Below, piece by piece: positions 1 through 64,000 of a stretch of DNA of 64,000 nucleotides. The position numbers and the translations under genes are program-made. The stretch is taken from positions 224,006,001 to 224,070,000 of the forward strand of contig OZ024741.1 in NCBI GenBank assembly GCA_964016885.1, given 5' to 3'. Under the pieces are notes generated by a model. That model ran no database searches. It had not been told where the DNA came from and was given only the letters and a program-made list of their open reading frames with translations. This stretch comes from Eledone cirrhosa. Its lineage: Eukaryota. How positions within the stretch are numbered: position 1 is the first letter of the stretch; every line of letters starts with the position of its first letter.

Positions 1-3000
1 CTCCACCATTAGAAGTCTCCACCCCTAGAAGTCTCCACCACTAGAAGTCTCCACCACTAGAAGTCTCCACCATTAGAAGTCTCCACCCCTAGAAGTCTCC
101 ACCCCTAGAAGTCTCCAACACTAGAAGTCTCCACCACTAGAAGTCTCCACCATTAGAAGTCTCCACCACTAGAAGTCTCCAACACTAGAAGTCTCCACCA
201 TTAGAAGTCTCCACCATTAGAAGTCTCCACCACTAGAAGTCTCCACCACTAGAAGTCTCCACCCCTAGAAGTCTCCACCCCTAGAAGTCTCCACCCCTAG
301 AAGTCTCCACCATTAGAAGTCTCCACCACTAGAAGTCTCCACCACTAGAAGTCCCCACCATTAGAAGTCTCCACCATTAGAAGTCTCCACCATTAGAAGT
401 CTCCAACACTAGAAGTCTCCACCACTAGAAGTCTCCACCCCTAGAAGTCTCCACCCCTAGAAGTCTCCACCATTAGAAGTCTCCACCCCTAGAAGTCTCC
501 ACCATTAGAAGTCTCCACCCCTAGAAGTCTCCACCATTAGAAGTCTCCACCCCTAGAAGTCTCCACCATTAGAAGTCTCCACCACTAGAAGTCTCCACCA
601 TTAGAAGTCTCCACCCCTAGAAGTCTCCAACACTAGAAGTCTCCACCACTAGATGTCTCCACCATTAGAAGTCTCCACCCCTAGAAGTCTCCACCATTAG
701 AAGTCTCCACCCCTAGAAGTCTCCACCATTAGAAGTCTCCACCACTAGAAGTCTCCAACACTAGAAGTCTCCACCACTAGAAGTCTCCACCATTAGAAGT
801 CTCCACCACTAGAAGTCTCCACCCCTAGAAGTCTCCACCATTAGAAGTCTCCACCACTAGAAGTCTCCAACACTAGAAGTCCCCACCACTAGATGTCTCC
901 ACCCCTAGAAGTCTCCACCACTAGAAGTCTCCACCCCTAGAAGTCTCCACCCCTAGAAGTCTCCACCCCTAGAAGTCTCCACCACTAGAAGTCTCCAACA
1001 CTAGAAGTCTCCACCATTAGAAGTCTCCACCACTAGATGTCTCCACCATTAGAAGTCTCCACCCCTAGAAGTCTCCACCATTAGAAGTCTCCACCATTAG
1101 AAGTCTCCACCATTAGAAGTCTCCACCACTAGAAGTCTCCACCATTAGAAGTCTCCACCACTAGAAGTCTCCAACACTAGAAGTCTCCACCATTAGAAGT
1201 CTCCACCCCTAGAAGTCTCCACCATTAGAAGTCTCCACCACTAGAAGTCTCCACCACTAGAAGTCTCCACCCCTAGAAGTCTCCACCATTAGAAGTCTCC
1301 ACCCCTAGAAGTCTCCACCATTAGAAGTCTCCACCACTAGAAGTCTCCACCACTAGAAGTCTCCACCCCTAGAAGTCTCCACCGCTAGAAGTCTCCACCA
1401 CTAGAAGTCTCCACCATTAGAAGTCTCCACCATTAGAAGTCTCCACCACTAGAAGTCTCCACCATTAGAAGTCTCCACCATTAGAAGTCTCCAACACTAG
1501 AAGTCTCCACCATTAGAAGTCTCCACCACTAGAAGTCTCCACCATTAGAAGTCTCCACCATTAGAAGTCTCCAACACTAGAAGTCTCCACCATTAGAAGT
1601 CTCCACCACTAGAAGTCTCCAACACTAGAAGTCCCCACCACTAGATGTCTCCACCCCTAGAAGTCTCCACCCCTAGAAGTCTCCACCATTAGAAGTCTCC
1701 ACCCCTAGAAGTCTCCACCCCTAGAAGTCTCCAACACTAGAAGTCTCCACCACTAGAAGTCTCCACCCCTAGAAGTCTCCACCATTAGAAGTCTCCACCC
1801 CTAGAAGTCTCCACCATTAGAAGTCTCCACCCCTAGAAGTCTCCACCACTAGAAGTCTCCACCACTAGAAGTCTCCACCCCTAGAAGTCTCCACCCCTAG
1901 AAGTCTCCACCCCTAGAAGTCTCCACCACTAGAAGTCCCCACCATTAGAAGTCTCCACCATTAGAAGTCTCCACCATTAGAAGTCTCCACCCCTAGAAGT
2001 CTCCACCCCTAGAAGTCTCCAACACTAGAAGTCTCCACCATTAGAAGTCTCCACCCCTAGAAGTCTCCACCCCTAGAAGTCTCCACCACCAGAAATCTCC
2101 ACCACTAGAAGTAAGTCCCCACCCCTAGAAGTCTCCACCACTAGAAGTCTCCACCATTAGAAGTCTCCACCACTAGAAGTCTCCACCACTAGAAGTCTCC
2201 ACCCCTAGAAGTCTCCACCATTAGAAGTCTCCACCACTAGAAGTCTCCACCCCTAGAAGTCTCCACCCCTAGAAGTCTCCACCACTAGAAGTCTCCACCC
2301 CTAGAAGTCTCCACCACTAGAAGTCTCCACCCCTAGAAGTCTCCACCCCTAGAAGTCTCCACCATTAGAAGTCTCCACCACTAGAAGTCTCCACCCCTAG
2401 AAGTCTCCACCATTAGAAGTCTCCACCACTAGAAGTCTCCACCCCTAGAAGTCTCCACCCCTAGAAGTCTCCACCACTAGAAGTCTCCACCCCTAGAAGT
2501 CTCCACCACTAGAAGTCTCCACCCCTAGAAGTCTCCACCCCTAGAAGTCTCCACCATTAGAAGTCTCCACCACTAGAAGTCTCCACCCCTAGAAGTCTCC
2601 ACCCCTAGAAGTCTCCACCACTAGAAGTCTCCACCCCTAGAAGTCTCCACCACTAGAAGTCTCCACCCCTAGAAGTCTCCACCATTAGAAGTCTCCAACA
2701 CTAGAAGTCTCCACCCCTAGAAGTCTCCACCCCTAGAAGTCTCCACCCCTAGAAGTCTCCAACACTAGAAGTCTCCACCCCTAGAAGTCTCCACCCCTAG
2801 AAGTCTCCACCATTAGAAGTCTCCAACACTAGAAGTCTCCACCCCTAGAAGTCTCCACCCCTAGAAGTCTCCACCCCTAGAAGTCTTCACCACTAGAAGT
2901 CTCCACCCCTAGAAGTCTCCACCATTAGAAGTCTCCACCCCTAGAAGTCTCCACCCCTAGAAGTCTCCACCACTAGAAGTCTCCACCACTAGAAGTCTCC

Positions 3001-5271
3001 ACCCCTAGAAGTCCCCACCATTAGAAGTCTCCACCCCTAGAAGTCTTCACCACTAGAAGTCTCCACCATTAGAAGTCTCCACCCCTAGAAGTCTCCACCC
3101 CTAGAAGTCTCCACCCTTAGAAGTCTCCACCATTAGAAGTCTCCACCCCTAGAAGTCCCCACCATTAGAAGTCTCCACCCCTAGAAGTCTCCACCACTAG
3201 AAGTCTCCACCATTAGAAGTCTCCAACACTAGAAGTCTCCACCCCTAGAAGTCTCCACCACTAGAAGTCTCCACCCCTAGAAGTCTCCACCATTAGAAGT
3301 CTCCAACACTAGAAGTCTCCAACACTAGAAGTCTCCACCCCTAGAAGTCTCCACCACTAGAAGTCTCCACCCCTAGAAGTCTCCACCATTAGAAGTCTCC
3401 AACACTAGAAGTCTCCACCCCTAGAAGTCTCCACCCCTAGAAGTCTCCACCATTAGAAGTCTCCACCCCTAGAAGTCTCCACCCCTAGAAGTATCCACCA
3501 CTAGAAGTCTCCAACACTAGAAGTCTCCACCCCTAGAAGTCTCCACCCCTAGAAGTCTCCACCATTAGAAGTCTCCACCCCTAGAAGTCTCCACCCCTAG
3601 AAGTCTCCACCATTAGAAGTCTCCACCCCTAGAAGTCTCTACCCCTAGAAGTCTCCACCATTAGAAGTCTCCAACACTAGAAGTCTCCACCCCTAGAAGT
3701 CTCCACCCCTAGAAGTCTCCACCATTAGAAGTCTCCACCCCTAGAAGTCTCCACCCCTAGAAGTCTCCACCACTAGAAGTCTCCACCCCTAGAAGTCTCC
3801 ACCCCTAGAAGTCTCGACCACTAGAAGTCTCCACCCCTAGAAGTCTCCACCCCTAGAAGTCTCCACCATTAGAAGTCTCCACCCCTAGAAGTCTCCACCC
3901 CTAGAAGTCTCCACCACTAGAAGTCTCCACCCCTAGAAGTCCCCACCATTAGAAGTCTCCACCACTAGAAGTCTCCACCACTAGAAGTCTCCACCCCTAG
4001 AAGTCTCCACCCCTAGAAGTCTCCACCCCTAGAAGTCTCCACCATTAGAAGTCTCCACCCCTAGAAGTCTCCACCCCTAGAAGTATCCACCACTAGAAGT
4101 CTCCAACACTAGAAGTCTCCACCCCTAGAAGTCTCCACCCCTAGAAGTCTCCACCATTAGAAGTCTCCACCCCTAGAAGTCTCCACCCCTAGAAGTCTCC
4201 ACCATTAGAAGTCTCCACCCCTAGAAGTCTCTACCCCTAGAAGTCTCCACCATTAGAAGTCTCCAACACTAGAAGTCTCCACCCCTAGAAGTCTCCACCC
4301 CTAGAAGTCTCCACCATTAGAAGTCTCCACCCCTAGAAGTCTCCACCCCTAGAAGTCTCCACCACTAGAAGTCTCCACCCCTAGAAGTCTCCACCCCTAG
4401 AAGTCTCGACCACTAGAAGTCTCCACCCCTAGAAGTCTCCACCCCTAGAAGTCTCCACCATTAGAAGTCTCCACCCCTAGAAGTCTCCACCCCTAGAAGT
4501 CTCCACCACTAGAAGTCTCCACCCCTAGAAGTCTCCACCACTAGAAGTCTCCAACACTAGAAGTCTCCACCATTAGAAGTCTCCACCCCTAGAAGTCTCC
4601 ACCATTAGAAGTCTCCACCCCTAGAAGTCTCCACCCCTAGAAGTCTCCACCCCTAGAAGTCTCCACCACTAGAAGTCTCCACCCCTAGAAGTCTCCACCC
4701 CTAGAAGTCTCCACCACTAGAAGTCTCCACCATTAGAAGTCTCCACCACTAGAAGTCTCCACCCCTAGAAGTCTCCACCCCTAGAAGTCTCCACCCCTAG
4801 AAGTCTCCACCATTAGAAGTCTCCACCCCTAGAAGTCTCCACCACTAGAAGTCTCCACCCCTAGAAGTCTCCACCATTAGAAGTCTCCACCCCTAGAAGT
4901 CTCCACCACTAGAAGTCTCCACCCCTAGAAGTCTCCACCCCTAGAAGTCTCCACCATTAGAAGTCTCCACCTCTAGAAGTCTCCACCCCCAGAAGTCTCC
5001 ACCACTAGATGTCTCCACCCCTAGAAGTCTCCACCCCTAGAAGTCTCCACCCCTAGAAGTCTCCACCACTAGATGTCTCCACCCCTAGAAGTCTCCACCC
5101 CTAGAAGTCTCCACCACTAGATGTCTCCACCCCTAGAAGTCTCCACCCCTAGAAGTCTCCACCACTAGATGTCTCCACCCCTAGAAGTCTCCACCCCTAG
5201 AAGTCTCCACCCCTAGAAGTCTCCACCCCTAGAAGTCTCCACCACTAGATGTCTCCACCCCTAGAAGTCTC
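1..5271. repeat. 16-bp tandem satellite CTCCA(C/A)C(A/C)(C/T)TAGAAGT, about 329 units, running off the window start
   Basis: Units start at 1, 17, 33 and so on. Variant cores CCATTAG, CCCCTAG, CCACTAG and ACACTAG are interspersed. Confidence 0.98.
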
Positions 5272-5386
5272 AATGACAAACCTATTGGAAAGCGGCTTAT
5301 ACTTCAGCTTGCGGTCAAGCAACGAAACCTGTGTCTGTTGCCGCTGGAGAAACTATCGCTGGACGTTGCGTCTTAACTGTATCACC

Positions 5387-5417
<31 letters not shown>

Positions 5418-5829
5418 CACGGCCATCATATTATAACCATACAATACAACTAGACTACATTGTTACAACACAGCCTTCCTCCACACATGATAGCACGACT
5501 TCACTAAAATATTCTGAGAGACTACACTATCTCTACGGCAGGGTCATACTATTCATAAGACTGACTGTGTTGAAGACTTGGGGTTTGCAAAGGCTTAGGG
5601 CCCGTGAATTCATCTATTTATTTATTTTGTTATAGTGGGGTGTAAGATTGAAGTATGCGAGGGGCTCCGAAATACCTGAAAGACTAGGGCCCCGGCCAAG
5701 GATTAATACAATCTTGAACCACGAACCCCTACATAGTCACTTGATCAGCAATAAATAACCGAATCTCTTCCAAGTGACACCCCCACCCACTGTCTTAGAG
5801 AGTTGTCCAGCGTTCCCTGTACATAGGAA

Positions 5830-5906
5830 ACAGTCGAAATGGTTATGGCTAGAATGTCTTTGATCACAGGTCCACTCAATCAGGGCTGACTTGGGGTTAA
5901 ATAACA
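5830..5906 (-). repeat. Fragment of a second dispersed repeat family (GTTGTTTAGCCC...AGACCTATGATCAAAGACATTCCAGCCATGACC)
   Basis: Related to 55905-55980 (+), 58670-58735 (-), 39885-39945 (-), 40055-40105 (-) and the degenerate tandem copies at 29612-30040. Confidence 0.65.
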
Positions 5907-5988
5907 CACGTGCACATATCTTATAGAACGAGTAAGATTCCTTTATAGTTGAATTTTGTAGAACATGTACCTCCGCTCCCAGTATATA

Positions 5989-6160
5989 TTCAGGTAAAAT
6001 TTCGTTAGAACGAATACCATTATAACATATTTTTCAGTATAACGAAATTTTTTTCAATCCCCGGCCACACGCTCGATGTGTTTCGGTCGATCTCGTTATA
6101 AATAATTTTTCGTTACAACGAATCTTTTTTTTTATATCCCGTGAATTTCGTTATAACGGA

Positions 6161-6165
<5 letters not shown>
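5989..6165. mobile_element. Degenerate Tigger/pogo-like MITE
   Basis: Repeated TTCGTTA(T/G)AACGA subterminal motifs at both ends; abuts (TA)n. Confidence 0.45.
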
Positions 6166-6228
<63 letters not shown>

Positions 6229-6494
6229 GGAAAAGAATGAAACGAAATTTCATTTCCCACTCTTAGTACGGCTGATACCTAAATATAAGTATGTATACAT
6301 GTATACGTACATACATATATGTGTACAGACGTACAGTAGTATGTATATATATACATACATGCACACATATATATATATGTACGTATGGGTTTACCGAACA
6401 TTTATTATAATGTTCGGTTTGTTTGTAAACAAACAGCCCGAATTACGCCGTACAGTGCTTGGCAACCACCTAGTGTTCAACACTGACACAGTAA

Positions 6495-6535
6495 CGATGT
6501 ACTAGTTTCAAGCTTATTAGCTATCGTCAGCATCG
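6495..6535 (-). ncRNA. Minimal type I hammerhead ribozyme
   Basis: Minus strand reads cgaug CUGACGA u-agcu-aaua-agcu-u GAAA cuag UA caucg. Stem I is CGAUG/CAUCG, stem III is the palindrome ACUAGU, and the triplet is GUA. Confidence 0.85.
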
Positions 6536-6728
6536 TATACCTTTCTGTCAGATGATTGAACGTTTGAAAGTATATACTTTCCTTATGCATATTAACGGCT
6601 GAGCAGCCTAATTTGCATATCGAGTGAGTTAGTCGGCCGGGCGCACCGAAAACGATAAATGGAAAAGAATGAAACAAAATTTCATTCCTCACTCTTTCAA
6701 ACGTTCAATCATCTGACAGAAAGGTATA

Positions 6729-6761
6729 CGATGCTGACGATAGCTTGAAACTAGTACATCG
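6729..6761 (+). ncRNA. Hammerhead copy with collapsed stem II
   Basis: cgaug CUGACGA uagcuu GAAA cuag UA caucg; 8 nt deleted between AGCT direct repeats relative to the 6495 copy. Confidence 0.75.
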
Positions 6762-6764
6762 TTC

Positions 6765-6911
6765 CTGGACTAGTCCAGAAATAGCCGTCGAAACGGCTTG
6801 AGCTCTGCCGTCGGGGTCATACTTTTTCCTATTTCCCACTCTACTACCCTAAGTATTGAGTACTCTGGAGCGTTATGATCCATCTGGTTCCTTACCACAA
6901 TTCCTTTGTTA
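6765..6911 (+). mobile_element. Short hairpin-capped PLE-type element (family D, copy 1)
   Basis: Palindrome CTGGACTAGTCCAG, then GTCGAAACGGC...GCCGTCGGGG; ends in (CA)n. Homologous to 10834-11026 and 38517-38686. Confidence 0.75.
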
Positions 6912-6946
6912 CACACACACACACACACACACGCACACACACACAC

Positions 6947-7015
<69 letters not shown>

Positions 7016-7030
7016 CACACGCGCGCGTGC
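6911..7030. repeat. (CA)n/(CACG)n microsatellite
   Basis: Direct reading. Confidence 0.95.
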
Positions 7031-7117
7031 AAAGTGAGGAAGTAGTTCAAGTAACGAATCTGAAAGTTATTTTGAAGATGGCGGAGGTAGCGAATACGAA
7101 GACTTACACGCATTCAC

Positions 7118-7132
7118 ATGGCTACCTTTGAG
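7118..7132 (+). CDS. Candidate first coding mini-exon (MATFE) of an unidentified host gene
   Basis: cacATGGCTACCTTTGAG|GTAAGA consensus donor; AAGATGGCGG (YY1-type) motif about 40 bp upstream; unique sequence. Confidence 0.3.
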
Positions 7133-7471
7133 GTAAGAGAGTGTGACAAAATAAAAAACAACAAAAACAAAATAAAACAAAAATAGAACAGCGCTCAAGA
7201 TAAATTGAGTCAAGTTCACCAGACACATTAATCAATGATGGTGAAAATACAAACAAAAAAATAAAATAATTTTTTTTAAATAAGAAAGAGCAGGGGGAGG
7301 ACTGCTGAAATACAGAATAATGCATAAAAACAAAATAAATGATATATATCAGAAAAATGTACAAGAAAACGATATGAAAATTATATTTATCCTTTATATG
7401 TTATTGTATCATATTTAGATTTTTGATTTAAAAAATATATAAAAATATAGAGAAAATGTGAAGAACATATA

Positions 7472-8811
<1,340 letters not shown>

Positions 8812-8812
<1 letters not shown>

Positions 8813-8895
8813 ATTGAAAGGATAACAAGGATAATTGGTTACTCCTTCATTACATTTATTGGTAGGTGACGCGCGTTTCGCCACTGATCAGCTCA
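8812..8895 (-). mobile_element. PLE 3'-end remnant with the 3' part of a hammerhead
   Basis: Minus strand reads UGA-gcu-gaucagu-ggc-GAAACGCGCGUC followed by AATAAA; the upstream CUGA is lost. Confidence 0.55.
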
Positions 8896-9062
8896 AGGTT
8901 CGATCTGTATCGACCCTACCCGACTCAATAATCGGCGGCTCGACGGACCCTTTAAAATGCTATAAGAAAATGAAATACATGCTATGTGGTAAAGACAGAA
9001 GTTCAGGAGTTTCACAAAATGAGTTGTTTTGATTGGTGGGAAGGATCAAAGGGATGTATTCA

Positions 9063-9585
9063 CCTGTAGTGTATGTGGGGGTGGATGTGATGATAAGATG
9101 TTGGTGACGGTCGGTGGATGTGATGGGCTGTGGTGTGGTGGTGGCGGGTTGGCCTTGGCCTGTAGTGTATGTGGGGGTGGATGTGATGGGCTGTGGTGTG
9201 GTGGTGGCGGGTTGGCCTTGGCCTGTAGTGTATGTGGGGGTGGATGTGATGATAAGATGGTGGTGACGGTCGCTGGCTGGGATGGGCTGTGGTGTGGTGG
9301 TGACGGATTGGCCTTGGCCTGTAGTGTATGTGGGGGTGGATGTGATGATAAGATGTTGGTGACGGTCGCTTACTGGGATGGGCTGTGGTGTGGTGGTGGC
9401 GGATTGGCCTTGGCCTGTAGTGTATGTGGGGGTGGATGTGATGATAAGATGGTGGTGACGGTCGCTGGCTGGGATGGGCTGTGGTGTGGTGGTGGCGGAT
9501 TGGCCTTGGCCTGTAGTGTATGTGGGGGTGGGTGTGATGATAAGATGTTGGTGACGGTCGCTTACTGGGATGGGCTGTGGTGTGA
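9063..9585. repeat. 96-bp GT-rich minisatellite, about 5.5 units, one unit shortened to 63 bp
   Basis: TGTAGTGTATG recurs at 9065, 9161, 9224, 9320, 9416 and 9512. Confidence 0.92.
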
Positions 9586-9995
9586 GGTTAGTGGGTTGTC
9601 GGTAGACGGGTTGGCGTGTGTGGGGTGTGGTTGTGGTGTTTTTGTTTATGGTAGTGGCGTTTGTGGTGGTGTGGTGGATGTGTTGGTGGTGTCGAGTCCT
9701 TGGGGAGATACATACCTAGACACTCTTAGTCTGACAAATACGTTGTATACATATACATATATGTGTATACATGCGCATATATACTGATATATATATACAC
9801 ACACGTACACACCTACATACACACACACACCCGCGCCCACACATATCCGCACACACATATATATCCACATGCATATATACACACATGTATGTGCATGCGG
9901 GCGTGTGGCTATATATAGGGAGAGTGAGGGAGTATCGGTGGGGGTGGCGTAGGACAAAGATGGAGGGAAGGTGAGAGCCAATGGAGATGGTGTTA

Positions 9996-10456
9996 TACAT
10001 GGTGGCTGCCAACTCGTTTTCGAGTACGGCCACTACTTTATATCCATGTAGGAGGACCCCTACCGATGGGCTGAACAAGTGTGACTTTTTAGTCCACCCA
10101 GGGACTTGAAAACTCTGGCACAAACACTACACTTGTGACAATTATTGACACATAGTGCTGGGCCCATGGTACCATGTGACGACAAGTGCAGAGAGATCTC
10201 CAGATACAAAGCAATGCCTGTGCCGTGAAGCTTTTATAGTGAGCAAAGGCACTGCACAAAGCCAGTCCCACTCTCTTAACCAAGATGATATTTACCAAAA
10301 AGAAGAACAAGTCAACATCATTGGATACCATCAGGATTGCAGGTGTTATATCAGAGTTTTCCTTCTCCTAGAATTCTGCCTTGACAAAGGCTAAGGGGTC
10401 ATCTCTCCCGGTGATTTTGGATGGCCATTGACCCTTAAGAGCTCATTTGCCCTTTG
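9996..10456 (-). mobile_element. 5'-truncated copy of a ~600-bp non-coding retroposon
   Basis: Near-identical reverse complement of 26895-27353. Confidence 0.8.
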
Positions 10457-10499
10457 CCCTTTGGTGTTATACATACAGACATACCTACACACAACTCCC

Positions 10500-10620
10500 C
10501 AGTGACAGAAACCACTGCAAGTTATGCCTGGCTGAGGCGGCGGAAATAATTAAATTAAAATCTGTCATAAACTATAGGTCGGACATAATTGTCAATTGCA
10601 GACACACCAGGCTGAACACT
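10500..10620 (+). pseudogene. C-terminal fragment of a PLE GIY-YIG endonuclease
   Basis: HCKLCLAEAAEIIKLKSVINYRSDIIVNCRH aligns by eye to YDLCAAKALEIL...LNKKSEAISACKH of ORF 12135-12878. Confidence 0.7.
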
Positions 10621-10768
10621 TTTTCCGCACAAACATTCGGGGGAGGGCCGCGCACTAACCATGACCCAGCATAATAATAACCACCTCGGGCTGCACAGCC
10701 CCACTTTCCGCCATGGCGATTGGACTACATGCCCTGCTTTCCAGGTTACCCATCGCCACTGATATATA

Positions 10769-11152
<384 letters not shown>

Positions 11153-11287
11153 TAATTCCGTTGGAAAGGTCCAGGAAAAAAGAGTGCTCTATGTAGGTTA
11201 CAGAGCTATATATATATATAACATACATACATACATACATGCATACATACATACATACATACATACATACATACATACATACATACA

Positions 11288-11318
<31 letters not shown>

Positions 11319-11329
11319 GTATGTATGTG

Positions 11330-11380
<51 letters not shown>

Positions 11381-11558
11381 AAATAAAGATCCGAAGGCAT
11401 GGTATAAATTTCCAATCATTTTAATCACGACACATGTTTCAATAAGAGATAGATCGATCGTGCGGCCATGATCGATTATCACTGATCTCGTCAAGTGAAA
11501 ATGAATTGTCTTCAAATCCTTGATATGGGGGAGAAAATTTAACGATGTTCACTCACAG

Positions 11559-11615
11559 AGTTTTGTCCCCCATATGCGTGGAGAAGTTAATTTGCTAACA
11601 AAAGTTTATTGGACC
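11559..11615 (+). CDS. Candidate 57-nt internal exon (SFVPHMRGEVNLLTKVYWT)
   Basis: TTTAAC branch-like site, TTCACTCACAG| acceptor and |GTATGA donor; open in phase 0, compatible with the 7118-7132 exon. Confidence 0.2.
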
Positions 11616-11659
11616 GTATGACACAACCAATAATACACCTTACTATATAACAACTATAC

Positions 11660-11701
<42 letters not shown>

Positions 11702-11944
11702 TGTTATACTTTGGGAGGGTCATGTTGCCAATAAGAAACACACGCACCAGTTGCTTTCACTTCAATTTATTATAATAAATTTATAATAAATTTATAAATT
11801 TCTGGTTGGTTGGTTGGTTCCACAACCAGATAGTTGTTTATATATAGTCATAGTTCTTTCGTCACACACTCTGTGACCTCTTCAGTGACTGGGGATTCCT
11901 TTCTTTGTTTCTGTGCCTCTCCTTTGTTCTGTCCTACGCCAACA
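11702..11944 (-). mobile_element. Probable solo LTR
   Basis: TG...CA ends with ATAT on both sides. TATA-like box and AATAAA lie on the minus strand. Homologous segments occur at 30130-30285 and, more distantly, 16471-16739. Confidence 0.55.
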
Positions 11945-12134
11945 ATATCGGTTTCAACACACGATTTCAGATAAAGAATCTTGCTAAACAAATCCAGAAA
12001 CGAAATATATATATATATATATATATATAACAGATTAAAGTTTAAGCAAAGAATCGCTGCTTTCACCCTTAACGGGATCTTCTGAAACTAATAAAGTCAA
12101 TCTGTGAACGCAGAAGTGAATATTTCAAAAACCG

Positions 12135-12878
12135 TTGCAATCGGATAAGGTAGCATATACAGAGTACGAGAATAGACCTAGAAGAAATAGATCCCGACGC
12201 ATTATATGGTATAACCCACCATATAATATGGAGGTGGTCACACCATTAGCTAAGATCTTTCTCTCCCTTATTATGAAGCATTTTTCCCCTACACATAAAT
12301 ATAGTAAAATTTTTAATAGAAATACTATTAAATTTTTTTACTCTACGACTCCTAACCTTGCACATAACATCACAGCTTCAAATTTAGCTAAATTAACTAG
12401 CCGTAGGAACACGTGCAACCCTGTAGTTAGTACTAACTGTAATTGTAGGAATCGGGTTGACTGCCCCCTATCCGGGAAATGCCTCTCTAGTAACATTGTC
12501 TACAAATGTAAGGTTGAAACACCCACGTCCCGTAGGGCCTACATAGGGTTAACCGCCAATAGATTCAAGCAGCGTCTTTACATGCATACCCATTCTTTTC
12601 GTTACCCTTTAAGAAGGAATATGACGTCACTTTCAGCTTATATCTGGAGTCTAAAAGACAACCACACCCAATATAAGTTACACTGGGAGATCCTAGCTAG
12701 GGCTAGATCGTATAACGGAAATAAAAGACCATATGACCTCTGCGCCGCCAAGGCCCTGGAAATACTCTACGCCAAAGACCACATCTTAAACAAAAAATCT
12801 GAGGCAATTTCAGCTTGTAAACATAAATTGCACAACACTTTCCTGTATTACAGCCCCACATTATACCCTAACGGATAG
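12135..12878 (+). pseudogene. Linker plus GIY-YIG endonuclease of a PLE; reverse transcriptase missing
   Basis: Motifs WYNPP, CNCRNRVDC (CxCx5C), NIVY...AYIGLT..FKQR..H, WEIL, LNKKSE and CKH. The expected catalytic Glu reads K (LCAAK versus LCLAE at 10.5 kb). Confidence 0.9.
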
Positions 12879-13670
12879 TACGAACTATACGCAGATATTT
12901 TACGTCTTGATGTGGTAGCTAAGTATATGTTATGTTTATACCATTACTTATTTGTATAGGTAAGTATATATTACCTGTGTTTTGTGAAGGTACGTATACT
13001 TTCTCGTACGTATATTTGATTGGATATGTTATGGCGTATATATTCTATATTCTGGTACATATGCTTTTGGTTATGCGTATACGTGAGTTTTGCGTTTGTG
13101 TGAGTATGCGGGTTCGTACGTATGTAGGATGTGTGTATATGTGTACTTTGTATTTTGGTTGACGTACGTCTCCGAACATATGTGTATTTACATGTAGGTA
13201 TGTGTGTGTGCTTGTTATATACGGATTTATTTATTTATATACGTTTATTTAATTATATGTATACACGCACACACACATATATATATATATATTTTTATAT
13301 ATATTTTTATGTGTACTTGGTGTATACATTCGTATGCGTGCGGGTACAGGCGTTGCGTGGGTTCTGTAAGTGCGTGCGGGTTTGTTTTTTTTTGTTTTGT
13401 TTTTTGTACGTGCGTGTATTTGTATACCTATGGCGAGTGTTTTCGCGTATGCTTGTGTATGTACGTTTATGGATGCGTGTATGTATTTATTTAATTTCAA
13501 TTACCTCTGTATTTTATTTACTTTATTCTTAATAATGACGTATTATATTCGTTTTTTTCCCGTTCTTTGCCAGGGAACATTTCCACGAACCAAAGTATCG
13601 TCTTCCTGTCTTCCTCCGGTTGCAACGTTTTTTGAAATATTCACTTCTGCGTTCACAGATTGAATTTGTT

Positions 13671-13721
13671 AGTTTCAGAAGATCCCGTTAAGGGTGAAAG
13701 CAGCGATTCTTTGCTTAAACT
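13671..13721 (+). ncRNA. Type I hammerhead-like motif with variant core CAGAAGA (mirror copy at about 12039-12089, minus strand)
   Basis: aguuu CAGAAGA u-ccc-guuaa-ggg-u GAAA gca-9nt-ugc UU aaacu; stem I is extended by CAGAUUGA/UUAAUCUG. Confidence 0.7.
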
Positions 13722-13857
13722 TTAATCTGTTATTTTAATAAATATTTGTTCTACGGTTCTTATATATTTGATATATATTTATCCTTACCGAGCCCTCTTT
13801 GGATTTTAGTCTTCAAATTTATTATTATTACTATATATATATATATATATATATATA

Positions 13858-14223
13858 GAGTGTACCCCCGGAATTCGCTGTCCCGGTTATTCGCGAAGTT
13901 TTCCTTAAAACCTAACTAATAATAGTTCGTGGAAACCACCGCCTATTCGCGGAATCGTCAATATCTTCCGCGATTTTTAAATGTTTTTTTTCGTGGCAAT
14001 ATATATATTTTTTTAACGCTAAATTATTAATAACAATATACCGTATTTGCCGGCCTATTGGACTCCCCCTTCGCATAAAACACTCCCCTTTTTAAAATTA
14101 TATTTTACGTTATATTTTGACGTTTATAGGCATTTTTATGGACCAATTCCAATATTCGCGGTTTTTCACTCTTCGCGGGTGCTCTAGGAACGTAACTTCT
14201 GCGAATACCGGGGAACAACTGTA
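13858..14223. mobile_element. Tigger/pogo-like MITE
   Basis: Imperfect TIRs AGTGTACCCCCGGAATTCGC / GCGAATACCGGGGAACAACTG-TA. Confidence 0.6.
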
Positions 14224-14672
14224 CACACACACACATACACACACACATATATAAAGTTGATTAATGACAAAACTTCTAGATCATGCGGAATTTTCCTCCA
14301 ATTATTCAGAACACAAAATCCTGGCTGTGATTTTTGGATGTTTTTTTGTTTTTTTTAAAGGGGGAGATAATTTCAAGAATTTAAAAATAAAATACAAAAA
14401 ATTAATTTATATGCATACGTTTATGAGCAAACAGGACAAATACGAACATGATGTCTTAACTGAGTATTAATTAAGTGCACAGCTGGTGAAGTAAAAATAG
14501 AGTGTTTAATGAAGTGTACAATTGTTTGTTATTTTGAGGCTGGCATGTTTATCATTGTGAATAAATAATTAGGAATAGGAGGAAAAATAAGAATAAATAA
14601 AACAAGTTCTGTCATAAAGTTTCTAAAAGACAGGCGAAGCTGTGTAGTTTGTAACCAATAATTATGATTTCT

Positions 14673-15965
14673 AATATTGTTTCTACTTTTGGCACAAGGC
14701 CAGCAATTATTCCAGTGCATTACTGGTACTTTATTTAATCAACCCCGTAAGGATGAAAGGCAAACATAACCTCGGCGGGATTTGAACTCAGATCGTAAAG
14801 GGCCGTAACTCCATGCTACAAAGCATGACATCCGACCCTCTACCGATACTGTCAATATTGGCACAAGGCAAGCAATTGGGGGAAGGGGGAAATGGGTTAT
14901 ATTGACCCTAGCATGTAACTAGAGCGGTGGATTGGCAGTATCGATAGAGCGTCAGACAACATGCTTTGCAGCATAGAGTTACGGCCCATTACGGTCTGAG
15001 TTCAAATACCACCGAGGTTAACTTTGCCTTTCATCCTTACGGGGGTCGATAAAATAAAGCACCAGTAATGTACTGGGGGTAATTGCTGACCTTGTGCCAA
15101 AAGTAGAAACAATTATTTATTCTTTTCGACCTTGGCTGGATGAAAGGCAAAGTTGACTTCGTCGGGATTTGAACGCAGAACATAAAGGGTCGTAACTAAA
15201 TGCAGCAAGGCATTTGGTCCGACGATCTACCGATTCTGCTAATCCACCATTCTTATGGTTTGTTTCTTATGGTCGTCAGGACCGGTAATAATTGTTTCTA
15301 CTTTAGGCACAAGGCCAGCAATTACCCAGTGCATTACTGGTACTTTATTTTATCGACCCCGTAAGGATGAAAGGCAAAGTCAACCTCGGCGGGATTTGAA
15401 CTCAGATCGTAAAGGGACGTAACTATGCTGGAAAGCATGGCGTCCGACCCTCTACCGATACTGCCAATCCACCGTCAGGACCGGTAATAATGATTTCTGA
15501 TTTAGGTACAAGGCCAGCAATTTAAGGGAAGGTGGAAATCTATTATATTGACCAGTACTTATATACTTTACTTTATCGACCCCGGAATGATAAAAGGTAA
15601 AGTTGACCTCAGTGGAATTTGAACTCAGACACCAATAATAAGGGCGGTGAATTGGCAGTATCGGTAGAGGGTTGGACGCCATGCTTTCTAGCATAGTTAC
15701 GTCCCTTTACAGTCTGAGTTCAAATCCCGCCGAGGTTAACTTTGCCTTTCATCCTTACGGGGTCAATAAAATAAAGTACCAGTAATGTACTGGGTCATTG
15801 CTGGCCTTGTGCCTAAAGTAGAAACAATTATTATTTATAACATTGGCACATGTGAAGGGGAAAGTCGATTATATCAACCCCCAGCAAGTGACTGGTATTT
15901 TATTTTGTCGACCCCGAAAGGGATGAAAGGTAAAGTTGACCTCGACAGGATTTGAACTCCGACAC
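14673..15965. mobile_element. Cluster of about 7 tRNA-derived SINE copies in mixed orientation
   Basis: Box A TGGCAGTATCGG, box B GAGTTCAAATCCC, body TTTGCCTTTCATCCTTACGGGGTCGATAAAATAAAG and (ATT)n tail. Copies at about 14673-14850(-), 14924-15115(+), 15125-15250(-), 15286-15473(-), 15485-15630(-), 15643-15835(+) and 15840-15965(-). Confidence 0.9.
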
Positions 15966-16074
15966 CAATAATAATGGTCGGAGGAGACAAACCCAACCTT
16001 CGCAGAATTGTGAATGAGCTAGAAAATGTGGGGATAAGGTAATCTCTACCGAGGGCAATCAGAAAGTAGACTGT

Positions 16075-16079
<5 letters not shown>

Positions 16080-16126
<47 letters not shown>

Positions 16127-16127
16127 G

Positions 16128-16160
<33 letters not shown>

Positions 16161-16217
16161 GTATATGTATATATATATATATGTATATATATATGTATAT
16201 GTATATATATGTATATG

Positions 16218-16248
<31 letters not shown>

Positions 16249-16270
16249 GTATATGTATATATATATATGT

Positions 16271-16316
<46 letters not shown>

Positions 16317-16359
16317 GTATATATATATATGTATATGTATATATGTATATGTTTATATG

Positions 16360-16412
<53 letters not shown>

Positions 16413-16436
16413 GTATATGTATATATATGTATATGT

Positions 16437-16470
<34 letters not shown>
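16080..16470. repeat. (TA)n/(TATATG)n microsatellite
   Basis: Direct reading. Confidence 0.95.
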
Positions 16471-16474
<4 letters not shown>

Positions 16475-16739
16475 ATACTTGGGGAGGGTCATATTTGTGT
16501 AATATTGCCAGAATTAATAACAGAACACACTCACTGTTTGGTTGGTTTTCGCTTTTCGCTTCTGTGTCTTTTATGTCGGTAATCTAATTTATTCGGTCCT
16601 CAATGTTGCCATTGACTGACCAACGGTCAAAAATAATACAGATACAATATAGACACAAACACATATATATAGTTTATCATAAATCTTTCGTTGCACATCT
16701 GCAACATTGTCAGTGGTGCTATTGTTTCCTCCCGTTACA
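16471..16739 (-). mobile_element. Possible solo LTR related to 11702-11944
   Basis: Shares the TGTTATACTT(T/G)GGGAGGGTCAT end and the TATATATAGT..CATA..TCTTTCGT block; ends GTTACA. Confidence 0.45.
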
Positions 16740-16816
16740 TTGTATTTTCTACGCCATCTTTATTTATATATATATATATATATATGAAAATAGAGAAATT
16801 AATGTAAGCAAGAAGC

Positions 16817-17247
<431 letters not shown>

Positions 17248-17403
17248 AGATAATTTTCACTCTACATGGCTCAATACAATAAATGTAATCTGAGTTTTTC
17301 GAATATTAATAGTAATATTCGATTATGCAAACAGCCTCTTTTTTAATGCCATCTCAGTAGAATGAGCCCCTCATTCTTGGTCTTGTGTTGGCATGTAAAC
17401 AAT

Positions 17404-17449
17404 ACTGCAGACATTAATGTTTCTGGATATTACCCTTCATCAGTACAGT
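17404..17449 (-). ncRNA. Type I hammerhead ribozyme within a pLTR remnant (about 17241-17520)
   Basis: acugua CUGAUGA agggua-auaucca GAAA cauuaaug UC ugcagu; palindromic stem III ACAUUAAUGU; GUC triplet. Confidence 0.85.
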
Positions 17450-17528
17450 TCACTGTTCACCTGCCAACTGTCAGAGCTAGTGAAAATATATATTTTCTAA
17501 AATAACCCGCGAGGTTAATAAAGAAAGC

Positions 17529-17700
17529 ATTATTATTTGTTTCTACTTTAGGCACAAGGCCAGCAATTACCCAGTTCATTACTGGTACTTTATTTTATCG
17601 ACCCCGTAAGGATGAAAGGCAAAGTCAACCTCGGCGGGATTTGAACTCAGATCGTAAAGGGACGTAACTATGCTGGAAAGCATGACGTCCGACCCTCTAC

Positions 17701-17709
<9 letters not shown>
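17529..17709 (-). mobile_element. tRNA-derived SINE, 5'-truncated
   Basis: Same family as the 14.7-kb cluster; CATTATTATT on both sides. Confidence 0.9.
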
Positions 17710-17735
<26 letters not shown>

Positions 17736-17837
17736 AACACACATAGCACATTATTATGGTTAATACATAAAGAGATCATATGTATATATTTAACCATTTA
17801 TGGTCATAGAAGAGGATTATGTTAAGAAAGACACAGC

Positions 17838-20032
17838 GGAACTGCAACACCAAAGACCGCAACAACAAAAACTGCAACATCAAGAGCTGCAAATCAAGAA
17901 CTGCAACACAAAAAACTGCAAGATAAAAAAAAACGCAACATAAAAAACTGCAACACCAAGAGCTGCAACGTCAAAAACTGTAACCTCAAAAACTGTAACA
18001 TAAAAAACTGCAACGCCAAAAACTGCAACATCAAAAAGCACAATATCAAAAACTGCAACATCAAGATCTGCAACGCTGCAACGTCAAACACTTCAACATA
18101 AAAAACAGCAACACCAAAAACTGCAACATCAAAAACCACAATATCAAAAACTGCAACATCAAGATCTGCAACGCTGCAACGTCAAACACTTCAACATAAA
18201 AAACAGCAACACCAAAAAACTGCAACATCAAAAACCACAATATCAAAAACTGCAACATCAAGATCTGCAACGCTGCAACGTCAAACACTTCAACATAAAA
18301 AACAGCAACACCAAAAACTGCAACATCAAAAACCACAATATCAAAAACTGCAACATCAAGATCTGCAACGCTGCAACGTCAAACACTTCAACATAAAAAA
18401 CAGCAACACCAAAAAACTGCAACATCAAAAACCACAATATCAAAAACTGCAACATCAAGATCTGCAACGCTGCAACGTCAAACACTTCAACATAAAAAAC
18501 AGCAACACCAAAAACTGCAACATCAAAAACCACAATATCAAAAACTGCAACATCAAGATCTGCAACGCTGCAACGTCAAACACTTCAACATAAAAAACAG
18601 CAACACCAAAAAACTGCAACATCAAAAACCACAATATCAAAAACTGCAACATCAAGATCTGCAACGCTGCAACGTCAAACACTTCAACATAAAAAACAGC
18701 AACACCAAAAAATGCAACATCAAAAACCACAATATCAAAAACTGCAACATCAAGATCTGCAACGCTGCAACGTCAAACACTTCAACATAAAAAACAGCAA
18801 CACCAAAAAACTGCAACATCAAAAACCACAATATCAAAAACTGCAACATCAAGATCTGCAACGCTGCAACGTCAAACACTTCAACATAAAAAACAGCAAC
18901 ACCAAAAAACTGCAACATCAAAAACCACAATATCAAAAACTGCAACATCAAGATCTGCAACGCTGCAACGTCAAACACTTCAACATAAAAAACAGCAACA
19001 CCAAAAACTGCAACATCAAAAACCACAATATCAAAAACTGCAACATCAAGATCTGCAACGCTGCAACGTCAAACACTTCAACATAAAAAACAGCAACACC
19101 AAAAACTGCAACATCAAAAACCACAATATCAAAAACTGCAACATCAAGATCTGCAACGCTGCAACGTCAAACACTTCAACATAAAAAACAGCAACACCAA
19201 AAACTGCAACATCAAAAACCACAATATCAAAAACTGCAACATCAAGATCTGCAACGCTGCAACGTCAAACACTTCAACATAAAAAACAGCAACACCAAAA
19301 AACTGCAACATCAAAAACCACAATATCAAAAACTGCAACATCAAAATCTGCAACGCTGCAACGTCAAACACTTCAACATAAAAAACAGCAACACCAAAAA
19401 ACTGCAACATCAAAAACCACAATATCAAAAACTGCAACATCAAGATCTGCAACGCTGCAACGTCAAACACTTCAACATAAAAAACAGCAACACCAAAAAC
19501 TGCAACATCAAAAACCACAATATCAAAAACTGCAACATCAAGATCTGCAACGCTGCAACGTCAAACACTTCAACATAAAAAACAGCAACACCAAAAAACT
19601 GCAACATCAAAAACCACAATATCAAAAACTGCAACATCAAGATCTGCAACGCTGCAACGTCAAACACTTCAACATAAAAAACTGCAACACCAAAAAACTG
19701 CAACATCAAAAACCACAATGTCAAAAACTGCAACATCAAGATCTGCAACGCTGCAACGTCAAACACTTCAACATAAAAAACAGCAACACCAAAAACTGCA
19801 ACATCAAAAACTGTAACCTCAAAAACTGTAACATAAAAAAACCGCAACACCAAAAAACTGCAACATCAAAAACCACAATATCAAAAACTGCAACATCAAG
19901 ATCTGCAACGTTGCAACATTAAAAACAGCAACACCAAAAAACTGCAACATCAAAAACTGCAAGTTCAAAAACTACAACACAAAAAACGTGCAACATCAAG
20001 CAAGAGCTGCAACACCAAGAATTGCAACATTC
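17838..20032. repeat. 98/99-bp satellite built from ~15-bp AAAAACTGCAACATC subunits, with degenerate edges
   Basis: CAAGATCTGCAACGCTGCAACGTC recurs every 98-99 bp; the repeat-derived ORFs recur at a 197-bp spacing. Confidence 0.97.
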
Positions 20033-20095
20033 AAAACTTCATGGAAAACTGAAATTTCCATTTTTGTTTGGGAAATGCAGAAGTAGAATAGGATT

Positions 20096-20400
20096 TTGAT
20101 GGAGTGGAAGCAGATGTTCGTCGTTGACTTCACTGGAGCAGGTGAAAGAGATGCCACAGAAGACGATGTCAGAATCTGGTTCAAAGACATAGAACGTGGC
20201 TATGGATATCAAGTGTTAACAGTAGAAGAAATAACGGATGATGTTCTCACTAGTGACAGCAGAGATAGTGAAGATGATAGAGACGATATGAAACATTGAC
20301 CAAGAAACCCCAAAACTCTGCTATTTAGAATCCGTTGATGACAACATTTTTGTACATTAACTTGTCAGCACAAAGTGATGTTCAACAATATTATAAATAT
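20096..20400 (+). pseudogene. Possible Tigger/pogo transposase C-terminal relic
   Basis: EDDVRIWFKDIERGYGYQVLTVEEITDDV followed by an acidic tract resembles the Tigger C-terminal pattern, from recall. Confidence 0.4.
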
Positions 20401-20449
20401 CTTAGAGTCTCAAGGGAATTTGCTATCTGAAAGCTGCATCAGCAACAGC

Positions 20450-20481
<32 letters not shown>

Positions 20482-20889
20482 CGATGACGACAGTAATAAC
20501 AACGACAGCAGCAGCAACAACAACGACGACGACAACAGCACCAGCACCAACACCACCAACACCAACAATAAACTACTAAAACTCGACTCATTCATTCTTC
20601 AAACCAATAAATACTGTCCAATTTCACTGCAGCTGTTAAGGCTGCCAATGATATTAGTGACCTACATTCTGTTGAGTCAGTCTTTCCTCAGTAACGACAA
20701 ACTTCTACGTGTGGAGAAGCAATTCTACCTATATAAACAAAAACATACATCACATAGTGGGTTGCAATGTACCCTGATAAGTAATTATAGATTAAATAAG
20801 AAGAAAAGGGACGGGAGATGGGTATTCACTAGGTTGAGGGGTAGTATAAAATGTAGAATTGCTTTTAAAATAATAGAGCTATTAAGGCT

Positions 20890-21360
20890 TTATTGATATA
20901 CCATTGTCAAGGAGTGTTGTTCAAAGTAGTTAAGACTCGTCTACCCCCCTCGATTGCTTTCTTCATTGCTCGCCTATATTCAGCATTTGATAATTCCAAT
21001 GGTCTTGATACGTGTTTTTGTTTGGTCTTTTTATTTTTCTGTTAATAGTTTTTCTGTTTTGATGCTTTGTGCACTTAGTTTTGTTCACAAATCTTGATGG
21101 GGTGTGGGGTGTGTTTAGCACATATGTTTGTAACAGTGTCTACAAATATCTGCTAGGATGTTTTGATGTTGGTAGAGGTCAGTGCGTATGTGAAAAAAGA
21201 CCGGTCAACATGTGATAGATCGTTAGTGATTGCATTCCAGTTGATATTATGAAGATCCATGTTATCAAATGGGTGAGCTGGAGAGAAGTCGTTGGGTTTA
21301 GCTTTCGGCTGGTGGGATCTCAGGTTACAGAGAACCATGTTATGGTCTGAGAGAAGGCTC
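20890..21360 (-). pseudogene. LINE ORF2 relic (end of AP endonuclease plus linker)
   Basis: SDHNMV...NINWNAITNDLSHVD. Confidence 0.55.
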
Positions 21361-21449
21361 GTTAATATAAAATAGATTGATTGATTTTGCTTTTCATCTT
21401 ACAAAGTAAATAAGAAAATGAAAACCAGAAAGGCCATTTGGCTGCTTGA

Positions 21450-22885
21450 GAAAAGCCTGAGGGGGAAGTTAACTCAAACTGGAGCCCCCACCCCAAACAA
21501 TAAGTACTCTTGTGTTTTTTCTACCATCATGTCAACGTAGAAGAGACAATTTCAGTTGCCGTAAAAGACACTTGCCAGAAAATCCAGGAAGTGTGGAGAA
21601 AAACAAATATTCCTATAAAAAACAGAAATTAACATCGCACTTCAATTAAGAAATTGTATAAGGAGTACCAAGGATGACTGACAAAGCAATTGTAAAGAGT
21701 GAAATATAATATGTGGTCTCAAGCCAGGGCGTTCTCGGAGGAAAGATGTCCCATCTGAAGACAAAGATTTCTTTGAGACACAGCGGGAAGATCAGATGTC
21801 TTCATTCATGGCTGGTGTTGATGCAGAACATGAAAAGAAAATTCACGATATGAAAGTAAGAAAGAGAAAGCAAAATGTAGAAGTCAAGATATCTGAATGT
21901 AGCTCTTGAAAGTTCGTCATTCAGCTCAGTTATTTGTGATGATGATGATAAAATATTCAAGTCAACACTGCCCTGAAAATCACTGCGTATAAAGCCGACT
22001 CACAACGCCATTCTTGTTGCCTCGTGGAGACGGGACAAACTATCGGTATAACAAGCAAATACTTCTTACATCACAATTGCGGAGAGTCTTGGTGGTAATG
22101 TGTCTGAACTTTTGATTTCCCCCTCAACTATTTATCGAGCAAAAACCAGTCACTGTGAGATGATGGCTCGGGAAATCGAATTATCCACTTTCCCACATGA
22201 AGACAGATCCTGGTTAGTCCTCCATTGGGATGGAAAATTATTACCATTGGCTTCCCGATCCAGCACACTCGAAGATCGCAGTTTTAGTTACAGGAAAAGG
22301 AAAGAAGGAGCTCTTAGGTGTTCCGATTGCAAGAGATGGAACCGGACGACAAGTCGCAGAAGTCGTTTTGAAGGAAATTCAATGACTCAAAAATGAGGAT
22401 AGAATAATTGGTATGTCCTTCCACACTGCTGCCCACATTGCGCCAAGGAGCCATTATAAACAGTGAAGCAGCTCTGAAAAAATTCTTCTTGTGGCTGGCT
22501 TGCTGCCATCACATTCTTGAAGAAAGTTTTGAGATATTTTTCCCATCATCTAGTCTCAGTATCTTAAAAAGTTTCAGGAATGTTGGGACTCATCGATAAG
22601 TCTTATTATTAATCTATCCTGGCTGAAGATGAGCCCATGGAAAATTTTTACAAGCAAAAGGGGGAGGAGGTGGTTGAATATCTAGTAACTACTCCTCTTT
22701 CTGGAGATCATCCCTGAGAAGATTATGCTGAGTTCCTAAAACTCTCCCTTCTCTATTTTGGTGGTTGGTCATCTCAGTTTTCCTTGATTGGATAGCTAAG
22801 GCTATGTGATCAACATAGTTCTATTCAAAGAAAAACTTAAGCTTGCACCTCGTGAGTCAAGAGATCTAGAAAAAGTCATTTCTGG
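21450..22885 (+). pseudogene. Decayed hAT-superfamily (hATm-like) transposase
   Basis: Ordered motifs across frameshifts: VWRKTNIP, LHWDGKLL, ELLGVP, IGMSF, LWLACCHHILE, EDYAEFLKL and WIAKA. Confidence 0.75.
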
Positions 22886-22934
22886 TTATAAAGTGTTTTT
22901 CTCTTTAATCCCAATATTATCGGGTATTTAGAAC

Positions 22935-23251
22935 GTCGGACACTATGCTTTACGGCATAAAGTTACGGCTCTTTACGTTCTGAGTTCAAATCCAGCCGAG
23001 GTTAACTTTGCCTTTCATTCTTATCGGGTAGATAAAATAAATCACCAGTTATGCACTGGGCTCGATGTAATCGACTTACCCCTCCCCCCAAATTGCTGGT
23101 CTTGTGCCTTTAGTAGAAACAATTATTGTGTTTTTAGAACGTATTTACGGGGTCGATAAAATAAAGCACCAGTAATGCACTGAGGTCGATGTAATCGACT
23201 TTACTCTCCCCCAAAATTGCTGGCCTTGTGCCTTTAGTAGAAACAATTATT
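22935..23251 (+). mobile_element. SINE copy plus a duplicated 3' half
   Basis: Box B GAGTTCAAATCC; the 3' block repeats at 23146-23251. Confidence 0.85.
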
Positions 23252-23338
23252 GTGTATTCAGAACATATTCCTCCTGCTTATTTTCATCTTATTTTGTTCT
23301 GTTGTGTGGTTTCCTCACTGGATTCAGTAAAATGAACA

Positions 23339-24082
23339 GAGAGGACAATAAACCACTGGCCAGATCCAAGAGAGGACAATATACCACTGGCCAGATCCAA
23401 GAGAGGACAATATACCACTGGCCAGATCCAAGAGAGGACAATATACCACTGGCCAGATCCAAGAGAGGACAATATACCACTGGCCAGATCCAAGAGAGGA
23501 CAATATACCACTGGCCAGATCCAAGAGAGGACAATATACCACTGGCCAGATCCAAGAGAGGACAATATACCACTGGCCAGATCCAAGAGAGGACAATATA
23601 CCACTGGCCAGATCCAAGAGAGGACAATATACCACTGGCCAGATCCAAGAGAGGACAATATACCACTGGCCAGATCCAAGAGAGGACAATATACCACTGG
23701 CCAGATCCAAGAGAGGACAATATACCACTGGCCAGATCCAAGAGAGGAAAATATACCACTGGCCAGATCCAAGAGAGGAAAATATACCACTGGCCAGATC
23801 CAAGAGAGGACAATATACCACTGGCCAGATCCAAGAGAGGACAATATACCACTGGCCAGATCCAAGAGAGGACAATATACCACTGGCCAGATCCAAGAGA
23901 GGACAATATACCACTGGCCAGATCCAAGAGAGGACAATATACCACTGGCCAGATCCAAGAGAGGACAATATACCACTGGCCAGATCCAAGAGAGGACAAT
24001 ATACCACTGGCCAGATCCAAGAGAGGACAATATACCACTGGCCAGATCCAAGAGAGGACAATATACCACTGGCCAGATCCAA
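23339..24082. repeat. 31-bp minisatellite GAGAGGACAATATACCACTGGCCAGATCCAA, about 24 near-identical units
   Basis: Units start at 23401, 23432 and so on; two adjacent units near 23745-23785 share a C>A variant. Confidence 0.98.
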
Positions 24083-24297
24083 AATAATAAACTATCAACA
24101 AAACATATTAAATGAAAAGATGTGAAAGCTCTAAATATTACTCAATTGACCTATAGTTCGGCATACATCGTTATTCCAACAACTCGAACACGGGTATAAT
24201 CGACATGAGATGATTGGCGAATAGTTTGCAAAATGGAGCACACTAATATATATATGTGTGGGTGTTTGTGTATTTTTATATGTATATTTATATAGTG

Positions 24298-24364
<67 letters not shown>

Positions 24365-24784
24365 ACGTGTGTGTATGTATGTGTGTATCAATGTAAGTAC
24401 GTACGTACATACGTATGCATATATAGTGAGGAGAATTCTTTTTCGTGAATTTGCTTATCTAAATTTATTACACACACACACACACACACACACACCCACA
24501 CACAAACACCCATACCCCCCACACACCCACACCCACACCCACACACAGACACACACAGACACACACACACAGACCCCCCCCCCACACACACACGTACGAA
24601 TATATCTTGAAATCTTTAAGTGTATGTATAATGTGTGTGTATATATGTGTATGGAGAGAATATCACAAGTTGAGTAAGTACAAGATCAGTAGAATGTTTG
24701 CCATTATCACATCGATATATGTATTGTCAGGTACTTTACATAAATTCACTTCCACCCCTTCACGCATACACAAATATACATTTG

Positions 24785-26172
24785 TATGTATGTTATCTCT
24801 TTCTCTTAATTTCGAGTATATTTTTTTTGACCGGCCACCTTCCTGGTGGCAAGGTTGTAAAAGAAAAGAAATTGTCATCCCTTGAATCGCAAGAATGTTT
24901 TGCAAATTTTGAAGGTGCCACCTATCGCAGCCATTTGTAGACTATGAATTAGGGAGTTGCGCTCTTTGTCCGCAAATCCAAGTTCAGTCATACTTTGGTC
25001 CAAGCGGGTTGGTATATAACCCGTAGCTCCAATAATGATGGGTATGAAGCTAAAGATGTATCTTGGATACTGGATTTGTAAACTTCTCATCAATGGTCCG
25101 TAGATGTCCTCCTTCTCCTGTATTTTTCTGACAACGTTTACATCAAGTGGGCAGCTGATCTCCACAACAGAACACGTTTTCAATGTGTGGTCCCAAACAA
25201 CAATATCAGGCCGGTTGTGCTTTAATTTGGTGGCAGTTTTTATTTTCAGGTTCCACCAGTATTCCTTAGTGCCATCTGTCTCAATATATTCTTCCTCGTT
25301 TGTTGTTTATTTTGTTTTCCGAAGTGCGTTCCAGATGGTTCTAGCTATCTCATCGTGTCTCATGGGGAGGTAGTAGCGAGATGACATTCTTTCGCAGCTG
25401 GCAACAATGTGGCTTATATCCTCGATCTTTGTTTTACATAGCCTACATTTATTGTCAGCTGCTGGCCCTCCCCTTTATGCAGCAGATATTTGGTAGGGAG
25501 TTCTTGTTCCTGTATTGCATAGAGATATCCCTCAAGGTGTGATGTCATAAACCTGTCGGAACTCCATGCCAGGCTTTTTGAGTGGTTTATCCCCTCTATG
25601 GTCTGTGTTTTACGTCTCAAGTATCCATGCACAACTTTTTCTGTAAATTGGTCAATTTTTTCATCTTGTTTGAACATTGAATAGGATCTTCCGATTTCTC
25701 TGGGTGAGAGATTTATATCTGGCTTTATTCCAGATCAGTCGCTATTCTAATGATATATTATTTTTCATGCTCATAAACCTGGGCAAGATGGTTGCCAACC
25801 TTTTTCCTCTGTTGCAGGTGTTGCTTCAGTGTTACTATCCGGGTCTCATATGATGTTAATATGGATTTTAGACCCCGGCCACCTTCCTTGCGTGAGAAGT
25901 ATAGCCTATCCACATCACCATTGATGTTAAAGTTCCCAGTAACACTGAGAAGTTTGCGAGTTCTAACATCCATCTCACTTAGTTCTTGCAATGACCAGTT
26001 CAGCAGGCCAAATGTTGGCGTTAGAATTGGCACAGCATAAGTATTGTGGGCAATGTATTTGTTGTACGCTGACAGTTCTGATGACCATATTTTCTTTACT
26101 CTTCTGAGGTATTCAGTTCTGGTTCTCTCCTTATTTATGGGTCCATCATAACTGACATTCTCATCATACATT
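24785..26172 (-). mobile_element. 5'-truncated R4/Dong-like non-LTR retrotransposon (RT thumb, CCHC knuckle, restriction-like endonuclease), frameshifted
   Basis: RLYFSRKEGGRGL, AIQEQEL, CRLCK..EDISHIVASC, RHD, HNRPDIVVWD..CSVVEISCP and K..Y. Stop at 24875, an ~85-nt 3' UTR and a (CATA)n tail. Confidence 0.9.
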
Positions 26173-26259
26173 CTATGTATGTATGTATGTATGTATGTAT
26201 GTATGTATGTATGTATGTATGTATGTATGTATGTATGTATGTATGTATGTATGTATGTA

Positions 26260-26662
26260 TGTTATCTCTTTCTCTTAATTTCGAGTATATTTTTTTGACC
26301 GGCCACCTTCCTGGTGGCAAGGTTGTAAAAGAAAAGAAATTGTCATCCCTTGAATCGCAAGAATGTTTTGCAAATTTTGAAGGTGCCAGCTATCGCAGCC
26401 ATTTGTAGACTATGAATTAGGGAGCTGCGCTCTTTGTCCGCAAATCCAAGTTCAGTCATACTTTGGTCCAAACGGGTTGGTATATAACCCGTAGCTCCAA
26501 TAATGATGGGTATGAGGCTAAAGGTGTATCTTGGATACTGAATTTGCAAACTCCTCATCAATGGTCCGTAGATGTCCTCCTTCTCCGGTATTTTTCTGAC
26601 AACGTTTACATCAAGTGGGCAGCTGATCTCCACAACAGAACACGTTTTCAATGTGTGGTCCC
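26260..26662 (-). mobile_element. Second, shorter copy of the same R4/Dong-like element
   Basis: Near-identical to 24791-25194; (TATG)n on both sides. Confidence 0.92.
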
Positions 26663-26744
26663 ATGTATGTATGTATGTATGTATGTATGTATGTATGTAT
26701 GTATGTATGTATGTATGTATGTATGTATATATGTATATATGTAT

Positions 26745-27375
26745 GTCAGGTCACCATTTGGTGCTACTGGTAACATGTATCCCAGTACAAACTGTCCCAT
26801 GGTCGGGTCGTTGGCGACTAAACTGGCAACCCCAAGGTTTCTTGGTGAGGAGGGTGACTTTGGACATCCTGCAGGACTAAAAACAAAACCTGTCAAAGGG
26901 CAAATGAGCTCTTAAGAGTCAATGGCCATCCAAAATCACCGGGAGAGATGACCCCTTAGCCTTTGTCAAGGCAGAATTCTAGGAGAAGGAAAACTCTGAT
27001 ATAACACCTGCAACCCTGATGGCATCCAATGATGTTGACTTGTTCTTATTTTTGGTAAATATCATCTTGGTTAAGAGAGTGGGACTGGCTTTGTGCAGTG
27101 CCTTTGCTCACTATAAAAGCTTCACGGCACAGGCATTGCTTTATATCTGTAGATCTCTCTGCACTTGTCGTCACATGGTACCATGGGCCCAGCACTATGT
27201 GTCAATAATTGTCACAGGTGTAGTGTTTGTACCAGAGTTTTCGGGTCGCTGGCTCGACTAAAAAGTCACACTCGTTCAGCGCATCGGTAGGGGTTCTCCT
27301 ACATGGATATAAAGTAGTGGCCGTACTCGAAAACGAGTTGGCAGCCACCATGTATGTACGTACGTACGTACGTAC
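26745..27375 (+). mobile_element. ~600-bp non-coding retroposon with an (ATGT)/(ACGT)n tail
   Basis: Second copy at 9996-10456 in the opposite orientation; no coding signature. Confidence 0.75.
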
Positions 27376-27429
27376 GTACACAAACACACACATACATACA
27401 TATACACTCACACATATAAGCATTTGTTC

Positions 27430-29470
<2,041 letters not shown>

Positions 29471-29611
29471 CGTTGTAATACAACGTTCAGCATTCTTTCT
29501 TTGTGGCTAAACCAACCCAACAACCGCCATTTTGATTGTGAACAGTAATCTCTCTCATCTTTCATTTCTTTGATCAGTTTAGCTGTAATATTCCCTCGTT
29601 ACTGTTATCGT

Positions 29612-30040
29612 TAGTGTTGTTTAGCCCATGGCCAGCCATGATCCAGTAGACCTATCATCAAAGACATTCCAACCATCCTTATCGCTAGCGATGTTTAACC
29701 CATGGTCAGTTTTGATGCAGTAGACCTGATCCAGTTGATCTATCATCAAAGATGTTAGCGTTGTTTAGCCCATGGCTAGTCCTGATCCAGTAGACCTATA
29801 GTTTAAGGCATTTGTGTTGCTTAGCCCATGGCTAGTCCTGATCCAGTAAAACCTATCAATCAAGGCATTTGTGTTGTTTAGTCCTGATCTAGTAGACCTA
29901 TTATGAAAGACATTTTTGTTGTTTAGCCCATGGCCAGTCCTGAACCTCTAAACCTATCACCAAAGACGTTAGTGTTGTTTAGCCCATGGCCCGTCCTGCT
30001 CTTGTGAACCTGTCATCATCAAAGATGTTCTAACCATCAC
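29612..30040 (+). repeat. Degenerate ~57-bp tandem array derived from a dispersed repeat
   Basis: GTGTTGTTTAGCCCATGG...AGACCTATC occurs about 7 times. Confidence 0.8.
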
Positions 30041-30631
30041 CATCCTTCAATTTATTCACGCATTAGGTCTTCAATACTTGGTTATTCAATGTAGTCATAT
30101 ACAAAATAACAACAAAAGTTGTCATTAAGGAGGTCACACACTTTGTGACGAAAGAGGTTCGATGAATATCAACAACTAAACACCGATCCAATTATTAAAC
30201 TAACCGACTGGGAAATTATAATAACAAATTGAAGTGAAATCCAATAGGTGCGTGTGTTTTTTTATTGGCAGCATGACCCTCCCAGAAAGGTACTGGCGGG
30301 ACAAAGAAATAGACGGGTGAGAAGAAGAAGGTGGAAGTAAGAAGATTATAGGAGAGGAAAAGTGATAGAGAGTCGTGGCATATTTAGATAATGCAAGAAG
30401 CAAAGAAAATATCAGTGATACAAAAAGATTTCCTGGTGGAAGTTCAGGTAAACTCCGGGTGTATATCCAGTTCCAGAGTGAAAATCCAATTTGAAAATCC
30501 AACAAATTTGAGAGGTCGACGTAAGCATTGATATTTATATGTATGTCAAAGGTAAACAGAAGTAACAACACAATTAGTACAGTATATGGAAGGAATATAT
30601 TAGGTTAACGCTTGAAATAACAGGAAGAGGG

Positions 30632-30667
30632 TCTTAACGTTTCGAACGCTAGTCCTTCATCAGAAGA
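30632..30667 (-). ncRNA. Minimal hammerhead in pLTR
   Basis: ucuu CUGAUGA a-ggac-uagc-guuc GAAA CG UU aaga. Confidence 0.82.
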
Positions 30668-31139
30668 AATAATGAGAAATTAGAAAGATTGAAGGGATGG
30701 ATGGGACGGAATCGAAAAAAAATGTTTTTAGAGAAAAATAACAGGTCCATTCATGTTGCCATCTCTTGGAAAACTGTTGATGCTGGCGTTTTGTTTATGA
30801 TTTATTTTTTTAGAAAAGTGGATGATGGAGCGCGTCTATCCGTTTTGTATATAGAGCTATACTTGTGCGCGCGCGCCTGTGTTATTATACATCCGTACGA
30901 AGCTAAGAGGATATGTAAGCAAAAGAGTGTGGGCGTGCTTTTAAGTACGAAACTGTGAGCAAAAGTATGTCAATATAAAGGTGTATGTGTGTGTGTATAC
31001 AGAGCTGTGAAGGGAAAAGTAGAGTGTGCATATTTTGTTGGTCTGTATCAGCTGTAAGAGTATATGTTTCTGACCATAAGAGGGCCATAGGAATCTAGGG
31101 GTGTGTGTGATAACGGATGGGGTATTAAAGAAATTGAAT

Positions 31140-31733
31140 TCATAAGGGAAACCCAAGGCGGTAAATCAGACTCTGTTCAGTCCTGGTGCGCGAGGCCTGT
31201 GCACCGTGATGTAAAAGGACACCAAGGACTGAGACATATAGGGAAGAGTGACCTGGGGAACGGAAATGACGAGCGACGGGAGTATCCATATCGAGTTGTA
31301 TGACCCTCAAATGTTCAGCAAAACGGTCCGCCCAACGGTGTCCCGTTTGTCCGATGTATAAGGACCCGAAAAAGGAACACCGGAGGGCATAGACAACGTG
31401 GGTGGGTGTGCAGGTGAAGGAGTGACGGATACGGAATGACCCGTTAGGGCCTGTGAGAGTGGCGAGGGTGGAAATGAAGGGACAAGTGTTGCAGCGGGGA
31501 TGAGAACAAGTATGAGAGCCGGGTAGAGTCGTAGGAAGCGTCGAGAAGGAACTGCGTGCCAGGAGGTTGCGGAGGTTACGGGCGCGCTTAAATGCGGTGA
31601 TGGGTGGTTTAGCAAAAAAACGAGGAGTGACAGGTTCAGAAGAGAGGGTGCGGAACGAACGGAGAATATGTCGCCGGAAAAGTAGGGTGATGGGGTGGTA
31701 GGTAGGAAAGAAAGGCGGATCTTGGGAGGGCAC
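31140..31733 (-). pseudogene. Linker Zn-finger plus GIY-YIG endonuclease of a PLE
   Basis: TYHP, AFKRARNLRNLL, CSHPRCNTC, FTC...VVYALRC..LYIGQT...RFAEH, PVARHF and R..EQ.LI.RL. Confidence 0.92.
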
Positions 31734-32121
31734 TGGTGAGGTAAGAGGGCTATGGTACGGTCGGTTTCATGGGCGCGGGTGAGAGTGGCTTGGATCGGTG
31801 ACATATTCTCCGTTCCTTCCGCACCCTCTCTTCTGACCCCGTCACTTCTCGCTTTTTTCCTAACCCACCTATCACTGCATTTAAGCGCGCCCGTAACCGC
31901 CACGATCTCCTGGTACGCAGTTCCTTCTCGTCGTCTCCTACAACTCCACCCGGCTCTCATCCTTGTTCTCGTCCCCGCTGTAACACTTGTCCTTACGCCA
32001 GCATCAACAGTTTTCCAAGAGATGGCAACATTAATGGACCTGTTATTTTTCTCTAAAAACATTTTTTTTATCCGATTCCGCCCCGTCCGTCCCTTCAATC
32101 TCTTTCTAATTTCTCATTCTT

Positions 32122-32157
32122 TCTTCTGATGAAGGACTAGCGTCCGAAACGTTAAGA
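32122..32157 (+). ncRNA. Minimal hammerhead in inverted pLTR
   Basis: ucuu CUGAUGA a-ggac-uagc-gucc GAAA CG UU aaga; loopless palindromic stem III ACGU. Confidence 0.85.
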
Positions 32158-32269
32158 CCCTCTTCCTGCTATTTCAAGCGTTAACCTAATATATTCCTTC
32201 CATATACTGTACCGATTGTGTTGTTATTTCTATTTACCTTTTACAAGTATATACATATATATATATCTA

Positions 32270-32751
32270 ATTTCCTATCGCGATAATCCCTGCTACATCG
32301 CGGATTTTTCGTTAGAACTTATCTATTTTCATATCGCGGTACGTACATCTGAATAAAAAGTGTTTTAAAGTTTCGTTGAAGTGTATAGCGTAAGTGTAAG
32401 GCTTTAACAATAAAAATGTTTCTATTCCATTACTGTTTTACTGATTGCGTTTTTCTCAAATCTACTATAAACCCTTCATAGATTGACAGGAGATGTGCAG
32501 TGTATTACCAAGCGGCTAACGTGGTTGGTAATGGTCGTCATTGGTAACTAGGGGTGAGATTGTTACTGACTGATTTTGGTGTTTGAATACAAAAGTGTTT
32601 TAATGAGTTTATATGTACTTAAAGCATGTAGGATAGGCATTTTAAGGCATGAACTATGAAAACAACGGTTGTCATTATGGTCTCTCTATATCAAGGATTT
32701 TCATTTATCGCGGTTGTTTCTGGAACGTATCCCCCACGATAAAAGGGGTTA

Positions 32752-32756
<5 letters not shown>
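32270..32756. mobile_element. Tigger-like non-autonomous DNA transposon, left end eroded
   Basis: Right end ...GGAACGTATCCCCCACGATAAAAGGGGTTACTG-TA has the same style as 14187-14223. Confidence 0.55.
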
Positions 32757-32801
<45 letters not shown>

Positions 32802-32804
<3 letters not shown>

Positions 32805-33232
32805 AAAGTTCTATTTAAATTGTTGGGATACAACAAGTAAATATTTTTATAACTGATATAAAGCACTCGACAAGTATTTGGAATAAACATACGATATTAA
32901 CAAATGGAAACTATATTTATAAAACCATATTTATTTCATTATACATATTTCAAGGATACCAAGTTAAATTATGGTGTGCTTTCATCAGACAAAATACAAT
33001 ATATACCAGTTTTATAAATAAACATTGACGTACCCTTTTCAAAATGCGACCGTTAGTTTTGGGAGACATCAGTCGCATTTTGAAAAGGGTACGTCAATGT
33101 TTATTTATAAAACTGGTATATATTGTATTTTGTCTGATGAAGGCATACCATAATTTAACTTGGTATCCTTGAAATATGTATAATGAAATAAATATGGTTT
33201 TATAAATATAGTTTCCATTTGTTAATATCGTA
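32802..33232 (-). mobile_element. Fold-back hammerhead element (family A, copy 1)
   Basis: About 160-bp arms at 32890-33050 and 33072-33232 with a 21-nt spacer; (TA)n on both sides; homologous to 53483-53945. Confidence 0.88.
33126..33190 (+). ncRNA. Type I hammerhead (mirror copy 32932-32996, minus strand)
   Basis: uauuuugu CUGAUGA agg(c)auacca-10nt-ugguauccuu GAAA uaugua UA augaaaua. Confidence 0.78.
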
Positions 33233-33249
33233 TATATATATATATATAT

Positions 33250-33658
33250 TGAGTATATGTTGGTTGTATACCAACACCTCAATATGCAGGCTGGAGCACT
33301 CGACGAAGTGCGCAGGTTGGTTTGGTTACTCCGGAGTAATGTAAAATAAAGTTAAATAAAAAGTCAAATGTTTAAAATTTAGCTTCGTTTATTACTGCTA
33401 TATATATTTCAGTGACAGCCATCTTTGGCTGTGACCTCGTCATATGATTCCAGTTCGTCAGTGAAATAACAACCCAACCAGGAACTGGGCATATCAGAGT
33501 ATTGACAAAATCATACACCTCAACAACATATGTACTTGTCTATACCACACTAATTCGGACTGCCTGAAGAGGTCACAGCCAAAGATGGCTGTCACTGAAA
33601 TATATATAGCAGTAATAAACGAAGCTAAATTTTAAACATTTGACTTTTTATTTAATTT

Positions 33659-33665
<7 letters not shown>
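33250..33665 (-). mobile_element. Fold-back hammerhead element (family B)
   Basis: Arms at about 33342-33438 and 33569-33665; (TA)n on both sides. Confidence 0.85.
33559..33613 (+). ncRNA. Type I hammerhead ribozyme
   Basis: acugc CUGAAGA ggucacagcca-aaga-uggcugucacu GAAA uauaua UA gcagu. The mirror copy at 33394-33442 is broken at the core. Confidence 0.9.
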
Positions 33666-33757
<92 letters not shown>

Positions 33758-33763
33758 CCATCA

Positions 33764-33817
<54 letters not shown>

Positions 33818-33820
33818 CAT

Positions 33821-33885
<65 letters not shown>

Positions 33886-33986
33886 GCATAGGGAACGGGC
33901 GAAGGTTTAATAAACATCATCTTTGTCCGTTCCCTTGTCGTTTTAGTTTGGATTGCCTCGAGAACGTAACCTTATTATGTAATGAA

Positions 33987-34061
33987 GCTGTCTGATGAGA
34001 TCGTGGCACTGGTTAGACGGATTCACGTGGCTACTGTCGTCATTGAAATATGTATCACAGC
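33987..34061 (+). ncRNA. Type I hammerhead with a long stem II
   Basis: gcugu CUGAUGA (46 nt) GAAA uaugua UC acagc; preceded by the hairpin AGGGAACGGGCGAAGG...TCTTTGTCCGTTCCCT (33890-33935). Confidence 0.75.
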
Positions 34062-35407
34062 CTTACCGATAAAGGACTTTAACATCTGAAACTACTTCGC
34101 AGTAAATCCAAAGAAAACTGGTGAGAGAACCAAAGTCAGCGCTCAATGCAGAGCAGAGTGTATACAATAAGAACAAAGTAGAGGTGTTACATAGGAGATT
34201 TATTGCTCAATCCTGGTTACAAATTTTTCTCAAGCATCTGGATCATGATCTGGTATGGCACCCCCAGACCAGACTCCAAGACTGCCGGATCCTCAGACCA
34301 GTGTTAACACAACAAAAAAGCACATCAAATCTGTAGACGAACCAGCAAAAACAAAAACAAGCATATAGAATGACTAAACACGGGCCTAGAATTCAACAGA
34401 CACACCTATCCCGAGTATTACAAGAAAAAACCGTTATAAACAAAAACAAAATATATCCACGTATACACACACACGCACACACACACACATGCATAAAATG
34501 CCTACGTACACACACTCTCTCACACGTAGAAATTGTACATGTACATACATATACATACACACATCCGCACACAGACACATATATATATATATATATAAAT
34601 ATATATACACACACACACACACACTCACACACTTGCAAATACATATATACACATCATAAAAATACACTAAAAAAATGCAAGAAAAAGGGTGTTGGTGCTC
34701 TGGGACGAGTAATGGGACTACCGTGACATGACAGGGTCGGTAGCTCACTAAGGAAGACAGCAGCCCTTTGCGGTTCGCCCACCTGCGAGATGGGCGAACA
34801 GATGGATTCTTCGATGCTTACAATTACTCAGAATCTCGAACCTGTATATACATATATACATATACGTACATACATACATACATACATACATACATACATA
34901 CACACAACTAGTTAGGAAATTACAAGTACAATCCATTAATGGAACAGTAAAAATATGTAAAACATTCCAAACATTTTGCATCTAATAACTGCATATACAC
35001 ATGTACAGATACAAAGCGTATGCACATGCACACATACAACTCAAAACATCCACATCCACACATGCAATAACATCTATACTTGCACACACATGCATGCATG
35101 CAGACATGCATACATATCTACCTAGTTGATGTATAAATTCTAATGAGTGAGTCTTGTATCTATGTTAGAAACCGACTCTCTCTTGGCAAAAATTTGTGAA
35201 ATTATAAAAAAGAAGAACATACATACATACATCGTGTTTTTATTTTGATACCAGCCACCTGGAACCGTCCCTGGTTTTATAATACAAAGCTGTTTATTTT
35301 AAAGTGTTTATATTTATTTAACTAAAAACCTTACATCATAATTTTATGTAAAAACTTTAAGTTATGTTCTAAATACCAGTCCAACAATAAGAAAATGAGT
35401 TATATTA

Positions 35408-36030
35408 CTCGGCAGCGAACCTATCCTGTGCATGTCGGAGATCAACTTCCGCCGAGTTGAATAGCACCATGTTGTCTACAAATATCAGTCAACTTATCCT
35501 ACACCTGCCGGTTTTGATACCACTTCCACCCGAGCTGCACATGTCAATCCTGTTCATGAAGATTATGAACAGGAGAGGTGACTATATGTACTTCTGCCGG
35601 TGTCCGACACGCATGTTGAATGGTTCCAACAGCACCAATTACAGACCTGTCAACTCTCCCACTCATTTTGGGGTGTGTGAAAGATGTCTTCTCGTGTGAA
35701 AATGGATATAACTTTCATTATGTAAAATCTACCCATTTTGCCTCTTTTATCCCCGTTTTGGGGGCACTTTTTTTCATGGTACTCCTTGTTTGGATTTTTA
35801 AAAGTTGGCAGGGCTGCAATTAAATGTACAGAGATACAAAGGCATTCGTACAGGGATTTCAAGGCAACAAGAAACTGTCCGACAAACCCATACTCCTACA
35901 GAAACTTCCACAACAGATCCCGTGGAACGCGGTCATATGCCTTTTCGAGGTCTACGAACAAAGCATATACCGCTTGACTATACTCCCACGATTTATCGAG
36001 AACTTGCCGTAGAGGGAGATCACAGTTCCG
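35408..36030 (-). pseudogene. RTE-type LINE reverse transcriptase relic, interrupted at 35690-35817
   Basis: LRQVLDKSWEYSQAVYALFVDLEKAYDRVPRDLLW...ALKSLY, then SPLLFIIFMNRI...LIFVDNMVL. Confidence 0.85.
35690..35817. mobile_element. DNA-transposon end fragment (second copy at about 59385-59515)
   Basis: Shared CTTTCATTATGTAAAATCT...GGCACTTTTTTTCATGGTAC...GTTGGCA. Confidence 0.6.
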
Positions 36031-36560
36031 CTACTACAGACATGTGGTTAGGGAAGAATCGTATGTCAGATTTTACCGTCAAAGCCAACCGGCAGGATAC
36101 TTAAAGGTAGGCCACGAGTAAGATGGTTGGATAACATCCATAGGCTTGCATCGTCTCGCTTGGGGATCCAGCCGGCTATTTTGAAAATGGTTACTTCCAA
36201 TATAACCCCCTGGAAGATGTGTTTGATGACTTTTCCCCCACGACGTTCTCAAGAAGAAGGAGGAAGACGGCGAGAAGAAGGAGGAGCATGTGCTGCCAAA
36301 TTTCGAACGTTTCCAAAATATTTTTTTTTTCAGACAAGAAGGGTCTAGGCAGTTAAGCCAAGACTACTTGAGACAATAGACAATCCAACAGGATTATTAC
36401 AATGCGTGCTATTTGTTTCTTTTTCTTCTATTTTTTTAGTCGTTAAATTGATCGTTTTGCCAGCTTCAGTACTAGCAATATTTCTTGTAGAAATATATTC
36501 TCTCGGTAATGGAATTTTTGTCTCTGTGGATTTTTGTAGAACGCAAGAATTATTACTCAC

Positions 36561-36595
36561 ATTTCCAAATAAAGTGTCCGACATTTTCCTTCCCT
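36561..36595 (-). CDS. Candidate exon 2 (35 nt) of a minus-strand host gene
   Basis: CCTTTGTTTTGTCAG| acceptor and |GTGAGT donor; in frame with the exon at 37099-37162. Confidence 0.45.
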
Positions 36596-37098
36596 CTGAC
36601 AAAACAAAGGACTTTATTTGGTTTACTCATAACATACCGGGGAGTCATTTTGATGGGCTTAATTTTTCTTAATTTTTAAACTGTCAGGCAAAATATGTAG
36701 ATTAGATTTTTCTACTGCAGAGTCGGTGAAAAAAATGCCTGTATGTATTAAAAAACGATAGGATTGAATAATGAGAAAAATAATAAAAATCGTTAAAAAA
36801 AAAACCGCTTTCACTTCCTATGTGTATCACGGATGAATTTATCGACCATGCATTTGGCATGACGATGAATTTTAACGCGATGTAATCACCCGGGATGAAT
36901 TTAAAGTGAATGTATATATGGAAGCCGCGAAATAGCAGAGTTATGAGAACGTCGGATACAGTGTTATGCCGTATTCGTTCCGGATCTCAGTTATCTCAGT
37001 TCAAATCTTGCCGAGTTTAACTTTAAAAAATAACCAGTCCAGTACTGGGGGGTCGAGTCATCCTCTATATCTCTTTGTCACTTCCTTTCTTCTCTTAC

Positions 37099-37162
37099 TC
37101 TCTATTCTTCCCTTGAAAAAATCTGCTGTTCTCGGGTCTGGAGGGAGGATGGGATCCGCCAT
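37099..37162 (-). CDS. Candidate first coding exon MADPILPPDPRTADFFKGRIE
   Basis: aaacATGGCGG start with an upstream in-frame TGA and a |GTAAGA donor; locally CpG-containing unique DNA. Confidence 0.5.
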
Positions 37163-37376
37163 GTTTAAAAATACTCGAAGAAACGTGATATATCAATATG
37201 ACGACCCTTTGTTCCGTCTGTGTGAGTAGTTTAACCAGTTTTCTAAGCTATTATATATAACAATCGGCAGTTGTTAGCTACTTTTCTGCGCTTGGGCTTT
37301 CTACATTTTCTAGGAATATATATATATATATATATATAATAGTACAGCATATTCGAAGTTCGATCAGCAGCTAAGC

Positions 37377-37430
<54 letters not shown>

Positions 37431-37467
37431 AGAGTCTAGGCCTGATATATATATATATGTATATATG

Positions 37468-37686
37468 AAAAGGTAAACAGAAATAACAAAGCAACGGGCA
37501 CATAAGAAATATATTAGTTAGTTTTCCGCTTGATACAGTAGAACGTTATGGACGCTAGTCTTTCATCAGAGAATGGAATGAGAAATTAAAGAAAAAAATA
37601 GAGTCAGCAGTAGCAGAAACAAAAACAATTTCCTTGAGATAAAGCAGGTCTATTCAGCTCGCCATCTCTTGTTGAATCCAGCGTCT
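37468..37686 (-). mobile_element. Diverged pLTR related to 30548-30789, with a degenerate hammerhead
   Basis: CUGAUGA aagacuagcgucc AUAA CGUU, in which GAAA is mutated; same AAAGGTAAACAGAA end. Confidence 0.7.
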
Positions 37687-37763
37687 TCGTATAAGAAAAA
37701 AGAGAAAAAAATAAAAAGGAAAAAAAATATTTTTCTTCCTAATAATCGTCTTTTTCTCTCTGT

Positions 37764-37827
<64 letters not shown>

Positions 37828-37981
37828 ATATATATATATATATATATACATTATATATATATATATACATTATTATATACATTATATATATATATATACA
37901 TTATTATATACATTATATATATATATATATATATACATTATTATATACATTATTATATACATTATATATATATATATACAT

Positions 37982-38039
<58 letters not shown>

Positions 38040-38426
38040 ATGGAGCTGCGGCGTTGCAAATGTGTTACATATGAAAAAGTAAGTCCTTCATCAGTGACCC
38101 TCCAACCGTCCTAGGCATTTCATCGCTTTAAGGGCCATATGCCTCAGGTTGGTGCGAACAACGGCTAAAAAAAGTCGTTGGGACACGTAAATAAAGGGGA
38201 CGTTAGGGCGAACAAACAAAATGGTTTAAGCAACAGAAAGTGAGAAGAAAGAGACAAGTCCCAGATTTCTATGAATATAAACTCGGTGAAATCGTGAACA
38301 AGAGAATAAAGACCATCAAACCTGGTTGAAATGTGAGTAAGGAAGGAATTTCGCACAGGTCTAACGGGGGGGAAGAAGAAGGGGTCTGGTCTGCGAATTC
38401 GGTAAAAATAAGTTCTGTGAAGTCGC

Positions 38427-38479
<53 letters not shown>

Positions 38480-38516
38480 TTCATACCGGCTTGGTCATAT
38501 ATATACATATATATAT

Positions 38517-38682
38517 AACGAAGGAAATGTGGTAAGGAACCAGGTGGACCATAACGCACCAAAGTACTCAATACTTAGGGTAGTAGAGTGGGTAATAGGA
38601 ACAAGTAAGACCCCGACGGCTGAGCTCAAGCCGTTTCGACTGCTAATCCAGTACAGAATTAGCCGTCGGGGTCTTACTTGTT

Positions 38683-38686
<4 letters not shown>
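38517..38686 (-). mobile_element. Family D copy 3 with fold-back
   Basis: Near-identical to 10834-11026; the right arm is deleted between GCCGTC repeats; (TA)n flanks. Confidence 0.85.
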
Positions 38687-38722
<36 letters not shown>

Positions 38723-38762
38723 ATAAGTTTACGGAATTAGCATGGGTTTCACATATATATAA

Positions 38763-38807
<45 letters not shown>

Positions 38808-38894
38808 GTATCCCGAGTTGAATCGGGGGCAACCACAGTAAGTAAGGTACTCAATACATAGTAGAGTATATACAACGTTTAATATAGAAAAAGG

Positions 38895-38958
<64 letters not shown>

Positions 38959-39277
38959 TATTCCGAAATGATTTAGCAGACAATACCTAAAAACAGGTTT
39001 GTTAATTCAACTATCTATAGTCTTCTCAACATTTGCTGTTATTTTGAGTAAAGACTTTAATTTTTCTTGTGATGCAATTATAATACTGCTTTGTACTTCT
39101 CAAGAATGTCTTGCTAATGTGGCTTGATGCGGTACAGGATGTTAAGAGTTGAGTGGCTGGTGTAAGGGTATGGGCTGTGGAGGATGGTAACAACCCCAAC
39201 ACTCTTGTTTGAAGATAATATCAACAGTTATAGGTCAAAGGTCACAGCAACCTTTAAGAGAAGTCATGATAACAGGG

Positions 39278-39620
39278 ACGAAAACATCTGATGATGACGG
39301 CGATGGCGATGACGGGAAAAAACGAAAACAGATCTGGTGATGGTAATAATGATGGTGATGGTGGTGATAATGGTAAAGGTGTTGATGGTGATGGTGATGG
39401 TGATGGTGATGACGAAAACATATCTGGTGATGGTAATAATGATGGTGATGATGGTGGGGATGGTAAAGGTGTTGATGGTGATGGTGATGGTGATGGTGAT
39501 GACGAAAACATATCTGGTGATGGTAATAATGATGTTGATGATGGTGGGGATGGTAAAGGTGTTGATGGTGATGGTGATGACGAAAACAGATGTCTTGTAA
39601 TGGTGATGTTGATGATGAAC
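39278..39620. repeat. 90-bp (GATGGT)-rich minisatellite, about 3 units
   Basis: ACGAAAACA occurs at about 39322, 39412, 39502 and 39580. Confidence 0.88.
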
Positions 39621-39764
39621 AATTAGAACAATTGGCGTGACACAACATAAACAAACGCAAAATACCAAAAACATAACAATCACCGCCACCGCCATCACCA
39701 TCAATATGAATACGATTATACCACCACCACCACCACCACCACCACCACCACCACCAGCACCACC

Positions 39765-39795
<31 letters not shown>

Positions 39796-40155
39796 CCACC
39801 ACCACCAGCACCATTCGTAAAATCTCCCTTGAATCACACTCTTTACACTGGACAATGAAATCCTAGATGTGCAAATTGATGATGGCCACGGCTGGGATGG
39901 GTTTGATGACAGGTCTACTCGATCAAGGTTGACCTGGAGTCCAAACAAAGAAACGTGCGAGCCTCTTTGGGGCCAGTCGATCTGCTCAAAATAGTAGTCA
40001 AATTTGCTCAAATCAAACCCATGTTAATCTCATAAGTGAGGAGGACATTGGAGACCGTCACGGCTGGATTGCTTTTGATCAGAGTTGGCCTGGGCTAAAC
40101 AACAATAATAACATTGACAAAAGCTACCATCAATAAAATCCCAATAACAGCAAAA

Positions 40156-40156
<1 letters not shown>

Positions 40157-40201
<45 letters not shown>

Positions 40202-40609
40202 AGAACAACAACTACTACTACTACCACTACTATAACTATAACACCACCATTTACAACACCCCACTACCATAACCAAGAACAACAACAACCCCCACCACAA
40301 CCATTACCACCGCCGATAACAACAAATGCGCCACCACCACCACCAAAACAACAACAACTACTACTACTATTACTACAACAACAACTACCACTACTATTAC
40401 AACAAAAACGCCCCACTACCACCTCCAACAACAACTACTACTACCACTACTATAACTACTACTACGACTTACAACACCCCACTACCACCACCAAGAACAA
40501 CAACTACTATTACGACGACGCCCTCACCATACCCATGACTTACAACAACAACAATAACAATTACACCACCACCAACACCACCACCACCATCACCACCACC
40601 GTTACCAGC

Positions 40610-40640
<31 letters not shown>

Positions 40641-40881
40641 CCACCACCATCACCAACACCGCCAACACCGCCACCACCATCACCAACACCACCACTAGCA
40701 CCATCACCACCACCACCACCACCACCACCACCATCACCACCACCACCACCACCAACACCACCACAAGCACCATCACCACCACCACCACCACCACCACCAC
40801 CACCAGCAGCACCACCACCACCACCACCACCACCACCACCGCCACCATCATCACCACCACCACCACCACCACCACCACCAG

Positions 40882-40912
<31 letters not shown>

Positions 40913-41062
40913 ACCACCACCACCACCGCCACCACCATCACCAACACCACCACTAGCACCATCACCACCACCACCACCACCACCACCACCACCACCACCA
41001 CCACCAGTACCACCACCAGCACCACCACCAGCACCACCACCAGCACCACCACCACCAGCACC

Positions 41063-41093
<31 letters not shown>

Positions 41094-41107
41094 CCACCAG
41101 CACCACC

Positions 41108-41138
<31 letters not shown>

Positions 41139-41320
41139 ACACCACCACCACCATCATCACCACCACCACCACCACCACCACCAACACTACCACTAGCACC
41201 ATCACCAACACCACCACCACCATCACCACCACCACCACCACCACCACCACCACCAAAACCACCACCACCACCACCACCACCACCACCACCACCACCACCA
41301 CCAGCAGCAGCAGCAGCAGC
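40157..41320. repeat. (CTA)n/(CAA)n/(CAC)n trinucleotide region
   Basis: Direct reading. Confidence 0.95.
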
Positions 41321-41367
41321 TCGACAACAATGAAAACAGATGAATTGGGTTTCTTTCAAGAAAACTG

Positions 41368-43054
41368 TATATGTGTGTGTATGTGAGGTGTATATGTGTG
41401 TGTGTAACGTGTGTGTGTGTGGTGTATATGTGTGTGTATGTGTGGTGTATATGTATGTGTATGTGAGGTGTATATGTGTGTGTGTGTGGTGTATATGTGT
41501 GTGTATGTGTGGTGTATATGTATGTGTATGTGAGGTGTATATGTGTGTGTATGTGTGGTGTATATGTGTGTGTCTAACGTATGTGTGGTGTATGTGAGGT
41601 GTATATGTGTGTGTATGTGTGGTGTATATGTGTGTGGTGTATATGTGTGTGTATGTGTGGTGTATATGTGTGTGTCTAACGTATGTGTGGTGTATGTGTG
41701 TGTGTATGTGTGGTGTATATGTGTGTGTGTAACGTGTGTATGTGTGGTGTATGTGTGTGTATTTGTGGTGTATATGTGTGTGTGTAACGTATGTGTGGTG
41801 TATGTGTGTGTGTATGTGTGGTGTGTATGTATGTGTCAACGTATGTGTGGTGTATGTGTGTGTATGTGTGGTGTATATGTGTGTGTGTAACGTGTGTGTG
41901 TGTGGTGTATATGTGTGTGTCAACGTATGTGTGGTGTATATGTGTGTGTGTAACGTGTGTGTGTGGTGTATATGTGTGTGTCAACGTATGTGTGTGTATG
42001 TGTGGTATATATGTGTGTGTGTCTAACGTATGTGTGTGGTGTATATGTGTGTGTATGTGTGGTGTATATGTGTGTGTCTAATGTGTATGTGTGGTGTATA
42101 TGTGTGTGTATGTGTGGTGTTTATGTGTGTGTCTAACGTGTGTGTGTGGTGTATATGTGTGTGTATGTGTGGTATATATGTGTGTGTGTCTAACGTATGT
42201 GTGTGGTGTATATGTGTGTGTATGTGTAGTGTATATGTGTGTGTCTAATGTGTAAGTGTGGTGTATATGTGTGTGTATGTGTGGTGTATATGTGTGTCTA
42301 ACGTATGTGTGGTGTGTGTGTGGTGTATATGTGTGTGTATGTGTGGTGTATATGTGTGTGTCTAACGTATGTGTGGTGTATATGTGTGTGTATGTGTGGT
42401 GTATATGTGTGTGTATGTGTGGTGTATATGTGTGTGTATGTGTGGTGTATATGTGTGTGTCTAACGTATGTGTGGTGTATATGTGTGTGTCTAACGTATG
42501 TGTGGTGTATATGTATGTGTATGTGTGGTGTATATGTGTGTGTCTAACGTATGTGTGGTGTATATGTATGTGTATGTGTGGTGTATATGTATGTGTATGT
42601 GTGGTGTATATGTGTGTGTCTAACGTATGTGTGGTATATATGTGTGTGTATGTGTGTGTATGTGTGGTGTATATGTGTGTGTCTAACGTATGTGTGGTGT
42701 ATATGTGTGTGTCTAACGTATGTGTGGTGTATGTGTGGTGTATATGTGTGTGTCTAACGTATGTGTGGTGTATATGTGTGTGTATGTGTGGTGTATATGT
42801 GTGTGTCTAACGTGTGTGTGTGGTGTATATGTGAGCGTATGTGTGGTGTATATGTGTGTGTCTAACGTATGTGTGTGGTGTATATGTGTGTGTCTAACGT
42901 ATGTGTGTGGTGTATATGTGTGTGTATGTGTGGTGTATATGTATGTGTCTAATGTGTGTGTCTAATGTGTGTGTCTAATGTGTGGTGTATGTGTATCTGT
43001 CTAATGTGTTAGTTTGTGGTGTACATGTACCTGTGTGAGATGTGTGTGTGTGTG
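41368..43054. repeat. TG-rich degenerate minisatellite (TATGTGTGGTG / TCTAACG)
   Basis: Direct reading. Confidence 0.93.
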
Positions 43055-46000
43055 TAATGTGTACTATAGTAGGTATGTAGTATAGGATGTGTTGTGTGTG
43101 TACTATAGTAGGTATGTGGTATAGGATGTGGTGTGTGTACTATAGTTGGTATGTGGTATAGGATGTGGTGTGTGTGTACTATAGTATGTGTGTGGTATAG
43201 GATGTGGTGTGTGTACTATAGTAGGTATGTGTGTGGTATAGGATGTGTTGTGTGTGTACTATAGTAGGTATGTGGTATAGAATGTGGTGTGTATGTACTA
43301 TAGTAGGTATGTGTGTGGTATAGGATGTGTTGTGTGTGTACTATAGTAGGTATGTGGTATAGGATGTGGTGTGTGTACTATAGTAGGTATGTGGTATAGG
43401 ATGTGGTGTGTGTACTATAGTAGGTATGTGGTATAGGATGTGGTGTGTGTGTACTATAGTAGGTATGTGTGTGGTATAGGATGTGTTGTGTGTGTACTAT
43501 AGTAGGTATGTGGTATAGGATGTGGTGTGTGTACTATAGTAGGTATGTGGTATAGGATGTGGTGTGTGTACTATAGTAGGTATGTGGTATAGGATGTGGT
43601 GTGTGTGTACTATAGTAGGTATGTGGTATAGGATGTGGTGTGTGTACTATAGTAGGTGTGTGGTATAGGATGTGGTGAGTGTGTACTATAGTAGGTATGT
43701 GGTATAGGATGTGGTGTGTGTACTATAGTAGGTATGTGGCATAGGATGTGGTGTGTGTACTATAGTAGGTATGTGGTATAGGATGTGGTGTGTGTACTAT
43801 AGTAGGTATGTGTGTGGTATAGGATGTGGTGTGTGTGTACTATAGTAGGTATGTGGTATAGGATGTGGTGTGTGTACTATAGTAGGTATGTGGTATAGGA
43901 TGTGGTGTGTGTACTATAGTAGGTGTGTGGTATAGGATGTGGTGTGTGTACTATAGTAGGTATGTGGTATAGGATGTGGTGTGTGTACTATAGTAGGTAT
44001 GTGGTATAGGATGTGGTGTGTGTACTATAGTAGGTATGTGGTATAGGATGTGGTGTGTGTACTATAGTAGGTGTGTGGTATAGGATGTGGTGTGTGTACT
44101 ATAGTAGGTATGTGGTATAGGATGTGGTGTGTGTACTATAGTAGGTATGTGGTATAGGATGTGGTGTGTGTACTATAGTAGGTATGTGGTATAGGATGTG
44201 GTGTGTGTACTATAGTAGGTGTGTGGTATAGGATGTGGTGTGTGTACTATAGTAGGTATGTGGTATAGGATGTGGTGTGTGTGTACTATAGTAGGTGTGT
44301 GGTATAGGATGTGGTGTGTGTACTATAGTAGGTATGTGGTATAGGATGTGGTGTGTGTGTACTATAGTAGGTATGTGTGTGGTATAGGATGTGGTGTGTG
44401 TACTATAGTAGGTATGTGGTATAGGATGTGGTGTGTGTGTACTATAGTAGGTATGTAGTATAGGATGTGGTGTGTGTACTATAGTAGGTGTGTGGTATAG
44501 GATGTGGTGTGTGTACTATAGTAGGTGTGTGGTATAGGATGTGGTGTGTGTGTACTATAGTAGATATGTGGTATAGGATGTGGTGTGTGTGTACTATAGT
44601 AGGTGTGTGGTATAGGATGTGGTGTGTGTACTATAGTAGGTATGTGGTATAGGATGTGGTGTGTGTGTACTATAGTAGGTATGTGGTATAGGATGTGGTG
44701 AGTGTGTACTATAGTAGGTATGTGGTATAGGATGTGGTGTGTGTGTACTATAGTAGGTATGTGGTATAGGATGTGGTGTGTGTACTATAGTAGGTGTGTG
44801 GTATAGGATGTGGTGTGTGTGTACTATAGTAGATATGTGGTATAGGATGTGGTGTGTGTGTACTATAGTAGGTGTGTGGTATAGGATGTGGTGAGTGTGT
44901 ACTATAGTAGGTATGTGTGTGGTATAGGATGTGGTGTGTGTACTATAGTAGGTATGTGGTATAGGATGTTGTGTGTGTACTATAGTAGGTATGTGTGTGG
45001 TATAGGATGTGGTGTGTGTGTACTATAGTAGATATGTGGTATAGGATGTGGTGTGTGTGTACTATAGTAGGTGTGTGGTATAGGATGTGGTGTGTTTGTA
45101 CTATAGTAGGTATGTGGTATAGGATGTGGTGTGTGTACTATAGTAGGTATGTGGTATAGGATGTGGTGTGTGTACTATAGTAGGTGTGTGGTATAGGATT
45201 TGGTGTGTGTACTATAGTAGGTGTGTGGTATAGGATGTGGTGTGTTTGTACTATAGTAGGTGTGTGGTATAGGATGTGGTGTGTGTGTACTATAGTAGGT
45301 GTGTGGTATAGGATGTGGTGTGTGTACTATAGTAGGTGTGTGGTATAGGATGTGGTGTGTGTGTACTATAGTAGGTATGTGGTATAGGATGTGGTGTGTT
45401 TGTATTATAGTAGGTGTGTGGTATAGGATGTGGTGTGTGTACTATAGTAGGTATGTGTGTGGTATAGGATGTGGTGTGTGTGTACTATAGTAGGTATGTG
45501 GTATAGGATGTGGTGTGTGTGTACTATAGTAGGTATGTGGTATAGGATGTGGTGTGTGTACTATAGTAGGTGTGTGGTATAGGATGTGGTGTGTGTACTA
45601 TAGTAGGTGTGTGGTATAGGATGTGGTGTGTGTACTATAGTAGGTGTGTAGTATAGGATGTTGTGTGTGTACTATAGTAGGTGTGTGGTATAGGATGTGG
45701 TGTGTGTACTATAGTAGGTGTGTAGTATAGGATGTGGTGTGTGTACTATAGTAGGTGTGTGGTATAGGATGTGGTGTGTGTACTATAGTAGGTGTGTAGT
45801 ATAGGATGTTGTGTGTGTACTATAGTAGGTGTGTAGTATAGGATGTGGTGTGTGTACTATAGTAGGTATGTGGTATAGGATGTGGTGTGTGTACTATAGT
45901 AGGTATGTGGTATAGGATGTGGTGTGTGTGTACTATAGTAGGTATGTGGTATAGGATGTGGTGTGTGTACTATAGTAGATATGTGGTATAGGATGTGGTG

Positions 46001-48930
46001 TGTGTACTATAGTAGGTATGTGTGTGGTATAGGATGTGTTGTGTGTGTACTATAGTAGGTATGTGTGGTATAGGATGTGGTGTGTGTACTATAGTAGGTA
46101 TGTGTGGTATAGGATGTGGTGTGTGTACTATAGTAGGTATGTGGTATAGGATGTGGTGTGTGTACTATAGTAGATATGTGGTATAGGATGTGGTGTGTGT
46201 ACTATAGTAGGTATGTGTGTGGTATAGGATGTGTTGTGTGTGTACTATAGTAGGTATGTGGTATAGGATGTGGTGTGTGTACTATAGTAGGTATGTGTGG
46301 TATAGGATGTGGTGTGTGTACTATAGTAGGTATGTGGTATAGGATGTGGTGTGTGTACTATAGTAGATATGTGGTATAGGATGTGGTGTGTGTACTATAG
46401 TAGGTATGTGTGTGGTATAGGATGTGTTGTGTGTGTACTATAGTAGGTATGTGGTATAGGATGTGGTGTGTGTACTATAGTAGGTATGTGGTATAGGATG
46501 TGGTGTGTGTACTATAGTAGGTATGTGTGTGGTATAGGATGTGGTGTGTGTGTACTATAGTAGGTATGTGGTATAGGATGTGGTGTGTGTACTATAGTAG
46601 GTATGTGGTATAGGATGTGGTGTGTGTACTATAGTAGGTATGTGGTATAGGATGTGGTGTGTGTACTATAGTAGGTGTGTGGTATAGGATGTGGTGTGTG
46701 TACTATAGTAGGTGTGTGATATAGGATGTGGTGTGTGTACTATAGTAGGTATGTGGTATAGGATGTGGTGTGTGTACTATAGTAGGTATGTGGTATATGA
46801 TGTGGTGTGTGTACTATAGTAGGTGTGTGGTATAGGATGTGGTGTGTGTACTATAGTAGGTATGTGGTATAGGATGTGGTGTGTGTACTATAGTAGGTAT
46901 GTGTGTGGTATAGGATGTGGTGTGTGTACTATAGTAGGTGTGTGGTATAGGATGTGGTGTGTGTACTATAGTAGGTGTGTAGTATAGGATGTGGTGTGTG
47001 TACTATAGTAGATATGTGGTATAGGATGTGGTGTGTGTGTACTATAGTAGGTATGTGGTATAGGATGTGGTGTGTGTACTATAGTAGGTGTGTGGTATAG
47101 GATGTGGTGTGTGTACTATAGTAGGTATGTGGTATAGGATGTGGTGTGTGTACTATAGTAGATATGTGTGTGGTATAGGATGTGGTGTGTGTGTACTATA
47201 GTAGGTATGTGGTATAGGATGTGGTGTGTGTACTATAGTAGGTATGTGTGTGGTATAGGATGTGGTGTGTGTGTACTATAGTAGGTATGTGGTATAGGAT
47301 GTGGTGTGTGTACTATAGTAGGTATGTGTGTGGTATAGGATGTGGTGTGTGTGTACTATAGTAGGTATGTGGTATAGGATGTGTTGTGTGTGTACTATAG
47401 TAGGTATGTGTGTGGTATAGGATGTGGTGTGTGTACTATAGTAGGTATGTGGTATAGGATGTGGTGTACGTACTATAGTAGGTATGTGTGGTATAGGATG
47501 TGGTGTGTGTACTATAGTAGGTGTGTGGTATAGGATGTGGTGTGTGTACTATAGTAGGTGTGTGGTATAGGATGTGGTGTGTGTACTATAGTAGGTGTGT
47601 GGTATAGGATGTGGTGTGTGTACTATAGTAGGTGTGTGGTATAGGATGTGGTGTGTGTACTATAGTAGGTGTGTGGTATAGGATGTGGTGTGTGTACTAT
47701 AGTAGGTATGTGGTATAGGATGTGGTGTACGTACTATAGTAGGTATGTGTGTGGTATAGGATGTGGTGTGTGTGTACTATAGTAGGTATGTGGTATAGGA
47801 TGTGGTGTGTGTGTACTATAGTAGGTATGTGGTATAGGATGTGGTGTACGTACTATAGTAGGTATGTGGTATAGGATGTGGTGAGTGTGTACTATAGTAG
47901 GTATGTGGTATAGGATGTGGTGAGTGTGTACTATAGTAGGTATGTGGTATAGGATGTGGTGTGTGTACTATAGTAGGTGTGTGGTATAGGATGTGGTGTG
48001 TGTGTACTATAGTAGGTATGTGGTATAGGATGTGGTGTACGTACTATAGTAGGTATGTGGTATAGGATGTGGTGTGTGTGTACTATAGTAGGTGTGTGGT
48101 ATAGGATGTGGTGAGTGTGTACTATAGTAGATATGTGGTATAGGATGTGGTGTGTGTACTATAGTAGGTATGTGGTATAGGATGTGGTGTGTGTGTACTA
48201 TAGTAGATATGTGGTATAGGATGTGGTGTGTGTACTATAGTAGGTATGTCGTATAGGATGTGGTGTGTACGTACTATAGTAGGTATGTGGTATAGGATGT
48301 GGTGTACGTACTATAGTAGGTATGTGTGGTATAGGATGTGGTGTGTGTACTATAGTAGGTGTGTGGTATAGGATGTGGTGTGTGTACTATAGTAGGTATG
48401 TGGTATAGGATGTGGTGTGTGTACTATAGTAGGTATGTGGTATAGGATGTGGTGTGTGTACTATAGTAGGTATGTGTGTGGTATAGGATGTGGTGTGTGT
48501 ACTATAGTAGGTATGTGGTATAGGATGTGGTGTGTGTGGTATAGGATGTGGTGTGTGTGTACTATAGTAGGTATGTGGTATAGGATGTGGTGTGTGTACT
48601 ATAGTAGGTATGTGGTATAGGATGTGGTGTGTGTGGTATAGGATGTGGTGTGTGTGTACTATAGTAGGTATGTGGTATAGGATGTGGTGTGTGTACTATA
48701 GTAGGTATGTGGTATAGGATGTGTGTGTATGTACTATAGTAGGTATGTTGTGGTATAGGATGTGGTGCGTGTGTACTATAGTAGGTATGTGGTATAGGAT
48801 GTGGTGTGTGTACTATAGTAGGTATGTGGTATAGGATGTGTGTGTGTGTACTATAGTAGGTATGTTGTGGTATAGGATGTGGTGCGTGTGTACTATAGTA
48901 GGTATGTGGTATAGGATGTGGTGTGTGTGT
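43055..48930. repeat. ~37-bp satellite TACTATAGTAGGTATGTGGTATAGGATGTGGTGTGTG, about 155 units
   Basis: Units start at 43101, 43138 and so on; length varies by TG steps; each unit holds the palindrome TACTATAGTA. Confidence 0.97.
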
Positions 48931-49432
48931 TGTACAGATATGGTGTGTGTAGGATGCCTGTATGTATTGTGTGTTTGCGGGAAATGTGTGTCTGATGTGT
49001 ACGTATATGTGTATATGTGTAAATGTGGTTTGTGGTGAGGATGTGTGTGTATATGTGTTGTGTGGTGTGGTGTATCTGATATGTGTGATTGTGTATGCAT
49101 GAAATGTGTGTATATGTGTGGTGTGTGTGTGTGGTGTGTGTGTGTGGTGTGTGTATATGGTGTGTCTGATATGTGTGTATGTATGTATGTGTATGTGGTG
49201 TGTCTGATATGTGTGATTTTGTATGAATGTAAATGTGTTATATGGTGAATGTGTGTGTATAAGTGTGGTGTAAGGTTTGTGTGTATGTGTGTGTATGGTG
49301 TGTATATGTGTGTATGGTGTGTATGTGTGTGTATGGTGTGCGTGTTATGTGTGATGTGGACATGTATACTATAATTGACATTAAAATGAGGTGTATGTTG
49401 TGAGTGTTTTATGAAGACATTATTACTGTAAT

Positions 49433-49624
49433 GGCGGTGGATTGGCAGTATCAGTAGAGGGTCGGACGCCATGCTTTCCAGCATAGTTACGTCCCTTTAC
49501 GATCTGAGTTCAAATCCCGCCGAGGTTAACTTTACCTTTCATCCTTACGGGGTCGTTTAAATAAAGTACCAGTAATGTACTGAGTTAATTGCTGCCCTTG
49601 TTTCAAAAGTAGAAGCAATTATTA
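49433..49624 (+). mobile_element. Full-length tRNA-derived SINE
   Basis: Box A, box B, body and (ATT) tail are present. Confidence 0.92.
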
Positions 49625-49829
49625 CTCTACCTTTTAAAACAATCCATGTAACATGTAATGTTACATTATATATAACCCTTGTGGCAAATAACATTCATTA
49701 CTAACATTGATTTCTAACTGAGGCGCAGCGAATTTAGGGGAAGGTCAAAGTTGATTAAATTAACCCCAGTACATGACTGGTACTTTATTTTATCTACGAA
49801 TGTTTCCATTGTTTTGTTTTGTTTCTCTC

Positions 49830-50155
49830 TGTTTGATACATCCCCTCCCCATGTTTGATATATCCCTCCCCTCCTCTCCCCATGTTTGATACCCCCCCCC
49901 CCGTGTCTGATACACCCCCTCCCCATATCTGATACATCCCCTCCCCATGTCTGATACAACTCCTCCTCATGTCTGTTACAACCCCTCCTCAATATCTGAT
50001 ACATCCCCTCTCCATGTCTGATACAACCCCTCCCCACGTCTGATACAACCCTTCCCCACGTCTGATAATCCCCTCCCCACGTCTGATACACCCCTCCAAT
50101 GTCTGATACACCCCTCCCCGTATTTGATATCTCCCCCCCCCCCATGTCTGATACG
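49830..50155. repeat. ~22-bp degenerate minisatellite TGTCTGATACACCCCTCCCCA
   Basis: About 15 units by direct reading. Confidence 0.85.
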
Positions 50156-51063
50156 AACACCACATTCTATCCACCATTCCATCCGACATTCTAACAGCTC
50201 TGCCCCCCCCTCCCTTAAGGATGTAAACTTTTGTGAAGTTAATTCTTAATTTCTCGAAATTATCTTCCCCTTTCTTTTAGAGTCGTTATGTATTTAACTA
50301 TTCCCGTTGACACATCTGTCATAGAACACTCACAGTATTTATATATCAAACAGATTTATATATCTCACAGTATTTATATATCAAACAGATGTTGCTTCAT
50401 CATCCCAGTGGAGAAAATAATAACTGCGTTACCCCGGGGAATAGCCAGTGAGTTGCGCTGAAAGAGTCAGTGCAACTTGCGGGTTTCGTTCCTGCGAATG
50501 GCCAACTTCATGTCGATTGCATTAAGCAGGGAGGTGGTTCGAGGGACTCAGGACATCAGATGTTCCTCTCGCTATGGATGGGTTCAATGATAAACCTATC
50601 GGAGTTCGATTTCTATTTGTCAACGGAACCGGAGTCTGAGGCTGAATTCCCCGGGTTACGTCTGGAGAAAGTATCACTGCAAGTCGTATCCTAGATGAGG
50701 GGAATTACTACCACGGAATGGGACAATTCTGATGCCGTCTCCTCAATCTAACCCCTACCGGTTCCATCTTTGATGAGAAACCAACAACATTAGGAAACGA
50801 ATAGTAATAGGAATTGAACTACCTTGGAAAGGCAGTGGCGTCAAAGCTTAGCTTAACGATCTCATTGAAAGTGGTGTGTTGTGTGAGGAAGCTGACACTA
50901 AGGCGGTACGAGAGTTGGTGAAGTCCAAAAACGTCTACCATGACCCCGCAATGGCAATTGTGTTAACAATTATCGTTAGTGTTTTGGTTTCCTCTCTCCA
51001 ACTAAGAGGTAAATTTCAATTAATTAAGGATCTTATGGCACACGTCACCCGGTGCACCGGTGT

Positions 51064-51268
51064 TTATGAATAATTGTTTCTACTTTTGGCACAAGGCCAT
51101 CAATTACCCAGTACATTACTGGTACTTTATTTTATCGACCCCGTAAGGATGAAAGGCAAAGTTAACCTCGGCGGGATTTGAACTCAGACTGTAAAGGGAG
51201 GACGTAACTATGCTGGAAAGCATGGCGTCCGACCCTCTACCGATACTGCCAATCCACTTATGAATAAT
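51064..51268 (-). mobile_element. tRNA-derived SINE with target-site duplication
   Basis: TTATGAATAAT at 51064 and 51258. Confidence 0.92.
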
Positions 51269-52128
51269 ACGATGGATATAATGTGGAGATATAACGATAA
51301 TGTAGGTGGTCGATTTGGCAGAACGCTAGAACGTTGGATATTTATTCTGTTCAAATCCTTCCCAGGTCTTCTTTGCCTTTTACCCTTTCAGGATCGATAA
51401 AGAAAGTACCAAGCAGTGCTAATGCAGCCCTTTCTCCTTCTAGCTGTCGTGTCTTGGATGTTCTGTTGGATCAAGGAAGATAGGGTTGAGGGGGTACCTA
51501 TGTCTGCTCACAACTACATGGACACCTAAAAACCCTTAGCGAAAGTATCGTACATAATACCAGGTTATACTCGATTGTGAGTGACGGCTGTGTTTTTTTT
51601 TAAATTTTGTCTTTGCTTTTTCTTAATGGTAAAGTGGGTGTGATGACATGACGGTGATAATATAGGTTTGAAAATCTCACCATGGTGTGGTAATATGGTG
51701 GCTGTATAATATTGGGGTGTTGTGCTGTGGTATTGTGATGCGAAGTTGTGAGGTGTTAATGTGGTTAAATATGTGGCATTCTGTAATGTGGTTGTGGTAT
51801 GATAATAATGGTGTATGTGTGTGTGGTCATTGTGGTGGTGATAATGTAGAAGTTATGGTAGGGATGTGGGGTGTGTCTGGTGTTTGTGGCACTGGTAGAG
51901 AATATATATTGTAGTGGCAGTGGTGGGGATAAGGGTAAGGTCAAGTAGTCGAGAGAAGGGAGAGAGGATGAGACGTACTATTAAGACAAAGAGGATAGGT
52001 GGGTTGGTGGGTAGTAGGTGGGCGATGTAGACCTGATGTTGGCAATTAGAATACGGGCAAAGGTCTTGGAAGTGAAGTGGAGGGTGGTGTGGAAGACATT
52101 TAATAAGGGAGAAGCGAGCTGTGTGCGC

Positions 52129-52170
<42 letters not shown>

Positions 52171-52474
52171 GTGTACATGTGCATGTGTGTGTATATGTGC
52201 ATGTGTGTGTATGTGTGCATGTGTGTGTGTATGTATGTGGAGAGTTGAGGTGATGTGGGAGTGAGAAATGTCCTGAGGGGGGAGGAGGGGATAAAAGGGG
52301 AAATACATGTGTTATTAGGAAACAATCAACGGATTAAAAACTAATTAGTGAGAAGGGGGAGAAGCGGGTATGGAGGTGGTTGGTGGTAGTTGAAGGGGTT
52401 GTGTCGGTGGCCATGTTAAGGGATAAGGAAGGTGTTAAAATCTGTTAGATGGTGAAGAAAAGAGCAGTGATGCT

Positions 52475-53068
52475 GTATGTGTATATGTGTGTATATGTGT
52501 GTGTGTGTGTGTTTGTTTGTTTATGAGTTTGTGTATGTGTATGTGTGTGTGTTTGTGTATGTGTGTGTGTGTTTGTGTATGCGTGTGTTGTTTGTATCTT
52601 TGTGTATGCGTGTGTGTTTGTGTATGCGTGTATGTGTTTGTGTATGTGTTTGTGTGTATGTGTGTTTGTGTATGCGTGTGTTTGTGTACGTGTATGCGTG
52701 TGTGTGTTTGTGTACGTGTATGCGTGTGTGTGTATTTGTGTATGTGTATCCGTGTGTGTGTATGCGTGTGTGTGTTTGTGTTTGTGTATGCGTGTGCGTT
52801 TGTGTGTTTGTGTATGTATATGCGTGTATGTGTTTGTGTGTATGTGTTTGTGTGTATGTGCATGCATGTGTGTGTTTGTGTTTGTGTATGCGTGTGTATG
52901 TGTATGTGTGTGTGTGTGTTTGTGTATGTGTGTGTGTATTTGTGTGTTTGTGTATACGTGTGTGTAATTCCTTAGTTTGAGAAGTAGGGAGAGATATTAT
53001 GGAGAATATGTATGTATGTGTGTGTGTCTATATATATATATGCATATATATATATGTGTGTATGTATA

Positions 53069-53118
<50 letters not shown>

Positions 53119-53162
53119 CATGTATATATATATGTTTGTATATATATATGTGTGTATGTATA

Positions 53163-53210
<48 letters not shown>

Positions 53211-53270
53211 CATGTATATATATATGTTTGTATATATATATATATGTGTGTATGTATATGTGTGTGTGTA

Positions 53271-53302
<32 letters not shown>

Positions 53303-53350
53303 CATGTATATATATATGTTTGTATATATATATATATGTGTGTATGTATA

Positions 53351-53398
<48 letters not shown>

Positions 53399-53482
53399 CA
53401 TGTATATATATATGTTTGTATATATATATATATGTGTGTATGTATATGTGTGTGTGTATATATATATATATATATACATACA
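52475..53482. repeat. (TG)-rich and (TA)/(TG) compound microsatellites
   Basis: Direct reading; an approximately 95-bp higher-order unit lies in 53040-53480. Confidence 0.92.
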
Positions 53483-53945
53483 TGTAAAGTTATATTTAAA
53501 ATTGTTGGGTTACAACTAGTAAATATTTATAACTGATATAAAAGCACTCGACAAATACTTGGAGTATATTTACAATATTAAATAAATGGAAAACTATATT
53601 TATAAAACCATATTTATTTCATTATATATATTTCGGGGATATCATATTAACAATATGCTATGCCTTCATCAGACAAAATACAATATAAACAGTTTTATAG
53701 ATAAATATATTCGACATACCGTAATAAACATCAACTTCATTTGAAGAGGTTCACTCTAGCAGTGAACCTCTTCAAATGAAGTTGATGTTTATTACGGTAT
53801 GTCGAATATATTTATCTATAAAACTGTTTATATTGTATTTTGTCTGATGAAGGCATAGCATATTGTTAATATGATATCCCCGAAATATATATAATGAAAT
53901 AAATATGGTTTTATAAATATAGTTTTCCATTTATTTAATATTGTA
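53483..53945 (-). mobile_element. Fold-back hammerhead element (family A, copy 2)
   Basis: About 186-bp nearly perfect arms at 53570-53755 and 53761-53945 with spacer CTAGC. Confidence 0.9.
53836..53901 (+). ncRNA. Type I hammerhead (mirror copy at about 53615-53680, minus strand)
   Basis: uauuuugu CUGAUGA aggcauagcauauug-u-uaauaugauaucccc GAAA uauaua UA augaaaua. Confidence 0.78.
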
Positions 53946-54299
53946 TATATATACATATATATATACATGTATATATATATATGTTTGTATATATATATAT
54001 ATATGTGTGTGTGAATATGTATATGTGTGTATGTATATACAAGTATGCATATGTGTGTTGTGTGTATGTGTGAATGTGTTTGTGTCTGTGCGTATGTTGG
54101 ATTTAAAAGAAGACTGAAACCAGGAAATCATACAAAAAGTACTAAAAGTGAAAGCGGATATTTATATATATTATGAATATGTATGAGTATATACATGTGT
54201 ATGTGTATATGTATATGTTTGTATATTTGTATATGTATGTACATGCATTTGTAAAATGTTTTTGTATGTGTGTGTGTATATATATACTCAACTACTCTA

Positions 54300-55400
54300 T
54301 TCAAGTGTTCCAGCCGACAGACTGAGGCCATGCTAAGGCACCGCCATTGATGCTATACCCTCTACAGTCAGCTTTCCTTGGGTGGCCATTGATGCAAAAG
54401 GTAGTTTGTTGTTGCTGCCCTTAATTGCGCTTCGCCTTATGCTGTGGGTTCATCGGGGATCTTGGTCAGCAGAATGTCGAAATGTCTCTTGAAAACATCT
54501 ACATGCACGTCATGTAGATCTCTGTAGATATTTTGGCAGCTTATTAAAGAGCTGGGGTCATTTAAACCACAGGCTATTGCAGTATGTGGTCCTTATTCTT
54601 GATACGACGTATGGGACCTTTGGCACTGCACATTGTGTCCCGTTCGTGGGTTGGTCCTGCCTTCAATGTCAAAGTTTGATGTTAACCCTTCGAGGATCTT
54701 TCATACGTATATCACTTCATATCTGTCTCGTTTTTGCCCCAGGGATTTAAGCTATATTTTTTTCAGCCTCTCTCAAAAGCTCATCTCTTTCATTGAGACA
54801 GTCCTCTTGGTGTAGCTTCCTTGGATTCTTTCAAGTTCTGCAGTTAGTTTGACACTGTGGGGCGACCACAGCTGAGAGCAATAGTCCAGTCGGCTGAGGA
54901 ACAACATGGTTTCCGAGTCTCTTGTTCTGAAAGTCCTCAGAATCCAATCCACCAGTCGTCTGCACATTGCTGTCAGTTTAGTGATGTGTGCATGAAACGA
55001 TGCATCATTGCTCATGTCAATACCCAGGTCCTGTATTGATTTTGACTCGGGGATTTCGATCCTCCTGGTCCAGTGTACCTTTGTTGTGGTGGTCCTGTGT
55101 TTGTGGGTTGATAGCGGATGGTTTGAAACTTACCTGCATTAAATTGCATATTGTTATCTTCAGCCCATTTGTATATGGCATCTAGATCTTATAAGAGAGT
55201 AGCTTCAGCTGGTTTCTTGATTGTGTCGTCAGCAATATCTTGTGAGGGATGACAGAGGCCATGTCTGAAAGAATCAAAACAAACAGTAGTGGTCCCAAGA
55301 CGGTTTCATGGGGCCGCCACTTGTTATTGACGTTTCATTTGAGAGGGACTCGTTGGTTGCAACAATCTGGCTTTTGTCTTTTAAGAAGTCATGAAGCCAT
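54300..55400 (-). pseudogene. CR1/L2-group LINE 3' fragment
   Basis: TVLGPLLFLI; FLSRLDYCSQLWSPH...LERIQ..YTK; stops and deletions throughout. Confidence 0.85.
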
Positions 55401-56298
55401 GTGTATGTATATGTATCATGAGTTTGCAACCATTTTGTGTACCTGTATGTTTATATGCTGTGTATGTGTTATCATCTATTGTACATGTGTGCATGCATGT
55501 TTTTCTGTGGCGTGTGTGTATGTGTATGTGTGTGTGAATGTGTGTGTATATGTGTATGTGTGTGTATGTATGTGTGTGTATGTATGTGTATGTATGTGTG
55601 TGTGTATGTGTATGTATGTATGTGTGTGTGTGTTATTATAAACAGAGCAGACGACATGAAGATATACTGTTGCATACAGGGACAGAAAGAGAAAGAGAGA
55701 GAGAGTGATGGAGAAGGGAAGAAGGGTGGGGAAAGGGAGAGAGAGAGAGTGATGGAGAAGGGAAGAAGGGGTGGGGGAAGGGAGCGAGATAAAAACACGA
55801 TAGCAAAGAGGAAAAATAAATAAAAGATAAAACCTAAAAAGAAAGAAAACAAAAATAAATAAAACGTTAATAGCGAAACCAGTTGTTGTTGTTGTTGTGG
55901 TTGTTGTTGTTTAGCCCTAGGTTAACACTTATCAAGCAGACCTATGATCAGATGTATTCTAGCCATGACCATTCCATCTTTTTTCATATATGTCAAAGAG
56001 GCCAGGATCATATTATCCAATGTGTACCTCTTTTAAAGACGTTAGTGTTCAAATTGAAGGAGATTTGACTATTATTTCTAGCACATTGAGCGACCACGCA
56101 GAGGTTGACTGGTAGTAAAATAATATATAATATATATATATACATACATATACATATATATATATATATATGTATGTATGTATGTATGTATATGTATGAA
56201 AGAAAGTATGTAAGTATATATATATATATATATATACATAAATATATACTTATATATACACACACATATATATACATACTTACATACACACACAGACA

Positions 56299-56336
<38 letters not shown>

Positions 56337-56342
56337 CATACA

Positions 56343-56378
<36 letters not shown>

Positions 56379-56523
56379 TATCTGTCTGTCTGTGTGTGTG
56401 TGTGTAAGTATGTATATATATGTGTGTATATATATAAGTATATATTTATATATATATATATATATACTTACATACTTTCTTTCATACATATATACATACA
56501 TACATACATACACCTATTTACAT

Positions 56524-56557
<34 letters not shown>

Positions 56558-56749
56558 CTATGTATGTGTGTGTGTGTGTGGAGGTAAAGGTGTGGTGGAT
56601 GTATGGTAGGTGTGTGGCGGCGATTGTGTAAACGGAGAGTAGGATGACGGTGGTGTGAGGGGGTGGGGAATAGACTGTACAGATGCGGGGGTGGTGGAGG
56701 AGGTGGAGGTGGAGGTGGAAAGAGAGGGAGAAGAGGGAAGAAGCTTGTT

Positions 56750-58022
56750 AACAGCAACAACAACAAAAATAACAATAATGAAAGCAACAACAACAACAAC
56801 AACAATAATAATAATAATAATAATAAAGATTTTTTTATTTGTTTATTAATCTTGTTTTTATTATTAATAATAATACTAATAATATGGGCCGCCGCCACCA
56901 CCACCATAACAACAACAACAACAAAATGAAAATAATAAAACTAATAATAACTGCAACAACAACAACTACTACCACAACAACAACAATAACAAATGTCACA
57001 ACAACAACAATAACAAAGATTACAACAACAACAACTAAGATGGGTTGGGGTTGGGGTTGGGGAAAAAGAAAAAAGTAAAACAGAAAAAGTAAAGGAAAAA
57101 AATAGAAAAAATAAAAGTAAAAAAAATATAGACAAATAAAAAGAGAAAAACAAAATGTAGCGAGAGAAAAATATAAGAAAAAAGAAGGGGAGAAACGAAG
57201 GGAAGAAAGAGTAAGTTTACCACCACCACACCTACCACCACCACCATTACCACCACCACCACCACCACTAAACCTAGCACCACCACCACCACCACACCTA
57301 CCACCACCACCATTACCACCACCACCATTACACCTAGCACCACCACCACCACACCTACCACCACCATTACCACCACCACCATTACACCTAGCACCACCAC
57401 CACAACACCTACCACCACCATTACCACCACCACCACTACACTTAGCACCATCACCACCACACCTACCACCATTACCACCACCACCACACCTACCATTACC
57501 ACCACCACCACTACACCTAGCTCCCACCCCCTACCACTACACCTAGCACCACCACCACCACCACCATCATCACCACCACCACCACCATTACCACCACCAC
57601 CATCACCACCACGACCACTACACCTAGTACCACCACCACCATCACCACCACGACCACTACACCTAGTACCACCACCACCATCACCACCACTATCACCACC
57701 ACTACCACCACCACCACCACCACCACCACCACCACCACCACCACCACCACTACTACCACCATCATCACCACTAACACCACCACCACCACCATCATCACTA
57801 CCACCACCATCACCACCACCACCACCAACCTCAACAACAACCATATCACCACTATCACCAACAACAACAACAACCACTGCCACCACCACCACCGCTACAA
57901 ACATCTACACCGCCACCACCAACCTCAACAGCAACTATATCACCACCACCATCACCAACAACAACAGAACCACTACCACCACCACCACCACCACCACCAC
58001 CACCACCACTAACGACAGCAGC
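56750..58022. repeat. (CAA)n/(TAA)n and (CCA)n-rich trinucleotide repeats
   Basis: Direct reading. Confidence 0.92.
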
Positions 58023-58229
58023 AAAGCGTCAGTCAATGAGTGAACCTTTTCGTGGTCAACTGATTTCCTGGAAATAGCAACAAAATAACCCTCAAATCAT
58101 ACCTCAGTGTTTTAAAAAAAGGACACTTGGATATTTTGGTCTTAGGTTCCTTGCATATGGGGTGGGGTGGAATGGTTACGACTGGAATGGCTTTGATCTT
58201 TTCGGTCTGTCCATATTTACAGAGGGCAT

Positions 58230-58365
58230 TATTTGAGAGATCCACCACAGACAGTAGTCGTCCCAAGACGGTTCCCTGGGGCACGCCGCTTGTTATTGAC
58301 GTTTCCTTTGAGAGGGCCCCATTGGCTGCAACAGTCTGGCTTCTATCTTTTAGGAAGTCATGAAG
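58230..58365 (-). pseudogene. Short LINE RT fragment homologous to 55270-55395
   Basis: GVPQGTVLG motif. Confidence 0.7.
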
Positions 58366-58394
58366 TCATTCACCATAAAGCTAACTTCAGCAGG

Positions 58395-58520
58395 GTTCTG
58401 AGTTCAAATCCCGCTGAGGTTAGCTTTGCCTTTCATCCTTACGGGGTCGATAAAATAAAGTACCAGTAATGTACTGGGATAATTGCTGGCATTGTGCCAA
58501 AAGTAGAAACAATTATTATT
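58395..58520 (+). mobile_element. 5'-truncated SINE (another degenerate copy at 58955-59090, minus strand)
   Basis: Box B and body are present. Confidence 0.88.
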
Positions 58521-59899
58521 ACGACAAACAGCCCAGTTGACAAAGAAACCTCTATTATTATCACTTCATACGGTAAAAATATCAGTTAAATTTGCCTCAA
58601 AACACGCCTTGCCATCTTAAATAGTGGACAGGGTACATATAACATATTCCTAGATACTTAAAAAAAAAAGATGTGGTGGTCAAGACTGGAATGTCTTTGA
58701 CCACAAATCTGCTGACCAGGGGCTAAATAAAAACACAATCCCTCCTTTATAGGCTACCACCACACGACCGTAACACTACCAATATGTATGTATGGTCCCG
58801 TAACTCCTATTGACATACGACGTTTCTATGCATTTAAAAAAAAACCCAGGTGGAGCCCATCTCCTCTTAAGGTCTGAATACAACAGATCTCTTCCAGAGG
58901 AGGATGGAGAGGGTGAAAGAAAGGAAGTGAGAAAGAGATATAGAGGAAGAATTGAAACCAGTACAATACTGGTATTTTTTTTTATCGACCTTAAATGGAT
59001 GAAAGGCAAAGTTGACTTCGACGGGATTTGAACTCCGTGAGCAGAGAGTCAGAACGAATACTTCAGAGCATTCCATCCAACGTTCTAACACTATCAGTAC
59101 TTCTATAAATCACTACTTCCCCCCACCAAGAGAGGATCATATGTGTTAGAAATAGAAGCCAACTATCCCTCAAATCTTACCTAACCATCTTAAAAAGAAG
59201 GATATTGTGTGCTGGAGCTCTCCATACTCTCACTGTGCTTTATTCATGATCGTATTTCTAACGAAATACTCTGAATTTCAATTAATGAATAATTTCGAAG
59301 GATTTACTAATATTATTAAAACTGTATTATCCCGTCCGACGGGATAATCTCTCAACCACTTTGGGGTGGATAAGAGATTCTTCTCTTCTGAAAATAGGTA
59401 TAGCTTTCATTATGTAAAATCTCCCCAATTTGCCTCATTTCTCTCCGTTTGGAGGCACTTTTTTTTCATGGTACCCCCCCCCCACGTTTGGGCTTTTAGA
59501 GGTTGGCAAGTCTGCTGAGCTCAAATAACACCGACGTCAACTTTGCCCATCATCATTTTGCTGGCCTTGTGCTTGTGAAAAATAATTATTAAGATAGTAA
59601 CTTGACAAATTGTTCTTATATAAAATTATTATATTGGAAAATTTAAATTTAAATAGAAACCCTATAAATTAGGTGATTTTGTTTCATAGAACCAGAGCCG
59701 GTTTTGGGTGTGAGTGTATCAGTAGAATTAATAATAGATCTGCTTGATCAAGGCCGACTTGAGGCGATACAACAATAACGACACCACCGCCACCTTCACT
59801 ACCGCCATTAGATAATATAATCCCTGATATATAAAATGTCAGGATTGGCGAGGTTAGGAAGCTGTTGATGAGAGGTCTACTTGACCTGGGGTGTAAATA

Positions 59900-62178
59900 A
59901 CACCACACTACACCACACCACTCTACACTACACCACACCACACTACACCACATTACACCACACTACACCACACCACACCACACTACACCACATTACACCA
60001 CACCACACCACACCACACCACACCACACCACACCACACCACACCACACCACACCACACCACACCACACTACACCACATTACACCACACCATACTACACAA
60101 CACCACACTACACCACACCACACTACACCACACCACACCACACCACACCACACCACACCACACCACACTACACCACATTACACCACACCACACCACACTA
60201 CACTACACTACATTACACCACACCATACTACACAACACCACACTACACCACACCACACTACACCACACCACACCACACCACACCACACCACACTACACCA
60301 CACCACATTACACCACACTACACTACACTACACCACACCACACCACACTACACCACACCACATTACACCACACTACACTACACTACACCATACCACATTA
60401 CAGCACACCACACTACACCACACTACACCACACCACACCACATTACACCACACCACACTACACCACACTACACCACACCACACTACACCACACCACACCA
60501 CACTACACCACACTACACCACACCACACCACATTACACCACACCACACTACACTACATTACACCACACTACACCACACCACACTACAGCACACCACACTA
60601 CACCACACTACACCACACCACACCACACCACATTACACCACACCACACTACACTACATTACACCACACCACACCACACCACACCACACCACACCACACCA
60701 CACCACACCACACTACACTACACTACACTACACTACACTACACTACACTACACTACACTACACTACACCACACTACACTACATTACACCACACCACACTA
60801 CACCACACTACACCACACTACACTACATTACACCACACCACTCAACACCACACCACACCACATTACACCACACCACACTACACTACATTACACCACACCA
60901 CACCACACCGCACCACACCACCCTACACCACACCACATTACACCACACTACACCACACCACACCACACTACACCACACTACACTACATTACACCACACAA
61001 CACCACACCACACCACACCACATTACACCACACCACACTACACTACATTACACCACACTACACTACACCACACCACACTACACCACACCACACTACACCA
61101 CATTACACCAGACCACACTACACCACACTACACCACACTACACCACATTACATCACACCACACTACACCACACCACATTACACCACACTACACCACACTA
61201 CACCACACTACACCACACTACACCACATCACACTACACCACACCACACCACATCACACCACACCACACCACATAACACATCACTACACTACACCACATTA
61301 CACCACACTACACCACACCACACTACACTACACCACACTACACTATACAATACTACACCACACTATACCACACCACACCACACCACACTACACTACACGA
61401 CACCACACCACACCACATAACACAACACATCACTACACTACACCACACTACACCACACTACACTTCACAACACTATACCTCACCACACCAGACCACACCA
61501 CACCACACTACACCACACTACACCACACTACACTAAACCACACCACACTACACCAAACCACACTACACTACACCACACTACACCACACTATACAACACTA
61601 CACCACACTATACAACATTACACCACACTACACGACACTACACCACACTATACAACACTACACCACACTATACAACACTACACCACACTACACCACACTA
61701 CACAACACACAATACACCACACTACACCACACAACACCACACCACACCACACCACACCACACCACACTACACCACACCACACCACACAACACACAATACA
61801 CCACACTGCACCACACTACACTACACCACACCACACTACAGCAGGCTACATCAGACAACACCACACCACACTACACCACACCATACTACACAACACACAA
61901 TACACCACACTACACCACACCACACCACACCACACCACACTACACCACACCACACAACACACAATACACCACACTACACCACACCACACAACACCACACC
62001 ACACTACACCAGACTACATCAGACAACACCACACCACACCACACTACACCACACCATACTACACAACACCACACCACACCACACCACACTACACCACACA
62101 ACACCACACTACACCACACCACACAACACAACACTACACTACACCACACAACACAACACTACACTACACCACACAACA
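59900..62178. repeat. Pentamer satellite (CACCA/CACTA/CATTA)n
   Basis: Direct reading. Confidence 0.96.
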
Positions 62179-63863
62179 ATGCCTACAACACCATACCTGT
62201 CGTATGGAGGCCCGAGCATGCTCCTTGCTGCTGATACGGTCATACCCTCGGCTACTGGGGTCCAACAGGGTGACCCTTTGGGACCCCTCCTGTTCGCCCT
62301 TGGTATTGACCACATCGCCCGGAGTATCACGGCCCCTCTCAACGTTTGGTATCTGGATGACGCTACGTTGGGGGGGGGGGGGGGGGGGGGGGGGGCGTAC
62401 GGACGGTCTGCCATGACCTTCGATCGGTGGTTCCTGCCCTGGCGGGAATCGGCCTCCAGGTCAACTCGGCCAAGTCGGAGGTGGTGGACGTCAGCCGCGA
62501 TTCTGCGAGCTTTGCAGCCTCCGTCTTGGACGTGCGGTCCATTCTCCGCCAGGTTCAGGTGACCCCCCAAAGAGGATGTCCTCATCCTCGGGTCACCGAT
62601 CCACCCGCCGGCCGTCCGCTCCACCATCAGGTCCAGGCTTCAACAGCTCCAGACTCTCACGAGCCGACTGGGCTTGACTCACGGCCACCCAGCGCTCTTT
62701 CTGCTGAGGAACTGCTTCGCCATTACGAAGCTCCCCTATACACTCCACAGCGCTCCGTGCTACACCCAGACATCTCTCCTCGCTGAACTCGATACTTGTA
62801 TCTGAGCAGCAGCCGAGGAGATATGCAACGTCAAGTTTGACAACATAGGGTGGCAACAGGCCACTTTACTTGTCAGGTATGGCGGCCTAGGCCTCCGGTC
62901 CCCATTCTCACTAGCTTTGCCGGCGTATCTTTCGTCGGTAACCTCGTGCCGCGTCCTCGTCAGCAGGGTTCTTCAAAGCACAACAGAACCCTCTGTGTTT
63001 AGAGAACGTGAGGCCGCCTGTGAGACGTGGGACCGGTTGGGACTTAGCCTAGTAGACGTCCCTCCTCCTTCTCCCCCTGTTGAAGTCAAGTCCCCCCAAC
63101 GCACTTGGGATGCCATCCAGTGCAGCCTGGCCTCAGACAAGCTCACGCGCTAGCTCGACCAGCACCGCCTTGCTTGTTTTCGTGCGGCCTCCAAACCCCA
63201 CAGTGGTGCCTGGTTCCATGCCCTGCCCTCCTTCTCCACTGGCACACAGCTAAACAACCATAGCCAGCGCACCGGCGTTTCCCTGACGCTCGGCCTCTGG
63301 ATCTGCCAGCCACAACAATGTTGCTGCGGTTCCACCGTGGACTCTTTCGGCCTCCACCCGCTTTTCTGTCTCCACAGTGCCGGCCGCATTCTACGCCATG
63401 CTGCCCTCAATGAGGTCACTAAGCATGGCTTGGACGCTGCTTCCCTGTTCGAGCCGGTGGGGCTGGATCGAGGGGAGGGCAAAAAGCCAGATGGCATGAC
63501 CATCTTCCCGTTCCGCGGTGGCAAACCCCTCGTCTGGGATGCCACTTGCACCGACACTTTCTGCAGCCGCAACCTGGTGCAGTCTGCGACTGACCCAGGT
63601 TCTGCTGCACGTCGGGCTGAGGAGGCCAAACTCCTCAAATACCGGTCGCTCTCCGACAGGTTGCGCTCGTACCCCTGGCAGTGGAGACTTCTGGTGTCCT
63701 CAGCCCCATGGCTACCTCCTTACTCACCACCATAGGCGCTGAGCTGGCCAGCCGCGAGTTGGAGTGGATTTTGCAGCGCGTGGCCCTTGCCGTCCTCCGG
63801 GGAAACGCCTTCTCCATTCTGTCCGCCGGGGCTGTGTGTGGGCCCCATCGCGTATCGTTGTAG
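62179..63863 (+). mobile_element. 5'-truncated CRE-clade-like non-LTR retrotransposon (RT plus CCHC plus restriction-like endonuclease), with stops and frameshifts
   Basis: GVQQGDPLGPLLFAL, WYLDDATLG, GLQVNSAKSE, GGLGL, GAWFHALPS, CG..DSFGLHPLFC, RH..LN, EPVGL, PDG, WDATC and QRVALAVLRGNA. Confidence 0.9.
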
Positions 63864-64000
63864 TTGTTGTAGAACATACAAGAAGACAACAACTGGAAAG
63901 TTTGATTTTCTACTTTATCATTTACTTCTGCACTGAAATCGTAATATAAATGTATACTTAACCATACCCTAGGTCGGATTGACAATGACAAACTCCAAAT

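Follow-up and report, generated by a model that had tools for sequence, protein, structure and literature searches.

Hammerhead-bearing palindromes in Eledone cirrhosa as truncated insertions of a Penelope-like element, probably primed from both ends of the target cut

Introduction

A palindromic repeat that carries a ribozyme motif on both of its strands raises the question of how its second arm was made. We addressed this question for two such repeats in a 64,000-nt stretch of the Eledone cirrhosa genome (assembly GCA_964016885.1, contig OZ024741.1, positions 224,006,001 to 224,070,000), hereafter the window. An inverted 5' copy, a one-sided tail, a hammerhead and a (TA)n target are all published traits of Penelope-like elements (PLEs; PMC8557442, PMC3846280, PMC4209133), and the palindromes are therefore not a new kind of element. 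The step that creates the inverted repeat of PLEs is called unresolved in PMC8557442, and the palindromes allow a test of this open question, namely how PLEs make both their inverted repeats and their tail.

Results

Two palindromes share one plan

Both palindromes are real, and each is embedded in a (TA)n tract, copy 1 at 32802-33232 and copy 2 at 53483-53945; sequence comparison showed them to be 86% identical. The plan read in them by a first-pass annotation of the window, consisting of (TA)n, a one-sided tail, an inverted repeat with a short spacer and again (TA)n, held when the coordinates were re-measured. Copy 1 is preceded by a (TA)n target of 23.5 repeat copies at 100% (32755-32801). 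It opens with an 88-nt single-copy tail on the minus strand (32802-32889), a 3' extension of one arm only, whose left end would be the distal RT start. In full-length copies, the tail sequence runs on into the 5' UTR and the ORF. Sequence comparison places the tail-bearing arm, a pLTR with its sense on the minus strand, at 32890-33050; it continues toward the element's 5' end through the 21-nt spacer (33051-33071, minus strand). The inverted tail-less arm follows on the plus strand (33072-33232), its right end being the putative proximal RT start, and (TA)n resumes at 33233-33249. The arms of copy 1 are 161 nt long and differ at two sites, 32976 and 32980.

Copy 2 is flanked by a TA-rich microsatellite on its left (53029-53482) and by a (TA)n target on its right (53946-54004). 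Its tail (53483-53570, minus strand) measures 88 nt, or up to 93 nt when TA-ambiguous bases are counted. The tail-bearing arm (53571-53755, minus strand) and the inverted tail-less arm (53761-53945, plus strand) are 185 nt long, identical to each other and separated by a 5-nt spacer. The centre (53750-53766) is a natural 6-bp inverted repeat with a 5-nt loop and occurs in 25 exact copies in the genome.

Both differences between the copy 1 arms reappear jointly in two further loci (L003 and L019) of a query-biased sample, there on the tail arm only. They match an older subfamily with 691 exact matches, and they are also complementary to a tail 7-mer, with which they pair at a probability of ~0.98. 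Conversion or templated mutation may have produced them.

Each arm carries a hammerhead motif

As the first-pass annotation had noted, the hammerhead motif is present on both arms of both copies: each of the four arms contains CUGAUGA, a stem II, GAAA, a 2-bp stem III and an AUA triplet. In copy 1, the type I motif spans 32926-33002 of the tail-bearing arm (minus strand; CUGAUGA 32988-32982, GAAA 32951-32948, predicted cleavage after 32940) and 33120-33196 of the inverted arm (plus strand; CUGAUGA 33134-33140, GAAA 33171-33174, predicted cleavage after 33182). The corresponding boxes of copy 2 lie at 53672-53666 and 53634-53631 on the minus strand of the tail-bearing arm, and at 53844-53850 and 53882-53885 on the plus strand of the inverted arm. 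Comparing the arms bore out a further reading of that annotation: the two copies do not differ in core or stem I, whereas stem II is different and pairs nonetheless. An alignment of 18 arms, taken from several subfamilies, has 429 cells, of which 96.5% pair; this score is biased in favour of the structure, which was drawn from the same 18 sequences. Three stem II pairs are changed on both sides. A type I hammerhead with a short stem III in the pLTR fits the description given in PMC4209133.

An Rfam scan returned no hammerhead match; its sole match, mir-130 at 33021-33101 on the hairpin centre, was taken as chance. Folding of the four single arms gave weak z-scores, from -1.5 to +1.2, with stem II present in most folds; both arms of copy 1 also formed a helix resembling stem I. 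The tail was considered as a general off-switch that pairs with the ribozyme core, but the pairing is strong only in the tail arm variant of copy 1, and not in L061 or L147, two of the ORF-bearing loci described below.

The order of motifs in a transcript is the reverse of what had been proposed, namely a hammerhead followed by its antisense. Since the arms stand head to head, reading through from either side places the antisense ahead of the ribozyme in the transcript. Such a transcript is predicted to fold as one long hairpin (-264 kcal/mol) that buries the hammerhead.

The palindromes are stubs of an ORF-coding parent

Searching the 3.0-Gb genome with copy 2 recovered matches that were 100% identical over 275 nt at 40 of 40 scored places, several of which stand as direct pairs ~4 kb apart. 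Inspecting one such full-length locus, L061, revealed the order (TA)n, inverted tail-less arm, 649-nt 5' pLTR with tail, 737-aa ORF, 3' UTR, pLTR with tail, and (TA)n. The parent monomer is 3,982 nt long. L061 to L064 contain direct repeats of 649-1,444 nt, ~4 kb apart, and are thus partial tandems with direct pLTRs. The tail-bearing arm of copy 2 is 100% identical to the pLTR of L061. Similarly, copy 1 is 96-97% identical to the pLTRs of three ORF-bearing loci (L147, L150 and L154); the ORF pieces in these loci belong to a sister ORF, 78-79% identical in DNA. Overall, the palindromes are not stand-alone elements but truncated stubs of an ORF-coding parent, and we are nearly certain that this parent is a PLE of which both are 5'-truncated insertions.

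The single 737-aa ORF combines an RT, in which YRDD is present, with a GIY-YIG domain. Pfam and PDB sequence searches of this ORF gave 0 hits each, and its identity is therefore based on motifs, homologues and fold. We found 36 homologues at 31-42% identity, among them one from Argonauta hians at 39%. The structure model has a pLDDT of 87, and a fold search placed telomerase RTs on top (TERT at ranks 1, 2, 5 and 6). The GIY-YIG domain was recognized by motif only, with IVY...YVG at residues 615-632 and conserved R, E and N downstream; the Pfam GIY-YIG model gave weak matches, with a best E of 0.012, in 5 of 30 homologues. Of 144 scored matches, at least 30 have the complete open frame of 738 residues; judged from these sequences, the family is young and recently active. 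At C7:78454262-78463084, three intact ORFs stand head to tail, 4,011 nt apart.

Other repeats in the window

Copy 1 shares its right-hand (TA)n tract with an immediately adjacent repeat (33250-33664) that is unrelated to it and has the same plan: a single-copy part of ~90 nt, head-to-head arms and a hammerhead-like CUGAAGA...GAAA at 33564 on the plus strand. It is likely a second PLE family. At 12015-13745, inverted ends of 131 nt (94%) surround a 216-aa frame (12201-12848) that matches the C-terminal part of the L061 ORF at 40% identity and contains CxCx5C and YIG; by these sequence features, the repeat is a truncated copy of another Hydra-like family. A further repeat at 30531-32258 has head-to-head inverted arms of 264 nt (92%) with hammerhead-like cores at 30663 (minus) and 32126 (plus), and a decayed third copy of it lies at 37569 (minus). 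CUGANGA...GAAA motifs occur elsewhere at 6489-6767, 33992, 62963 and 17443, and one pair of them, at 6530 (minus) and 6734 (plus), lies in an 82-nt inverted repeat. Large tandem arrays occupy 1-5271, 17839-20036, 23338-24082 and 43058-48928, with units of 16/32, 99, 31 and 37 nt, respectively.

Insertions have two fixed outer ends

We counted positions from the tail end of L061 (0). The tail-less end lies exactly at -93; BLAST prints it as -87 because this end runs into TA. The exact pattern of the tail-less end joined to TA occurs 1,360 times in the genome for the copy-2 subfamily and 2,479 times for the copy-1 subfamily, and that of the tail end joined to TA occurs 698 times, while reversed control patterns of the junctions gave 0 matches. 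Of 49 tail ends on C1, 33 lie within 12 kb of a tail-less end that faces outward, whereas inward-facing or same-strand tail-less ends numbered 0.

To pair the ends, 140 anchored arms were followed, 70 for each type of end, taken in both cases from the first 100 listed. Where the partner of a tail end was untruncated, it stopped at the -93 junction in all 30 cases, and the tail is present in 43 of the 44 partners of tail-less ends. Insertions thus have two fixed outer ends, 0 and -93, and nearly always one of each. Together with the 1,360 and 2,479 exact matches, this agrees with the earlier suggestion that the inverted arm ends at a programmed place. The exceptions to one tail per insertion were L064, with a tail on both arms, and L076, with a tail on neither. 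Both outer ends overlap the target by TA, as primed ends would, and the putative start sites lie 43 and 136 nt before the ATG.

Inner ends are unequal and pile up at a putative run-off site

In contrast to the outer ends, which are fixed, arm lengths range from ~40 nt to several kb, into the ORF, and most centres are unique. We compared the two arms in 78 head-to-head pairs, after dropping 6 duplicates and leaving out pairs whose partner lay beyond the fetched stretch. The inverted arm was more than 5 nt longer in 39 pairs and the tail arm in 14; the arms were equal (within 5 nt) in 25. In 11 of the 78 pairs, the tail arm ends inside the tail, and the arms have no sequence in common. Later deletions inside the palindromes could account for part of this asymmetry.

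Among the arms that reach -278, 13 of 39 tail arms and 24 of 51 tail-less arms end at -278 to -290, a rate ~10-20 times the per-base rate before it. For both arm types, the pile-up falls on the A of TTCACT, at -285, which corresponds to window position 53763 (minus strand) inside the copy 2 centre. The same word, an Inr-like TCACT, is reported for the Penelope pLTR of the rotifer A. vaga (PMC3846280). This A is a candidate transcription start, both as a run-off hotspot and by the base that precedes it. The element's own base before A(-285) is C; among 53 arms that start there beside TA-like sequence, the preceding base was G in 28, T in 17, C in 5 and A in 3. Inspecting all 28 G arms showed that 4 could be templated by the partner arm, leaving 24: 13 tail-less and 8 tail-bearing arms that stand solo, and 3 arms with partners. 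No extra G was found in the 18 loci with neighbouring starts at -284 to -282 (24/53 vs 0/18, Fisher p = 3e-4), a control that is weak because most of the 18 joins use a T overlap, which would trim an extra base. In L1 insertions, an extra G marks capped 5' ends, as described in PMC11702581. The pile-up, the extra G and the solo arms therefore suggest that each arm type can be a primary cDNA of a capped sense RNA.

In the copy-1 subfamily, we found no clear extra G (0/9, with few in 63 rows), and its joins run through a TAT overlap. The arms of this subfamily mostly end at -268 to -275 of their own reference, at a similar word, CCACT. No spliced joins to an acceptor near -277 were found among the arms listed.

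The hammerhead would be a passenger of the pLTR in these insertions: since the arms extend across its cleavage site (-145), their template was uncut or religated. Run-off at this site found no support as a source of inner ends: a single arm of each type, out of 70 tail-less and 70 tail arms, stops there, and indels at -145 are absent from all 46 long arms. About one third of the arms pass -285, and the 5' pLTRs of full-length copies reach -648, -797 and -1445. These pLTRs of 649-1,444 nt exceed a linear RNA that starts at -285, and a circle, a tandem transcript or a jump is therefore needed; a circular template has been proposed for PLEs (PMC4209133). Two tests of the long arms for template-switch scars found none. 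Insertions at -288 to -292 (12 of 46 long arms) were considered as scars of a template jump and discarded, being variants of older subfamilies; the youngest arms pass this stretch cleanly. Inner ends recur at -648 (L035, L061 and L064) and at -797 (L056 and L062) with differing partners, and are possible start or stall sites.

Arms of one insertion agree, and alternatives are weighed

Within one insertion, the two arms carry the same base at 377 of 378 polymorphic sites, where 83 disagreements would be expected of random arms. Twelve rare variants are common to both arms, 7 of them found in that insertion only, and one-arm differences number 23 in 8,486 columns. This concordance counts against fully independent arms. 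Two RNA sources per insertion were rejected for the copy-2 subfamily, given 1 discordant site in 378. The concordance fits one RNA copied by two RTs with the one at -93 leading, and it also fits a snap-back at joining; arms would agree as well if one had been copied from the other or if conversion between them had followed later. Permutation showed a surplus of symmetric centres outside the hotspot (6 vs 0.5 expected) and fewer tail-longer pairs than in the permuted set (14 vs 24).

The concordance thus speaks for the best surviving alternative, in which one cDNA folds and copies back to a fixed stop at -93, or an antisense RNA primes itself, as PMC3846280 proposes for PLEs. Such a fold-back would produce the near-complete agreement, the 7 private shared variants and the surplus of symmetric centres. 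It would also suit the copy-2 centre, a natural 6-bp hairpin found in 25 exact copies, although this centre could come from either route, two primings or snap-back, and snap-back is described at R2 5' junctions (PMC11371274). Nevertheless, we consider fold-back unlikely. The supposed copy is longer than its template in 39 of the 78 pairs, and 11 pairs share no sequence. For example, the tail arm of L058 ends at -286 and its inverted arm reaches -859. Moreover, 13 solo tail-less arms carry the cap-like G, which stands at the sense 5' end, where an antisense template would not be expected to leave it. The self-primed second-strand synthesis that the first-pass annotation had suggested hence finds no support as a general cause, given the longer tail-less arms (39/78), the pairs with nothing shared (11/78) and the 13 solo tail-less arms. 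Snap-back may still help to join the centre in a subset of insertions, as the symmetric centres would suggest.

Less probable again is a hairpin with two tails, made from one cDNA, from which an endonuclease trims one arm at -93 on integration; PMC8557442 suggests the tail as a resolution product. Trimming would explain both the concordant arms and the bias to longer tail-less arms, and L064 keeps its tail on both arms. It cannot, however, yield the 14 of 78 pairs, or the full-length copies, in which the tail arm is the longer one. Furthermore, both outer ends share the TA overlap with the target that primed ends would have, and the data for the lizard element PAc place RT starts at both tail boundaries (PMC11167929).

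That the palindrome is a non-autonomous unit, retrozyme- or MITE-like and copied whole, is very unlikely. Copying of a unit would account for the 25 exact copies of one centre and for the few other centres that recur 3-4 times among the 78 pairs; yet most centres are unique, lengths span ~40 nt to several kb, 25 is small beside 1,360 ends, and where centres recur, they do so at the run-off hotspot and at a natural overlap. As to defined classes of such units, a MITE or foldback DNA element was rejected, as the one-sided tail and the variable centre and length differ from a fixed-length unit with terminal inverted repeats. A non-LTR retrozyme was likewise rejected, since these are head-to-head stubs continuous with an ORF and not a head-to-tail non-coding tandem.

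Raw Illumina reads from three samples of another study, which hold related subfamilies mostly 90-99% alike and not the two window loci, contained the tail-less end joined to (TA)n in thousands of reads, as well as recurring opposite-strand joints. Palindromes are a known trouble for assembly (PMC8557442) and the two window loci were seen in the assembly only, but a fold-back artefact of assembly or library has a negligible probability given flanks that are not mirrored, a one-sided tail, ends fixed to the base over thousands of loci, two differences between the arms of copy 1 and the junction types present in those raw reads of related subfamilies.

Proposed mechanism: priming from both ends of the cut

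Our preferred reading, to which we assign a probability of about 75%, is that the palindromes formed as both ends of a double-strand cut primed RT at two fixed sites, 93 nt apart, on capped sense RNA. Solo arms and unequal inner ends point to two primings and speak against self-primed fold-back as the general cause. The target would be a double-strand cut in (TA)n. Transcription would start at A(-285) and supply the capped sense RNA as template, as the pile-up and the extra G suggest. The start sites used would be those in the 5' UTR, making the short copies run-off products. Each arm would be a primary cDNA, consistent with the solo arms and unequal inner ends, and the concordance of the arms indicates that both cDNAs may derive from one RNA or one source locus. 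The template is likely held by a protein dimer, as is predicted for PAc. The two cDNA 3' ends would then be joined head to head by end joining, through short overlaps or templated inserts, both of which are seen at pair centres; snap-back may assist joining in a subset. Finally, the tail would represent the stretch between the two start sites.

The evidence tips slightly toward a broader claim, by which every event places two RT active sites 93 nt apart on one capped sense RNA, with starts in the 5' UTR, and by which the inverted pLTR and tail of all EN+ PLEs are the obligatory product of fixed-site twin priming rather than of self-priming. If so, short copies are strong-stop-like run-offs, and long, more-than-unit copies need a second template, such as a circle made by the hammerhead.

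Discussion

Thousands of near-identical insertions allowed us to resolve ends to the base, and with them the cap-like G and the solo arms that favour two-ended priming on sense RNA. For a reconstitution, the family also provides intact ORFs, a simple target and a template defined as 285 nt. Its host genome continues to gain long hairpin-forming inserts from it.

Within the PLEs, motifs would assign the parent to the Hydra clade, to which Hydra-1_Obim of Octopus bimaculoides belongs (Craig et al. 2021, PMC8557442). The clade is described as marked by DKT, by CxCx5C, by the lack of CCHH and by a CxxC and a CxH placed around the final E and N (PMC8557442). Our protein has DKT in place of DKG (residues 118-120), CNCRDRSKC as the CxCx5C linker (23 of 30 aligned rows), CDLCAEE for the CxxC before E (CxxC..E in 28 of 30) and CKH for the CxH near N (CxH in 26 of 30), and its EN domain is without CCHH. 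It further resembles the clade in its single ORF with a C-terminal GIY-YIG-type domain, the hammerhead in the pLTR and the (TA)n target, a preference also found when partners were chosen regardless of TA. An inverted 5'-truncated copy is likewise reported for Penelope-13_HM (PMC8557442). The GxKF/Y motif is not conserved, with G[LF]K[FY] in 0 of 30 rows. Unlike the clade, the protein has RWR instead of RWK, although among the 30 rows RWK occurs in 13 and RWR in 12, and the 3,982-nt monomer exceeds a size described as "generally" below 3 kb, with one member listed at 3,045 nt (PMC8557442). The tail is also longer, 88-93 nt here versus 30-40 nt published for PLEs (PMC8557442), and the hammerhead sequence differs from the one listed for Hydra-1_oBim.

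Penelope elements of D. virilis and A. vaga show partial tandems with pLTRs, an inverted 5' repeat, a one-sided tail, a palindrome at the inverted junction and a promoter in the pLTR (PMC2377424, PMC3846280), all as found or proposed here. The difference concerns the interpretation: PMC3846280 reads the palindromes as antisense self-priming, whereas the cap-like G and the solo arms favour sense RNA and two primings. Non-LTR retrozymes, too, are short repeats that do not code for protein and carry a type I hammerhead related to PLE pLTRs (bioRxiv 10.64898/2026.07.22.740005), but they are described as head-to-tail tandems, while the palindromes are head-to-head stubs, with variable inner ends, of an ORF-coding element.

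PAc (Poseidon, Anolis carolinensis) has two RT start sites, demonstrated in vitro, that bound the tail downstream of the hammerhead, and both target strands are cut and extended at an AT-rich target, on an uncleaved RNA template (PMC11167929); we infer the same for the present family. Its starts lie inside the ORF, unlike the putative sites 43 and 136 nt before the ATG here. That study gives no account of the inverted copy and leaves the later steps open; the mechanism proposed here extends its result. In the open-access literature that we searched, we found no report of twin priming or of a cap-derived G for PLEs. L1 twin priming offers a parallel for these steps: both ends of the cut prime RT, the inverted pieces are end-joined, and an extra G is seen at capped 5' ends (PMC11702581). 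In L1, the second priming is described as internal, variable and chosen by overlap near the end of the first cDNA, which yields an inversion that duplicates little. Here, in contrast, it would occur at a fixed site 93 nt from the first, and the two arms therefore duplicate each other.
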